Origin: Burkholderiales bacterium
GTDB taxonomy: Bacteria; Pseudomonadota; Gammaproteobacteria; Burkholderiales; Burkholderiaceae_C
Direction of reading: 5' to 3'
Assembly: GCA_016195825.1 (NCBI GenBank)
Contig: JACPYV010000130.1
Location: forward strand, 3,719 to 67,718
Length of the DNA: 64,000 bases
A program made the position numbers and the translations under genes. The notes below the pieces were generated by a model, which saw only the letters and a list, made by a program, of their open reading frames with translations, had not been told where the DNA came from and did no database searches. This document shows, one piece after another, positions 1 to 64,000 of the stretch (positions are counted from its first letter, which is position 1; each line of letters begins with the position of its first letter).

Positions 1-1
1 G

Positions 2-226
2 AAGGAGCTGGTGCAGCGCTTCCCGCCGCGCGACGTGGAGACGGAAGAGGGCGGCACACGCAAGGTGGGCCTGCCGGTGCGCGTGGCCGTGCGGGCCGAG
101 CCCGAGGGAGGGCAGGTCGGCGCGCGCTGGCTGGTCGAACTGGGCGAAGCCAGCCGTTTCTGGCCGGCCGACGAGGCCATGGCCAAACTGGGCACGGCAG
201 CTGAGGTCATATACGAGGCTGGATGA
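2..226 (+). CDS. dnaE: 3' end of a gene entering the window, probably DNA polymerase III alpha subunit (C-terminus)
   Basis: Open frame from the window edge; LPVRVAVR...ELGEASRFWPADEAM resembles the betaproteobacterial DnaE C-terminal tail; msbA and glycosyltransferases nearby fit the usual context. Fragment only. Confidence 0.55.
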   Translation, partial: KELVQRFPPRDVETEEGGTRKVGLPVRVAVRAEPEGGQVGARWLVELGEASRFWPADEAMAKLGTAAEVIYEAG

Positions 227-254
227 GGCCCAGCATCGGCGATGATTTCGCCAG

Positions 255-1556
255 ATGCTGCAATCCGTGCCCAGGCCCTCTCCCACGCGGGACGCGGGGC
301 TCGCCCGCCCGACTCCGGTCACAGGCTTGATCCTGACCGGCGGCGGCGCGCGTGCGGCCTACCAGGTGGGCGTGCTGGCAGCAATCGCCCAGCTGCGCCG
401 CGACGCCGGCGCCACGCAGGCCAACCCCTTTCCCATCATCAGCGGCACGTCGGCCGGCGCCATCAATGCGTCAACGCTGGCCTGCCATGCCGATGACTTC
501 GACGGCGCCGTCGACGGCCTGCTGCACCTCTGGCAAGGCCTGCACGTCGAGAACATCTACCGCGCCGATGCCTTCGAGGCCGTGAAGAGCGGCGCCCGCT
601 GGTTGAGCATGCTGAGCCTGGGCTGGGCGCTCGCGCGCTGGACACGCAGCCGCCCGCGCAGCCTGCTGGACAACCAGCCGCTGCGCGAGCTGCTAGGCCG
701 CTACTTGGACATGGGCCGCGTCGAGACCATGCTGGACGGCGGCCACTTGCGCGCACTGGCACTGACGGGGTCGAGCTACACCTCGGGCCAGCACGTCACC
801 TTCTTTCAGACTCACCACCACATCGTGCCCTGGCTGCGCGAGCAGCGCATGGCCGTGCAGGCGCGCCTCACGCTGAGCCATCTGATGGCCTCGTCGGCCA
901 TCCCCTTCATCTTTCCGGCTGAGTCACTGGACTTCGAGGGCGAGGCCGAGTGGTTCGGAGACGGCTCCATGCGCCAGAGCGCTCCCATCTCGCCAGCCGT
1001 GCATCTGGGTGCCGAGCGTGTGCTGGTGATCGGCGCTGTCCGCATGAAGGAGCCCGAGGGCCGGCGCCACCAGGCGTCCGACGAGCACCCCAGCATGGCC
1101 CAGATCGCCGGCCATGCGCTGTCCAACATCTTCCTTGACGCGCTGGCGGTAGACGTCGAGCGACTGCGCCGCATCAACCGCACGCTGGCCCTGCTGCCGC
1201 GCGAGACCCGCGCCGCGACGGCGCTGCGGCCCATCGAGCTGCTGGTCATCGCGCCCAGCCGCCGGCTGGACGACCTGGCCGGCGAACACCAGGCCAGCCT
1301 GCCGTCCTCCGTGCGCGCGATGCTGCGGGCCTTCGGGGTCAGCGGCAAGGGCAAGACCACCAGCGGCTCGGCGTTGGTGAGCTATCTGCTGTTCGAGCCC
1401 AGCTTCGTCGGCGAGCTGATCAACCTGGGCATGAGCGACACGCTGGCCAAGCGCGCCGAGGTGCAGCGCTTCTTCGGCTGGCCGGCCCGTGCGCCGCAGA
1501 TCGACCCGGCGCTGCTCAGGCGCAGCCGCTCCGCGGGATTCGCCGCCGGCTGCTGA
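255..1556 (+). CDS. Patatin-like phospholipase
   Basis: GGGARAAY oxyanion motif, GTSAG nucleophile elbow, DGSM (DGG-like) catalytic Asp motif. Confidence 0.9.
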   Translation: MLQSVPRPSPTRDAGLARPTPVTGLILTGGGARAAYQVGVLAAIAQLRRDAGATQANPFPIISGTSAGAINASTLACHADDFDGAVDGLLHLWQGLHVENIYRADAFEAVKSGARWLSMLSLGWALARWTRSRPRSLLDNQPLRELLGRYLDMGRVETMLDGGHLRALALTGSSYTSGQHVTFFQTHHHIVPWLREQRMAVQARLTLSHLMASSAIPFIFPAESLDFEGEAEWFGDGSMRQSAPISPAVHLGAERVLVIGAVRMKEPEGRRHQASDEHPSMAQIAGHALSNIFLDALAVDVERLRRINRTLALLPRETRAATALRPIELLVIAPSRRLDDLAGEHQASLPSSVRAMLRAFGVSGKGKTTSGSALVSYLLFEPSFVGELINLGMSDTLAKRAEVQRFFGWPARAPQIDPALLRRSRSAGFAAGC

Positions 1557-1560
1557 CGGC

Positions 1561-1838
1561 TCAGCCGGGTTCGCTCCCAGTGGTTGAGGGCTCCGCCGGG
1601 TTCGCCGCCCGGGACGGCTGGCCCGCCGCGCGCAGGGCTGTGCCCGCAGCCTGCGCGCCGTGGCCGCCTTGTTGCCCGGCACGCGGTGCATCCGGTCGAC
1701 CCAGTTCTTGAGCGGTCCCGCAGCCTGCAGGCGCTGCGCGAGCGCCGGGCCGAGGCCGGGCAGAGACTCCAGCTCGGCGCGCGTGGTGGTGTTGGCCTCG
1801 ACGTCCGCCTGCGCCAGCACCGGCACCGGCACGCCCAC
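1561..1838 (-). pseudogene. comEA: Degraded ComEA-like helix-hairpin-helix protein with an apparent 1-nt frameshift near 1636
   Basis: Frame 1 reads VEANTTTRAELESLPGLGPALAQRL...RVPGNKAATARRLRAQ (two HhH motifs); the expected tail LRAAGQP continues in another frame to TGA at 1561-1563; no ATG and an eroded signal peptide. Confidence 0.55.
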
Positions 1839-1861
1839 AGCAGCAGCGCGTGACGCTTCTA

Positions 1862-3598
1862 TCAGTCCTCGCCGGCCTGGGCCCGCACCATGGCCGCGTA
1901 GGCGCCGTCGCGCGCGATCAGTTCGGCATGCCTGCCGGTCTCGATCAGCTTGCCCGCGCCCAGCACGTGGATGGCATCGGCGTCGCGGATGGTGGACAGC
2001 CGGTGCGCGATGACGATCAGCGTCTTGCGGCCCGACCAGGCGGCCAGCGCCTGCTGCACGGCGCGCTCGCTCTCGGTGTCCAGCGCCGACGTGGCTTCGT
2101 CGAAGATCCAGATCGGTGCGTCCTTGTACAGCGCCCGCGCGATGGCCAGGCGCTGGCGCTGCCCACCGGACAGCTTGCTGCCATTGGCGCCGACGGCAGT
2201 CTCCACCCCATCGGGCAGCGTCTGCACGAAGTCCCACAGGTACGCGGCCCTCAGCGCCGCTTCCAGCCTGGCCTCGTCGCGCGGCTGGGCGTAGGCAATG
2301 TTGTGGGCCACTGAGTCGTCGAACAGCACGATGTCCTGCGACACGACAGCGAATTGGCGGCGCAGGCTCATCCGCGTCAGCGTCTCGGTGTCGGTGCCGT
2401 CCAGCACGATGCGGCCCGCGTCCGGCCGGGCAAAACCAAGCAGCAGGTTGATGATGGAACTCTTGCCTGCACCCGAGGCCCCGACCAGCGCGGTCGTGCG
2501 CCCGGCCCCGAAGCCCAGGCTCAGGCCGTCCAGCGCCGGCTGGCTCGTGCCGGGGTAGGTCAGGCTGACCGACTCCATCGCCAGGTTGCCCTGTGCCGGG
2601 CCGGGCAGTTCATGGCTGCCGCCGTCGACTTCCTTGGGCGCGTCCATCAGCTCGAAGCAGCCCTTGGCAATGACGGTCGCGCGCGTCATCGGTGCGGCCA
2701 AGTCGGACAGATGGCGCAGCCGCGAGGTCAACAGCAGCAGCGCGGTGACGAATTCGGCAAAGGCCTGCACGCCGGTGCCGGCCGCGCGAGCCTGCCACAG
2801 CGCCACGCAGATGATGAAGGACAGGCCCACGCTGGCGACCAGTTGCGAGATCGGCTGCGCCAGCGCGCCGGCGGTGGCCGTCTTCAGGTTGTTGCGGCGC
2901 ACCTCGTGCGACACCTCAGCAAAACGCTCGCGCTCATGCTGGGCCGCTCCGAACTGGCGCACCACGCGCCAGGCGCGCGTGATGTCGTCGACCTTGTTGA
3001 CCAGCAGGAGCTGCGAGTCATAGGAACGCGTGGCCATCAGCCGCATGCGCTGGTTGACCTTCTTCATCACCAGGGCCATCAGCGGCGTGACGACCAGGCT
3101 CAGCAGCGTCAGCTGCCAGTTCAGGTAGAACAGGTAGCCCAGCATCGCGATCGCCGGGAGGCCGTCGCGCAGCAGGCTCAGGCCCACGTCACCGACCAGT
3201 TGCAGGATCTGCTGCGGGTCGTTGACCACCTTGCTGACCGCCGTGCCCGGCTGCATGCGCGTGTAGACCTGCGCGTCCAGCCGCAGCAGCGAGTTGACAA
3301 GTGCCGCACGGAAGTCCATCACGCTGCGCGTGAGGGTCCAGTTGAAGAGGTACTGGCCGGCAAAGCCGAACAGGCCGCGCATCAGGTACAGGCCGATCAG
3401 GACCACCGGCACCGCCCACAGCGGGAATGCGTCCTTGGTGAAGCCCTCGCCGAAGGCGTAGCCGATCAGCTTGGGGAGCAGCGGCTCGGTGGCTGCAGCG
3501 CCGATGTAGGCCAGCACGGTGAGCAGCGCACCCCAGCGGTGGGGATAGACGAACTGGCCCAGGCGGCGGGCGGGAGAGACGTTGGCGTCAGCAGACAT
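1862..3598 (-). CDS. msbA: MsbA-like ABC exporter (TMD+NBD), lipid A/glycolipid flippase family
   Basis: N-terminal TM domain, Walker A GASGAGKS, signature LSGGQRQR, DEATSALD; start taken at MSADANV (ATG 3598). Confidence 0.8.
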   Translation of the reverse strand: MSADANVSPARRLGQFVYPHRWGALLTVLAYIGAAATEPLLPKLIGYAFGEGFTKDAFPLWAVPVVLIGLYLMRGLFGFAGQYLFNWTLTRSVMDFRAALVNSLLRLDAQVYTRMQPGTAVSKVVNDPQQILQLVGDVGLSLLRDGLPAIAMLGYLFYLNWQLTLLSLVVTPLMALVMKKVNQRMRLMATRSYDSQLLLVNKVDDITRAWRVVRQFGAAQHERERFAEVSHEVRRNNLKTATAGALAQPISQLVASVGLSFIICVALWQARAAGTGVQAFAEFVTALLLLTSRLRHLSDLAAPMTRATVIAKGCFELMDAPKEVDGGSHELPGPAQGNLAMESVSLTYPGTSQPALDGLSLGFGAGRTTALVGASGAGKSSIINLLLGFARPDAGRIVLDGTDTETLTRMSLRRQFAVVSQDIVLFDDSVAHNIAYAQPRDEARLEAALRAAYLWDFVQTLPDGVETAVGANGSKLSGGQRQRLAIARALYKDAPIWIFDEATSALDTESERAVQQALAAWSGRKTLIVIAHRLSTIRDADAIHVLGAGKLIETGRHAELIARDGAYAAMVRAQAGED

Positions 3599-3634
3599 GG
3601 GGCGGCATTGTCGGCCGTGTTTCAATGCCGTCGC

Positions 3635-4672
3635 ATGCGCATCGCCCATCTTCTCTTCACGAAACGCTTTGCCGGCAGTGAGCGCTATGCCATCGAACTC
3701 GCCAACGCCCAGGCCGAGCAACACGACGTCTGTTTTCTGCTGAGCTCGGCTGCCGCGGAGGACCGACCCGACGCCTGGGCCGCTCGCCTGGATCCGCGGG
3801 TGCAACAGGTGCGCCTGCATTTGCCGACGCTGTTCCCGGCCACTCGGGTGAGCCACTGGGCTGCGCAATGGCAGCCCGACGTCTGCCATGCGCACCTGAG
3901 CTTTGCCTGCAAGGCGCTGGCCGGATTGGATGGCGCGGCCGCCCGGGTGGCGACGCTGCACATCTCCTACAAGGCGCACCAGCACGGCCATCTGGATGGC
4001 TTGATCGCGATCACACCCGGCCAGTTGGCGCAGATCCCGCCCAGCTACGCGGGCACCGTACGCCAGATCTCCAACTGGAGCGAACCCAAGCCCGCGGCGC
4101 CCGGCGCTCGCGAACGCCTACGTGCCGACTGGGGTGTTGGCCCCAACGACTGGCTGATCGGCACGCTGGGCAGGGGCGAGCGCAGCAAGGGTTGGGACTT
4201 GCTGGTCGAGGCCTTCCAGCAAGCCCGTTTGCCGGGTGCGCGGTTGGTGCTGGTAGGCGAGGGGCCGGAATGGCGTGCCGTGCGGGCGTCCGCACCGGCA
4301 GATGTCGTCATGCCCGGCTTCACCAACGAGCCGGAAAACTGCCTGGCCGCCTTCGACCTGTTCGTCAGCGCCGCCCGGAGCGAGCCCTTCGGCCTCGTAT
4401 TCCTGGAGGCAATGCACGCCGGCCTGCCGATTGTTGCGACCGCCACCGAGGGCGCCACTTACCTCGGCGGCAGCTTCGAGGCCTTGCCGCCCTGCGACGA
4501 CGTGGCAGCGCTGGCAGCCGCGCTGTCGCAGGTGGGCGAGGCGCGTTCTCGTGGCGGGGCGTTGCGGCGCCACCATCCCGTCGAACGCTTCGGGCGGGCT
4601 GCGCGTGCGGCGGAGATCGAGGCGTTCTACCTCGCCTGCCTTGCCGGCCGGCAGCGCCGCCAGGCCGCCTGA
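3635..4672 (+). CDS. Glycosyltransferase family 4 (GT-B)
   Basis: MRIAHLLFT..FAGSERY N-terminus; SEPFGLVFLEAM (EX7E) motif; this is the real part of ORF 2354..4672. Confidence 0.85.
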   Translation: MRIAHLLFTKRFAGSERYAIELANAQAEQHDVCFLLSSAAAEDRPDAWAARLDPRVQQVRLHLPTLFPATRVSHWAAQWQPDVCHAHLSFACKALAGLDGAAARVATLHISYKAHQHGHLDGLIAITPGQLAQIPPSYAGTVRQISNWSEPKPAAPGARERLRADWGVGPNDWLIGTLGRGERSKGWDLLVEAFQQARLPGARLVLVGEGPEWRAVRASAPADVVMPGFTNEPENCLAAFDLFVSAARSEPFGLVFLEAMHAGLPIVATATEGATYLGGSFEALPPCDDVAALAAALSQVGEARSRGGALRRHHPVERFGRAARAAEIEAFYLACLAGRQRRQAA

Positions 4673-4695
4673 CTCAAGCCGCCATGGCAGCGGTC

Positions 4696-5664
4696 TTACG
4701 ACATGATGCGGGCGTGTGGCAACCACTGCAGGCCGCGCAGCCAGCGCCCCCGCTTGACGTAGGCGGCCAGCAGCTCGCGACGTGACAGCGGCGAGCTGCG
4801 GTCGAAGCGCTCGGCGTCGGTCTGCAGGCCGGCCAGTGCTTCTCCGCCCAGTTGCAACCGGCGCCGCCTGGCGCGCAGCAGCGTGCGGGCGCAGAAGTGC
4901 GCGATCTCGAATTTCGCGTCGTCGTTCAGCGGCGGCAGCTCGGCCGCCAGCCCGTCCAGCGCCCAGGTCCAGTCATCCAGCCGTTTCACGTCCAGCGACG
5001 ATAGCAGGCTGCCACCACGCTGCCGATAGGCGATCCAGACCTCGGCCACATGGAGATGCCGCGGCGTGTGCAGGGCCAGGCGTGGATAGATGGCCATGTC
5101 CTCGAACACGCGTCCCTCTGGGAAGCGTAGCGTGGCCGGCCAGCAGGCGCGGCGCACGACCTTGCTCCAGGGGTGGAACTGGCCATGCACGAAGAAGCCG
5201 CGCAGGCGCTGGTCGACGTCGGCCATCACCACGCCGGCGGGGCCGTCAAAGCTGGTGATGTGGCGATGCCGTGGCTTGACCGATTCCGTCGAAGCGCCGT
5301 CGTCGAAGACGCGGAAGTCGCAGCTCAACAGGTCGGGCTTGTGCCGGGTGATCAAGGCCTTCAGGCGCGCGATGACGCCGGGCTCGACCAGGTCGTCGGG
5401 GTCGATGAACCACAGGTAGTCGCCGCGCGCCTCGTCCAGCAGTCGGTTGCGCGCAGCGCTGACGCCGCGGTTGTGCGGCAGTCGGATCACCCGGGCCTGG
5501 TGTAGCCGTTGCTCGACCAGAGCCGCGGAGCCATCCGGCGAGGCGTCGTCCACGAAGACGAGTTCCACGCCATCGTCGAGCTGCGGTGCCAGCGAGGCGA
5601 TACAGGCCTTCAGCCACGGCTCGACCCCGTACACCGGGAACAGCAGGCTGAGCCAGGGCTTCAT
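4696..5664 (-). CDS. Glycosyltransferase family 2
   Basis: PVYGVEPWL..C, FVDDASPDGS, NRGVSAARN, FIDPDD, FPEGRVFED. Confidence 0.85.
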   Translation of the reverse strand: MKPWLSLLFPVYGVEPWLKACIASLAPQLDDGVELVFVDDASPDGSAALVEQRLHQARVIRLPHNRGVSAARNRLLDEARGDYLWFIDPDDLVEPGVIARLKALITRHKPDLLSCDFRVFDDGASTESVKPRHRHITSFDGPAGVVMADVDQRLRGFFVHGQFHPWSKVVRRACWPATLRFPEGRVFEDMAIYPRLALHTPRHLHVAEVWIAYRQRGGSLLSSLDVKRLDDWTWALDGLAAELPPLNDDAKFEIAHFCARTLLRARRRRLQLGGEALAGLQTDAERFDRSSPLSRRELLAAYVKRGRWLRGLQWLPHARIMS

Positions 5665-6608
5665 GGCGCCTTGTCGATGAGCTGGGCCAAGGCGCTGATG
5701 GCCAAGAAGCGTCCGCGCAGCCAGTTGCGCTCGACCAGGGCGCGGTCACCGCCGCGCAGCTTCAGCACGGCGGGCAACACGCGGGGGCAACTGGTCAGCG
5801 CCAGCCGCGCGTAAAGGTGGCGCTTGCGCCAGCCCACGGCCGCCAGCCAGGCAAATGGGCCGTCCTCGGCACGCAGCAACGCCAGGCGCGCGACCTGGGG
5901 GTTGCGGTCCAGCAGGTCGCCGGCCGCGACGTGCATGAGGAGGTAGCGCTGGAAATCCTCGGTCAGCGCCTGCGCGACGCGGGCATGCCGGCCTTCGGCT
6001 CGCAGCCGCTCCAGCAGGGCTTCGGCACCTTCGTCCAGGGCACGGTCAAAGGCTTGAGCCAGCGCAACGGCAAAGCGTCCACCGGGCACCGAGGCCATCA
6101 TCCAGTTCTCGACGATTGGCAACTCAGGCCGTGTCGTGTAGCGGTCGATGTAGAAGCCGACATAGTCCGCCGCGCGACGCCTGCGCGTGTCGTGCAGCCA
6201 GGAAAGGTCGCGGCACAGCAGCATGGAGGCATCCATCCACACCCCGCCGTGCTTGGCCAGCAGATGGATGCGCAGCCAGTCAGCCTGGCGATAGGCGGGT
6301 AGGGCGTCGAAGTCGGCGCGCAGCGTGGGCAGCCAGTCAGCGGCGCTGGTGCGGTCCAACAGGCGCAGCTCATGGTCGGGCGCAAAACGACGCCAGTTGT
6401 CCAGGCAGGCCTGGATGAAGGGCGGCACCGGAGCGGTCTGCCAGTAGGCCCAGATGATCTTGGGGATGTCGTCGTGGCAGGTCGGCGCCGACACGCCGAC
6501 CATCACCACGCGGGTCTGTGCCGGCACCTTGGCGCGCAGCACGGTCGCCAGTTCGCGGAGCAGCAGGCCGGCCAGGATCGCCAGCAGCACGAGGAGCAGA
6601 ACGCTCAT
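5661..6608 (-). CDS. Membrane-anchored DxD glycosyltransferase (GT32/capsular polysaccharide synthesis-like)
   Basis: N-terminal hydrophobic anchor; IPKIIWAYW, ADWLRIHLLAKHGGVWMDAS. Confidence 0.75.
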   Translation of the reverse strand: MSVLLLVLLAILAGLLLRELATVLRAKVPAQTRVVMVGVSAPTCHDDIPKIIWAYWQTAPVPPFIQACLDNWRRFAPDHELRLLDRTSAADWLPTLRADFDALPAYRQADWLRIHLLAKHGGVWMDASMLLCRDLSWLHDTRRRRAADYVGFYIDRYTTRPELPIVENWMMASVPGGRFAVALAQAFDRALDEGAEALLERLRAEGRHARVAQALTEDFQRYLLMHVAAGDLLDRNPQVARLALLRAEDGPFAWLAAVGWRKRHLYARLALTSCPRVLPAVLKLRGGDRALVERNWLRGRFLAISALAQLIDKAP

Positions 6609-7336
6609 TCGCGCCAGTGGTCGGCGATCCAGCGCGCCGGCCGCGCATGCCGCCAGTTGCCGTTGCTGCGACCAGCCAGCGCGTCGGGCGGGTTCATGAC
6701 GCCGTGGAAGATCAGGATGCGGGCACCCGCGGGCACGAAGGGGTCACGCCAGTAACTGGTGGGCCAGGCCGGGATGCAGTGGTACTTGTAGCTGGCGCAC
6801 CAGGCGTTGTCCCAGTACTTGAGCAAGCCCCGCCGGTGCAGCACGGCAGACAGGAAAGCCTGCTCGTTGCGATAGTCGGCCTTGGCCTTGGCCTGATCGG
6901 CGACGAATTCGGTCAGCACGTCCTGGTGGGCACCCAGCTCCCAGCGGTAGACGGAGGAGTTGCCCGTCACGCGCCAGGGCCGCTTCCAGTCGTGGATGAT
7001 GAGGAAATCGCCCGGCACCTCGAAGAAGGGCGTGATGTCGTCGACGATGACGACGTCCAGGTCGAGGAAGAGGCCGGTGCCGGTCAGGCCGTACTCGTTG
7101 ACGAGCACCGTGCTGAAGGTGGTCAACTTCTTCCAGCCGCGCTCGGGCTCGCCATTGGGCAGCGTCAGCTCGGGGATGGGCAGGCAGCGCACCTCGGCGC
7201 GGATGCCTTCGCTGCGGTCGGTCAGGCAGACGAAGTTGAAGTCGCCTTTGAGATGGCGACGCACCATCGCGTACAGACGATTGACGTACTCGGGGCCGTA
7301 CTTGGTGCCCCACTTCATGCAGACGATGGTACGCAT
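6605..7336 (-). CDS. Putative GT-A fold glycosyltransferase (MKWGTKY family)
   Basis: CMKWGTKYGPEYVNRLY, FLDLDVVI (DxD), NSSV, NEQAFLS, FHG..NP. Confidence 0.7.
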   Translation of the reverse strand: MRTIVCMKWGTKYGPEYVNRLYAMVRRHLKGDFNFVCLTDRSEGIRAEVRCLPIPELTLPNGEPERGWKKLTTFSTVLVNEYGLTGTGLFLDLDVVIVDDITPFFEVPGDFLIIHDWKRPWRVTGNSSVYRWELGAHQDVLTEFVADQAKAKADYRNEQAFLSAVLHRRGLLKYWDNAWCASYKYHCIPAWPTSYWRDPFVPAGARILIFHGVMNPPDALAGRSNGNWRHARPARWIADHWRE

Positions 7337-7340
7337 CGGT

Positions 7341-8483
7341 CTAGAGCTCTTCCACGTGGCGGGGCGGGTAGGTGTCCCAGTTCAGGCAACCGGGGCATTG
7401 CCAGAAGTAGTGCGCGGCCTCGAAGCCGCAGGCCGCACAGCGGTAGCGCAGCAGCGGCTTGGTGGCCTTCTCGAGCGTCTGAATCAGCGGCGCAGCTTCG
7501 TCGGCAGGTAGGGCGGGTGCATTGAGCTTGAGCAACTCGGTGGCGGCGGACAGCGCCGGCTGCTCGCGCAGATGCGCTGCAAGGCGTTCGCGCTGTGGTG
7601 CCGGCTGCAGCGTGGCGAGCGCCCGCAGCAGATGCATGCTCGGCGCGCGGCGGTATTGTTCGGAAAGCAGCGCGATGGCCCGATCGGGCTGGGCCAGCGC
7701 TTGAGCAGCCGCGGCACAGTCCGCTGCGACGAGGTTGAATGCCGGCGGATTCGCCGAGAGCAATTTAGTGAACGCCGCCAGCGCGGCCTCGGCCTGGCCG
7801 GCCTTGAGCAGCAATTGGCCTTGCAGCACGTAGGCACGGGCGCCCTCGGGCTCGCGGCGCTGCGCCTGGCCCAGCAGCTCCAGCGCCAGGTCGGCGTGGC
7901 CCTGGGCCTGCGCGACCAGGGCTTGCTCGCACAGATAGTGGGCGATGCGGCCCGAAAAGGAGCCGGTGCCGGCGGCTTCCAGCTCGGCGGCAACCTCGGC
8001 GGCCTTGGGCCAGTCGCGCGAGCGCTCGTACAGCGACAGCAGGGCCAGCCGCGCCTCGCGCTCGAAGGCGGTGCCGCGCAGCTCGGCATAGGCCGCCTCG
8101 GCGCGATCGAACAGGCCGGCCTTGAAGAAGTCCTGCGCCAGTTCGTGCTGGGCCCGGTCGCGGTCGGTCTTGGGCAGGTCACCACGTCGCAGCAGGTGTT
8201 CGTGCACGCGCACGGCGCGCTCGGTCTCGCCACGGCGGCGGAACAGGCTGCCCAGTGCGAAGTGCAGCTCGGAGGTGTCGGGGTCGTTCTGGACGGCTTC
8301 GATGAAGGCGTCGATGGCCTTGTCCTGCTGTTCGTTCAGCAGCAGGTTCAGGCCCTTGAAGTAGGCCTTGGGCGATTCACGCTGCTCCAACTTCCATTGG
8401 CGAGAGTCGAGCTTGGAGGCCAGCCAGCCAAGCACGAAAACGACGGGCAGGACGAAGAGCAGCCAGCGCGGATCAAACTCCAT
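7341..8483 (-). CDS. lapB: Lipopolysaccharide assembly protein B
   Basis: N-terminal TM, TPR repeats, C-terminal rubredoxin-like CAACG..WQCPGC; start MEFDPRW. Confidence 0.9.
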   Translation of the reverse strand: MEFDPRWLLFVLPVVFVLGWLASKLDSRQWKLEQRESPKAYFKGLNLLLNEQQDKAIDAFIEAVQNDPDTSELHFALGSLFRRRGETERAVRVHEHLLRRGDLPKTDRDRAQHELAQDFFKAGLFDRAEAAYAELRGTAFEREARLALLSLYERSRDWPKAAEVAAELEAAGTGSFSGRIAHYLCEQALVAQAQGHADLALELLGQAQRREPEGARAYVLQGQLLLKAGQAEAALAAFTKLLSANPPAFNLVAADCAAAAQALAQPDRAIALLSEQYRRAPSMHLLRALATLQPAPQRERLAAHLREQPALSAATELLKLNAPALPADEAAPLIQTLEKATKPLLRYRCAACGFEAAHYFWQCPGCLNWDTYPPRHVEEL

Positions 8484-8772
8484 CTTGGTGGGCGGCGTAA
8501 GGAACGGCAGGCGCCTCAGGCGCGGGAATGGGGGCGCCGGGCAGCGGTTCGGCCCGCTGAGCTGCGCGGCGGTGGCGCCACCAGGCCGGCACCATGGCGA
8601 GCACGCCGAAGGCGGCGCCCAGGCCGAAGGCCAGCAGCACGATGATGACTTGAGGGGCACGCCATTCGTGGCCGAAGAACCAGCGCACAACGGCGTCGTG
8701 GCTGTTGTTCAGCGCGAACGCGAACAGCGTGAAGAAGAGCAGGGCCCGCAGGAGCCAGACAAGGGTGCGCAT
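8473..8772 (-). CDS. lapA: Lipopolysaccharide assembly protein A
   Basis: Two TM segments, FALNN motif, located between ihfB and lapB. Confidence 0.85.
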   Translation of the reverse strand: MRTLVWLLRALLFFTLFAFALNNSHDAVVRWFFGHEWRAPQVIIVLLAFGLGAAFGVLAMVPAWWRHRRAAQRAEPLPGAPIPAPEAPAVPYAAHQDGV

Positions 8773-8788
8773 GGCCCCGGATTCTGGC

Positions 8789-9088
8789 TCAGGCGTCCGT
8801 CACCGGCAGGTGCTTGTCGACCGCCTCGCGCAGCGCCTTGCCGGGCTTGAAGTGGGGCGCCAGCTTCTCGGGGATCATGACCTGCTCGCCACTGCGCGGG
8901 TTGCGGCCCACGCGAGGCGGGCGGCGGCTGATGGAGAAGCTGCCGAAGCCGCGGATCTCGATACGGTGGCCGCGCGCCAGTGCATCGCTCATCGCATCCA
9001 GGATGGTCTTGACTGCGAACTCGGTGTCGCGCTGGGTCAGTTGACCAAATCTTTCGGCAAGCACGGCGACGAGGTCGGAGCGGGTCAT
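8789..9088 (-). CDS. ihfB: Integration host factor beta subunit
   Basis: MTRSDL...[10 protein letters not shown]...GRNPRSGE...[11 protein letters not shown]. Confidence 0.95.
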
Positions 9089-9111
9089 GGCAAAGCTTTG
9101 CTGGGAGCAGA

Positions 9112-9149
9112 AATTGAAACAGGCCCGCTGGCGAGGCCGGCGAGCCTGT
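9112..9149 (-). terminator. Hairpin with downstream U-rich run between rpsA and ihfB
   Basis: ACAGGC...GCCTGT imperfect inverted repeat followed on the minus strand by TTCAATTT. Confidence 0.45.
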
Positions 9150-9206
9150 GGGGAGCATACCCGGCCCCAGCGCTTGTTGCTGGAGGCCGGGCGGTCAACC
9201 GAGAGC

Positions 9207-10919
9207 TTAGTTGCCCTGGTTGTCCAGCTTGGCGCGCAGCAGGGCGCCCAGGCTGGTGGTGCCGGCGTTCTCACGCTCGCTCGACTGGCTCAGGCGCTGC
9301 ATGGCTTCCTGGTTGTCGGCGTTGTCCTTGGCCTTGATGGACAGCTGGATGTTGCGGGTCTTGCGGTCGATGTTGACGACGATCGCAGTGACTTCGTCGC
9401 CTTCCTTCAGCACGTTGCGGGCGTCTTCCACGCGGTCGCGGGAGATTTCCGAAGCGCGCAGGTAGGCCATCACGCCGTCAGCCAGCTCGATCTCAGCGCC
9501 GCGCGGGTCGACGGTCTTGACCTTGCCGGTCACCGAGGCGCCACGGTCGTTGATCGTGGTGTAGGCGGTGAACGGGTCGCTGTCCAGCTGCTTGATGCCC
9601 AGCGAGATGCGCTCGCGCTCGACGTCCACGGCCAGCACGACGGCTTCGACTTCCTGGCCCTTCTTGAAGTTGCGGACGGCGGTTTCGCCGGTCTCGTCCC
9701 AAGAAAGGTCGGACAGGTGCACCAGGCCGTCGATGCCCTGGGCCAGGCCCACGAACACGCCGAAGTCGGTGATCGACTTGACCGGGCCCTTGACCTTGTC
9801 GCCGCGCTTGACGTTCTCGGCGAACTCTTCCCACGGGTTGGCCTTGCACTGCTTCATGCCCAGGCTGATGCGACGCTTGTCTTCGTCGATTTCCAGGACC
9901 ATGACTTCGACTTCGTCGCCCAGCGATACCAGCTTGCTGGGGGCGATGTTCTTGTTGGTCCAGTCCATTTCAGAGACGTGCACCAGGCCTTCGATGCCCG
10001 GCTCGATCTCGACGAACGCACCGTAGTCGGCGATGTTCGTGACCTTGCCGAACAGGCGCGTGCCGGTCGGGTAGCGGCGAGCCACGCCGAACCACGGGTC
10101 GTCGCCCAGTTGCTTGATGCCCAGCGAGACGCGGTTCTTCTCGGCGTCGAACTTCAGGACCTTGGCGGTCAGCTCTTGACCGACCGTCACCACTTCGCTC
10201 GGGTGACGGACACGGCGCCATGCCATGTCGGTGATGTGCAGCAGGCCGTCGATGCCGCCCAGGTCCACGAACGCACCGTATTCGGTGATGTTCTTGACCA
10301 CGCCGTTGACGATGGCGCCTTCGGACAGCGTTTCGAGCAGCTTGGCGCGCTCTTCACCCATGGAGGCTTCGACCACGGCACGACGCGACAGCACAACGTT
10401 GTTGCGCTTGCGGTCGAGCTTGATGACCTTGAATTCCATGGTCTTGCCCTCGAACGGGCTCATGTCCTTCACCGGGCGGGTGTCCAGCAGCGAACCGGGC
10501 AGGAAGGCGCGGATGCCGTTGACCAGGACGGTCAGGCCGCCCTTGACCTTGCCGGAGACGGTGCCGGTCACGAAGTCGCCGGACTCCAGGGCCGTTTCCA
10601 GGCTCAGCCACGAGGCCAGGCGCTTGGCCTTGTCGCGCGACAGAATGGTGTCGCCGTAGCCGTTTTCGATGGCATCGATGGCGACAGAGACGAAGTCGCC
10701 GACCTGGACTTCCAGTTCGCCCTGGTCGTTCTTGAACTCTTCGATGGGCACGTAGGCTTCGGACTTGAGGCCTGCGTTGACGACGACGAAGTTGTGTTCG
10801 ACACGAACGACTTCAGCCGAGATCACTTCGCCAGCGCGCATGTCGGAGCGCTGCAGCGACTCCTCGAACATGGCGGCGAAGGATTCCATGCCGGAAGCGG
10901 CGGTTTGGGTTTGGGACAT
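9207..10919 (-). CDS. rpsA: 30S ribosomal protein S1
   Basis: [10 protein letters not shown] start, six S1 repeats, LGALLRAKL end; strongly biased codons. Confidence 0.97.
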
Positions 10920-11073
10920 GTTGATTGACCTTGGGTAGCGGCGGGGTGCCCCGACCACTGCTTGCAGACGAGCTGCGGGTTAAGTTGTTGACATCACCGC
11001 CCTCAGTGAGCTGACGCTCGGAGGGAAGGGCGGCGGGCCGTGGCTTCTCAGGCCTGGGCCGTGCTGAAAAGGA

Positions 11074-13077
11074 TCAGAACGGCCGGCGCTGTTGCCACCA
11101 AACCAGCATCTGATCCACCGAGGCTTCGATGGTCAGCGCCGAGTTGTCGAGCAGCTGCGCGTCCTGCGCGGGCTCGAGAGGCGAGGCCGAGCGGTTCTTG
11201 TCCCGTTCGTCCCGCGCTTCCAGATCTTCGCGCAAGCCTTTGATATTAGCCGAAATACCTTTGGAAATCAATTGCTTATACCGGCGCTCGGCGCGTGTGG
11301 CAGCGCTTGCCGTCAGGAAGACCTTGAGCGTCGCATCCGGGAAGATGGCCGTGCCCATGTCACGCCCGTCGGCGACCAGGCCGGGCAGGCGGCGGAAATC
11401 CAGTTGCAACTGGTGCAGAGCCTGGCGCACCTGGGGGTGCACGGCGACCTGGGAGGCCAGCAGCCCGGTAGCCTCGGCGCGCAGGCGGGCACTGACGTCT
11501 TCCTGGCCCAGGAAGACCTGGCCGTCGCTGAAACGCAGTTGCAGCGTCGGCACGATGGCCGCCACCGCTGCGCCATCGTCCAGGTTCAGGCCGGCACGGC
11601 GTGCTGCCAGCCCGGTGACGCGGTAAAGCGCACCGGAATCGAGCACGCCAAAGCCCAGTGCCTTGGCTGTCTCGTCCGCCAGCGTGCCCTTGCCGGATGC
11701 AGTCGGACCGTCGATGGTGATGACGGGCACGTCGGCCGTGTTGACCGTGACGACGCCGAACAGCGTCTCAAAGTAGTCCGGGAAGGTCTTGGCGACGCAA
11801 TGCGGCTCCAAGATGCGCACCGGCACCGGCCGGTCGGCGACCAGGCCGTTGAAGGCGGCCAGCGAGAAGCACATCGCGACGCGGTGGTCGTCGTAGGTGT
11901 GGATGGCTGCAGCCTTCCAGTCGCTCAGCGGCTGCACGCGGATCCAGTCTGGCCCTTCGTCCACCATCGCACCCAGCTTGCGCAGCTCGGTCGCCATCGC
12001 GGCGATGCGGTCGGTCTCCTTGACGCGCCAGCTGGCGATGTTGGTCAGCGTGGTCGGGCCGTCGGCGTACAGCGCCATCACAGCCAAGGTCATTGCCGCG
12101 TCGGGGATGTGGTTGCAGTCGAGCGTGATGCCCTTCAGCGGCCAGGCGCCGCGCTGCACCTCCAGCCAGTTCGGGCCGGCCCGGACCGAGGCGCCCATGG
12201 CCGCAGCGGCTTCGATGAAGCGCACGTCGCCCTGCAAGGATTCGCTGCCCACGCCTTCGATGCGCATCGGCGTGTCGGTGGCAGCGATGGTGCCTAGCGC
12301 AACAAAGTACGACGCCGACGACGCGTCGCCCTCGACGAAGACCTCGCCCGGCGAGCGGTAGCGGCTGCTGGCCGGAATGACGAAGGCCGCCCAGCCTTCG
12401 CGTCGGACGTCGATGCCGAAACGTGCCAGCAGGGCCAGCGTGATTTCGATGTAGGGCTTGGAGATCAGCTCGCCGATGACCTCGATACGGATGTCGCGCT
12501 CGGCCACTAGCGGCAGGGCCAGCAGCAGTGCTGTCAGGAACTGGCTGGACACGTCGCCGCGCACCTTGACCGGAGCATCGAGTGCCAATACCGACGGGCC
12601 ATGCAGGCGCAGCGGCGGATAGCCAGGATTGCCGAGATCGTCGATGGCACAACCCAGGCCGCGCAGCGCGTCAACCAGGTCGCCGATGGGGCGCTCGTGC
12701 ATGCGCGCCACGCCCGAGACCTCGAAGTCGCCGCCCTGCGTGGCCGCCAGCACCGCCAGCGCGGCGGTCAGCGGGCGCATGGCCGTGCCGGCGTTGCCCA
12801 GGAAGAGCTTGGCCTGCCTGGCCAGCAGCCTGCCGCCCAGGCCCACGATGCTGACCGTGTCGCCGTCCTGCGCCACGCCGCAGCCCAGGGCGCGCAGAGC
12901 ATCCAGCATGACGGCCGTGTCGTCGGAAGCCAGCAGGTCGCGCACGACGGTTCGGCCCTCGCTGAGCGCAGCCAGCAGCAGCACGCGGTTGGAAATGCTT
13001 TTGGAGCCGGGCAGGCGCACCGTGCCCGCGGCACCGCGCAGCGGCGGCAGGTCGAGGAAGGGGATCTTGAACATCAC
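11074..13077 (-). CDS. aroA: Bifunctional EPSP synthase / cytidylate kinase (AroA-Cmk fusion)
   Basis: [35 protein letters not shown], then [14 protein letters not shown] (Cmk P-loop) and DGRDMG. Confidence 0.93.
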
Positions 13078-13970
13078 TTAGCCGTAGGGCGGCCGGGCGG
13101 GACAGCAGGGGTGGACAGGTTCCAGGCCGCGCGGCCTTCGGAGATGGGGCGCAGCGCCGCTTCTAGCGCCGCCGCGTCGCCGGTTTCGAGCAACGCTTCT
13201 AGCGCGTCCAGCGTGGCGCGGAAGCGCTTGGACTGTGCCAGCACGTCGCGCTTGTTGCTCAGCAGGATGTCCCGCCAGACGGCGGGGTCGCCGGCGGCGA
13301 TGCGCGTGAAGTCGCGGAAGCCCGGGCCGGCCAGGCTCAGGTAGTCGCGCGCCGCTGGCTGCTCGGCAATCGCCTGGAAGTAGGCGAAGGCCAGCAAATG
13401 CGGCAGGTGGCTGACGGCCGCAAACGCAGCGTCGTGGTTGTGCGGCCGCATCTTCAGCACCGTGGCACCCAGCGCCGACCACACGTCGGTGGCGCGCTGC
13501 ACCAGCTGCGGATTGGTGAAGGGCTGCGGCGTCAGGATGACTTGCCGGCCCTCGTACAGCGTGGCCTCGGCGTGCTGCACGCCGCCCGACTCCTTGCCGG
13601 CGATGGGGTGGCAGGGCACGAAGCTGGACGAGCGGTCACCCAGCGCGCGGCGCGCGGACTCGATCACGTCGCACTTGGTCGAGCCGACGTCCATGAACAG
13701 CACGCCCGGATTCACCAGATGGCGGATGGCCTTCAGCGTGCTTTCGGTGGCCGACACGGGCACGGCGATCAACACGATGTCCGAGCCCGACACGGCCAGC
13801 AGCGCAGACTCGGCCGCGACGTCGATGACACCCAGCTTTTTGGCCTGCTCGGTGGTGGAGGGCGACTTGCTGTAGCCGACGACACGCTTGACCAGGCCGG
13901 CGCGCTTCATCGCCAGCGCGAAGCTGCCGCCCATCAGGCCGCATCCGATCACGCCGAGCTGGTTGAACAT
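13074..13970 (-). CDS. tyrA: Prephenate/cyclohexadienyl dehydrogenase
   Basis: GCGLMGGS Rossmann motif, [28 protein letters not shown]. Confidence 0.9.
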
Positions 13971-13972
13971 GA

Positions 13973-15070
13973 TCAGTTCTTGACTGGGTAGGCGCCCAGC
14001 ATCTTGAAGAAGGCGCAATGCTCGCGCAATTCGGCCAGCGCGCCGGCCACGTTGGGCTGGCTGGGGTGGCCGTCGAGATCGATGTAGAAGTAGTAGTCCC
14101 ACTGGCCGGTGCGGGCCGGGCGGGATTCGAGCCGGGTCATGGACACGCCGTGGGTCTTCAGCGGCACCAGCAGGTCGTGCATGGCGCCCGGACGGTTGGG
14201 CACGGACACGACCAGGCTGGTGCAGTCGCGGCCGGTGGCCGGCGGCGTGGCCATGGTCTGCGGCAGGCAGATGACGGCGAATCGCGTGCGGTTGTAGGCC
14301 TCGTCCTGGATGGCGTGGGCCGTGATGTGCAGGCCGAACAGCGTGGACGCGCGTTCACTTCCCAGCGCGGCCCAGGCCGGGTTGGTGGCGGCCAGGCGCG
14401 AGCCCTCGGCGTTGCTGGACACGGCGCGGCGTTCGACGTCGGGCAGGTGCTTGTTGAGCCAGTTCTGGCACTGGGCCAGCGCCTGCGGATGCGCCAGCAC
14501 GGCCTCAATGCCATGCATGGACGGCTCCTTGCGCATCAGGTTGTGCCGGATCAGCAGCGACACCTCGCCGACGACGTGGCAAGGCGTGTGCAGGAACAGG
14601 TCCAGCGAGCGCGTGACGACGCCCTCGGTCATGTTTTCGACGCCGACGACGCCGAACTGCGCGCTACCCGAGGCCGTCGCATGGAAGACCTCGTCGAAGC
14701 TGGCGCAGTAGACGAGGTCTGCGGCGCCGCCGAAGTATTCGATGGCAGCCTGTTCGCAGAAGGTGCCCACCGGGCCCAGCACGGCGACGCGCTGCGGCGA
14801 TTCCAAAGCCAGGCAGGCGGACATGATCTCGCGCCAGATAGCAGCCACATGCTCGCCCTTCAGCGGCCCTGGGTTGGCTGCGCGGATCTTCTCAATGACC
14901 TGGGCCACACGGTCCGGGCGGAAGAAGGGGGTGCCCTCGGCGCGCTTGATTTCGCCGACCTTCTCGGCGACGCGGGCGCGTTGGTTCAGCAGCTCCAGCA
15001 GTTGCTTGTCCAGGCCGTCGATCTGGTCGCGCAGCGCCAGCAGGGCCTGGGAGGCGATGGGTTCAGCCAT
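13973..15070 (-). CDS. pheA: Chorismate mutase / prephenate dehydratase
   Basis: LRDQID CM domain, SHPQALAQC-like [17 protein letters not shown] domain SMTRLESRP. Confidence 0.95.
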
Positions 15071-16151
15071 GGCGGGCCTCGAAATCCTTCAGGAATTCCA
15101 CCAGCGATTGGACGCCTTCCAGCGGCATCGCGTTGTAGATGGAGGCGCGCATGCCCCCGACCGACTTGTGACCCTTGAGCTGCAGCAGGCCGGCTGCCTT
15201 GGCTGAGGCAAGGAAACTGTCGTTGAGCTTCTCATCCTTCAGGAAGAAGGGCACGTTCATGCGCGATCGGCAGCTGGCGTCGACACGGTTCTCGTAGAGC
15301 CCGGACGTGTCCAGCGCTCCGTAGAGCATGGCGGCCTTGTCGACGTTGCGCTGCTCGACGGCCGCAAGGCCTCGCTTGCCAGCGTAGTCAAAGCCCTTGA
15401 CCCACTGGAACACCAGGCCGGCAACGTAGATCGCAAACGTCGGCGGCGTGTTGTACATGGACTGGGACGCCGCCACGGTCTCGTAGTTGAAAGCCGTGGG
15501 GCAGATGTCCAACGCGCGGCCTAGCAGGTCGTCGCGCACGAACACCAGCGTCAGGCCGGCCGGACCGATGTTCTTCTGTGCGCCACCGAAGGCCAGCCCC
15601 ACGCGCTCCCATGCGATGGGGCGGGACAGCATGTGCGACGAGCAGTCGATGACCAGCGGCACGCCATTGGTGATGTGCGGCAGCTTGTGGAACTCGACGC
15701 CGTCGATGGTCTCGTTGGTGCAGACATGCACATAGGCTGCGTCGTCGCGCAAAGCCCAATCGCGCGGAATCTCGCGGCCATTACCTTCGGCGGCCACCTG
15801 CACGTCGGCGTAGCGCCGCGCCTCGGCCGCGCTCTTGCGCGACCAGGAGCCCGTCACCACCACGTCCACCTTGCCGCCGCGGCTGAGGTTCATCGGCACG
15901 ATGGCGTTCTCGCCCAGGCCGCCGCCCTGCATGAACAGGATGCGGAAGTTGGTCGGCACCGCCAACAGTTCGCGCAGATCAGCCTCCGCGCACTCGTAGA
16001 TGGAGATGAACTCCTTGCCGCGGTGGCTCATCTCCATGACGCTCATGCCGCTGCCCTGCCAGTCCAGCATCTCGGCCGCCACCTGGCGCAGCACGGGTTC
16101 GGGCAGCGTGGCGGGGCCGGCAGAGAAGTTGAACGGGCGCGGTGAGGTCAT
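15063..16151 (-). CDS. serC: Phosphoserine aminotransferase
   Basis: [21 protein letters not shown] (PLP Lys), [15 protein letters not shown]. Confidence 0.95.
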
Positions 16152-16164
16152 CGAGATCAGAGGG

Positions 16165-16752
16165 CTACTTTTTCGGCGTGGATGCGGCGGGCTTGGGGGC
16201 CGGGGCGGATGCCGCAGGCGGCTGGATGCCGAGCTGCTTGGCCAGGTTGCCCTGCAGCGTCTTCAGCCGGCCTTCCAGCGTCGGGCCGGCCTCGGCCATC
16301 ACCTTCTGTGCGACCGCCTTCTGCAGCTCCACGCTCGCGAGACCAAACTTCTGGCTGACTGGCGATTCTGCCCAGACCACGATCTGCTTCAGTTCGTCCT
16401 CGTTGAAGCGTTCATCCAGCAGCGCCGAAGCCGTCGCCGGCACAGCCTTGGAGATCTTGTCCTTCAGGTAGGGCACGTTCTCGTCGACGAACTTCTTCAA
16501 CTCGGCATCCATGGCCTTGGCCGTGGCCTCGCGCTTGTCCTGCGGCACCTGTTGCAGCGCGGCGCGGCCAGCTTGCATCAACTGCGGAAGCGGACCTTGG
16601 ACGATGTTGGCGGCCAGGCCATCAGCCAGGCCTTGCTGCTGAAGGGCCACGATCTTGTCGATCAGCGCCTTCTTGGCCGGCGACGGGTCGGCCACAGCGG
16701 TGCCGGTGGCCAGCGCGATTGCGAGGGCCAGGCCAAGCTTGCGAAAAGTCAT
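16165..16752 (-). CDS. Secreted DUF2059-like protein
   Basis: Signal peptide [21 protein letters not shown]; [16 protein letters not shown] motif; 1 bp after the gyrA stop. Confidence 0.7.
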
Positions 16753-16753
16753 G

Positions 16754-19405
16754 TCAGTCCTTGGGGGCTTCGGGGGTGTCACCGGCCTCGCCGGGTTCGG
16801 CGGCATCGGCTTCGTTGGTTTCATTCGCGTCGTTCTCGACGATGCGTTGCAGGCCCGACAGCTTGCTGCCGTCGTCCAGCGCGATCAGCGTCACGCCCTG
16901 CGTGGCACGACCCAGTTCGCGGATCTCGCTGACACGGGTGCGCACCAACACGCCCTTGTCTGTGATCAACATGATCTCGTCTTCCGGGCGCACCAGCGTC
17001 GCGGCGACGACGCGGCCGTTGCGCTCGCTCTGCTGGATGGCGATCATGCCCTTGGTCCCGCGGCCGTGCCGGGTGTACTCGACGATGCTGGTGCGCTTGC
17101 CGTAGCCGTTCTCGGTGGCGGTCAGCACGCTCTGCGTCTCGTCCTCGGCCACCAGCATGGCGATCAGGCGCTGGTCGGGTTCCAGCATCATGCCGCGCAC
17201 GCCGCGGGCAGTGCGGCCCATGGGGCGAACATCGTCCTCGTCGAAGCGCACCGCCTTGCCGCCGTCGCTGAACAGCATCACGTCGTGGTGGCCGTCGGTC
17301 AGCGCGGCGCCGATCAGGTGGTCACCCTCGTCGAGGTCGACGGAAATGATGCCGGCCTTGCGCGGGTTGCTGAAGTCCTTGAGCGAGGTCTTCTTGACCG
17401 TGCCCATGGCCGTGGCCATGAAGATGAAGTGGTCCTCGGGGAAGCTGCGGAACTCGCCGGTCAGCGCCAGCACGACGGTGATCTTCTCGTCGGCCTGCAG
17501 CGGGAACATGTTGACGATGGGCTTGCCGCGCGAGTTGCGCGAGCCCTGCGGCACTTCCCATACCTTGAGCCAGTAGACGCGCCCGCGGTTGGAGAAGCAC
17601 AGCAGCCAGTCGTGCGTGTTGGCAATGAAGAGCTGGTCGACCCAGTCGTCGTCCTTGGTCTGCGTGGCCTGCTTGCCGCGGCCGCCGCGCTTTTGCGCGC
17701 GGTACTCGCTCAGCGCCTGGCTCTTGATGTAGCCGGTGTGCGAGAGCGTCACGACCATGTCGGTCGGCGTGATCAGGTCCTCGGTGCCCAGTTCCTGCGC
17801 GTTGTGCTCGATGACGCTGCGGCGAGCGCCCAGCTTGGTCTGGCCGAACTCGGTCTTCAACTGCACCAGCTCGTCGCCGATGATGGTCGTCACGCGTGCC
17901 GGCGTGGCCAGGATGTCAAGCAGATCGGCGATCTCGGCCATCACGTCTTTGTATTCGCCGACGATCTTGTCCTGCTCCAGGCCGGTCAGGCGCTGCAAGC
18001 GCATCTGCAGGATTTCGCTGGCCTGCGAGTCGGACAGGCGGTACAGCCCATCCGTCTGCATGCCGTATTCGGCCTCCAGGTTGTCCGGGCGGAAGGCGGC
18101 GCGACCACCGGGCGTCTGGCCTTCGGCGCGGCTCAACATCTCACGCACCAGCGATGAATCCCAGCTCTTGGCCATCAGCGCAGCCTTGGCGACCGGCGGC
18201 GTGGGCGAGGTCTTGATGGTCTCGATGAACTCGTCGATGTTGGCCAGCGCGACGGCCAGGCCTTCCAGCACATGGCCGCGCTCGCGGGCCTTGCGCAGCT
18301 CGAAGATCGTGCGGCGGGTCACCACCTCGCGGCGGTGCTCCAGGAACACCACGACCATGTCTCGCAGATTGCACAGTTTGGGCTGGCCGTCGACCAGCGC
18401 CACCATGTTCATGCCGAAGCTGTCCTGCAGCTGCGTCTGCTTGTAGAGGTTGTTCAGCACCACCTCGGGGACTTCACCGCGCTTGAGCTCGATGACGACG
18501 CGCATGCCCGACTTGTCGGACTCGTCCTGAATGTGGCTGATGCCCTCGATCTTCTTCTCGTGCACCAGTTCAGCGATGCGTTCGAGCAGCGTCTTCTTGT
18601 TGACCTGGTAGGGGATCTCGTCAACGATGATCGATTGGCGCGAGCCCTTGTCGATGTCCTCAAAATGCACCTTGGCGCGCATCACAACGCGGCCGCGCCC
18701 GGTGCGGTAGCCGTCGCGCACACCGGCCAGGCCGTAGATGATGCCGGCAGTGGGGAAGTCCGGCGCCGGGATGATCTCCATCAGCTCATCGACCGTGGCG
18801 TCCGGCTTGCGCAGCGCGAACAGGCAGGCGTCCACCACTTCATTGAGGTTGTGCGGCGGAATATTCGTCGCCATACCCACGGCAATACCCGACGAACCGT
18901 TCACCAGAAGATTTGGCAAACGGGTCGGCAGCACCAGGGGCTCTTTATGGCTGCCGTCGTAGTTGGGCCCGAAATCGACCGTTTCCTTGTCGATGTCGGC
19001 CAGCATTTCGTGAGCGATTTTGTCGAGACGAATCTCGGTGTATCGCATCGCCGCAGCGTTATCGCCGTCAATGGAGCCGAAGTTGCCCTGGCCGTCGATC
19101 AGCATGTGGCGCAGGCTGAAAGGCTGCGCCATGCGCACGATGGTGTCGTAAATGGCCGAGTCGCCGTGCGGATGGTATTTACCCATGGTCTCACCCACGG
19201 CCTGCGCACTCTTGCGGTACTTGGCGTTGTAGGTGTTGCCCATCTCGTTCATCGCGTAGAGCACGCGGCGATGCACCGGCTTGAGGCCGTCACGGGCATC
19301 AGGAAGGGCGCGCCCCACGATCACGCTCATCGCGTAGTCGAGGTACGAGCGGCGCATCTCCTCCTCGAGGCTGATCGGCAGGGTTTCCTTGGCGAACTGG
19401 GTCAT
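16754..19405 (-). CDS. gyrA: DNA gyrase subunit A
   Basis: [12 protein letters not shown]122TE active site, GyrA-box QKRGGRG, C-terminal beta-pinwheel repeats. Confidence 0.97.
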
Positions 19406-19669
19406 GCGGCGGGTTTACGCACGCGCTACACGCACGCGGCGTCCTCAGAGGTAGGTGAAAGGCGCGAATTCTAAGCGGCCCATCTCCATGTAGCAGCAGC
19501 GCAACATCGTCACCATGCCCATGAACGTAGGCCGCCACAATGCGTCCGTCTCGGTGCCCCCATGGCACAATCGTCGAGTCCCTAGGAGAAACCCTAAAGT
19601 CTCTCCTGAGGTTAGAGGTTGAGTACTGACTCTCGCAGGGCAACTGCGGCATTCCTTGAGAGGAGAATC

Positions 19670-20329
19670 ATGAAGAAACTGAATCGCGTGGCGTCGCTGT
19701 TTGCGGTGGCTGCGGTCGCCGCTGTGGCTTCGTCGGCCGCAATGGCCCAGACTGTTGACAACTGGCGCGCTACGGACGGCACCGTTTGGAAGAACGGCAC
19801 CAACGAATATTGCTGGCGCGACAACTTCTGGACGCCGGCCACGGCTGCCAAGGGTTGCGACGGCGAAATCAAGCCGGCACCGAAGGTCGAAGCTCCCCCG
19901 CCGGTGGCCCCCCCGCCTCCGGTCGCTCCGCCGGCTCCGCCGAAGGTCGTCACGCCTCCGCCTGCTCCGGTGAGCGAGAAGGTCACCTTCGCGGCTGACG
20001 CCTTCTTCGATTTCGATAAGGCCACGCTGAAGCCCGAAGCCACCGCCAAGCTGGATGACCTGGTCAGCAATACCAAGGGCATCAACCTGGAAGTCATCAT
20101 CGCCGTTGGCCACACCGACTCGGTGGGCAGCGACGAGTACAACCAGAAGCTGTCGATCCGCCGCTCGGAAGCCGTCAAGGCCTACCTGGTGAGCAAGGGC
20201 GTCGAGCCGAACCGCGTGTACACCGAAGGCAAGGGCGAAAAGCAGCCTGTGGCCGACAACAAGACTGCCGAAGGCCGCGCGAAGAACCGTCGCACGGAAA
20301 TCGAAGTCGTCGGTACGCGCAACAAGTAA
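19670..20329 (+). CDS. ompA: OmpA-family outer membrane/peptidoglycan-binding protein
   Basis: Signal peptide, Pro-rich linker, [25 protein letters not shown]; RBS AGGAG. Confidence 0.9.
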
Positions 20330-20356
20330 GCTCGGGCGCCTGCGGGCGTTCAGCAC

Positions 20357-20396
20357 AAAGCCCCGCCGGCTCGCCGTCGGGGCTTTTTTTTGTTTT
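20357..20396 (+). terminator. Rho-independent terminator of ompA
   Basis: AAAGCCCCG...CGGGGCTTT followed by a long T run. Confidence 0.85.
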
Positions 20397-20405
20397 CAGG
20401 ACTTC

Positions 20406-21110
20406 ATGACGATCAATGCTGACCCGCAAGAGCTCGCCAAGTTCGGCGAACTCGCCCACCGCTGGTGGGATCCCGAGAGCGACTTCAAACCGCTGCACCA
20501 GATCAACCCGCTCAGACTGGGCTGGATACAGCAGCTGTGCCCGCTCGTGGGCAAGCGCGTGCTGGATGTGGGCTGCGGCGGCGGCATCCTGAGCGATTCC
20601 ATGGCCCGGGCAGGCGCCCAAGTGCTGGGCATTGACCTGTCGATCAAGCCGCTACGGGTGGCTGAGCTGCATGCGATGGAGGCTGGCACGGAGGGCGTCG
20701 AGTACCGCGAGATCGCCGTCGAAGCGCTCGCGATCGAGCAGCCGGCAGGCTTCGACGTGGTGACCTGCATGGAGATGCTGGAGCATGTGCCTGACCCGGC
20801 TTCGGTCGTGCGTGCCTGTGCCGCGCTGGTCAAGCCGGGTGGCTGGGTCTTCCTGTCTACGTTGAACCGCAACGCCAAGGCCTTCCTGCTGGCCATCGTC
20901 GGCGCCGAGTACGTGATGAAGATGCTGCCCAAGGGCACCCACGAGTACGCGCGCTTCCTGCGCCCGTCCGAGCTGGCGCAGTTTTGCCGCGATGCCGGCC
21001 TGGAGACCGAGGCCAGCCGCGGCCTGACCTACAACCCACTGACTCAGCGCTACAGCCTGGGGCAGGACACCGACGTCAATTACCTGATGGCCTGCCGCCG
21101 CCCACTGTGA
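20406..21110 (+). CDS. ubiG: Ubiquinone biosynthesis O-methyltransferase
   Basis: [31 protein letters not shown]. Confidence 0.95.
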
Positions 21111-21784
21111 AGCCGATTGCTGCGCGCTGGTCCCACCTACGGGCGGTGCTGTTCGATCTGGACGGCACGCTGATCGACAGTGCCGCGGATCTCGGCCGCG
21201 CGGCCAATGTCATGCGCGTCGAGCGCGGCCTTGAACCGCTGCCACTGGCGCAATACCGGCCGCATGGCGGCTCGGGTGCGCGCGGCATGCTGGGCCAGGC
21301 CTTCGACCTTGCGCCGGGTCAGCCTGGGTACGACGAGTTCAAGCGCGAGTTTCTCGACTGCTATGAGGGCTTGATGTATGACAGCACGCGCCCGTTCGAC
21401 GGCATCGAAGCAGAGCTGGCCGGGCTGGCCGGCCGCGGGCTTCCCTGGGGCATCGTAACGAACAAGGCTGAGCGTTTTGCGCTGCCGCTGGTGGCCGCAC
21501 TGCGCCTGGGTGCGGCAACCGTGGTGGGTGGCGACACGACGGGACATGCCAAGCCCCATCCGGCGCCGTTGCTGGAAGCCGCCCGCAGGCTCGGCGTGCC
21601 GGCTGCAGCCTGTCTTTATGTCGGCGACGACGAGCGCGACATCCTGGCCGGCCGGGCCGCCGGCATGGCAACGGCCGTGGCGGCCTGGGGCTACCTCGGC
21701 GCGGAGGCCCAACATGGGCATTGGGGCGCAGATATCGAGCTTGCCGCACCCGGCGAGCTCTTGAAGACGCTGGGACTGGCCTAA
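21107..21784 (+). CDS. gph: HAD phosphatase, phosphoglycolate phosphatase family
   Basis: [28 protein letters not shown]; GTG start overlaps the ubiG stop. Confidence 0.8.
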
Positions 21785-21797
21785 ACTACACGGTTCT

Positions 21798-22170
21798 GGG
21801 GCCGACCTGGTTTCGACGTGGGTGCGGATCCGGAGTAGGGCATGCCGAACACCAGTCCGCTCGTAAAACCACTGGAAACAAAGTAACTGCAAACGACTCT
21901 ACGTTCGCACTCGCCGCTTAATTGCGGATGAGCTTCTCAACGGCAGGCCGATGGGCCGGGCTGAGTTCCGCAAGGGGCAAGGCTGAGAAGTCACTCACAT
22001 CGGCTGGCCATTTGCTGGGTCACTCAGCAGGTGGTGAGATCAAGTGACTGGCGGAAAAGCTAGCGTGCCATTGCGCGAGTTGACCGTGAGATTCAAATCA
22101 ACCGGCTAAGCATGTAGATCTGCCCGGTGATGGCTTGCGGACGGGGGTTCAATTCCCCCCGGCTCCACCA
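21798..22170 (+). ncRNA. ssrA: tmRNA
   Basis: 5' GGGGCCG pairs with 3' CGGCTCC-ACCA including a G3.U wobble; T-arm GGGGTTCAATTCCCC; internal tag frame. Confidence 0.97.
21889..21921 (+). other. tmRNA proteolysis tag reading frame ANDSTFALAA*
   Basis: GCA AAC GAC TCT ACG TTC GCA CTC GCC GCT TAA. Confidence 0.9.
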
Positions 22171-22178
22171 TCCAAAAC

Positions 22179-22209
22179 AAAAGCCCGGTCCGTTTGGACC
22201 GGGCTTTTT
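22179..22209. terminator. Bidirectional intrinsic terminator between ssrA and lexA
   Basis: Perfect AAAAGCCCGGTCC-GTTT-GGACCGGGCTTTT. Confidence 0.85.
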
Positions 22210-22227
22210 ATTTACCTGGATCCGGCG

Positions 22228-22899
22228 TCAATTGAAGCCCTGGCCGCGGATCAATCCGACCGCCAGGCCTTCGATGCTGAAATGTTCGCCGTCCGGCGCC
22301 ACGCGGATGGGCTCGAAATCGGGGTTCTCGGGCAACAACTCTATTCCTTCGGGCCCGCGCCTGAAGCGCTTGACGGTGACTTCATCGCCGACACGGGCGA
22401 CGACGATCTGGCCGTTGCGGGCCTCCTTGGCTGATTGCACTGCCAGCAGGTCGCCGTCGAGGATGCCGATGTCCCTCATGCTCATGCCCTTGACCTTGAG
22501 CAAGTAGTCGGGCTTCTTGGCAAACAGGCCGGGCTCGACGGTATAGGTCTGCTCGATGTGTTCCTGCGCCAGGATGGGCGCGCCGGCAGCGACGCGGCCG
22601 ATCAGCGGCAGCGTCAGCTGGGCCAGGCTGGCCAGCGGCAGCATGACCTGGCGGGCGCGGTTGACGGCATTCAATGCGTCGGACTTGAGCCGGATGCCGC
22701 GCGAGGTGCCGCCGACCAGCTCCAGCATGCCTTTACGCGCCAGCGCCTGCAGATGCTCCTCGGCCGCGTTGGCGGATTTGAAGCCCAGCTCTGCAGCGAT
22801 TTCGGCGCGCGTCGGGGGCGCGCCGGTGCTTTCGATCGCGTGGCGCACCAGCTCGAAAATCTGCTGCTGTCGGGCGGTAAGCTTGGGTTGGTCTTGCAC
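22228..22899 (-). CDS. lexA: SOS repressor LexA
   Basis: [24 protein letters not shown] (Ala-Gly cleavage site), GMSM (Ser), VTVKRF (Lys); GTG start. Confidence 0.95.
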
Positions 22900-22918
22900 G
22901 GGCGGCCTTTGAAGGTGG

Positions 22919-22953
22919 CTGGAAATCTGTCCAGCACCTGTATTTTCATCCAG
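22919..22953. promoter_or_regulatory. Two tandem LexA (SOS) boxes
   Basis: CTGG-N8-CCAG at 22919-22934 and CTGT-N8-CCAG at 22938-22953, directly upstream of lexA. Confidence 0.75.
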
Positions 22954-22965
22954 GAAAACACGAAA

Positions 22966-23904
22966 TTGCAAATCCTTGATCGTCTGATCGTCATTCTGGG
23001 TACCGGCGGCACGATTGCCGGTACTGCCCAATCAGCCAGCGACGGCGTCGGGTACACGGCGGCGCAACTGCGCGTCGAGGATCTGCTGGCCGCCGTGCCA
23101 GCCCTATCGGGGCAGCGGCTGGAGGCGCATCAAGTGGCGCAACTGGACAGCAAGGACATGGACTTCGCCACCTGGCAGCGGCTGGCGAATGCGGTGCAGC
23201 AGCAGCTGGCGCGGCCCGAGGTGGACGGCGTGGTCATCACGCACGGCACGGACACGCTAGAGGAGACGGCCTATTTCCTGCACCGCGTGCTGGCGCCGAC
23301 CAAGCCGGTGGTGCTGACCGCGGCGATGCGGCCGGCGACGGCGCTGGCGCCGGACGGCCCGCAAAATCTGTTCGATGCGGTGCAGGTTGCTGCGACACCA
23401 GGGGCCGCGGGCGTGGTCGTGACGTTTGCCGGCCGTGTGCATGACGCGGTGCAGGTGCGCAAGACGCACAGCTACCGCGTCGATGCGTTCGAGTCGGCTG
23501 ATGGGGCGATCGTGGCGCGGGTGGAGGAGGGCGCCGTGAGGCTGCTGAGCGGTTGGCCCACTGGAGGTGCGCTGGGTCTGGCGCGTATCGTCCGGCCGGC
23601 TGCACGCTGGCCGCGGGTCGAGATCGTCATGAACCACGCCGGCGCAGACGGTGCCATCGTGCGCGCGCTGCTGACCAGCGGCGTTGACGGGCTGATCGCG
23701 GCCGGCACCGGCAACGGCACGCTGAGTGCCGGGCTTGACGCGGCATTGCGCGAAGCCCAGGCGGTTGGAGTGAAGGTCTGTCGCAGCACGCGCTGCGATG
23801 CCGGGCCGGTCATGGCACTTCCCGGCCTGCTGCCCAGCGCGGGTGCACTGAGCCCGGTCAAGGCCAGGGTCGAGCTGATCCTGGCCTTGCTGGGCGACGA
23901 CTGA
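22966..23904 (+). CDS. L-asparaginase/glutaminase
   Basis: GTGGTIAG and HGTDTLEET catalytic Thr motifs, TAAMRP; TTG start is approximate. Confidence 0.85.
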
Positions 23905-25362
23905 TCAGCCGCGGCGGCGACGGGCGATGAAGCCCAGCGCACCGAGACCAGCCAGCAGCATCGCGTAGCTGCCGGGCTCTGGCACCGGCGAGATGCCTTG
24001 CTGGACCAGCGTGTTGCTGTCGAAGGCGAAGACGTAGAACTTGTTGCCGTACGTGATGGGCGTCACGCTGCCGTTGGGCACGGCGGTGCTCAGGAAGTCG
24101 TTGTCGTTGGCCAGGTAGAGGGTGTGCTTGAGCGTGCCGTTGACCAAAACGTCCTCGCCGAAGGCGATGCCTTCGAGCTTGGACGGGATCTGCGCATCAG
24201 GGATGCCGGCGGCGTTGAGCGCGGCCTTGATGTCGAGGAAGCGGGTACCGACGATGGCAGCGCTGCTCTGCGTGCGCAGGTCGGCGATGCCGCTGACGTC
24301 GGCAGCGCCGGTCAGGTCGATCTTGATGAGTTGCTTGACGGCCGCCTTGGAGCCATCGCTCAGGCCCTTGCCATCACGCTCCAGCACCAGCAATTCATGG
24401 TCGTTCAACGCCAGCAGCTCGCTGCTGTTGTAGTTGGTACCGTTGATGGCATTGTTGAAGGCGTATTGGCCCACGGCGCCCGTGGCGACGTCGATCTTGA
24501 CGATGCGGTTCAGGAAGGAACCCTTGTTGTCGCCACCGTCCTGGATCAGCGGGCTCTGCATGAAGCCGAACAGCGTCTTGCCGTCGGGCGAGATGGCCAG
24601 GCCCTCCATGCCCTTGTTGGCGACGCGGCCGCTGGTGTTGCCGGAGATCTCGGCAGCGCCGGAGGAGCTGAGGTTGGCGACGGCAAAGCCGTTCGGCAGG
24701 CTGTAGGTGCGCAGGCGCTGGCCGGTCGTGCGGTCGAACTGGTAGACGTAGGGACCGTACTCGTCGGAGATGAAGACGCTCTTGCCGTCATTGGAAACGC
24801 GGATGCCTTCCGGGTCCAGGCGGGCGTTGGCCGGGTTGGTGGACAGGCCGGCGGCGAAATTGTCTGAGCGGCCGGAGAAGTAGTTCTTGCTGCCCGCCGC
24901 GAGCGTGCTGCTGTCGACGATGCCAGCCAGGGTCGGTGCCTTGGCGCCGTAGTTCAGCGCGGTCGTGCTGGACAGCAGCGTCGTGGACTTCAGCGTCGGC
25001 GTCAGGGTGTAGGGCAGGGCGGAGCCGGCGGCGTTGGCGGTCAGGCTTAGCTGCACCGTGTGAAACCGGCCGATGAAGGACGTGGTGTTGTCCACTGCCC
25101 CACCGTTCAGGTAGGGCTCGGCGTTGGGGCCGCGGTCCGGCAGGGCCAGGAAGGTGTTGCCACCGGCCCAGGCCAGGCCCGAGCCCAGGCCACCCAGCAG
25201 ATTGGCAGCCAGGCCGCTTTCCAGCGAGTAATTCAGACCGGAGAGGTCACTCAGCGAACCGCTCAGCGTGCCCATGCCGATCAGCACCGGCTCGGCCGCG
25301 CGGATTGGGGCGGCGAGGACCAGCAGGGTGCTGGCGAGCACGGTGGTCAGGAAAGGGCGCAT
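23905..25362 (-). CDS. Secreted phytase-like esterase (beta-propeller) with PEP-CTERM sorting signal
   Basis: Signal peptide; LPDRGP, LDPEGI, ISDEYGP, NKGMEGLA, KLEGI, NDNDF; C-terminus VPEPGSYAMLLAGLGALGFIARRR. Confidence 0.8.
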   Translation of the reverse strand: MRPFLTTVLASTLLVLAAPIRAAEPVLIGMGTLSGSLSDLSGLNYSLESGLAANLLGGLGSGLAWAGGNTFLALPDRGPNAEPYLNGGAVDNTTSFIGRFHTVQLSLTANAAGSALPYTLTPTLKSTTLLSSTTALNYGAKAPTLAGIVDSSTLAAGSKNYFSGRSDNFAAGLSTNPANARLDPEGIRVSNDGKSVFISDEYGPYVYQFDRTTGQRLRTYSLPNGFAVANLSSSGAAEISGNTSGRVANKGMEGLAISPDGKTLFGFMQSPLIQDGGDNKGSFLNRIVKIDVATGAVGQYAFNNAINGTNYNSSELLALNDHELLVLERDGKGLSDGSKAAVKQLIKIDLTGAADVSGIADLRTQSSAAIVGTRFLDIKAALNAAGIPDAQIPSKLEGIAFGEDVLVNGTLKHTLYLANDNDFLSTAVPNGSVTPITYGNKFYVFAFDSNTLVQQGISPVPEPGSYAMLLAGLGALGFIARRRRG

Positions 25363-25411
25363 CGCGGGTCTCCGGAGGTGGTTGGAAAACCCGCGATGCT
25401 GACCGCCTGCC

Positions 25412-25427
25412 GTGACGCCCGCGTGAC
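25412..25427 (-). promoter_or_regulatory. Pho-box-like tandem GTCAC repeat (11-bp period)
   Basis: Minus strand GTCAC-gcgggc-GTCAC, about 50 bp upstream of the phytase-like gene. Confidence 0.4.
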
Positions 25428-25461
25428 GGATGTCACGAACGGGCGCTCACGTCGAGCGACC

Positions 25462-25896
25462 TCAGACGATGGTCAGCGTCACGTCGACGTTGCCGCGCGT
25501 GGCGTTCGAGTAGGGGCAGACCTCGTGGGCGGTGGCCACCAGGGCCTCCAGCGCGGCGCGGTCCATGCCGGGCACGGAGATCTTCATGTCGACCTGGATG
25601 CCGAACGCGCCGGGCTTGTTGGCGTGAGGGCCGATGCCGACTTCCGTCGTGATCGACACCTCCGCCGGCAGACTGACCTTCTGGCGGGCCGACACAGCCT
25701 TCATCGCGCCGATGAAGCAGGCGGAGTAGCCGGCCGCGAACAGCTGCTCGGGGTTGGTGCCGGTGGCGCCGTCGCCGCCGAGCTGCTTAGGCGTGGTCAG
25801 CACAAGGTCCAGCACGCCGTCGGAGGACTTGGCGGTGCCGGCGCGGCCACCGGTGGCGGTGGCGGTGGCGGTGTAGAGGGCTTTTTCGATGGCCAT
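25462..25896 (-). CDS. ohr: Organic hydroperoxide resistance protein
   Basis: LYTATATATGGR, NPEQLFAAGYSACF, VCPYS. Confidence 0.95.
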   Translation of the reverse strand: MAIEKALYTATATATGGRAGTAKSSDGVLDLVLTTPKQLGGDGATGTNPEQLFAAGYSACFIGAMKAVSARQKVSLPAEVSITTEVGIGPHANKPGAFGIQVDMKISVPGMDRAALEALVATAHEVCPYSNATRGNVDVTLTIV

Positions 25897-25949
25897 GGTG
25901 GGCTCCTGTGGGTGGTTGGGGTGGGGGAAGAACTCGAGATGGAGGGCGG

Positions 25950-26432
25950 TCAACCCGCCTCGGATGCCGCGGCCAGTTGGCCGCGCAATTGGTGAAGCCT
26001 CTGGGTCAAGGCAGTCAGCTCGTCCAGGTCGCAGGCGCTGGCGCATGCCAACTGGCCGGGGATGTCGAGGGCCCGGGTACGCAGGTCGCGGCCGGCCGGG
26101 GTCAGGAAGATGTCAACGCGGCGCTCGTCATCTCGGGCACGGCGGCGTTCGAGGTGGCCCAGCAACTCCAGCCGCTTGAGCAGCGGCGTCAGCGTGCCCG
26201 AGTCCAGTGATAGGCGCTGGCCCAACTGCGAGACGCTGAGGCCGTCCGCCTCCCACAGCACCAACATGACCAGGTATTGCGGATAGGTCAGGCCCAGCGG
26301 CGCGAGCAGCGGCTTGTAGATCTTGGTCATGGCCAGCGAGCTCGAATACAGCGCGAAGCAGAGCTGGTGGTCCAGCTGCAGCCACTGATCGCGGGGATCG
26401 GCGGTGGCGGTGGAAGCGTTGGCGGACGGCAT
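25950..26432 (-). CDS. ohrR: MarR-family organic hydroperoxide sensor
   Basis: QLCFALY sensing Cys, LTYPQYLV, LDSGTLTPLLKRLE; adjacent to ohr. Confidence 0.9.
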   Translation of the reverse strand: MPSANASTATADPRDQWLQLDHQLCFALYSSSLAMTKIYKPLLAPLGLTYPQYLVMLVLWEADGLSVSQLGQRLSLDSGTLTPLLKRLELLGHLERRRARDDERRVDIFLTPAGRDLRTRALDIPGQLACASACDLDELTALTQRLHQLRGQLAAASEAG

Positions 26433-26448
26433 GGGAATTAATGTAGTC

Positions 26449-26467
26449 AACAATTCAATTGCACACA
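26449..26467. promoter_or_regulatory. OhrR operator-like inverted repeat
   Basis: ACAATT-C-AATTGC(ACACA), 17 bp from the ohrR start. Confidence 0.55.
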
Positions 26468-26551
26468 AGCAAAATGGTCTTTTGGGAGACACGCGACGCT
26501 AGGACGATCTGCGAGGATCCGCCACCCCAATCAATGACGAGGAGCGAGACG

Positions 26552-26914
26552 ATGCAGATGGTCGCAATCGGGCTGGCCGCGCTGGTGGCGCTGCTGCACC
26601 TGTATTTCCTGGTACTGGAAATGTTCTTCTGGACCAAGCCGCTGGGACGCAAGGCCTTCGGGCTGGACAAGGACTTCGCCGAGAAGAGCAAGGCGCTGGC
26701 GGCCAATCAGGGCCTCTACAACGGCTTTCTCGTCGCCGGCCTGGCCTGGGGCCTGCTGCAGGGTGCAGCGGGCGCGGGCAGGCCCTGGCTGGTGTTCTTC
26801 CTGGGCTGTGTCATCGTGGCAGGCGTTTTCGGCGCGGCCACGGCGTCCAAGAAGATCCTGGTCGTGCAAGCGCTGCCGGGCGCTCTGGCCCTTGCAGCGG
26901 TGCTCGCCAGCTGA
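26552..26914 (+). CDS. DUF1304-like small membrane protein
   Basis: LHLYFLVLEMFFW, LAANQGLYNGFL, VQALP. Confidence 0.8.
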   Translation: MQMVAIGLAALVALLHLYFLVLEMFFWTKPLGRKAFGLDKDFAEKSKALAANQGLYNGFLVAGLAWGLLQGAAGAGRPWLVFFLGCVIVAGVFGAATASKKILVVQALPGALALAAVLAS

Positions 26915-26917
26915 GCC

Positions 26918-28849
26918 TCAGCTGAGCGCCTCGATTTGTTCGCCCAGCTCCAGCCAGCGCATCTCGTCGGCTTCGAGCTGGTCGCTGATCGCCTTCAGCC
27001 GCTTGCCCATCTCGGCAATGGCCGAAGCCACAGCGCCTTCGGCAAGCTGGGCTTCTATCTCGGTGCGCTCGGTGGCCAGGGCATGCATGCGCTTGTCGAT
27101 CTGCTCCATCTCCTTGCGCAGCGGCCGGGTCTGCTCGGCCACCTTGGCGCGCGCCTGGCCTGAGGCCTTGCGGTCCTCGCGCGGCGCGGGTGCTGGCGCG
27201 GGTGCCGCTGCGGCAACAGGCGCGGGCGCCGCGGCCGATTGCTTTTTGGCCGCGCGGGCGGCTTCCTTGCTCTGGTCCAGCAGCCAGCGCTGGTAGTCGT
27301 CCAGGTCGCCGTCGAACGGCTTGACGACGCCGTCGGCCACCAGCCAGAACTCGTCGCAGACCTCGCGCAGCAGCGCGCGGTCGTGGCTGACCAGCATGAC
27401 GGTGCCTTCGAACTCATTGAGCGCCATCGACAGCGCCTCGCGGGTGTTCAGGTCCAGGTGGTTGGTCGGTTCGTCCAGCAGCAGCAAGTTGGGGCGCTGC
27501 CACACGAGCATCGCCAGCACGAGACGCGCCTTCTCGCCGCCGGACAGGCTGCCGACCTGCTGGTTGACCATGTCGCCGGTGAAGCGGAATTGGCCGAGGA
27601 AGTCGCGAAGCTCCTGCTCGCGGCCAGCGGGGCCGACCTCTCGGGCGAGGCGCACCATGTGCTCCAGTGGGCCTTCGTCAAGGCGCAGCACGTCCAGCTC
27701 CTGCTGGGCGAAATAGCCGATGGACAGGCCCTTGCCCTGCGTCAGCTTGCCGGCAAGGGCCGGCTGGGTGCCGGCAATCGTCTTGACCAGCGTGGACTTG
27801 CCCTGACCGTTGGCGCCGAGGATACCGATGCGCTGTCCGGCCAGCACGGAGCGGTCGACATTGCGCACGATGGTCGTCGTGCCATAGCCCGCCGCCATCT
27901 CGTCGAACATCAGCATCGGGTTGGGCAGGTTCAGCGGCTCGCGGAACTCAAAGTTGAAGTCCGCTGACGCCAGCACCGGCGCCAGCCGCTCCATGCGCTC
28001 CAACGCCTTCACGCGACTCTGCGCCTGCTTGGCCTTGCTGGCCTTGGCCTTGAAGCGGTCGATGAACTTCTGCAGGTGTGCCACGCGGTCCTGCTGCTTG
28101 GAGAAGGCAGCCTGTTGCAAGACCATGCGTTCCGCGCGCTGGGTCTCGAAGCTGGTGTAGTTGCCGCCGTAGCTCACCAGCTTGCCTTCGTCTAGATGCA
28201 GCGTGACCTTGGTGATCGCGTCGAGGAATTCGCGGTCATGGCTGATGACGATCAGCGTGCCGTCGTAGCGCTGCAGCCAGGCTTCGAGCCAGACCAGCGC
28301 GTCCAGGTCCAAGTGGTTGGTGGGCTCGTCTAGCAGCATCAGCTCGGCCGGGCACATCAGCGCACGCGCCAGCTGCAGGCGCATGCGCCAGCCGCCCGAG
28401 AAGCTGTTGACCGGCGCATCGAGCTGCTCGGTCTTGAAGCCCAGACCCATCAGCAGCGCTTGCGCGCGCGAACGGGCGTCAAAGGCGCCGACGTCGGCCA
28501 GCAGCGCGTGCGCGTCGGCCATTGCGTGGCCGTCGTTGGCGGCCTCGGCGGCTTCCAGCGCCGCACGGGCCTCAACGAGCGGCAGGTCGCCTTCGAGCAC
28601 GTAGTCGGTCGCGCCGTCGTCGGTCTCCGGCATGTTCTGGGCGACCTCGGAGCGGCGCCAGTGCCTGGGCACCTCGACCTCGCCCTTGTCGTTGCCCAGG
28701 CGGTGCGTCAGCAGTGCGAAGAGGCTGGATTTGCCGGCGCCGTTGCGGCCGACGAGGCCGATCTTCTCGCCGGGTTGCAGCGTGGCGGATGCGTTGTCCA
28801 GCACCACCTTGATGCCGCGGCGCAGCGTGATGTCGCGCAGCGTGATCAT
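26918..28849 (-). CDS. ABC-F family ATPase (YheS-like)
   Basis: Two NBDs (GRNGAGKS/FSGGWRMR and GANGQGKS/LSGGEKAR), LDEPTNHLD twice, no TM domain. Confidence 0.9.
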   Translation of the reverse strand: MITLRDITLRRGIKVVLDNASATLQPGEKIGLVGRNGAGKSSLFALLTHRLGNDKGEVEVPRHWRRSEVAQNMPETDDGATDYVLEGDLPLVEARAALEAAEAANDGHAMADAHALLADVGAFDARSRAQALLMGLGFKTEQLDAPVNSFSGGWRMRLQLARALMCPAELMLLDEPTNHLDLDALVWLEAWLQRYDGTLIVISHDREFLDAITKVTLHLDEGKLVSYGGNYTSFETQRAERMVLQQAAFSKQQDRVAHLQKFIDRFKAKASKAKQAQSRVKALERMERLAPVLASADFNFEFREPLNLPNPMLMFDEMAAGYGTTTIVRNVDRSVLAGQRIGILGANGQGKSTLVKTIAGTQPALAGKLTQGKGLSIGYFAQQELDVLRLDEGPLEHMVRLAREVGPAGREQELRDFLGQFRFTGDMVNQQVGSLSGGEKARLVLAMLVWQRPNLLLLDEPTNHLDLNTREALSMALNEFEGTVMLVSHDRALLREVCDEFWLVADGVVKPFDGDLDDYQRWLLDQSKEAARAAKKQSAAAPAPVAAAAPAPAPAPREDRKASGQARAKVAEQTRPLRKEMEQIDKRMHALATERTEIEAQLAEGAVASAIAEMGKRLKAISDQLEADEMRWLELGEQIEALS

Positions 28850-29706
28850 TGCAGCGCCTCCTTGGTGAGCAGGAGGACTTGATCGGCACCGGAAGAGGTC
28901 TCGAGCCAGACGGTTTCAAGCGCCGGGAAGGCCGCTTCGAAATGCTCGCGCTCGTTGCCGATCTCCAGCACCAGCACGCCGGCGTCGGTCAGGGCAGCGG
29001 GCACGGCACGCAGCAGCTCGCGGATGAAGTCCATGCCGTCCTTGCCGCCGGCCAAAGCCAGTTCGGGCTCGGCGCGGTACTCGGCGGGCAGGGCGGCCAT
29101 GCTGGTGCTGTTCACGTAGGGCGGATTGCAGAGAATCAAGTCGTAAGGTCCTTGGGCGCCAGCGAGGCCGTCGCCTTGCAGCAGCCGGATGCGCAGCGCC
29201 AAGTTGTGGCGTTCGACATTCAGCTTTGCCACGGCCAGCGCGTTGGTGTCGATGTCCAGCGCATCGACTTCCACATCGGGCCAGGCCATCGCGGCCAGCA
29301 CGGCCAGACTGCCATTGCCGGTGCACAGGTCCAGCACGCGGCAGCTGTCGGGGTGCAGCCAGGGGTCGATGCTGGCGTCGGCGATCAGCTCAGCGATAAA
29401 GCTGCGCGGCACGATGGCGCGCTCGTCGACGGTGAACGGCACGCCTTGCAGCCAGGCCTCGCCCGTCAGGTAGGCGGCAGGCTTGCGCGTCGCGATGCGC
29501 TCATCCACCAGCGCGGCAACGGCCGCCAGCTCAGCCTCGGTCAGTTCCCGCTCGGCCTGTTCATCCAGCGCATCCAGCGGCAAGCCCAGGCGCCACAGTA
29601 CCAGCCACGCGGCTTCGTCGAACGCGTTCGTCGTGCCATGGCCAAAAAACAAGCCCGCCTGGTCGAGGCGGGCGGCTTGGGAGGTGATGCAGGCGATCAG
29701 TTTCAA
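28846..29706 (-). CDS. prmB: 50S ribosomal protein L3 N5-glutamine methyltransferase
   Basis: FGHGTTNAFDEAAWL, IVPRSFIAEL, LDLCTGNG, CNPPY; TTG start overlaps the pilU stop. Confidence 0.9.
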   Translation of the reverse strand: MKLIACITSQAARLDQAGLFFGHGTTNAFDEAAWLVLWRLGLPLDALDEQAERELTEAELAAVAALVDERIATRKPAAYLTGEAWLQGVPFTVDERAIVPRSFIAELIADASIDPWLHPDSCRVLDLCTGNGSLAVLAAMAWPDVEVDALDIDTNALAVAKLNVERHNLALRIRLLQGDGLAGAQGPYDLILCNPPYVNSTSMAALPAEYRAEPELALAGGKDGMDFIRELLRAVPAALTDAGVLVLEIGNEREHFEAAFPALETVWLETSSGADQVLLLTKEALQ

Positions 29707-30872
29707 GAGGTGCGCACGTCGAGCGTGATTTCGGTGAAGCTGGCGTCGTCGCCAGCCTTTTCTTCCTTGCGTGGCGTGCTCATCAGGCGCTGGCCGGGCG
29801 CCTCGTTCTGCAGACGCCACAGCAGGTTGGTGGGCGAGTCCGCGAAGGCCAGGCCTTCCTCGCGGGTAATGACGCCGTCGGTGATGAGCTTGGCGAAATG
29901 CTCTTCGTAGGTCTGCGAACCCTCGGCGATGGACTTCTCCATGGCCTCCTTCACACCGGCGAAGTCACCTTGCTCGATCAGCTCGGACACCAGCTTGGAG
30001 TTCAGCAGGATCTCCACAACCGGCACGCGACCGCCGGCCGTCGCGCGCACCAGGCGTTGTGACACGACCGCCTTCAGGCCGGCGGCAAGGTCGTTCAGCA
30101 GCGCGGGGCGGGACTCGGGCGTGTAGAAGGACAGGATGCGGTTCAGCGCGTGGTAGGTGTTGTTGCCGTGCAGCGTAGCCAGCACCAGATGGCCGGACAA
30201 CGCGTAGCTGATGGCCGCTGTCATGGTGTCGCGGTCGCGGATCTCGCCGATCAGGATGCAGTCTGGCGCCTGGCGCAGCGCGTTCTTCAGAGCGATCTGC
30301 AGCGACGCGGTGTCACGGCCGATCTCGCGCTGGTTGACCACCGAGCGCTTGTTGCTAAAGAGGTATTCGATCGGGTCCTCGATGGTGAGGATGTGCCCGG
30401 TCATGGTCTGGTTGCGCATCTCTAGCATGGACGCGAGCGTGGTGCTCTTGCCAGTGCCGGTGGCGCCCACCATCAGGATCAGGCCGCGCTTTTCCTTGAT
30501 CATGGTGCCCAGCACGGGGGGCAACTGCAAGCTGTCCAGCGTTGGGATGTCGTGCGGGATGTGACGGAACACGCCGGCAATGGAGCCACGCTGACGAAAG
30601 CCCGAGAGCCGAAAACTGCCCACGCCGCGCACCGACACGGCCATGTTCAGCTCGCCCGAGTTGTCCAGCTCGGCAAGGCTCCCCGGATCGATGACCTCAG
30701 CGATGAGCTGGCGCGGCTGCGGCGGCGTCAGCAACTGGTCGGACAGCTGCACCGTCTGGCCGTTGATGCGGATCAGCACCGGCATGTTGGCCGACAGATA
30801 GCAGTCCGACGCACCCTTGTCGGCCATCAGCCGCAGGATGCGCTCCATGTTGCCGGCGCTGGGTCCCGTCAT
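29703..30872 (-). CDS. pilU: PilT/PilU-family type IV pilus retraction ATPase (PilU-like)
   Basis: GATGTGKST, TIEDPIE, QREIG.DT, LIGEIRD, GHLVLATLH. Confidence 0.85.
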   Translation of the reverse strand: MTGPSAGNMERILRLMADKGASDCYLSANMPVLIRINGQTVQLSDQLLTPPQPRQLIAEVIDPGSLAELDNSGELNMAVSVRGVGSFRLSGFRQRGSIAGVFRHIPHDIPTLDSLQLPPVLGTMIKEKRGLILMVGATGTGKSTTLASMLEMRNQTMTGHILTIEDPIEYLFSNKRSVVNQREIGRDTASLQIALKNALRQAPDCILIGEIRDRDTMTAAISYALSGHLVLATLHGNNTYHALNRILSFYTPESRPALLNDLAAGLKAVVSQRLVRATAGGRVPVVEILLNSKLVSELIEQGDFAGVKEAMEKSIAEGSQTYEEHFAKLITDGVITREEGLAFADSPTNLLWRLQNEAPGQRLMSTPRKEEKAGDDASFTEITLDVRTS

Positions 30873-30874
30873 GA

Positions 30875-31699
30875 TCAGGCCCGCAGCAGTTCGTTGATGC
30901 TGGTCTTGGAGCGCGTCTGCGCATCGACGCGCTTGACGATGATGGCCGCGTACAGGCTGTAGCGGCCACCATCCTTGGGCAGCGAGCCCGAAATAACGAC
31001 GGAGCCGGCCGGGATGCGGCCGTAGCTCACGGTGTCGGTGGCACGGTCGTAGATGGGCGTGCTCTGGCCGATGTACACGCCCATGGAGATGACCGAGTTC
31101 TCTTCGACGATGACGCCTTCGACCACCTCGGAGCGAGCGCCGATGAAGCAGTTGTCCTCGATGATGGTCGGGTTGGCCTGCAGCGGCTCCAGCACGCCGC
31201 CGATGCCCACGCCGCCGCTCAGGTGCACGTTCTTGCCGATCTGTGCGCAGGAGCCCACGGTGGCCCAGGTGTCGACCATCGCACCTTCGTCGACGTAGGC
31301 GCCGATGTTCACGTACGAGGGCATCAGCACCACGTTCCTGGCCTGGAAGCTACCGCGGCGGGCCACGGCGGGTGGCACCACGCGCACGCCGCTGGCGCGC
31401 AACTGCTCGTCGCTCCAGCCGGCGTACTTGGTGGGCACCTTGTCGAAGAAGGTCAGTTCCTTGTCGCCCATGATGCGGTTGTCGTTCAGGCGGAACGACA
31501 ACAGCACGGCTTTCTTGACCCACTGGTGCACGGTCCACTGGCCCACGCCCTCACGGGTGGCCACGCGCAGGCGGCCGGCGTCCAGCTCGGCGATGACGTG
31601 CTCAACGGCCTGGCGCAGCTCGGGCGCATTGGTCGGGTCGAGGGCGGCGCGGTTGTCCCAGGCAAGGTCGATCAGGCTTTGCAGTTCAGCGGAGTTCAT
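30875..31699 (-). CDS. dapD: Tetrahydrodipicolinate N-succinyltransferase
   Basis: [38 protein letters not shown]. Confidence 0.97.
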
Positions 31700-32913
31700 G
31701 GGTGGAGTTCTGGGCGGGATGAGGTGAAGGAGACGATGCGGCGGGCTGCTTCAAGGCATTCGGCCTCGTCGGCCACGAGAGCCAGGCGGATGCGCCCGGC
31801 GCCAGGGTTGCTGCCGTGCGCCTCGCGGGCCAGCAGGCTGCCCGGCAGGACCGCGAGATTGTATTGAGCGAGCAGGCCCTGGGCGAAGGCCACATCGTTA
31901 CCGCCGGGAACAGCGGCCCAGAGGTAGAAGCCGGCGTCGGGCAGGGCTACGTCCAGCACGGACGCCAGCAGCGGCGTGACCTCTGCGAACTTCTGGCGGT
32001 AGCGGGCACGGTTCTCGACGACATGAGCCTCGTCGCCCCAGGCCGCGATGCTGGCCGCCTGCACGATGGGGCTCATCGCGCTGCCGTGGTAGGTGCGGTA
32101 GAGCAGGAATTTCTTTAACAGCGCCGCGTCGCCCGCCACGAAGCCCGAGCGCAGGCCTGGCACGTTGGAACGCTTGGACAGCGACGTGAACGCGATCAGG
32201 TTCTTGAAGTCGCTGCGACCCAGCTCGGCGGCAGCTTCCAGGCCGCCGAGCGGCGCTTCATCGCGGAAGTAGATTTCCGAGTAGCACTCATCCGATGCGA
32301 TGACGAAGCCGTGCCGATCACTCAACTCGAACAGCGCCTGCCACTCGCTCAGCGGCATGACTGCGCCGCTCGGGTTGCCCGGCGAGCAGACGTACAGCAG
32401 CTGGGTGCGCGCCCAGGTCGCGTCGTCAATCTGGCGCCAGTCGACGGCGAAGTTGCGCGCCGGGTCCGAATTGGCGAAGGCCACGTCGGCGCCGGCCAGC
32501 AGTGCCGCGCCCTCGTAGATCTGATAGAACGGGTTGGGGCAGACGACCATGGCACCGGGGCGGCTGCCGTCGACGACGGTCTGCGCGATGGCGAACAGCG
32601 CCTCGCGCGAGCCGTTGACCGGCAGCACCTGCGTGGCCGGGTCCAGCGTCACCCCGTAGCGACGGCTGATCCATGCGGTGATGGCCCCGCGCAGCGCCGG
32701 GGTGCCGGCGGTGGCCGGATAACCCGACAAGCCCTTCATCGCGCCCTTGATGGCCTCTTCGATGAGGGCCGGCGCCGCATGGCGCGGCTCGCCGATGCCC
32801 AGCGAGATGTGCGCGAAGTCGGTGCTGGGCTTGATGCCGGCGGTCAGTTCCCGCAGGCGCTCGAAGGGGTAGGGCTGCAGCCGGTCGAGCCGCGGATTGA
32901 CGGAAAAACTCAT
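31696..32913 (-). CDS. dapC: N-succinyldiaminopimelate aminotransferase
   Basis: [39 protein letters not shown]. Confidence 0.9.
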
Positions 32914-32958
32914 GAAGGGATGATAGGGCGCGGCCTGCGAGCCGTGGCCTGGGGAGGC

Positions 32959-33744
32959 ATGAAGATGAAACGATGCTGGCTTGTCATGGGGCTGCTCGCC
33001 GCCAGCGGCGCAGCGCTCGCCCAGGTGCAGTGCACCAAGGTGGTCGTCACGGCCGACCCGGAGTACCCACCGTATGCCTGGTACGACGGCCAGACGCTGC
33101 GCGGCGCCAGCGTCGATGTCGTGCTGGCCGTGCTGCAGGCCATGAAGCTGCCCTATGAGTTGCGCTATGTCGGCCCGTTTGTGCGCGTTCTGCAGAACGC
33201 CCGACTCGGCGACGTGGACATCGTCACCGAGCTCAAGCGCAATGCCGAGCGCGAGTCCTATCTGGTCTTCACTGACACGGCCATCTTCACCAACCCGTCG
33301 TCGGTCTTCGTGCGGGCCGGCCACAAGCTCCAGTTCAGCAAACGCGAAGACTTGCGCGGCCTGCGCGGAGGGGCCACGCATGGCACGCGCTTCGGTGACG
33401 GACTGGACGAATACATCGAGGCCAACCTGAACGTGGAAACCGGTCCGGGCATCAAAGAGAACTTCCTGAAGCTGGACGCTGGCCGCATCGACTACTTCAT
33501 TTCACCGCACTACCCAGCACTGTCGCACCTGATCTCCAGTGGGACCGAAGCCCGGTACATGGCGCTGCGGCCCTTCGTGGCCGAGGCGTTGAACTATGTC
33601 GGCTGGTCGCGCCGCAGCCCTTGCCTGGGGCGGCTTGCGGAGTTCGATGCGACGCTCAAGCGCTACCTGACGACGCTGAACACCGGTCGCGTCGTCGACG
33701 ACAACCAGGACGCCTGGCGCCGCAATCCGGTGATGAAGCGTTGA
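32959..33744 (+). CDS. Stand-alone periplasmic solute-binding protein (family 3-like)
   Basis: Signal peptide, YPPYAW, RVLQ...GDVD, KLDAGRID; no adjacent permease. Confidence 0.75.
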   Translation: MKMKRCWLVMGLLAASGAALAQVQCTKVVVTADPEYPPYAWYDGQTLRGASVDVVLAVLQAMKLPYELRYVGPFVRVLQNARLGDVDIVTELKRNAERESYLVFTDTAIFTNPSSVFVRAGHKLQFSKREDLRGLRGGATHGTRFGDGLDEYIEANLNVETGPGIKENFLKLDAGRIDYFISPHYPALSHLISSGTEARYMALRPFVAEALNYVGWSRRSPCLGRLAEFDATLKRYLTTLNTGRVVDDNQDAWRRNPVMKR

Positions 33745-33795
33745 AATGGCGCCCTCTCGGTCAAGGCCTGCCTAGGCCGGCCCTCCTGCGGGGGA

Positions 33796-34287
33796 TCAGC
33801 CCAGCATGCCCGACTCGAAACCGTGGGCCGGCAGGTCCACGCGCGGTGCGGGCGCCCAGCCAGGCTTGCGGTGCTCGGCCACCACGTTGGTGTAGATGCC
33901 GCCGCGCACATACCACTTGGCCGTGATGCGGATGAAGCGCGGGTCGGTCACTTTGATGATGTCATCCAGGATGGTGTTGGTGACCTTCTCGTGGAAGGCG
34001 CCCTCGTTGCGGTAGCTCCAGAAGTACATCTTCAGGCTCTTGAGCTCCACGCAGAGCTCGTCCGCAATCATGTCGATGGTGAAGTGCGCAAAGTCGGGCT
34101 GGCCCGTCAGCGGGCAGTGGCAAGTGAACTCGGGCACCTGGAACTGGATGACGTAGTCGCGCTCAGGGTTGGGATTGGGAAAGACCAGGATGTCCTTGCT
34201 CGGCTTGGTCGGCGGGTTCTTGGGCACCTCGCGCATCTTGGGTTTCTTCTTGGTAGCGGGTGCGGGGACGGACTTCTTGGTAGCCAT
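33796..34287 (-). CDS. queF: PreQ1 synthase (7-cyano-7-deazaguanine reductase), short type I
   Basis: [36 protein letters not shown]. Confidence 0.9.
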
Positions 34288-34369
34288 GGTGCAAGGGCAA
34301 TCTGTGAGGGGGCGAATGCTATCATCCGACCCCGACGAAGCGCCCCTGAAAGGCGCTTTTCTTTAGCCA

Positions 34370-34382
34370 AATCAAGGGCTTA
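34370..34382 (+). promoter_or_regulatory. IHF consensus site in the queF/smc divergent region
   Basis: AATCAAGGGCTTA matches WATCAANNNNTTR. Confidence 0.45.
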
Positions 34383-34406
34383 CCTCGCCCCGTCCATGCG
34401 ACCCCC

Positions 34407-37400
34407 ATGCGGCTGAACTCGATCAAGCTCGCCGGCTTCAAGTCCTTTGCCGAACCCACGACCTTCCAGTTGCCCGGGCAACTGGTCGGCGTCGTCGGTC
34501 CCAACGGCTGCGGCAAGTCCAACATCATGGACGCCGTGCGCTGGGTGCTGGGCGAGAGCAAGGCCAGCGAGTTGCGCGGCGAGTCCATGCAGGACGTCAT
34601 CTTCAACGGCAGCGGCAACCGCAAGCCGGCGGGACGTTCCAGCGTGGAGCTGGTGTTCGACAACCAATCCGCTCGCGCTGGAGGGCCGTGGAACCAGTTC
34701 ACCGAGATCGCCGTCAAGCGTGTGCTGACGCGTGACGGCACCAGTAGCTACTTCATCAACAACCAGCCGGTTCGTCGCCGCGACGTGCAGGACGTGTTTC
34801 TGGGCACGGGCCTCGGCCCCCGCGCCTACGCCATCATCGGTCAGGGCACCATCTCCCGCATCATCGAGAGCAAGCCGGAAGAGCTGCGGCTGTTCCTGGA
34901 AGAAGCGGCCGGCGTGTCCAAGTACAAGGAACGCCGCCGCGAGACCGAGAACCGGCTCAAGGACACGCGCGAGAACCTGACCCGCGTCGACGACATCCTG
35001 CGCGAGCTGAACGCCAACCTCGACAAGCTGGAGAAGCAGGCCGAAGTGGCAGCCAGCTACCGGCAATTGCAGGACGCGGGCACGCTGAAGCTGCACCAGC
35101 TTTGGTTCCTTAAGGCAAGAGATGCCGGCACGGAGGCCGCGAGGGTTAAGACGGCGCATGCCGAGGCCGTCAACGCGCTGGAGTCGCGCACGGCCGAGTT
35201 GCGCGCCGTCGAGGCGACGCTGGAAGAAGTGCGGCAGTCGCACTACGCGGCCGGCGATGAGCTGCATGCTTCGCAGGGCCGCTACGCCGAAGCCCAGCTC
35301 GAAGTCAGCCGGCTGGAAGAACGCATCCGCTTCGTCGTCGAGAGCCGCACCCGCGCCCAGGCTCGTCTGGCCGAGCTGCACGCGCAAGACGGCCAGTGGC
35401 GCGAGCGCGCCCTTCAGGCTAAGGACGAATTGGAAGGCATCGCTGAGCAGATCGCGGGCGCGGACGAGCAAAGCGAGATCCTCGCCGCGCAGGCCGAGGA
35501 GCAGCAGGTCCAGCTGCCGCAGACCGAAGACGCGCTGCGTGCCGCGCAGAACCGTGCGAACGAGCAGCGCACCCAGGTAACCCAGGTGCAGCAGCAGATC
35601 CAGGTGCTGGCCGCTGAAAGCCGCAGCGTGGACGAGCAGGCCAGGGCGCTGCGCCAGCGCGAGGACCGGCTCACGGCCGAGTCGCGCGCGCTGGGCGCCC
35701 CCGATCACGAGGCCCTGGAGACCCTGCGCGAACGCAGTGCCGCGGCCGACGAAGAACGTGACCTGTCCGATGCCCGCCTCCAGGAGCTGGCGGAGCAGGT
35801 GCCACAGCTCGAAGAGCAGCGCCGCACGCTGCAGCAGGATGCCAACGCCCAGCTCGCCAGGCAATCCGACCTCACCGCCCGCCTGGAAGCCTTGAAGGCG
35901 CTGCAGGAAAAGGTGCAGACCGAGGGCAAGCTCAAGCCCTGGCTGGCCAGGCACGGACTGGATGGCTTGCAAGGCCTGTGGACCCGACTGCACATCGCGC
36001 TGGGTTGGGAGAACGCCCTGGAATCCGCCTTGCGCGAGCGCATGGGTGCGCTCAGCGTGGGCCGGCTGGACACGGTGCGCGCGTTTGAGGCCGATGCTCC
36101 GCCCGCCCGCCTGGCCTTTTATTCGACGCCCGCCGGATCAATCGCCAACACGCACGAGACGCTGCCCAAGCTGACCGAGCTGCTGCGCCTGGACGACGCG
36201 GGCCTGAGCGCGCTGCTGAACGACTGGCTGGAAGGCGTCTACACGGCGCTAACGCTGGATGAAGCACTGGCCGCACGCGCGAAGCTCACGCACGGCGAAC
36301 TGATCCTGACGCCGGCCGGTCACGCAGTCGGTCAGTTCTCGGTGACCTTCTACGCGCCGGACTCCGAGCAGGCGGGGCTTCTTGCCCGCGCGCAGGAGAT
36401 CGAGCAGCTGACGACGGCCCAGCGCGCGCAGAACCTGATCGCCGACGAGGCCCGCCTGTCGCTGAGCCGTATCGAACACCAGTTCAACGATGCCAATGGC
36501 CGCCTGACGACGCTGCGCCGCGAGGCCAGCGAGGCGCAGACGCGCGCGCACCAGCTGCACGTCGAGCTGCTGCGCCTCTCCCAGCAGGCCGAGGCCAGCC
36601 AGCAGCGTCGCAGCGCACTGGACGCCGAGCTGGCCGAGATTGCCGCGCAGCAGGAAGCGCTGCAGGAGCGCCGCGCGGTGGGCGAGGCGCGGTTCGAAGA
36701 ACTCGACATCCAGCTCGGCGACGCGCAGCAGCGCCACGCGGAGCTGGACGACGGCGTCATCGCCGCCGAACGCAGGCTGGCCGATGCCCGCGAGCAGCTG
36801 CGCGCGCTGGAGCGCCGCGCCCAGGAAGCCCGCTTCGCCACACAGACGCTGGCCGCCCGGCGCGGCGAGCTGCAGCGCGGCATCGAGACGGCCGAGGCGC
36901 AGATTGCCACCGTCGCGACGTCTGCCGCCAGCCTGCAGACCGAGCTGGACACGTTGAACGACGCCGCCGCGCAGGCCGGCCTGCAGGATGCGCTGGCCCT
37001 CAAGGTGGAACGCGAGCAGGCCCTGGCCGCCGTGCGCGCCAATTACGACGACCTCAGTCTTCGCCTGCGCAAGGCCGACGAGCAGCGCATGACGTTCGAG
37101 CGCAGCCTTGACCCGCTGCGCGAAGCCATCACCAAGCTGCAGCTGGAAGAGCAGGCCGCGCAACTGGGCGGCGCGCAATACCGCGAGCAGTTGGAAGCCG
37201 CGGCGGTCGACCTGGAAGCACTCGCCAAGTCCATCGAGGACGGCGGCGTGAAGCTTTACGGCCTCCAGGGTGAGATCGACCGCATCAACCGCGAGATCGC
37301 GGCGCTGGGCGCGGTCAACCTTGCTGCGCTGGACGAGCTGACCGTGGCTCGCGAGCGCAAGACCTTCCTCGACTCGCAGTGTGCCGACCTGAACTCGGCC

Positions 37401-37922
37401 ATCAAGACGCTGGAAGACGCGATCCACAAGATCGACCTGGAGACACGTGACCTGCTGGGCGCGACCTTCAACCAGGTCAACGACCACTTCGGCCGCATGT
37501 TCCCCGAGCTGTTCGGCGGCGGGCAGGCCCGGCTGGTCATGACAGGTGACGAGATTCTGGACGCCGGCGTGCAGGTCATGGCCCAGCCGCCGGGCAAGAA
37601 GAACAGCACCATCCACCTGCTGTCGGGCGGCGAGAAAGCGCTGACGGCGATCGCGCTGGTGTTTGCGATCTTCCAGCTCAACCCGGCACCGTTCTGCCTG
37701 CTGGACGAGGTGGATGCGCCGCTGGACGACGCCAACACCGAGCGCTATGCCAAGCTCGTCTCGCAGATGAGCCGGAGCACGCAGTTCCTCTTCATCTCGC
37801 ACAACAAGATTGCGATGGAAATGGCTGAACAACTGATTGGGGTGACGATGCAGGAGCAGGGGGTGTCGCGCATCGTGGCGGTGGACATGGACAAGGCACT
37901 GGCGATGGCGGAGTTGGCATGA
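34407..37922 (+). CDS. smc: Chromosome segregation protein SMC
   Basis: GPNGCGKSN Walker A, long coiled coils with hinge, LSGGEK, LDEVDAPLD. Confidence 0.97.
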   Translation: MRLNSIKLAGFKSFAEPTTFQLPGQLVGVVGPNGCGKSNIMDAVRWVLGESKASELRGESMQDVIFNGSGNRKPAGRSSVELVFDNQSARAGGPWNQFTEIAVKRVLTRDGTSSYFINNQPVRRRDVQDVFLGTGLGPRAYAIIGQGTISRIIESKPEELRLFLEEAAGVSKYKERRRETENRLKDTRENLTRVDDILRELNANLDKLEKQAEVAASYRQLQDAGTLKLHQLWFLKARDAGTEAARVKTAHAEAVNALESRTAELRAVEATLEEVRQSHYAAGDELHASQGRYAEAQLEVSRLEERIRFVVESRTRAQARLAELHAQDGQWRERALQAKDELEGIAEQIAGADEQSEILAAQAEEQQVQLPQTEDALRAAQNRANEQRTQVTQVQQQIQVLAAESRSVDEQARALRQREDRLTAESRALGAPDHEALETLRERSAAADEERDLSDARLQELAEQVPQLEEQRRTLQQDANAQLARQSDLTARLEALKALQEKVQTEGKLKPWLARHGLDGLQGLWTRLHIALGWENALESALRERMGALSVGRLDTVRAFEADAPPARLAFYSTPAGSIANTHETLPKLTELLRLDDAGLSALLNDWLEGVYTALTLDEALAARAKLTHGELILTPAGHAVGQFSVTFYAPDSEQAGLLARAQEIEQLTTAQRAQNLIADEARLSLSRIEHQFNDANGRLTTLRREASEAQTRAHQLHVELLRLSQQAEASQQRRSALDAELAEIAAQQEALQERRAVGEARFEELDIQLGDAQQRHAELDDGVIAAERRLADAREQLRALERRAQEARFATQTLAARRGELQRGIETAEAQIATVATSAASLQTELDTLNDAAAQAGLQDALALKVEREQALAAVRANYDDLSLRLRKADEQRMTFERSLDPLREAITKLQLEEQAAQLGGAQYREQLEAAAVDLEALAKSIEDGGVKLYGLQGEIDRINREIAALGAVNLAALDELTVARERKTFLDSQCADLNSAIKTLEDAIHKIDLETRDLLGATFNQVNDHFGRMFPELFGGGQARLVMTGDEILDAGVQVMAQPPGKKNSTIHLLSGGEKALTAIALVFAIFQLNPAPFCLLDEVDAPLDDANTERYAKLVSQMSRSTQFLFISHNKIAMEMAEQLIGVTMQEQGVSRIVAVDMDKALAMAELA

Positions 37923-38971
37923 CGATCAGCCTGACGACGTTGCTGGCCATCCTCGGCGGCCTCGTGCTGGCCGGTGTCGTCGCCCACGGCGCCTGGACGG
38001 CGCGCAAGGCCGGCCCCAAACGCGCTGTGCCGCCAATGGAGGAGCCGCACTTCGACGGCCCACCGGCCGTGGCGACGCAAGGAGGCGAAGCGGTGCCTGA
38101 TCCGCTGGAGGTGACCCTTCCGGCCGTGGCGCGCCCCCCGCGCCGGCCATCGTCGCGGGTGGACGCGCTGATCGACGCGATCGCGACCCTCACCGTCGAG
38201 GCCCCGGTGTCCGGTGAATTCGCGCTGCAGCACCAGCCCGGCAGCCGCCGCGCCGGCACCAAGCCCTTCCAGATCGAAGGCCTGAACGCCGAGACCGGCG
38301 ACTGGGAGCTGCCCACGCCGGGCCAGCGCTACAGCGAGTTCCAGGTCGGCGTGAAGATGGCCAACCGCAGCGGTGCGCTCAACGAGATCGAATACTCCGA
38401 GTTCGTGCAGAAGATCCAGGCCTTTGCCGACGGCATGGGCGGCTTCGTGCAGTTCCCGGACATGCTGGATGTCGTGGCCCGTGCGCGCGAGCTGGACCAG
38501 TTCGCTGCCAGCCACGATGCCCAGCTGGCGCTGCTGCTGCGCGCCAAGGCCGCGGCCTGGACGCCCGGCTTTGTGCAGCAGTCCGCGGCGCGGCATGGCT
38601 TCGTGGCCGGCGCGCTGCCGGGCCGCCTGGTCATGCCCTCGGTCGAGGAAGGCGCACCGCCGGTGCTGACGCTGCAGTTCGACGCCCAGGCCGCGCTGGC
38701 CGACGACCCCGAGGCCTTGTCGCTGCGCGAGCTGACGCTGGCGCTGGACGTGCCGCAGACCCCGGCCGACCAGGAGCCGTTCGCGGCCTGGCAGGAAGCG
38801 GCCCGCGCGCTGGCCCGCGACCTGGAAGCCGAGGTCTGCGACGACCGCGGCCAGGTGCTGGGCCTGCACGCCTTCGCGGCCATCGACGTTGAGCTGAAGA
38901 AGCTCTACCAGGCGCTCGCAGAGCGCGACCTGGCTGCCGGTTCGCCGGCAGCTCGCAGGTTGTTCAGCTGA
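37919..38971 (+). CDS. zipA: Cell division protein with ZipA C-terminal FtsZ-binding domain
   Basis: N-terminal TM, Pro-rich linker, NRSGALNEIEYSEF, LALDVP; downstream of smc. Confidence 0.8.
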   Translation: MTISLTTLLAILGGLVLAGVVAHGAWTARKAGPKRAVPPMEEPHFDGPPAVATQGGEAVPDPLEVTLPAVARPPRRPSSRVDALIDAIATLTVEAPVSGEFALQHQPGSRRAGTKPFQIEGLNAETGDWELPTPGQRYSEFQVGVKMANRSGALNEIEYSEFVQKIQAFADGMGGFVQFPDMLDVVARARELDQFAASHDAQLALLLRAKAAAWTPGFVQQSAARHGFVAGALPGRLVMPSVEEGAPPVLTLQFDAQAALADDPEALSLRELTLALDVPQTPADQEPFAAWQEAARALARDLEAEVCDDRGQVLGLHAFAAIDVELKKLYQALAERDLAAGSPAARRLFS

Positions 38972-40272
38972 TGACGACCTCGCTGCTGCTGATCAGCCTG
39001 CTGATCCTCGGCAGCGCGTTCTTCTCCATGGCCGAGCTGTCGCTGGCCGCGTCACGGCGGCTGAACCTGCAGCAGCGCGCCGACGCCGGCGATGCGCGTG
39101 CGGCCAAGGTGTTGTCCGTGCAAGAGCACCCGGGCGACTACTTCACCGTCGTGCAGATCGGCGTCAACACCGTCGCCATCCTGGCCGGCATCGTTGGCGA
39201 AGGCGCCTTCACGCCGCATTTCGAGGCGGCGTTCCGGCTGACCATGGCGCCCGAGCCGGCTGCGACGCTGGGCTTCGCCGCGTCGTTCGTCAGCATCACG
39301 GCGCTCTTCATCGTGCTGGCTGACCTGGTGCCCAAGCGGCTGTCCATGAACGAGCCCGAGCGCGTCGCCATGGCTCTGGTCGGCCCCATGCTGCTGCTAT
39401 GCCGCGTGCTCAAGCCGCTGGCCTGGGCGTTCAGCGGCATCACCGAAGGCCTGATCCGCGTGCTGGGCCTGCCCGCCAAGCGCGACGAGACCATCAGTTA
39501 CCGCGACATCCTGGCGCTGACCGAGGCCGGCTACCAGGCCGGTGTCGTCGCCGACGAGGAGCAGCAGGTCATCGCCAACGTGTTCGAACTGGACACGCGC
39601 ACCGTCGAGACGGTGATGACCAACCGCGAACGCATCGTGTTCTTCTCGCGCGACGACGACGACGTGCTGATCCGCAACCGCATCGCCGATGCGCCGCACT
39701 CGACCTACCTCGTGTGCGACGGCGACATCGACCAGGTGGTGGGCTATGTAGACGCGACCGACCTGTTCCAGCGCGTGCTGCGCGATGAGCCGCTGTCGCT
39801 GCGTGACGGCGGCGGCATGCTCGTCAAGAAGGTGCTCATCGTGCCGGACCGGCTCACGTTGTCCGAGATGCTGACGCAGTTCCGCGAGGCGCACGAGGAC
39901 TTTGCCGTCATCGTCAATGAGTACAGCCGCGTGGTGGGCGTCGTCACGCTGAACGATGTGATGAGCACGGTGATGGGCGCGCTGGTTGCGCCGCACGACG
40001 AAGAGCAGATCGTGCGCCGCGAGGACGGCTCCTTCCTGGCCGACGGCGTCACACCCATCCCCGACGTCGAGCGCTCGCTGGGCATTGAGGGCTGGCCCAA
40101 CGCCGGCACCTACGACACGTTGGCCGGCTTCCTCATGGTGATGCTGCGCCGCATTCCGCGCCGCACCGATGTGGTGGAGTGGGAAGGCTGGCGCTTCGAG
40201 GTGGTGGACGTGGACAGCTACCGGGTCGACCAGGTGATGGTGACCCGGGTCGCCCCTGCCGTCAAAACTTGA
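38971..40272 (+). CDS. CNNM/CBS/CorC-HlyC domain membrane protein (hemolysin family)
   Basis: FFSMAELSL, VQIGVN, DLVPKR, VMTNR, NEY..VVGVVTLND, YDTLAGF, EVVDVD. Confidence 0.85.
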   Translation: MTTSLLLISLLILGSAFFSMAELSLAASRRLNLQQRADAGDARAAKVLSVQEHPGDYFTVVQIGVNTVAILAGIVGEGAFTPHFEAAFRLTMAPEPAATLGFAASFVSITALFIVLADLVPKRLSMNEPERVAMALVGPMLLLCRVLKPLAWAFSGITEGLIRVLGLPAKRDETISYRDILALTEAGYQAGVVADEEQQVIANVFELDTRTVETVMTNRERIVFFSRDDDDVLIRNRIADAPHSTYLVCDGDIDQVVGYVDATDLFQRVLRDEPLSLRDGGGMLVKKVLIVPDRLTLSEMLTQFREAHEDFAVIVNEYSRVVGVVTLNDVMSTVMGALVAPHDEEQIVRREDGSFLADGVTPIPDVERSLGIEGWPNAGTYDTLAGFLMVMLRRIPRRTDVVEWEGWRFEVVDVDSYRVDQVMVTRVAPAVKT

Positions 40273-42124
40273 AGTTGCCGTCGCTGCGCGACTGGGAACC
40301 ACTCGCGCAGCTCGTGAACTCGCGGTTGCCGCTGCCGGTGGCCTGGTTGCTTTCCCAGACGGCCGACGAGCCGTTCCACTTCACGTACTTGTACTGGATG
40401 GCCATGCCGGCAGGCAGGCTGACGGAGCCGCTCCAGGGCACGTTGGCGCCGGAGCCCTGGATCGTCAGGGCAAAACCGGAGGCGGGCGCCCAGGCACCCA
40501 GGCCGCTGACGCTGCCGACCACGCGCAGGTTCTGCCCCACCACCGTGTTGGCATTGGCGATGGTGAAGGTCACCGCACAGCTGCTGCCACCACCGCCGCT
40601 GGCCTTCTGGCCGGTGTAGAGGGCCACGGCCGGCGTGCTGCCGCTGCTGTTGGCCGGCACCGTGAAGCTGGCATTGCCGCCGGCATCCACCGTCACCGCG
40701 TCAGCCGTGCAGCCAGTGCCGGCCGCGTTCTTCGTGCCGTTGATGACGTTGCAGTAGGTGCCCGCCGGCAGGCCAGTGGCGAAGCTGCGCGTCCAGGCAC
40801 TGGCGCTGTTGTTCAGCGCCACGAAGCCCACGTTGCCGCGGCTGAACGCGACCTGGTTGCCGTTGTCGCCCACGATCCAATTCTGCTGCGCCTGACCCGT
40901 GGCGGCATTGCGGAAGGCCACCATGTTGGCCAGCGGCGTCCAGCGGTGGGCGAAGTCCCAGACCACATTGATCTGCGGGCTGCCGCCGCTGTAGGGGCTG
41001 GCGCTGGGGCGGTCCGCACCGGTGTCGCTGAACTTGAAGCCCGAGTACAACTGGGCCTCGCCGTAGCCCTGGGCCAGCATGAAGACGTTGGCCAATGTGT
41101 AGCGCTGATTGGCCGCGTCGTTGCCGGCCGCGTTGTTGATGTTCAGCGAGCCGCCGTTGCGCTCGGTGTCCCAGTTGGTGATGAAGACGGTGGCGTTCTG
41201 CGGCTGGATGAAGCCCCAGCTGCCGCCCCAGTTGCCCCAGGTGCCCATCACGCCGGGAATGCTGGCGAGGCTTAGGCCGTTGTTGCCGCGGAAGACGTCG
41301 CGCATGGCCGACGTGAACTGGAACTCGTTCAGCGTGCCGACGGGGAAGTAGCTCGGCCGATCCACCTCGCCGTCGTTGATGATCTCCTGCGTGACCCAGA
41401 TGGGCTCGCCCTGCAGCGTCGTCGGGTAGGCGGCCTTGACGGCATTCATGATGGTCGTCCAGCTGCCAGCGGGCATGTGCTTGGCTGCATCGATGCGGAA
41501 GCCATCCACGCCCAGCGCCAGCAGCGCCTTCAGGTAGTTGGCGATCTGGCCCTGCACATAGCTGCTCTCGGTTGCCAGGTCGGGCAGGCCGCCCAGGCGG
41601 CAGTTCTGCACGTTACTGCGACCCGCCGGACTGTTGTAGTCGCTGTCGGCGATGCCGCAGTTGGCGTGGAAGTCACTGGCGCTGAAGTAGGGGTAGGCCA
41701 GGGTGCCGGCGTTCCAAGTCGAGCCGTCGGTGGCGGTGCCGCTGGCATCGGCCATCTGGTTGACGACGATGTCGGCATACACGCGCACGCCGGCCGTGTG
41801 GCAGGCACTGATCATGGACTGCAGCTGCGCGGGCGTGCCCATGCGGCTGGTCAGGTTCACGTAGTTGACGGGCTGGTAGACACCCCACCAGCCGTTGGCG
41901 TTCTTGGACGCGCCGGGCGGTGAGATCTGCACGCCGCCAAAGCCCTTGGGGCCCAGCCACTGCGTGCATTCGGTGGCGATGTCGGGCCAGGCCCACTCGA
42001 ACATCTGCACGGACGTGGAGTTCGGGTTCAGTGCGAGGGCAGGGGATGCCGAGGCGGCCAGGGCGGCGCTGGTGGCCAACGTCAGGGCGTGGATGAGCCG
42101 GCGGCTCGGCGGCAGCTTTTGCAT
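40262..42124 (-). CDS. Secreted GH13 alpha-amylase with C-terminal CBM20 starch-binding domain
   Basis: VQMFEW, GFGGVQISPP, GFRIDAAKH, TQE, NWD, QVAFSRG, CBM20 (LGAW...QYKYV...WES); convergent overlap with the CNNM gene. Confidence 0.9.
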   Translation of the reverse strand: MQKLPPSRRLIHALTLATSAALAASASPALALNPNSTSVQMFEWAWPDIATECTQWLGPKGFGGVQISPPGASKNANGWWGVYQPVNYVNLTSRMGTPAQLQSMISACHTAGVRVYADIVVNQMADASGTATDGSTWNAGTLAYPYFSASDFHANCGIADSDYNSPAGRSNVQNCRLGGLPDLATESSYVQGQIANYLKALLALGVDGFRIDAAKHMPAGSWTTIMNAVKAAYPTTLQGEPIWVTQEIINDGEVDRPSYFPVGTLNEFQFTSAMRDVFRGNNGLSLASIPGVMGTWGNWGGSWGFIQPQNATVFITNWDTERNGGSLNINNAAGNDAANQRYTLANVFMLAQGYGEAQLYSGFKFSDTGADRPSASPYSGGSPQINVVWDFAHRWTPLANMVAFRNAATGQAQQNWIVGDNGNQVAFSRGNVGFVALNNSASAWTRSFATGLPAGTYCNVINGTKNAAGTGCTADAVTVDAGGNASFTVPANSSGSTPAVALYTGQKASGGGGSSCAVTFTIANANTVVGQNLRVVGSVSGLGAWAPASGFALTIQGSGANVPWSGSVSLPAGMAIQYKYVKWNGSSAVWESNQATGSGNREFTSCASGSQSRSDGNFKF

Positions 42125-42257
42125 GGTCTTGTCTCCGGTGGGTTCGAACGTTGCCCTCGTGGCGGGGCAGCTGTGTCGGCCAATCGACTGCATTGCCATG
42201 GCCGCCTTTCCGGTTCTGGAAAGTGCCGCGACTCTAGGCAGTCATCCCACAAAACAA

Positions 42258-42272
42258 TGTAGTAAAACTACC
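42258..42272. promoter_or_regulatory. Palindromic operator TGTAG-N5-CTAC(C), HexR-like
   Basis: TGTAGTAAAACTACC next to the -35 position of a minus-strand promoter (TAGAGT -10 at 42231-42236). Confidence 0.4.
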
Positions 42273-42331
42273 AATTCAGGCAATTTATCCCTAGAAATAC
42301 GGCAAGGAAAATGTTTCCGGCCGTAGTCTGG

Positions 42332-44935
<2,604 letters not shown>

Positions 44936-44938
44936 CGC

Positions 44939-47002
44939 GTGGCTGAGATCCGGCCCTTTTCGCGGTGGCCATGGCCGATTGGGTTGTGCATCCTGGTCAT
45001 GTGCCTGCTGCTGGCCGGCGCGGCGGCACAGGCCGCAGACTTGTCCCTGCGCTTCGACCTGCTTGGCACGGACGGGCAGCGGCTGCCTTGGAGCAGCGCA
45101 GGTCCGGCGGACCCGCAGGCGGAGAACGCCGAGGTGCTGGGCGGGGGGCCGGGTGCGCACCAGTCGGTGAACGCCCTGGTGGTGCGCGCAGATGGGCGTG
45201 AAGCCTATGCACTGCGGGGCAACGGTGGCACGCTGGCCTGGATGCCGCAGGGCGTGGCCGGTCTGTCGCAAGACGTTGCGCCGGCGCCTGAGCTACCGCC
45301 CCTGTCGTGGGCCATGGCGATGGCATGGGACGAGGCCCGAGGCGTGCTGATGCTGGTCTCCAGCGGCGTCGACGCCATGGTGTACCGCTACGACACGCGC
45401 CGCCATGCCTGGTTGGGTGCGCATCCGCTGAACTACCGTGGCGTGAGCGGGCTGGCCTTCAATGCAGCCACCGGCGGCTTTGTTGCTGCGACGGCCGATG
45501 CTGAGTTGCTGATGCTGGATGCGGACGGCATGCTTCAACAAGTCCACCCACTGGCCGGTGCACTCGACGATCTGCGTACCGCACGCAAGCAAAGCCCCAG
45601 CCGCGTCACGTTGGAGGGCCTGCAAGCAGTGGCGCAAGGGCCGCGGGTGGTGCTCGTCAACGTATATGCCGGTCGCGTCTCGCACGTGTGGACCTACGAC
45701 ACGGACACCCGGCGCGCGTGGCTCGGCTACCGCGCGGCGGGGCTGCCCCCCATGGCGCTGGCGGCCTCTGCGGCGGCGCATGCGTCGAGTGCCGCGATCG
45801 GCGGCGCTGCGGCAGGCTGGTTTGCACAGGCGCTGGCACATCCGAGCCGTGCCTTGGCGAGCGTGCCAGCGTCCGTGCAGGCTTGGCTGCCGCTGGCCGC
45901 CTGCCTCTCGCTGGCAATGTGGCTGGCCTTGCTCGCCTGGCAAGCGTGGCGCCCGACGCGCAGCGTCGCGAGACGCAGGTGGGTCGGCGTGGTGGTGCTG
46001 GCGCTGGCCGCCGGTCCGCTGCTGGCGCTGTGGGACGGCGTGCCTCAGGGGCAACGGCCGCTGCTGACGCCGTGGGAGCTGTGGAACGTGATGCTGATGC
46101 TGTGGGCCACGTTGCGGATGCATTTGCCGGTGGGACAGCTGTTCGCTCCCGATGTCATGGCTCGCATCGTCGCGACCGCGGGCTTCGGCCTCGCGTTGCT
46201 CAGCGTGGCGCTGCTGCTCGTCAACCCGCGTCGGCGCGGCGTGCGGTGGTTGCTGTTCGCTGCGGCATTGCTGCTTGCAACGCCACCGGCGTGGGAGCTC
46301 CGGGCGCGCCGTGCCGAGAGCGAGGCTTTCGCCCGGGAACTGGCAGCGGGCATGGCGCTGTTCGAGGAACGCTGCAGCACCGCCGGCGCGACCCGGCGAT
46401 ATGCCGTCGGCGCCGTGGAAGGGGTGCGCCTGACCGGGCTGCGGGCACCGGTGTCCGATACCGCTCCCACCGATCGCGACTGGCCCGACGCCGGTTTGCC
46501 CCGTGATCGCGTCGGCGATGAGTACATCCGCGCCTTCCTGACCGTTGAGGTGCAAGACGACCGCACCCACCCAGGCTGGAGCATGCCTGGGTTGCCAGGC
46601 ACCGTCACATTGGCGGGCTATCGCTTCGTGGATGTGGCCCAGCCGGACGGCAGCTATCGGCGCTACCGAACCGCGTCCGAAAGTGGCAAGAGCGACATGA
46701 CCGCTGAGCTCATTGCCGCTGACCAGGCTGCGCGCTACGCTGTCGAGTTTGCTCGAATCGACGCGGCCGGGGACCGACAGCACTGGGTGGCCGGCGCAAC
46801 CGTGAAGGTGATCGACACGCAAAGCGCCGAAGTCATCGGCGAACTCACGGCTTTTTCCCACGTGCCGCCTCACCGCCGGGCCCGTGGCCAGCCGGACTCA
46901 CGCAACTGGACGGACGCACGCACCTGCCCCGCTTACAACGACTTGCCCGACCTGCGGGCCAGGATGTTCACGGAAGAGGTGCTGCAGCGTCCGCGACGCT
47001 GA
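44939..47002 (+). CDS. Hypothetical two-module exported/membrane protein
   Basis: 687-aa ORF: signal peptide + beta-rich domain, Ala-rich linker, 3-4 TM helices, soluble domain bounded by two Cys. Confidence 0.6.
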   Translation: MAEIRPFSRWPWPIGLCILVMCLLLAGAAAQAADLSLRFDLLGTDGQRLPWSSAGPADPQAENAEVLGGGPGAHQSVNALVVRADGREAYALRGNGGTLAWMPQGVAGLSQDVAPAPELPPLSWAMAMAWDEARGVLMLVSSGVDAMVYRYDTRRHAWLGAHPLNYRGVSGLAFNAATGGFVAATADAELLMLDADGMLQQVHPLAGALDDLRTARKQSPSRVTLEGLQAVAQGPRVVLVNVYAGRVSHVWTYDTDTRRAWLGYRAAGLPPMALAASAAAHASSAAIGGAAAGWFAQALAHPSRALASVPASVQAWLPLAACLSLAMWLALLAWQAWRPTRSVARRRWVGVVVLALAAGPLLALWDGVPQGQRPLLTPWELWNVMLMLWATLRMHLPVGQLFAPDVMARIVATAGFGLALLSVALLLVNPRRRGVRWLLFAAALLLATPPAWELRARRAESEAFARELAAGMALFEERCSTAGATRRYAVGAVEGVRLTGLRAPVSDTAPTDRDWPDAGLPRDRVGDEYIRAFLTVEVQDDRTHPGWSMPGLPGTVTLAGYRFVDVAQPDGSYRRYRTASESGKSDMTAELIAADQAARYAVEFARIDAAGDRQHWVAGATVKVIDTQSAEVIGELTAFSHVPPHRRARGQPDSRNWTDARTCPAYNDLPDLRARMFTEEVLQRPRR

Positions 47003-47093
47003 CCAGTCAGGCAGGACCGATCGTTCGATCCGCGCGAGTTTTAGATTCGTGCGTGCGACGCCCCTGGCGGCCTACATCGGCGGTCAACCCGCC

Positions 47094-48041
47094 TTAGGCA
47101 TGGCGTGCGGGACCATGCCGCATCAGCGGCTTCAACGGCCCACTGAGCAAGGGCCCCTTGGCCCAGTCGGGCGTGGTCTCGAACAAGTGGTCGATGAAAG
47201 CCCGGGTCTTGGCCGGCATCAGCCGCCGGCTGGCGGTCAGCAGGTGCACGGGCAGCGGCTCGTAGCTCCACTCGGGCAGCACCGGCACCAGCGTGCCGGC
47301 GGCCACGTCCGATGCGACCATGCCGAACGGGAAACTGCCGATGCCGCCGCCGGCGCGCGCCAGTGACAGAACCAGGCCGATGGAGTTGGCCTCCAATGGT
47401 CCCTTCATCTGCACCTCGGCCGTCTGCTTGCCGTTCAGCAGCGTGCGGTACATGCCCTTGCCCTGTGTCAGCACGACGAAATCGTGCTCTGCCAGGTCCG
47501 CCGGCGTCTGCGGCGCGGGCCGGGCCTGCAGGTAGACGGGGCTGGCATACAGGCCGCGCTCCAGCAGCATGTATTGCCGCGCGATCAGGTCGGGCTCATC
47601 CACCGCGCCCATGCGCACGGCCACGTCGTAGGGCTCGTTGAACAGGTCCACACGGCGCGGCGTCGTGTCCACCTCCAGCTCCACCTTGGGATAGCGGCGA
47701 ACGAAGCGCGCGAAGCTCTCGGCCAGCACCAGCATCGCAAACTCGGCCGGCACTGACACCCGCAGGCGCCCCTGCGGCGTGGCCTCGCGCGAGGCCAGCC
47801 AGTGGCGGGTCTCGGCAATGTCGTCGTCATGCCGCGCGGCGCGCTCGGCGAGCTGCTCGCCCAGTTCGGTCAGCGTGAGCCGGCTGGCACCGGGCACGAA
47901 CAGACGCGCACCCACCGAGGTCTCCAGCGCCGTGAGGCGCCGGCTCAGGGTGGCCTTGGGCAGGTCCAACTGGCGGGCCGCCTCGGAGAGCGATCCGGCC
48001 TTGTGAACCTGGGCCAGCAAGAGCAGGTCGTCAATTTTCAT
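47094..48041 (-). CDS. LysR-type regulator (CrgA/DmlR-like)
   Basis: GSLSEAARQL...TLSRRL HTH, GRLRVSVP, DVAVRMG, KTRAFID. Confidence 0.9.
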   Translation of the reverse strand: MKIDDLLLLAQVHKAGSLSEAARQLDLPKATLSRRLTALETSVGARLFVPGASRLTLTELGEQLAERAARHDDDIAETRHWLASREATPQGRLRVSVPAEFAMLVLAESFARFVRRYPKVELEVDTTPRRVDLFNEPYDVAVRMGAVDEPDLIARQYMLLERGLYASPVYLQARPAPQTPADLAEHDFVVLTQGKGMYRTLLNGKQTAEVQMKGPLEANSIGLVLSLARAGGGIGSFPFGMVASDVAAGTLVPVLPEWSYEPLPVHLLTASRRLMPAKTRAFIDHLFETTPDWAKGPLLSGPLKPLMRHGPARHA

Positions 48042-48142
48042 GGCGTCATTCGTCTCGTTTTATTTCGTTTCGTTTCCGGAACGGTGCGTTTGAGTTTTGC
48101 GGCTATTCACCGGAAATGGAACTCTCTACAGTCCGCCCCATC

Positions 48143-48997
48143 ATGTCAAGCACCCGTCTGCTGCAACCCCAAAGGCACCGCATCGGCGCCGGCTTCCAGG
48201 CCGAGGGCTGGCGGGAGCCACTGGCGCTGCTGGACCCCTTCATCATGGTGGACCACTTCCGCATGAGCGAGCCGGCGTTTGCGCCGCATCCGCATGCGGG
48301 CTTCTCGGCAGTGACCTATCTGTTCGACGACTCAGCCACCGGCATGGTCAGCCGCGACTCGCTGGGCGGCGAGCACGCCATCCCGCCCGGCGGCCTGCAC
48401 TGGACGCTGGCCGGCCGCGGCGTCATGCACGACGAGTTCCCCGCCGAGCCGGGCCGCGAGGCCCATGGCCTGCAGATCTTCGTCAACCTGCCGGCCGACC
48501 AGAAGCTGCGTGCGCCAAGCGTCATGCGCCTGTCCCCGCAGCAGATGCCGCGCCGGGCGGGCAAGGGCTGGCGGGCCGTGCAGGTCTTCGGTGCCGACAC
48601 GCCGCTGGACCTGCCTTGGCCGGTGTCGCTGATCCTCGTCGATATCGATGCCGGCGTGAGCTTCGACCTGGCGCTGGCCGAGGGGGAGCAGGGCTTTGCG
48701 CTGGTCATCCAGGGCAGCGGCCAGGCCGACCACTGGCCGCTGTCCGCCGGCCGTGCGCTGAGCCTGCCCGTCGCCGGCCGGGCCTGTGTCGTGGCCGACC
48801 AACCCCTGCGACTGGCCTGTTTCTCGGGCCAGCCGCTGTTCGAACCCGTCGTGCGCCACGGCCCCTTCGTCATGAGTGACGAGGGCCAGGTGGTCGCGGC
48901 GCTGCAGCGCTTCCAGTCCGGTGGCATGGGCCGCCTCGGCGCCCGGTCACCCGCAAGCACAACCCCAACGATCCAAAACAAGGAAACCCTGTCATGA
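48143..48997 (+). CDS. Pirin family protein
   Basis: DPFIMVDH, PHPHAG, AGRGVMHDE, LQIFVNLP, GPFVM. Confidence 0.88.
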   Translation: MSSTRLLQPQRHRIGAGFQAEGWREPLALLDPFIMVDHFRMSEPAFAPHPHAGFSAVTYLFDDSATGMVSRDSLGGEHAIPPGGLHWTLAGRGVMHDEFPAEPGREAHGLQIFVNLPADQKLRAPSVMRLSPQQMPRRAGKGWRAVQVFGADTPLDLPWPVSLILVDIDAGVSFDLALAEGEQGFALVIQGSGQADHWPLSAGRALSLPVAGRACVVADQPLRLACFSGQPLFEPVVRHGPFVMSDEGQVVAALQRFQSGGMGRLGARSPASTTPTIQNKETLS

Positions 48998-50088
48998 ACG
49001 CACCGCAAGAGAACGCCGCTGCCGCACCCAAGCCCGTGAAGAGCGGCCCGCCCGTTCCGCTGCTGGTCGTCGGCGCGCTGCTGCTGATCGGCGGCATCGG
49101 CCTGGGCGGCCGCATGTGGTGGCGCAGCCAGCACCTGGTCGAGACGGACAACGCCTTCGTCGCTGGCCGGCTGCACCCGGTGGCCACGCGCGTGGCCGGT
49201 GTCGTCACCGAGATGCGCATGCAGGACAACGCCGTCGTCAAGTCCGGCGACGTGCTGCTGCGCCTGGACCCGGCCGATGCGGCCGTGCAGATCGAGCGCC
49301 TGAAGGCCCAGATTGCGCAGGCCGACGCGGCCATCGCCACCAGCGGCGCACAGATCGCCCAGGCCAAGGCCCAGGCTGCCGTCACCAACTCCCAGGTGGC
49401 CCAGGCCGAGAGCGTGCTGTCTCGCACCGAGCTGGAGGCCAAGCGCAGCCAGGCGCTGTTTGGCGCGGAGCTGCGCGCCACCAGCAAGCAGGAGCTGGAT
49501 GCCGCCCTGGCCGCCCGCGATGTGGCGCGCGCCGACGTGGCAGCCCGCAAGGCCAGCGCCGCCGCCGCCAAGGAGGCCGTGGCCGCCGCCGAAAGCACCC
49601 GTCAGTCCGCCAATGCACAGAAGAGCGCCACGCAGGCCCAGCTGAAGGACGCGCAGAACCAGCTCGGCTACGTCGAGCTGAAGGCGTCCAGCGATGGCCG
49701 CATCGGCAAGCGCACGGTGGAGGTGGGCCAGCGCGTGCAGGCCGGCCAGCAACTGGCCGCCATCGTCGAGCCCGAGACCTGGATCGTCGCCAACTTCAAG
49801 GAGACGCAGTTGGCGCGCATGAAGCCCGGCCAGAAGGTGCGCGTCAAGCTCGACGCATTCCCCGGTCAGGAACTGACGGCCAAGGTCGACAGCTTCGCCC
49901 CGGCTTCGGGTGCCAGCTTCGCGCTGCTGCCGCCGGACAACGCCACCGGCAACTTCACCAAGATCGTCCAGCGCGTGCCGGTCAAGATCGTGTTCGAGCC
50001 GGAGAGTCTCAAGGCGCTGGGTGAACAGGCTTCGCGCATCGTGCCGGGGCTGTCCGTGCAAGTAGAAGTCGAGATCGCCGCCGAGTAA
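48994..50088 (+). CDS. EmrA/HlyD-family efflux periplasmic adaptor
   Basis: ETDNAFV, IVANFKETQL, FALLPPDNATGNFTKIVQRVPVKI. Confidence 0.88.
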   Translation: MNAPQENAAAAPKPVKSGPPVPLLVVGALLLIGGIGLGGRMWWRSQHLVETDNAFVAGRLHPVATRVAGVVTEMRMQDNAVVKSGDVLLRLDPADAAVQIERLKAQIAQADAAIATSGAQIAQAKAQAAVTNSQVAQAESVLSRTELEAKRSQALFGAELRATSKQELDAALAARDVARADVAARKASAAAAKEAVAAAESTRQSANAQKSATQAQLKDAQNQLGYVELKASSDGRIGKRTVEVGQRVQAGQQLAAIVEPETWIVANFKETQLARMKPGQKVRVKLDAFPGQELTAKVDSFAPASGASFALLPPDNATGNFTKIVQRVPVKIVFEPESLKALGEQASRIVPGLSVQVEVEIAAE

Positions 50089-50095
50089 CGTCGCC

Positions 50096-51679
50096 ATGGG
50101 CAACGAAAACTACCTCCCCCCGCCGCCCGGCGAGAAGGTCAGCGGGCGCACCTGGCTGGCCGTGCTGGCCAGCCTTCTGGGCGCCTTCATGGCGGTGCTG
50201 GACATCGCCATCACCAACTCGTCGCTGAGGGACATCCTCGGCGCGCTGTCGGCCACGCAGGAAGAGGGCTCCTGGATCTCCAGCGCCTACCTGGTCGCCG
50301 AGATCGTCGTCATCCCGCTCGCGGGCTTCCTGTCGATGGTGTTCTCCACGCGCCGCTACCTGGTGGTCAACGTCGCGCTGTTCCTGCTGTTCAGCACGCT
50401 GTGCGGCATGGCCTGGAGCCTGGAGTCCATGATCGCCTTCCGCGCGGCGCAAGGCTTCACGGGCGGTGTGATGATTCCGATGGCGATGACGCTAGTCACG
50501 CGCAAGCTTCCGCTGAAGAAGCGCCCCATCGGCCTGGCACTCTTCGGCATGACGGCCACCCTGGCCCCGACGCTGGGCCCCACGGTGGGCGGCTACCTGA
50601 CCGAGCTTTACGGCTGGCCCAGCATCTTCTACATCAACTGGGTGCCGGGCGTGCTGCTGATGCTGGGCGTCAGCATCGGTCTGGACAAGGAGCCAATGAA
50701 CCTGCGGCTGCTGCGCGACGTCGACTGGTGGGGCGTCGTCTTCATGGCTGTGGGCCTGGGTTCGCTGACGGCGATGCTGGAAGAGGGCAATGCCAAGGAC
50801 TGGTTCCAGAGCCCGTTCATCATCACGGCCGCTGTGCTGGCCATTGGTGGCATCTACGGCTGGGCCTGGCGTGGCCTGACGCGCAAGAACACCTTCATCG
50901 ACCTTCACATCCTGGGGCGCCCCAGCTTCCTGATCGCCGGCGTGATCGCGTTCGCCACCGGCATGGGCCTCTACGGCTCGGCCTTCATCCTCCCGCTGTA
51001 CCTGGGCCAGATCGCCAACTACACGCCCATGCAGATCGGGCTGGTCATCATGTGGATGGGCCTGCCGCAGCTGTTCATCATGCCGTTTGCGGCCAAGCTG
51101 TCGACCAAGCTGGACAACCGCGTGATGATGAGCGTGGGCCTCGGGCTGTTCGCCATCTCCTGCTTCATGAACACGCACATGAGCGCCGACACGGCGGGTC
51201 CCGAGCTGCTGGCCGCGCAGATCGTTCGAGCGCTGGGCCAGCCGCTCATCATGATCACGCTAACCAACTTCGCGGTGAACGGCGTGCCGCCCCACCTGCT
51301 GCCCAGCGCATCGGGCATGTTCAACATGATGCGCAACCTCGGCGGCTCGGTCGGGATCGCGACGCTGGCCACGCTGCTGACCAACCGCGAACACCTGCAC
51401 AGCGCCCGCGTCGGCGAGGCCGTCAGCCTCTACGACCCGGCCACGCAGGCGCGGCTGGACACCCTGGCGCAGAACTTCGCGTCCAAGGGCACCGACCTCG
51501 CCACCGCACAGGACATGGCCATCAAGTCGCTGGACAACGTCGTGCGCCGCGACAGCTTCGTCATGGCCTACAACGACGCCTTCCTGATCCTCGGCATCGC
51601 GCTCATCAGCTGCGTCGTCATCGTCTGGATGAGCAAGAAGGTCTTGGGCGGCGCAGGTGCCGCCGAGGCCGCCCACTGA
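50096..51679 (+). CDS. DHA2 (EmrB/QacA) MFS efflux transporter
   Basis: FMAVLDIAITN, WISSAYL, FRAAQGFTGG, LAPTLGP..GG, NMMRNLGGS; about 14 TM. Confidence 0.9.
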   Translation: MGNENYLPPPPGEKVSGRTWLAVLASLLGAFMAVLDIAITNSSLRDILGALSATQEEGSWISSAYLVAEIVVIPLAGFLSMVFSTRRYLVVNVALFLLFSTLCGMAWSLESMIAFRAAQGFTGGVMIPMAMTLVTRKLPLKKRPIGLALFGMTATLAPTLGPTVGGYLTELYGWPSIFYINWVPGVLLMLGVSIGLDKEPMNLRLLRDVDWWGVVFMAVGLGSLTAMLEEGNAKDWFQSPFIITAAVLAIGGIYGWAWRGLTRKNTFIDLHILGRPSFLIAGVIAFATGMGLYGSAFILPLYLGQIANYTPMQIGLVIMWMGLPQLFIMPFAAKLSTKLDNRVMMSVGLGLFAISCFMNTHMSADTAGPELLAAQIVRALGQPLIMITLTNFAVNGVPPHLLPSASGMFNMMRNLGGSVGIATLATLLTNREHLHSARVGEAVSLYDPATQARLDTLAQNFASKGTDLATAQDMAIKSLDNVVRRDSFVMAYNDAFLILGIALISCVVIVWMSKKVLGGAGAAEAAH

Positions 51680-51696
51680 TTCCGAAAGAGATCACC

Positions 51697-53109
51697 ATGA
51701 TCCAACTCAAGACCGTCCTCACCCTCGTCGCCACGGCCGCGCTGGCCGCCTGCACGACGCTGGGTCCCAACTACCAGGCGCCCGCCGCCAACGCGCCCGC
51801 GGCCTACCGCGCCGCCTCGCCCGTAGCCGGCGCCGAGCTGCAACGCGACTGGTGGCTGGTCTTCGGCGACGCCCAGCTCAATGCGCTGGAGGCCCAGGCC
51901 TTGCAGGCCAGCCCGACGCTGGCTGCCGCCGCCGCGCGCATCGAGCGGGCGCGCGCCGTCTTCGGCGCGACCAAGGCCGACGAGCTGCCGCGCTTTGACC
52001 TTGGCGCCAATGCCGGCGGCCTGCGCACCTCCGCCAAGGCCACCACCACGCCGGTGCTGCAAGGCCACCCCGTCACCTTCGAGGGCGAAACCTTCGGCCT
52101 GCAGGCCAGCATCGGCTGGGAGCTGGACCTGTGGGGCCGCGTGAAGCGCCAGGGCGAAGCCGCGCAGGCCCAGCTCGATGCGTCCACGATGGACGCTGCC
52201 GCCGCCCGTGTTGCGCTGACTGCCGACGTCGCGGCTGCCTACTGGCAATGGCGTGCGCTCGCTGACGAGGCGGCCGCGCTGCAGCGCCTGCGCGACAGCC
52301 GCGCCAAGGCATTCCAGGTGGCACAGACGCGCTTCGACGCCGGGTCCTCGTCGACCCAGGACCTGGAGCGCGTGCGCGCCGAACTTGCCGCTGCCGACGC
52401 CGACATGGCCGACCTGCCGCGCCGCCAGGCGCTGGTAGCCAACCAGATCGCTGCGCTGACCGGCCAGGCCGCCGCCGAACTGAAGCTGCAGGCCGTCACC
52501 TCACTGCCTGCGCCGCCGCAGATCCGCGCCGGTCTGCCGTCCGAGCTGCTGCAGCGCCGCCCGGACCTGGCCCAGAGCCTGGCGCAGCTGCATGCTGCCA
52601 CGGCCCAGGTCGGCATCGCCGAGGCCGCCTTCTATCCGTCCATCAAGCTGACAGGCAGCTTCGGCTACTCCAGCGAAGACCTCGGCTCGCTGATCTCGGC
52701 GCCGGCACGCCTCTACAACGTCGGCCCCAGCATCTCGCTGCCGATCTTCGAAGGCGGCCGCAACAAGGCCAACCTGGCCGGCGCCAAGGCCTCGGTGGAC
52801 GAGTCCCTCGCCGCCTTCCGCGGCCGCATGCTGCAGGCGCTGCGCGAGGTGGATGACGCGCTGGCCGAACTGCAGGGCCGCGCGACGGTGGTGGATGCCC
52901 AGAACCGCACGCTGGCCTCTGCCGGCCAGGCGCTGTCAGTGGCCAAGAGCCGCTACGACAAGGGCGCCGTCAGCTACCTCGACGTGACCGAGGCCGAGCG
53001 CACGCCGCTGGCCACCGGGCGCGCGCTGGCACAGCTGCGCGGCGCGCAATGGGCGGCGACGGCGCAGTTGGTGAAGGCGCTGGGCGGTGGCTGGAGCCAG
53101 GGCAGCTGA
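51697..53109 (+). CDS. NodT/OprM-family outer membrane efflux lipoprotein
   Basis: Lipobox LAAC, WELDLWG, PSELLQRRPD, PIFEGG, KALGGGW. Confidence 0.9.
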   Translation: MIQLKTVLTLVATAALAACTTLGPNYQAPAANAPAAYRAASPVAGAELQRDWWLVFGDAQLNALEAQALQASPTLAAAAARIERARAVFGATKADELPRFDLGANAGGLRTSAKATTTPVLQGHPVTFEGETFGLQASIGWELDLWGRVKRQGEAAQAQLDASTMDAAAARVALTADVAAAYWQWRALADEAAALQRLRDSRAKAFQVAQTRFDAGSSSTQDLERVRAELAAADADMADLPRRQALVANQIAALTGQAAAELKLQAVTSLPAPPQIRAGLPSELLQRRPDLAQSLAQLHAATAQVGIAEAAFYPSIKLTGSFGYSSEDLGSLISAPARLYNVGPSISLPIFEGGRNKANLAGAKASVDESLAAFRGRMLQALREVDDALAELQGRATVVDAQNRTLASAGQALSVAKSRYDKGAVSYLDVTEAERTPLATGRALAQLRGAQWAATAQLVKALGGGWSQGS

Positions 53110-53134
53110 CGCTGCCGGCAGACCGGGAAGTGGC

Positions 53135-56128
53135 TCAGGGCGTCGCCGGCCGCCCGACGCAGACCGGCTCCCGGCCGTCTTCCCAGGCACTCAGGAAGCG
53201 TCGTGCATCGGCCAGGGTGCCGGGAGGCACCAGGCTGCCCCAGCGCACTTCGCGGCTAAGCACCGCGTCCGGTTGGTGCTGAGCCAGGCCGGCCAGCATG
53301 CCGAGCACCAGCACCTGTTCCTTGAGGCTTGGCGGCGCATGGTCGAGGGCACCATTGAGCAGGCGCTCGGCGGACTTGTCAACCACTGGCCAGTCCTGGC
53401 GGGCGACGGCGTCGTACAGGGTCAACTGCTCGACGACGCCCGGCGGCAGATTCGGCTGGGCGCGGCGCCAGGCGACCGGGTCCCACAAGGCCTGCTGATC
53501 TGCGGCCGGCAGGTGGGCGAGCACGGCCTGGGCGAGGTTGGCGGCGTAGATGAGCAGGGCATCGGCGTCCAGCGGTGAGCCGGGCTGACGCTGCAGGCGC
53601 AGAGCGTCGACGAGGCGGGTCAAGCCCTCGCCGCGAGGCTGGCCCGGGCCGCGGCCGCTAAAGCGCTCGGCGGCCCACGCGGCCTGCTGGCGGTTCAGCA
53701 TCGGCGTGAAGTTGCTAGGGCTGATCGTCGGCGTCGGCGACCGGATCGGACGGCAGTCCAACACGGGCAGCAGCGGCATGCCGTCGGCCGCTAGGCGCTG
53801 CAGCAGGTCGGCATGCACGCCGCGAAAGCGCTGCAGGGGTGCGAACAGAGAGACGGTCGGGAAGAAGTCCGAATGCGGCGGGGCTTTCTGCAGCCGCACA
53901 TAGGTGCGCAACACGGCTGGCCCACCGATGCGGCGCACGGCCAGGTCGACCGCAGACGCCAGGCCCACACGGCGCAACTCGGCGGCGAGCTCGGGCGAAC
54001 GCCAAGGTGCGTTGTTCGGCGCCTGCAGCTGGCTGGTCGGCGCGAGGATGACCAGGTCCAACGAATTGGTCGTGTAGATCTCGCTGTCCGGGAACTCCTG
54101 CAGCAGCGCAGCGATCATCTCGGCCAGCAGCGCGTCCGAGATCTCGTAGCTGTGCACCCATTGCACAAGGAGGCCACCAGGCTTGAGGCTGCGCTTCACG
54201 CCACGGTAGAACTCGTGCGTGAACAGGCTCGCCACACCGCTGACCCAGGGGTTGGACGGCTCGGACAAAACGACGTCGTAGCGGCGCCGACCGCGCGCAA
54301 AGAACTCGCGGGCGTCCTCGAAATGCACCTGCGAGCGCGGGTCTGCGTAGGCGCGCGCGTTGCGCGGCCTGAACACCGATGCGCCCTCCCAAACCGCCCG
54401 CTCGATCTCGATCGTGTCCACACGCTTGGGTGCCTACGAGCCCAACAGCGTGTGCGTGCTCAAGCCAGAGCCCCAGCCGATGACGGCGATGTCTTGGGGC
54501 TGCGGGTGCACAGCCAGCGGCAGGGCAGCGAGCATCAGCATGGTGATCTCGTCGGGGTTCGGTGCCTTGGTCAGAGGCGTCAGGCCCGCGTCGGGCTTGC
54601 CGTTCGTCGAGATGACAATGGCGCCGGGTTGACTGACGACCGAGATGCTGGCCGTGGCGCCGTCCTTGTAGAACAGCAGTTCTCGGCCAGCCATGTTGGT
54701 GCTGCCGTAGCGGAAGACGCCGGCAGACTGCAACAGCCGGTCCGGCAACCCCCAGTGCAGCATGCCGCCCAGCATGACACTGCCGGCGCCCGCAGCCACG
54801 AGCACAGCCGGTGCCCAGCGGCCCGGGCTCAGCGCGCGCAGCAGGGCCAGTCCGATGACGAGGTCCACTGCGCCGGCCAGAAGCAGCGTCATGCCGACGC
54901 CTATAGCCGGCATCAGCCCATGCGCCGCGACGAGCACGCCCAGGATGGCACCCAGCGTGTTGGCTGCGTAGACTTGGCCGATGGCGCGCTCGCCGCCGCC
55001 GCGCCTGAGCAGCGCAGCCGTGAACAGCGGCAGCGTCATGCCTGCAAAGAATGCCGCAGGCGCCATGATGAGCAGGGCGATGCCTGCGGTCGCCATGTTG
55101 TAGAGCACGTAGCCGGCGCTGGTCTTGGCAAGGCCCTGCAGGATGGCCGGTACCCAGTGGTAGGCGTTGCCCAGCAGAGCGACGGACAGCATTGCGCACA
55201 AGCCCATAGCGACCTGCACGAAGCCGGCGTAGCGCACCAAGTCCTGGATGCGGTCGCCGACCCGTCGCACCCACAGCCCACCCAGCGCCAGACCGGCGAT
55301 GAAGGCGGCCAGCATCAGCTCGAAGCTGTGCAGGCTGCTACCCAACGCCTGGTTGAGCATGCGCACCCAGCCCAGTTCGTAGGCGAAGGAGGCAGCACTG
55401 GACAGGAAGGTTGCCACGAGCAGGGCAGGCAACAGCCGGCCAGGGACGTCGCCAGCGGATTCAGGTGCGGCGGCATCGGACGCCGCGTGGCCTTCACGCA
55501 ATGCCAGGCTCAGACCGAGGCTGGCGACGGCAACCAGCAGGTTGAGCCCGCCCGCCACCTTCAAGGCTCCTGGCATGCCCAGGTTCGGCAGCAGCACAAA
55601 GGTCGCCAACAGCGCGCCGAGTGCAGCGCCGATGCCGTTCGTGAAATAGAGGCCGCCCAGCGTCCGACCCTGCTGGCTGCCGTCCAGGCGCAGCACACCG
55701 GCGGCGATCAGCGGGAAGGTCGCGCCCAGCAATACGGTTTGCGGCGCGATCAGTGCTGCTGCGCTCAGCCACTGCCAGGCCTGGGCTGCGCCGGCACTGG
55801 CCAGCGCGGGCAGGACGGTCGCCTGGCTGTAGTCGCTGTAGGCCACGAAGACGCCGTGGAACGCCAGGCCCAGGACACCGATCAGCGCTTCTGCGCCCGC
55901 ATAGACGGCAACAGGCCGGCGCAGCGACTGCGTAACGCGGCTGATGCCCCAGGCGCCCAGCGCCATGCCGCCCATGAACATCATCAGCACCAGGGTCTGC
56001 GCGTAGGCCGCGTGGCCCAGCGTGAGGCCCAGGTAGTGAGCCCAGAGCGACTGGTAGATCAGTGCCGCGCAGCCCGACAGGACGAACAGCAGTTGCAGGG
56101 TCCAGCGGGTCGTGGCGATTCGGTTCAT
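53135..56128 (-). pseudogene. Fused multi-TM (MFS-like)/spermidine-synthase-like protein interrupted by an in-frame TAG at 54434-54436
   Basis: ORFs 54434..56128 and 53135..54421 share a frame and are separated by 12 nt; they read through as GWGSGLSTHTLLGS*APKRVDTIEIE; downstream EDAR, DVVLSEPSNPW, LFTHEFY. Confidence 0.75.
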
Positions 56129-57411
56129 CGGGTTTGTGTCAGCAAGGCTGCGGCCATCCGGGCGGCGGCACCGCGGTGAGCCGCGGAAAAGGCGAGGGCG
56201 TTCGCGCCCATTGCGCTGCGGCCGGCCACATCGGCGCACAGCGCCAGGCCGCGCGTGACCGCCTCGGCCAGCGACGCGCAGCGCCCGGCCGCGCCGGCCG
56301 CCAAGGCCAGCGCCGTCGCCTCGGCGAAATTGAAGGTGTGTGGCCCGGCCAGCACCGGGCAGCCGCAGGCCGCCGCCTCAATGAGGTTCTGACCACCCAG
56401 CGGCTCGAAGCTGCCGCCCAGCAGCGCGACGCTGGCCAGGCCGTAGTACAGCGGCATCTCGCGCATCGAGTCACCCAGCCAGGCGTCTGCAGCCAACGCC
56501 TCGGCTGGGGGCTCGTCGCCCCAGCCGCTGCGCCGCGCCAGCGTCAGGCCGGCGCCTTCGATCAGGGCGGCGATCTCGTCGAAGCGCTGCGGATGGCGCG
56601 GCACGATGGCCAAGAGCGGGCGTGGTGCCGGCTGACGGGCCCATTCGGCCAGCAGCGCGGCCTCTTCGCCCTCCCGGCTGACGGCCAGCATCAGCACGGG
56701 CCGCCCCAGCTGCTGCGCCCAGCGCTGGCCGCGCGCAATCAGCGCCGGGTCCACCGCGATGTCGTACTTCAGGTTGCCTGCGACCTCGACTTGCTCCATT
56801 CCCATCGCCCGGATGCGCGAGGCGTCGGCCTCCGTCTGCGCCAGCGCCAACGTCATCCGTCGAGCGGCCGGCCGCATCAGCGCGGCAAACCGCAGCCCTT
56901 GGCGCAGGCTCTTCTCGGACAGGCGTGCGTTGGCGAGCACCATCGGCAGCGCTGCGCGCTGGGCCTCGCGCTGCAGCGTGGGCCAGACCTCGGTTTCCAT
57001 CAGCACGCCCAGCCGGGGCTGCCAATGGCGCAGGAAACGGCGCACAGCGCCGGGCGTGTCGTAGGGCAGCCAGGCCTGGGCGTTGCCTTCTCCCAGGGTC
57101 TGTAGCAGCGCCTGCCCGGCCTCGCGACCGGTGGCGGTCGAGTGGGTCAGCAGGAACCTCAGCTCGGGATCACGGGCGCGCAACGCGTCGACCAGCGCGC
57201 TGGCTGCACGCGTCTCACCCAGAGACACGGCGTGTATCCAGAGCCGGCCCGGCGCTGCCGGGCCGGCATAGAAACCGAGCCGTTCACCAAGCGCATGCCG
57301 GTAGAGCGGCTCCTTGGCCCCACGGCGCCACAGACGCAGCAGGTACAGCGGCGTCAGCAGCCGAAGCAAAGTGGCATAGAGCCACCGGGCGGGTTCAATG
57401 GCCAGCGGCAA
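56125..57411 (-). CDS. waaA: 3-deoxy-D-manno-octulosonic acid (Kdo) transferase
   Basis: WIHAVSLGE, LPYD, LMETEVWP, VPRHPQRF, GGQNLIEAA. Confidence 0.9.
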   Translation of the reverse strand: MPLAIEPARWLYATLLRLLTPLYLLRLWRRGAKEPLYRHALGERLGFYAGPAAPGRLWIHAVSLGETRAASALVDALRARDPELRFLLTHSTATGREAGQALLQTLGEGNAQAWLPYDTPGAVRRFLRHWQPRLGVLMETEVWPTLQREAQRAALPMVLANARLSEKSLRQGLRFAALMRPAARRMTLALAQTEADASRIRAMGMEQVEVAGNLKYDIAVDPALIARGQRWAQQLGRPVLMLAVSREGEEAALLAEWARQPAPRPLLAIVPRHPQRFDEIAALIEGAGLTLARRSGWGDEPPAEALAADAWLGDSMREMPLYYGLASVALLGGSFEPLGGQNLIEAAACGCPVLAGPHTFNFAEATALALAAGAAGRCASLAEAVTRGLALCADVAGRSAMGANALAFSAAHRGAAARMAAALLTQTR

Positions 57412-58792
57412 ACTTTGCGTCCGGCTTCACGCGCTTGAGCTGTGCCAGCACGTCGTGCTGGATGCGCTCCAGCGCCTCGGGCGTGTGCCCCTCGAAGCGC
57501 AGCACCAGCACCGGCGTGGTGTTGGACGGGCGGATCAGGCCGAAGCCGTCCGGGTACTCGATGCGCAAGCCATCGATGGTGACCAGCTCGGTCGCGCCGG
57601 GGAAGTCGGCCAGCGAAGTCAGTTCCTTGAGCTTCCTGACGACCTCGTGGTGTTCGCCTTCGGCGCACGGCACATTGATCTCGGGCGTGTTGAAGCTGTT
57701 GGGCAGGGCTTGCAGCACTGCGCTAGGGTCTTGGCTGCGCGACAGGATTTCCAGCATACGGCCAGCCGTGTACATCGCGTCGTCAAAGCCATACCAGCGC
57801 TCGGCGAAGAAGATGTGGCCCGACAGCTCGCCGGCCAGCGGTGCGCCGGTTTCCTTCAGCTTGGCCTTGGCCAGCGAGTGGCCGGTCATCCACATCAGCG
57901 GCTTGCCTCCGTGCTCGCGGATCCATGGCGCCAGTCGCTGGGTGCATTTCACGTCGAAGATGATCTCGGCACCGGGCAGGCGCTTCAGAATGTCCGCCGC
58001 GATCAGCATGATCTGGCGGTCCGGCATGATCATCTCGCCGTCCTTGGTGACGATGCCCAGCCGGTCGCCGTCACCGTCGAACGCCAGGCCCAGCTCGGCG
58101 CCGGTGGCGTGGACGATGCGCTTGAGGTCTTCCAGGTTCTCTGGACGAGACGGATCGGGATGGTGGTTGGGGAAGTCGCCGTCCACCTTGGAGAAGATGT
58201 CGATGACCTCGCAGCCCAAGGCCCGAAGGATGGCCGGGGCAGAGGCGCCGGGGATGCCGTTGCCACTGTCGACGACGATCTTCATCGGCCGGGCCAGCTT
58301 GCAGTCCGTGACGACGCGGTGGGTGTACTCGGCCACGATGTCCATCGTGGCCGTGCGGCCCTTGCCGCTGGCGTAGTCTTCAGCTTCGATGCGGTGCTTC
58401 AGGCCCTGAATCTGGTCACCGTAGACGGCAGCGCCCTTAAGCACCATCTTGAAGCCGTTGTAGTCCTTGGGGTTGTGGCTGCCCGTGACCATGATGCCGG
58501 AGTTGCAGCCATGCTTGCTGCGTGTGGCGGCGACGTAATAGAGCATGGGCGTGGTCACGGCACCGATGTCGACGACGTCCAAGCCGGTGCTGGCCAGGCC
58601 GCGGATCAGCGCAGCGACCAGGCCGGGGCCGGACAGGCGGCCGTCGCGGCCTACGGCGACGGCCTTCTCGCCCAGGGCCTTGGCCTCGGTGCCGAAGGCC
58701 CGGCCCAGGTGCTCGGCGAGTTCCTCGTTCAAGGTCTGGCCGACGACGCCGCGGATGTCGTAAGCCTTGAAGATGGATGCGTGAACCTGCAT
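57395..58792 (-). CDS. Phosphomannomutase/phosphoglucomutase (AlgC-like)
   Basis: FKAYDIRG, TGSHNP, FDGDGDR, GELSGH, RPSNTTP. Confidence 0.92.
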   Translation of the reverse strand: MQVHASIFKAYDIRGVVGQTLNEELAEHLGRAFGTEAKALGEKAVAVGRDGRLSGPGLVAALIRGLASTGLDVVDIGAVTTPMLYYVAATRSKHGCNSGIMVTGSHNPKDYNGFKMVLKGAAVYGDQIQGLKHRIEAEDYASGKGRTATMDIVAEYTHRVVTDCKLARPMKIVVDSGNGIPGASAPAILRALGCEVIDIFSKVDGDFPNHHPDPSRPENLEDLKRIVHATGAELGLAFDGDGDRLGIVTKDGEMIMPDRQIMLIAADILKRLPGAEIIFDVKCTQRLAPWIREHGGKPLMWMTGHSLAKAKLKETGAPLAGELSGHIFFAERWYGFDDAMYTAGRMLEILSRSQDPSAVLQALPNSFNTPEINVPCAEGEHHEVVRKLKELTSLADFPGATELVTIDGLRIEYPDGFGLIRPSNTTPVLVLRFEGHTPEALERIQHDVLAQLKRVKPDAKFAAGH

Positions 58793-58857
58793 GGACTGCC
58801 TCTGAAGCTGGGGTTTTGAAATCGCGGCGGATTGTAGGCACGGCCCATGGCCAGCCG

Positions 58858-58887
58858 TCCGTCGCCCCGGCTGTCGATCCGTCGCCC
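58858..58887 (+). promoter_or_regulatory. Perfect 10-bp direct repeat TCCGTCGCCC (20-bp period), LytTR-site-like
   Basis: Copies at 58858-58867 and 58878-58887, upstream of a TACACT -10-like hexamer and the kinase gene. Confidence 0.4.
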
Positions 58888-58929
58888 ATCCAGGGGGCAG
58901 GGCGTGCACGCTTCCTACACTCGCGGCCC

Positions 58930-60051
58930 ATGACGTTCACCGAGGAATTCACGCAGGCCTTGCGCCACCAACGAGTGCTGATGAAGCACCGGCCGGACCG
59001 GCTTCGCGTGCGGGCGCTGATCTACCTGCTCTGGATGCTGGGCTTCGGCGCGGCCTTCGCCGTGCTGGCTGGGTTGCAGCGCGGGGACCTGGGTTCGGCA
59101 GCCTGGTGGCGCACTCAGGTACCGGGCAACCTGCTGGTCAGCGGCTGCGTCATGGTCTGCTTCTTCGCGGTGTACCGCAGCTTCGAGAAGCTGGCGCCGC
59201 AGCGCTGGCTGGACACCATCATGGGCTGGCACGACTGGCGTTCGGGCCTGTTCTTCTCGGCAACGTCGATCGGCTGCGCGCTGGTGGGCGTCATCATCGG
59301 CCTGTGGTTCGTCGACCGCATCTGGGCCCTTCAGAACTTGCCGGACGTGTTGCGCAACCTCGGCTTCTGGCGCCAGTTCCTGCTCATTTCGGCCGTGATT
59401 TCCGTCGTGCTGAGCTGGCGCTACCGGGCGCGCTGGAAACAGGAGCGGCTGCAGGCCCGCGTCACCGAGGCGCAGCTTCGGCTGCTGCAGGGCCAGATCG
59501 AGCCGCATTTCCTGTTCAACACGCTGGCCAATGTGCAAAGCCTCATCGACTTCGACCCCGGCCTAGCCAAGTTGATGCTGGAGCGCTTCACCGACTACCT
59601 GCGCGCCAGCCTGGGCCAGCTGCGCGGTGACAGCACGACGCTGGCGCAGGAGTTCGCGATGCTGGAGGCCTACCTTTCGCTGATGCAGCTGCGCATGGGC
59701 GAGCGCTTGCGCGTGCGCCTGGACTTGCCGGCAGAGCTGGGCGGCTTCGAGCTGCCACCGCTGCTGGTGCAGCCGCTGGTGGAGAACGCCATCCACCACG
59801 GCTTGGAGCCCAAGATCGCCGGCGGTGAGGTGGTGGTCAGCGCCCGGCGCAAGGCCGGCATGCTGTACATCGCCGTCGAAGACGATGGCCAGGGGATGAA
59901 TGCCCCGCGCCGGCGCGGCGGCAACGGCGTCGCCCTCGACAACATCCGCGCCCGGCTGACCGCCCGCTGGGGCGTGGGCGCCACGCTGGCCCTGCTGCCA
60001 CGCGAAGGCGGGGGCACCCGCGCCTGCATTCACATTCCCTCATCCGCCTGA
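58930..60051 (+). CDS. LytS/YehU-family sensor histidine kinase
   Basis: TM sensor region, QIEPHFLFNTL, LVENAIHHG, EDDGQG, GVALDNIRARL. Confidence 0.88.
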   Translation: MTFTEEFTQALRHQRVLMKHRPDRLRVRALIYLLWMLGFGAAFAVLAGLQRGDLGSAAWWRTQVPGNLLVSGCVMVCFFAVYRSFEKLAPQRWLDTIMGWHDWRSGLFFSATSIGCALVGVIIGLWFVDRIWALQNLPDVLRNLGFWRQFLLISAVISVVLSWRYRARWKQERLQARVTEAQLRLLQGQIEPHFLFNTLANVQSLIDFDPGLAKLMLERFTDYLRASLGQLRGDSTTLAQEFAMLEAYLSLMQLRMGERLRVRLDLPAELGGFELPPLLVQPLVENAIHHGLEPKIAGGEVVVSARRKAGMLYIAVEDDGQGMNAPRRRGGNGVALDNIRARLTARWGVGATLALLPREGGGTRACIHIPSSA

Positions 60052-60057
60052 CCCACC

Positions 60058-60813
60058 ATGACCACCGCCCTGATCGCCGACGACGAACCCCACCTCGTCC
60101 ACTACCTGAAAGCCCAGCTCGCCCAGGCCTGGCCCGAACTTCAGATCGTCAAGACCGCCGCCAACGGTGTCGAGGCCGCCCAGGCCATCGCCGAGCTGGA
60201 ACCGGACATCGCTTTCCTGGACATTCAGATGCCCGGGCTGACCGGGCTGGAGGTCGCCCAGGGCATCGAAGCCGACACGCGCGTCGTCTTCGTGACGGCC
60301 TACGACCAGTACGCCGTCGACGCCTTCGAGGCTCGTGCCGTCGACTACCTGCTCAAACCCATCAAGGCTGACCGACTGACCCGCTGCGTCGAGCGCCTGC
60401 GCGCGACCGCCACCACGAGCAGCGACGACGACAGCGCGCTGGCCGAGACGCTGAAGCGCCTGCTACCCTCGGCCACCAACGCGCCCGTCAGGCTGCGCTA
60501 CATCCGCGCTGCCCAGGGCGAGCTGATGCACCAGGTCCCGGTCGACGAGGTGCTGTTCTTCCAGGCCGACGACAAGTACACCGTCGTGCAGACGGCCTCC
60601 GCCGAGCACCTGATCCGCACGCCTATCTTCGAGCTGTCGCAACAGCTGGACCCGGAGCGCTTCTGGCAGGTGCATCGGTCCACCATCATCAACCTGGACC
60701 ACCTCGCCGGCACGCGCCGCGACGAACAGAGCCGCTTGTTCGTGCGTGTGCGCGGCCAGGCGCGGGAGCTACCGGTCAGCCGCGCCTACGTCCACCTGTT
60801 CAGGGCGATGTAG
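60058..60813 (+). CDS. LytTR-family response regulator
   Basis: ADDE, FLDIQMPG, TAYD.YA, DYLLKP; LytTR motifs FWQVHRSTIIN and VSRAY. Confidence 0.92.
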   Translation: MTTALIADDEPHLVHYLKAQLAQAWPELQIVKTAANGVEAAQAIAELEPDIAFLDIQMPGLTGLEVAQGIEADTRVVFVTAYDQYAVDAFEARAVDYLLKPIKADRLTRCVERLRATATTSSDDDSALAETLKRLLPSATNAPVRLRYIRAAQGELMHQVPVDEVLFFQADDKYTVVQTASAEHLIRTPIFELSQQLDPERFWQVHRSTIINLDHLAGTRRDEQSRLFVRVRGQARELPVSRAYVHLFRAM

Positions 60814-60856
60814 CTTGCAAGCGCGGCGCTAGAGTCGGGGCAAAAGAAAGCCCGCG

Positions 60857-61618
60857 ATGCTGCGACGAGACCTGATGCTGTTAGCTGCCCTGGGCGCAGG
60901 ACGGCACGCCGCATGGGCCCAGCTACCGGAAGAGACGGCCGGGCGCGTGCCGCAGCTCGAATGGGTGGCTGGCGACCTGCCGCCGTTCGCCTGGCGGACG
61001 AGCAACGGGCCCCGCGGCTATGCCCACGAGCTGGTGCTGCTGATGGCGCAGCAGCTGGGCCGCTCAACGCAGGTGAACTACTACCCCTGGGCGCGGGCCG
61101 TTCAGCTGACCGACCGCAGCGACCGCGTCGGCATCTTTCCGCTGGCCCGCACGCCTGACCGCGAGAAGCGCTTCCAGTGGCTGGTGCCGCTGATGACGGC
61201 GCGCTACGTGCTCATCACGCCGGCCACCGACCGGCGGCTGAGCCTGAACGATTTGCGAACTGTGCGCGTGGGCGTGCTGCGCGGGTCGCCTATCGTGCGC
61301 AACCTGACTGCAGAACATTTCACTACCCTCGTCGAAGGCAAGGACTACAAGGACTTGCTTCGTATGCTCGTCGACGGCGGCCTGGACGCCGTCTACGCCG
61401 GTGCACCCATGCTTGACGCGGCCATGGGCGAGTACGGCTACACGCGCCGACAGTTCACGACGCAGCAGTCGCTGGGCGAGGCCAGGCTCTACATGGCCGC
61501 GTCGCTCGGCCTGGCGCCCGAGGAGGCGCAGCTGTGGCGCAAGGCCTACCAGCAATTGGTGGACGACGGCAGCGTGGAACGGCTGCGGCGCCGCTATTTT
61601 CCAGCCGACAAGCACTGA
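60857..61618 (+). CDS. Stand-alone periplasmic solute-binding protein (family 3-like)
   Basis: LPPFAW, YPWARA, RTPDREKRF, MLVDGGLD; no permease nearby. Confidence 0.75.
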   Translation: MLRRDLMLLAALGAGRHAAWAQLPEETAGRVPQLEWVAGDLPPFAWRTSNGPRGYAHELVLLMAQQLGRSTQVNYYPWARAVQLTDRSDRVGIFPLARTPDREKRFQWLVPLMTARYVLITPATDRRLSLNDLRTVRVGVLRGSPIVRNLTAEHFTTLVEGKDYKDLLRMLVDGGLDAVYAGAPMLDAAMGEYGYTRRQFTTQQSLGEARLYMAASLGLAPEEAQLWRKAYQQLVDDGSVERLRRRYFPADKH

Positions 61619-61695
61619 CATCCGTTGGCAGCAGGCCGCGCCTGCATGTCCGGAAATGGCCAGGCGCAGTCGAGGCCGGCGCCTAGACTGGCACC

Positions 61696-63138
61696 ATGTT
61701 GTCCACCCAGCTCCCGCACGACGCCGCCTATGCGGCGCTGCAGGCCCGCGACGCGCGCTTCGACGGCCGGCTGTTCGTAGGCGTCACGTCAACCGGCATC
61801 TACTGCCGCCCGGTCTGCCGCGTGCGTCTGCCGCGGCGCGAGAACTGCCGCTTCTTCGACACTGCCGCCCAGGCCGAGGCCGAGCGCTTTCGCCCCTGCA
61901 TGAAATGCCGTCCCGAGCTGGCGCCGCGCGCGCTGGCCTGGACGACCGTGGACGCCTCGCGCACGCTGGCCAGCCAAGCCGCAGCCTGGCTAGATGCCTG
62001 CGACGACGCCGAGGCCAGCGTCGAGGGGCTGGCGGCGCATCTGGGCATCACCAGCCGGCACCTGCGCCGCATCTTCCAGGCCGAGCACGGCGTGTCGCCG
62101 CTGCAATACCTGCAGACACGCCGGCTGCTGCTGGCCAAGGCCTTGCTGACCGACAGCACATTGCCCGTCAGCGACGTCGCGTTCGCAGCGGGCTTTGCCA
62201 GCCTGCGCCGCTTCAATGCGGCTTTCGTCGAGCATTACCGGCTGCAGCCGACAGCCTTGCGCCGCGAAGGTGGCGGCGCAGCGCCGGCATCGCGGCTGCG
62301 GCTGAGCTATCGCCAGCCGTATGACGTGGCCGGCGTGCTGGCCTTTCTGGCGCCGCGTGCCGTCGCCGGTGTCGAAGTCGTGGCGGCGGGTAGCGTCACG
62401 CGCACGCTGGCGTTGACGCACGCGGGTGAGCGTTTTGCTGGCTGGCTGCGCGCCAGCTTCGACAAGCCCGGCCAGGTCGGCGTCGAGCTGTCGCCCAACC
62501 TTTGGCCGGCCGTCGGGTCTCTGCTGCCTTTGCTGCGCCGCTGGCTGGACCTGGACGCCGACCCGGAGGCCATCGCCGCGGCCTTGGGTGAGACCGCCGT
62601 GCCGGGCCAGCGCCTACCGGGCTGCCTGGACCGCTTCGAGCTGACGGTGCGGGCCGTGCTGGGCCAGCAGGTCACGGTGGCCGCCGCGCGGACCCTTGCT
62701 GGGCGCTTCGTTGAGCGCTTCGGCGAACTGCTGACCGACGCCCCCGAGGGCTGCGGCCGTCTTTTTCCGACACCCGGGCGCATCGCCGCCGCCACGCGTG
62801 ACGAGATCGCATCGCTGGGCATCATCGGCCGCCGGGCCGACAGCCTCATCGCACTGGCGCAGGCCTGGCCCACACTGGCTTTTTCCCGCCGCGAGGGCTC
62901 ACCCGAGGCCGCGGCCGCGGAGCTGACCGCCATCCCCGGCATCGGTCCCTGGACCGCCGGCTACATGCTGATGCGCGGCTGGAGCTGGCCCGACGCCTTC
63001 CCCCCTGGCGACGTCGTGTTGCGCAAAGCCCTCGGTGGCGCGGGCCCGTTGCCTTCGCCCAAGGCCTATCTCGAGGCGGCCGAGCGCTATCGCCCCTATC
63101 GCAGCTACGCCGTCCTTCACCTCTGGAGAACGGCTTGA
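61696..63138 (+). CDS. alkA: Ada Zn-binding/AraC-AlkA fusion (3-methyladenine DNA glycosylase II family)
   Basis: GIYCRPVC...RPCMKCRP, AraC HTH, AlkA_N, IPGIGPWTA HhH, FPPGD. Confidence 0.9.
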   Translation: MLSTQLPHDAAYAALQARDARFDGRLFVGVTSTGIYCRPVCRVRLPRRENCRFFDTAAQAEAERFRPCMKCRPELAPRALAWTTVDASRTLASQAAAWLDACDDAEASVEGLAAHLGITSRHLRRIFQAEHGVSPLQYLQTRRLLLAKALLTDSTLPVSDVAFAAGFASLRRFNAAFVEHYRLQPTALRREGGGAAPASRLRLSYRQPYDVAGVLAFLAPRAVAGVEVVAAGSVTRTLALTHAGERFAGWLRASFDKPGQVGVELSPNLWPAVGSLLPLLRRWLDLDADPEAIAAALGETAVPGQRLPGCLDRFELTVRAVLGQQVTVAAARTLAGRFVERFGELLTDAPEGCGRLFPTPGRIAAATRDEIASLGIIGRRADSLIALAQAWPTLAFSRREGSPEAAAAELTAIPGIGPWTAGYMLMRGWSWPDAFPPGDVVLRKALGGAGPLPSPKAYLEAAERYRPYRSYAVLHLWRTA

Positions 63139-63245
63139 CCCAGCCCCTACGCGCTTCGCGCCCCCTTAAAAGGGCACTGCCAGCTGCCTGGCAAAGCCAG
63201 TTCCGCGGCAGTCGCGCGGTCATTCAGAAAGATTGGAGTTCCTCA
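63139..63245. other. Multi-hairpin intergenic element between alkA and ogt
   Basis: CGCG-CTT-CGCG; GCCC..GGGC; ACTGCC...GGCAGT enclosing CTGGC-AAA-GCCAG. Confidence 0.3.
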
Positions 63246-63734
63246 ATGACGCACCACGTTTTGCAACGCAGGATCGAGACCCCACTCGGGCCGCTGACCG
63301 CCGCGCGCAGTGCCACGGGCCTGTCAGGCCTGTGGTTCGACGGCCAGAAGCACCATCCCGGCGCTCTGGCGGTACCCGAGGACGATGGCAGCGACCCGGT
63401 GCTGTCGGCTACCGCGACGGCGCTGGCGGCCTACTTCAGCGGCAAGCCCTTCGACATGCCACCGCTGGACCCGGCCGGCACCGTCTTCCAGCGCGAGGTC
63501 TGGCAGGCCTTGCTGAGCATCGTGCCCGGTACGCCGGACACCTACGGCCACCTGGCAGAACGCCTGGGCCGGGCGCAGGCGGCGAGGGCCCTGGGTGCGG
63601 CGGTAGGCCGCAACCCCATCTCCATCCTCATTCCCTGCCACCGCGTCGTCGGCGCCGATGGCTCGCTGACCGGCTATGCCGGCGGTCTCGATCGCAAGCA
63701 GGCCCTGCTGGCCCTGGAAGGCTGCACGGCATGA
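63246..63734 (+). CDS. ogt: Methylated-DNA-protein-cysteine methyltransferase
   Basis: GTVFQREVW, ARALGAAVGRNP, PCHRV active site, GYAGG. Confidence 0.9.
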   Translation: MTHHVLQRRIETPLGPLTAARSATGLSGLWFDGQKHHPGALAVPEDDGSDPVLSATATALAAYFSGKPFDMPPLDPAGTVFQREVWQALLSIVPGTPDTYGHLAERLGRAQAARALGAAVGRNPISILIPCHRVVGADGSLTGYAGGLDRKQALLALEGCTA

Positions 63735-64000
63735 AGGCTTTCGACGTCGGCGAACTGGTGCTGCTCGCTGCGCTCTGGGGCGCTTCGTTTCTGTTCATGC
63801 GCCTGGGCGTCCATGAGTTCGGGCCGCTGGTTCTGGCGGCAGTGCGCGTGGGCCTGGCCAGCGTGCTGCTCATCCCGCTGCTGGCCTCGCGCGGCCAACT
63901 CGGCATGCTGCGCGAGCACTGGAAGGGTCTGCTGATCGTCGGTGCCTTGAACAGCGCAATTCCTTTCGTGCTCTTCTCCTTCGCGGCGCTGTCCATCACG
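63731..64000 (+). CDS. EamA/DMT-family transporter, 5' part (runs off the window)
   Basis: ATG overlaps the ogt stop; LLAALWGASFLFMR..., LNSAIPF; not in the ORF track because it has no stop in the window. Confidence 0.8.
   Translation, partial: MKAFDVGELVLLAALWGASFLFMRLGVHEFGPLVLAAVRVGLASVLLIPLLASRGQLGMLREHWKGLLIVGALNSAIPFVLFSFAALSIT

Follow-up and report, generated by a model that had tools for sequence, protein, structure and literature searches.

Two discrete versions of the GyrA DNA-gate module, exchanged by recombination among environmental Burkholderiales

The gyrA gene found in a 64,000-nucleotide stretch of a Burkholderiales genome (contig JACPYV010000130.1; called the window below) is probably one of two discrete, co-adapted versions of a recombining module, the spread of which is best explained by selection. 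These bacteria have two versions of GyrA that differ by approximately 18 residues, with very little variation inside either class. The two allele states are discrete, almost without intermediates, and the state is unrelated to phylogeny: homologous recombination has moved codons ~53-190 both ways across species and genus boundaries.

Pfam families PF00521 and PF03989 were recorded for the window's GyrA and its relatives, and its top PDB matches were GyrA chains (E 1e-101). The protein has the type IIA topoisomerase A-subunit fold and the C-terminal beta-pinwheel repeats, and it contains the AAAMRYTE motif with the catalytic Y122, likewise H45, R91, D82, S83 and D87. As the original prediction had stated, the numbering is colinear with that of E. 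coli GyrA: residues 1-196 of both proteins match one to one, with no gap (PDB 3NUH, 6RKS), and E. coli numbering is therefore valid for the window's GyrA. A search for a second gyrA copy, which had been proposed, returned only one gyrA from the same genome together with one ParC-type gene (47-58% identity, AKVVGDVLGSFHPHGDQ) located on contig C4; this count rests on a 93%-complete assembly, from which a second copy was possibly missed. A single gyrA accompanied by parC was also found in 30/30 relatives checked. The neighbourhood of the gene is ordinary, gyrA-serC-pheA-tyrA-aroA/cmk. The window's gyrA is a housekeeping gene for DNA gyrase subunit A, the only one of its kind in the assembly, and is distinct from ParC. 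The coordinates of its features are given in Table 1.

Table 1. Features of gyrA in the window (position 1 is the first letter of the window)
Feature	Position	Strand	Basis
gyrA, DNA gyrase subunit A, 883 aa	16754..19405	-	ORF and translation
Exchanged tract, codons ~53-190, about 415 bp	18836..19249	-	pair divergence, segment trees, AU tests
Core amino-acid block, residues 53-96	19118..19249	-	15 of ~18 class-defining substitutions
Loop before alpha3, residues 53-64; canonical form HELNNDWNRPYK	19214..19249	-	sequence comparison
Helix alpha3, residues 66-76, GyrA/GyrA' DNA-gate interface helix	19178..19210	-	limits from PMC9886550
Quinolone-anchoring S83 and D87, unchanged; V85I between	19145..19159	-	
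M120-R121-Y122, pocket residue and catalytic tyrosine, unchanged	19040..19048	-	
H153 (canonical E153), most distal class-defining residue, codon CAT	18947..18949	-	

Residues 59-74, encoded at positions 19184-19231, read Y59-N-A-K-Y-R64-K-S-A-Q68-A69-V-G-E72-T73-M74; the E. coli counterpart has W59 and, from residue 64, K64-K-S-A-R68-V69-V-G-D72-V73-I74. The translation agrees with the seven differences from E. coli that had been listed (W59Y, K64R, R68Q, V69A, D72E, V73T and I74M), and the two quinolone residues are wild type, as had also been claimed (codons checked by hand: S83, TCG, 19157-19159; D87, GAC, 19145-19147). The change in the helix and at residue 59 was thus described correctly, but the block is larger than had been proposed: it consists of ~18 linked substitutions between residues 53 and 153, inside the ~415-bp tract of codons ~53-190. 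Written against the canonical allele of the family, hence I69A where E. coli has V69, these are H53N, L55M, N56G, D58T, W59Y, R61A, P62K and K64R, followed by R68Q, I69A, D72E, V73T, I74M, V85I, D95P, V103I, (V112I) and E153H. Per-column class association showed that the class-associated columns end at residue 153, which is H in 25/33 variant sequences and E in 16/17 canonical ones; S83 is kept in 31/33 variant alleles. The identical 16-18 substitutions were found again in dozens of genomes. The block is not chance noise, because the same substitutions recur identically and in a part of the protein that is otherwise the least variable. Congeneric variant/canonical pairs showed 14-17 amino acid differences in residues ~50-96, compared with 2-13% elsewhere, and same-allele congeners showed 0 differences over the first 150 residues.

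In the genus of the window's genome (Roseateles/Pelomonas/Paucibacter) the variant is carried by 16 of 23 congeners and the canonical allele by 7; among the nearest 119 relatives the numbers are 72 and 47, with no intermediates. Named strains with the variant are, among others, R. puraquae, R. microcysteis, R. cavernae, Paucibacter soli and Pelomonas sp. Root1217 and Root1237; the canonical allele is found in, among others, R. flavus, Paucibacter aquatile, Pelomonas cellulosilytica and Mitsuaria sp. WAJ17. As the majority form in both sets, the variant is no speciality of this genome. Within the family the allele is indeed unusual, as predicted: KKSARIVGDVI is present in ~94% of the sampled genomes and the variant in 22/391 (~6%), belonging to 15/195 genera, so that the variant is the majority state in the genus and a minority state in the family. 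Ten of these 15 genera also contain a non-variant congener, and the NRPS-rich genus g20 contains both alleles. The order-level sample yielded the variant in 0 of ~390 genomes outside the genus and in none of the other families. Only g1, the family survey and the order survey are unbiased sets; genomes included in the trees from outside g1 were picked for polymorphic genera. A donor outside the family was rejected as a source: the order sample was without the variant, and 1.84 billion protein representatives contained no donor, the best showing 83% identity over residues 40-160 and none containing SAQAVGETM. None of the papers searched mentions the variant motif.

The claim of very strong conservation of ARxVGD was only partly confirmed by 145 diverse GyrA representatives. 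It is correct for A67, V70 and G71 (98-99%) and fails for R68 (81%) and D72 (60%, with E72 in 37%); Q68 occurs in 1/145, and E72, M74, I85, P95 and I112 are common in other bacteria. In GyrA alignment A1, A67, R121 and Y122 are invariant, M120 is nearly so, and V70 and M120 are conserved at >=90%. Among unrelated GyrA sequences, those with A61, K62 or R64 tend to have lost R68: 11 of the 13 sequences with K62 lack it (Fisher p 9e-8, uncorrected for phylogeny), and R68 loss together with A61/K62/R64/E72/M74/I85 recurs in unrelated lineages. Since this coupling recurs, mixed states probably have low fitness; this would account for the transfer of the block as a whole.

The bounds of the exchanged segment were visible in the g27 pair G247/G050. 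Nucleotide divergence between the two genes was 2.5% over codons 1-52, 33% over codons 53-96, 14.9% over codons 97-190 and 1.9% over codons 191-400 (Fisher p 2e-27). Synonymous codon differences followed the same pattern, with 28/88 in the tract versus 12/210 outside (p 1.3e-8), and the sequences closest to codons 97-185 of G247 were variant alleles from other genera.

Phylogenetic analyses extended this result to the whole set. On the tree built from the rest of GyrA the allele requires at least 13 changes (11 forced), shuffled labels giving 14.5, and on the gyrB tree it requires 9. In the segment trees codons 97-190 group by allele, with 4 changes, against 14-15 for control segments of equal size. 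Monophyly of the variant was rejected by the AU test outside the tract (dlnL 685, p ~1e-35) but not on codons 97-190 (dlnL 0.5, p 0.5); the reciprocal tests, which asked whether congeners split inside the tract, had low power (p 0.3-0.4). At a possible minimum of 14, genus labels changed 16-18 times on the trees of control segments and 22 times on that of the tract. Two linked synonymous haplotypes, AGT-GCG-CAG-GCC and TCG-GCA-CAG-GCG, are common to several genera, and both were found within genus g1 and within g141. The tract groups by allele, the rest of gyrA and gyrB do not, and the divergence has sharp bounds; hence the module was exchanged. The gene thus has the structure of a mosaic allele: a sharply bounded tract of high divergence, synonymous sites included, the phylogeny of which conflicts with those of the flanks and of gyrB. 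Such spread across genera argues, from sequence comparison, for selection on the module.

The exchange takes place within a single housekeeping gene and involves neither a further gyrA copy nor transport by plasmid or phage; the best match considered as a plasmid or phage vehicle (79% identity) was an ordinary gyrA. A dip in GC3 over codons 53-190, considered as a sign of foreign origin, is present in both classes (0.81 vs 0.89) and is therefore not allele-specific. Ultra-conserved recombination anchors at the tract ends were also discarded, the flanks being 83-92% identical between classes, with nothing special about them. Genome G193, examined as a chimera, is variant-like only at M74/S83/I85/P95 and canonical at 103, 112 and 153, and is no clear recombinant. 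Divergence at fourfold sites between genera is ~0.42-0.45 in both classes, near saturation. As a consequence, synonymous divergence (0.42 vs 0.45) was uninformative as a clock: it gives no age for most transfers and fits a balanced polymorphism of long standing as well as frequent recent exchange. A McDonald-Kreitman-type test was formally significant (Dn 18, Ds 0, Pn 14, Ps 42); the excess was discounted owing to saturation and to partial circularity, the classes being defined by 5 of the tested residues.

The search for genes that accompany the allele gave negative results. No column of GyrB co-segregates with the gyrA allele, and no residue of ParC alpha3/alpha4 co-varies with it or shows a parallel switch. 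The module is self-contained, with GyrB and ParC unaffected by the allele state. No association with the allele was detected for ParE/RelE toxin genes (p 1.0) or for NRPS domains. Pentapeptide-repeat genes showed a trend in a first sample (9/25 vs 1/16, p 0.059), which weakened when the sample was enlarged (11/36 vs 11/66, p 0.13).

The original prediction had placed the changes in a rewritten drug pocket. This was not borne out. The residues of the albicidin pocket (A67, V70 and M120) and those of the NBTI site (D82, M120, A67 and G71) are all retained in the window's GyrA. A helical wheel, oriented by pocket residues from the literature, places the changed residues 68, 69, 72 and 73 in an arc of 100-240 degrees, off the face formed by A67/V70/G71/I74: R68Q, I69A, D72E and V73T point to the side or rear of the helix, and I74M is the sole alpha3 change on the pocket face. 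The helical wheel was used instead of an AlphaFold2 model, which was built on a shallow alignment and had pLDDT <50 across residues 1-47 and 73-185. Alteration of A67, V70 or M120, as for resistance to albicidin or cystobactamid at the target site, was not found. The NBTI resistance positions, which we take to be D83 and M121 of S. aureus (D82 and M120 of E. coli), are not substituted, and there is no steric change at A67 or G71. Nor is S83 or D87 substituted, as in classical quinolone resistance. The known albicidin, NBTI and quinolone contacts are all wild type, and the variant is at most a conjectured resistance allele.

Several explanations of the variant were weighed. Producers of gyrase inhibitors, such as albicidin or aminocoumarins, often carry extra or modified gyrA or gyrB genes, and the variant resembles such gyrases in having an unusual sequence in the drug-binding region of a gyrase subunit. 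Self-resistance, by which this genome would produce a gyrase poison and its gyrA would be the insensitive target, was nevertheless largely refuted and we regard it as very improbable. In contrast to producers, with their extra or cluster-linked gyrase and biosynthetic cluster, the genome has a sole gyrA in an ordinary housekeeping locus and no linked or detected biosynthetic genes: the 93%-complete assembly, like most other variant carriers, is without an NRPS condensation domain, the only class of biosynthetic gene that the search covered. Also, the distribution of the allele is wide and patchy, in at least 15 genera and yet absent from close sister species, with both alleles in g20. Resistance at the target site, through an altered alpha3/alpha3' pocket of albicidin, cystobactamids and NBTIs, is a less remote but still improbable explanation. 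The block does lie in alpha3, the helix forming the albicidin pocket at the GyrA/GyrA' interface (PMC9886550), and I74 belongs to the hydrophobic pocket of NBTIs (PMC6821735). In E. coli gyrase I74M about halved the maximal albicidin-induced cleavage; moreover, binding of albicidin needs alpha3 sliding and gate opening, so an allele changing gate dynamics could act on it indirectly (PMC9886550). Against this, D72N, I74M and M120A did not raise the CC50 for albicidin in the E. coli enzyme, unlike A67Q and V70A (PMC9886550), and NBTI-sensitive S. aureus has M75 at the position of I74 (PMC6821735), so that methionine is no predictor of resistance. The pocket-forming A67, V70, M120 and D82 are unchanged, the other altered alpha3 residues lie off the pocket face, and most of the linked changes (53-64, 85, 95, 103 and 153) are outside alpha3. 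The authors of the albicidin study were unable to select any natural gyrase mutant (PMC9886550).

Two further readings involve no toxin. The cassettes may set different gate stabilities or supercoiling set-points, with lineages switching between them according to growth conditions. This would agree with the effect of R68A in E. coli GyrA, in which an altered supercoil set-point and ATP-dependent relaxation were ascribed to a weaker GyrA/GyrA' interface (PMC9886550), since in the variant R68 is replaced and the packing of the helix is changed; it would also agree with a switch that is specific to gyrase, ParC and GyrB being unchanged, and with the strong conservation of both alleles within their classes. 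It seems unlikely, as no ecological or genomic correlate was found, GyrB carries no compensating change, and single substitutions could tune the set-point, for which a block of 18 residues seems excessive. Alternatively, compensated drift of one lineage to an equivalent fold may have been followed by ordinary recombination that scattered the tract without advantage. The substitutions look compensatory, some larger, some smaller and with charge relocated, five of the variant residues are common in other bacteria, and no phenotype or correlate was found. We give this neutral history a low probability. Outside the tract gyrA, like gyrB, mostly follows genus boundaries, so recombination between genera is not generally rampant; the block sits in the slowest-evolving part of GyrA; an import diverging by 33% must beat mismatch barriers; and at least 10 genera have kept both states.

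Mosaic gyrA/parC QRDR alleles are known from Streptococcus pneumoniae, acquired from viridans streptococci (PMC3323274), and from Neisseria gonorrhoeae, acquired from commensal Neisseria (PMC8973304). As in those cases, a divergent tract spanning the QRDR was recombined into a resident essential topoisomerase gene, leaving segments of differing phylogeny. The pneumococcal and gonococcal mosaics give resistance via one or two changes equivalent to Ser83/Asp87 under clinical fluoroquinolone use; here, in contrast, S83 and D87 are wild type, ~18 co-adapted substitutions form a fixed set, and two discrete states are found across environmental bacteria (at least 15 genera), with switching both ways. 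The mosaic penA (PBP2) of Neisseria, for which drug and phenotype are known and mosaics are graded, is another essential drug-target gene in which linked blocks of substitutions spread between species by transformation and recombination; it differs in the target and in its graded forms, the two states described here being sharply discrete. The engineered alpha3 variants of E. coli (PMC9886550) concern the same helix and have positions 68, 72 and 74 in common with the natural allele, which leaves the resistance positions A67 and V70 untouched and combines Q68, A69, E72, T73 and M74 with 13 changes outside the helix. Compared with the gepotidacin pocket polymorphism, I74 in E. coli and M75 in S. 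aureus (PMC6821735), the variant also has Met, with D82 and M120 unchanged.

Taken together with selection on the module, the reading that we prefer, these data suggest the following mechanism. The variant would keep the catalytic residues and the pocket face (A67, V70, G71, D82, S83, D87, M120 and Y122) and re-pack the region behind and beside alpha3: W59Y and I69A would shrink side chains, I74M, V85I, V103I and V112I would enlarge them, and the R68/D72 pair would be replaced by Q68/E72 plus a new lysine at 62. By analogy with R68A, which weakens the gate and shifts the set-point in E. coli, the variant probably alters the geometry or dynamics of the DNA gate and not ligand contacts. A divergent tract that is repeatedly imported into an otherwise vertical essential gene, at the site of poisons, would be best explained by fluctuating selection. 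The agent driving the import would be gyrase-specific, either a small-molecule poison whose action depends on opening of the gate or an inhibitory protein docking on the module surface, and the other allele would be favoured while the agent is absent. It is possible, and we put this forward only tentatively, that the two alleles are a long-lived balanced polymorphism across genera, kept by an undiscovered natural gyrase-specific poison acting via alpha3/winged-helix geometry. If so, the agent would be a small molecule, a protein toxin or a phage inhibitor that acts independently of the pocket contacts already described, the variant cassette would be a transferable ~400-bp determinant of target-based resistance, and strain pairs matched by allele could serve to screen for the agent.

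Few antibacterial targets are as well validated as gyrase, in which quinolones, NBTIs and albicidin-type compounds act at the alpha3/alpha4 module. Target variation in gyrA can cross genera as a short recombination tract, which bears on resistance to new gate-binding drugs. The variant is a natural multi-residue route to a functional gyrase without R68, the mutation of which is by itself enough to disturb the enzyme, and natural strain pairs differing mainly in the cassette may be used in the search for gyrase poisons not yet known or in studies of the set-point. Environmental Burkholderiales of freshwater and soil keep, and repeatedly swap, a full alternative module in their only gyrA; if the allele is phenotypically silent, it would still illustrate clearly how epistasis can force a block to stay together in inheritance.

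Residues 1-196 of the window GyrA aligned without a gap to residues 1-196 of E. coli GyrA (PDB 3NUH, 6RKS), so E. coli numbering is valid for this protein, as the original prediction had assumed. The ORF and its translation also bore out the claim that the region of alpha3, a helix of the GyrA DNA gate, is rewritten with S83 and D87 left wild type: the window protein has Y59, R64, Q68, A69, E72, T73 and M74 in place of W, K, R, V, D, V and I in E. coli, and S83, D87, M120 and Y122 are the same in both.

The gene is an ordinary housekeeping copy. Its own assembly (93% complete) contains a single gyrA and a single ParC-type gene, the latter with the canonical helix AKVVGDVLG; a second gyrA copy, the possibility of which had been raised, was not found in it. 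Full-length gyrB, present in 26 of 28 relatives, was not found at E <= 1e-200 in this assembly of 207 contigs, where it is probably fragmented or missing. Among the neighbouring ORFs, the one containing aroA and cmk looks like a fusion of what are two overlapping genes in many relatives. The true start of lexA is probably further downstream than the first start codon, from which about 49 residues precede the LexA DNA-binding domain (residues 50-112).

Positions of gyrA, the exchanged tract and neighbouring genes in the window
Feature	Position	Strand	Description
gyrA ORF	16754..19405	minus	translates to 883-aa GyrA
GyrA residues 59-74	19184-19231		rewritten region
Exchanged tract	18836-19249		~415 bp, codons ~53-190
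aroA-cmk ORF	11074-13077	minus	667 aa; EPSP synthase domain 17-439, cytidylate kinase domain 453-658; downstream of gyrA
serC-, pheA-, tyrA-type genes			downstream of gyrA
lexA ORF	22228-23031	minus	listed with the upstream, divergently transcribed genes
OmpA-family gene, ubiG-like methyltransferase, HAD phosphatase			upstream of gyrA, divergently transcribed

Two allele states of gyrA were distinguished, the variant carried by the window and the canonical allele. Pairs of congeners with different alleles showed 14-17 amino acid differences in residues 50-96, the remaining protein being 2-13% different; congeners with the same allele showed no differences across the first 150 residues. Column-by-column comparison of 33 variant with 17 canonical sequences identified the allele-defining changes as H53N, L55M, N56G, D58T, W59Y, R61A, P62K and K64R, followed by R68Q, I69A, D72E, V73T, I74M, V85I, D95P, V103I, (V112I) and E153H. 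Ten of these positions were invariant in all 33 variant sequences, and no column past residue 153 was associated with the allele class in this comparison. Codons 53-190 also show a dip in GC3 (~0.81, versus ~0.89 elsewhere in gyrA), shared by the two allele classes and by different genera (loci L032-L061); in codons 101-190 of the window gene GC3 falls to 0.72.

The variant allele is common, discrete and patchy. All of the best 120 database matches to the GyrA N-terminus, a list biased to query-like sequences, carried the variant alpha3 motif, under the genus names Roseateles, Pelomonas and Paucibacter, and also Acidovorax, Aquabacterium, Giesbergeria and Ramlibacter. In an unbiased set of 23 congeners, 16 had the variant and 7 the canonical betaproteobacterial sequence. 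Sampling the family evenly (401 genomes, ~200 genera) yielded 22 variant-like genomes in 15 genera, 10 of which also include sampled species without the variant; sampling the order in the same way (401 genomes, ~167 genera) yielded none beyond the window's own genus. A ranking of nearest relatives that is essentially independent of the block was made with residues 100-884 from a canonical congener; its best 120 comprised 72 variant and 47 canonical sequences, interleaved in rank, with no intermediate. The gene was single-copy in all 30 genomes examined.

A rare partial intermediate was seen in genome G193 (L050, genus g170), with variant-like R64, M74, S83, I85 and P95, canonical W59, R61, P62, R68, I69, D72, V73, V103 and V112, and L153; a few other family genomes, at 79-82% versus the query, may be in an intermediate state. 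Position 83, the classical quinolone-resistance site, is naturally variable in environmental relatives: Leu83 (TTG) occurs in genus g38 in a variant and a canonical genome alike (G061 and G254; L055, L058), Ile83 in two uncultured Roseateles proteins (P0309, P0312) and Gln83 in G255 (L056).

Full-length GyrA identity follows genus, not allele. For all the trees, the genomes outside the window's genus (g1) were picked from polymorphic genera. When the block is left out of the GyrA tree, no fewer than 13 changes of allele state are required, and well-supported branches force 11 of these (14.5 for shuffled labels); all 9 canonical genomes are placed apart in the gyrB DNA tree. AU tests rejected a single variant clade for residues 1-44 plus 196-700 (dlnL 685, p ~1e-35) and did not reject it for codons 97-190 (dlnL 0.5, p 0.5), the reciprocal tests on this 282-nt flank having low power. 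In trees of equal-size segments, codons 97-190 required 4 allele changes and every other segment 14-15; genus labels changed 22 times on the former tree versus 16-18 on the others.

The cleanest pair belongs to genus g27. Nucleotide divergence between its variant genome G247 and its canonical genome G050 was 2.5% in codons 1-52, 33% in codons 53-96, 14.9% in codons 97-190 and 1.9% in codons 191-400, and synonymous codon differences numbered 28/88 in codons 97-190 versus 12/210 in 191-400 (p 1.3e-8). The sequences closest to G247 were variant alleles of other genera over codons 97-185 and G050 over codons 200-700. G247 also encodes, beyond gyrA and parC, a third type IIA topoisomerase A-subunit paralogue (L092, G247:C9:281441-282688), which was ruled out as the source of the block. 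Two linked synonymous haplotypes exist in codons 66-69 of the variant, AGT-GCG-CAG-GCC and TCG-GCA-CAG-GCG; both cross genera, and g1 and g141 each hold both.

These results show that species and genera have exchanged the tract with one another. In g1 the canonical alleles nest among variant ones, and elsewhere the reverse holds, so replacement has probably gone both ways. The age of the transfers is not estimable because synonymous sites are saturated between genera. The variant-like segment was not found on any plasmid or phage record, nor was a donor lineage outside the family found in the order sample or among database representatives. No GyrB residue co-segregated with the gyrA allele (17 variant versus 9 canonical genomes), and alpha3/alpha4 of ParC were identical between variant and canonical congeners; this makes the switch specific to gyrase and confines it to GyrA. 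The GyrB N-terminal extension before the conserved SIQILEGLEAVRKRPGMYIGD has two forms within the genus (gyrB loci L064-L089, g1 and neighbours), a longer '...PDGLNANQQAAAAAEAKSG...' and a short Pro/Ala-rich '...TPENxPAPAP...', neither of which tracks the gyrA allele.

By cryo-EM, alpha3 (residues 66-76) forms the GyrA/GyrA' DNA gate, and A67, V70 and M120 form the pockets for the albicidin methoxy groups (PMC9886550). A67, V70, G71, D82 and M120 are all kept in the window allele. On a helical wheel the kept residues and I74 lie on one face (300-40 degrees), with the rewritten residues 68, 72, 69 and 73 occupying one uninterrupted arc (100-240 degrees). On this projection the drug-pocket face of alpha3 is conserved except for I74M, and the helix is altered at its side and back. 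I74M gives the S. aureus-like state: M75 in place of I74 is what chiefly distinguishes the NBTI pocket of S. aureus from that of E. coli (PMC6821735). Of the remaining linked changes, those at 53-64 fall in the loop before alpha3, those at 85 and 95 in and after alpha4 and those at 103 and 112 in the wing strands; one more is at residue 153. Together they may be read as re-packing, W59Y and I69A giving smaller and I74M, V85I, V103I and V112I larger side chains; the AF2 model is of low confidence exactly over this region.

Among 145 diverse GyrA-type representatives, A67, V70 and G71 were conserved at 98-99% and R68 occurred in 81%, with Q68 found once; E72 (37%), M74 (29%) and I85 (30%) were common, A69 and T73 rare. 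Absence of R68 was accompanied by A61 (7/7), by K62 (11/13; p 9e-8, a value that ignores phylogeny) and also by R64, E72, M74 and I85. Judged from these sequences, the variant combines states that tend to co-occur in other GyrA proteins, which supports structural coupling; such coupling would explain why the block acts as an indivisible unit.

We infer that selection drives the repeated replacement of the tract, which belongs to the most slowly evolving portion of an essential enzyme and to the site where gyrase poisons act. Inter-genus recombination is not general, given that gyrB and the remainder of gyrA largely agree with taxonomy. The original prediction of an unusual, probably selected allele stands in this respect; its reading as pocket-altering resistance to albicidin or NBTIs does not, nor does self-resistance of a poison producer, and these two are the least supported explanations. 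The albicidin CC50 of E. coli gyrase rose more than 10-fold and 25-fold with A67Q and V70A, respectively, but not with D72N, I74M or M120A (PMC9886550); the variant carries I74M but keeps the pocket residues. Self-resistance is opposed by the single housekeeping gyrA and by the absence of any NRPS condensation domain from the 93%-complete genome, and the allele does not go with NRPS content.

The most economical cause of selection would be a gyrase-specific agent acting through gate geometry or the GyrA surface. ParE-type toxins are one example of a gyrase-specific poison; they bind the N-terminal fragment of GyrA, at a site that has not been mapped (PMC10886550). ParE/RelE toxin genes do not track the allele (p 1.0). 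Pentapeptide-repeat genes were at first more frequent in variant genomes (p 0.059), a difference that weakened to 11/36 versus 11/66 (p 0.13) in an enlarged set; none of the features compared with the allele points to an agent. An alternative is a toxin-free physiological difference in supercoiling set-point, supported by R68A, which in E. coli gyrase shifts the set-point, in its authors' explanation through a weaker interface (PMC9886550). Another is neutral drift with compensation, after which recombination scattered the tract.

The variant motif was not found in the literature searched. Mosaic QRDR alleles arising by interspecies recombination in pneumococci and Neisseria (PMC3323274, PMC8973304) reflect the same kind of process. 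Those tracts carry S83/D87-type mutations under clinical quinolone selection, whereas the gyrA tract described here has no known selecting agent, is a fixed block of ~18 residues leaving every known drug contact untouched, exists in two sharply discrete states and occurs in at least 15 genera of environmental bacteria. Our findings identify it as a co-adapted gyrA cassette with two states, which homologous recombination spreads inside one large family.
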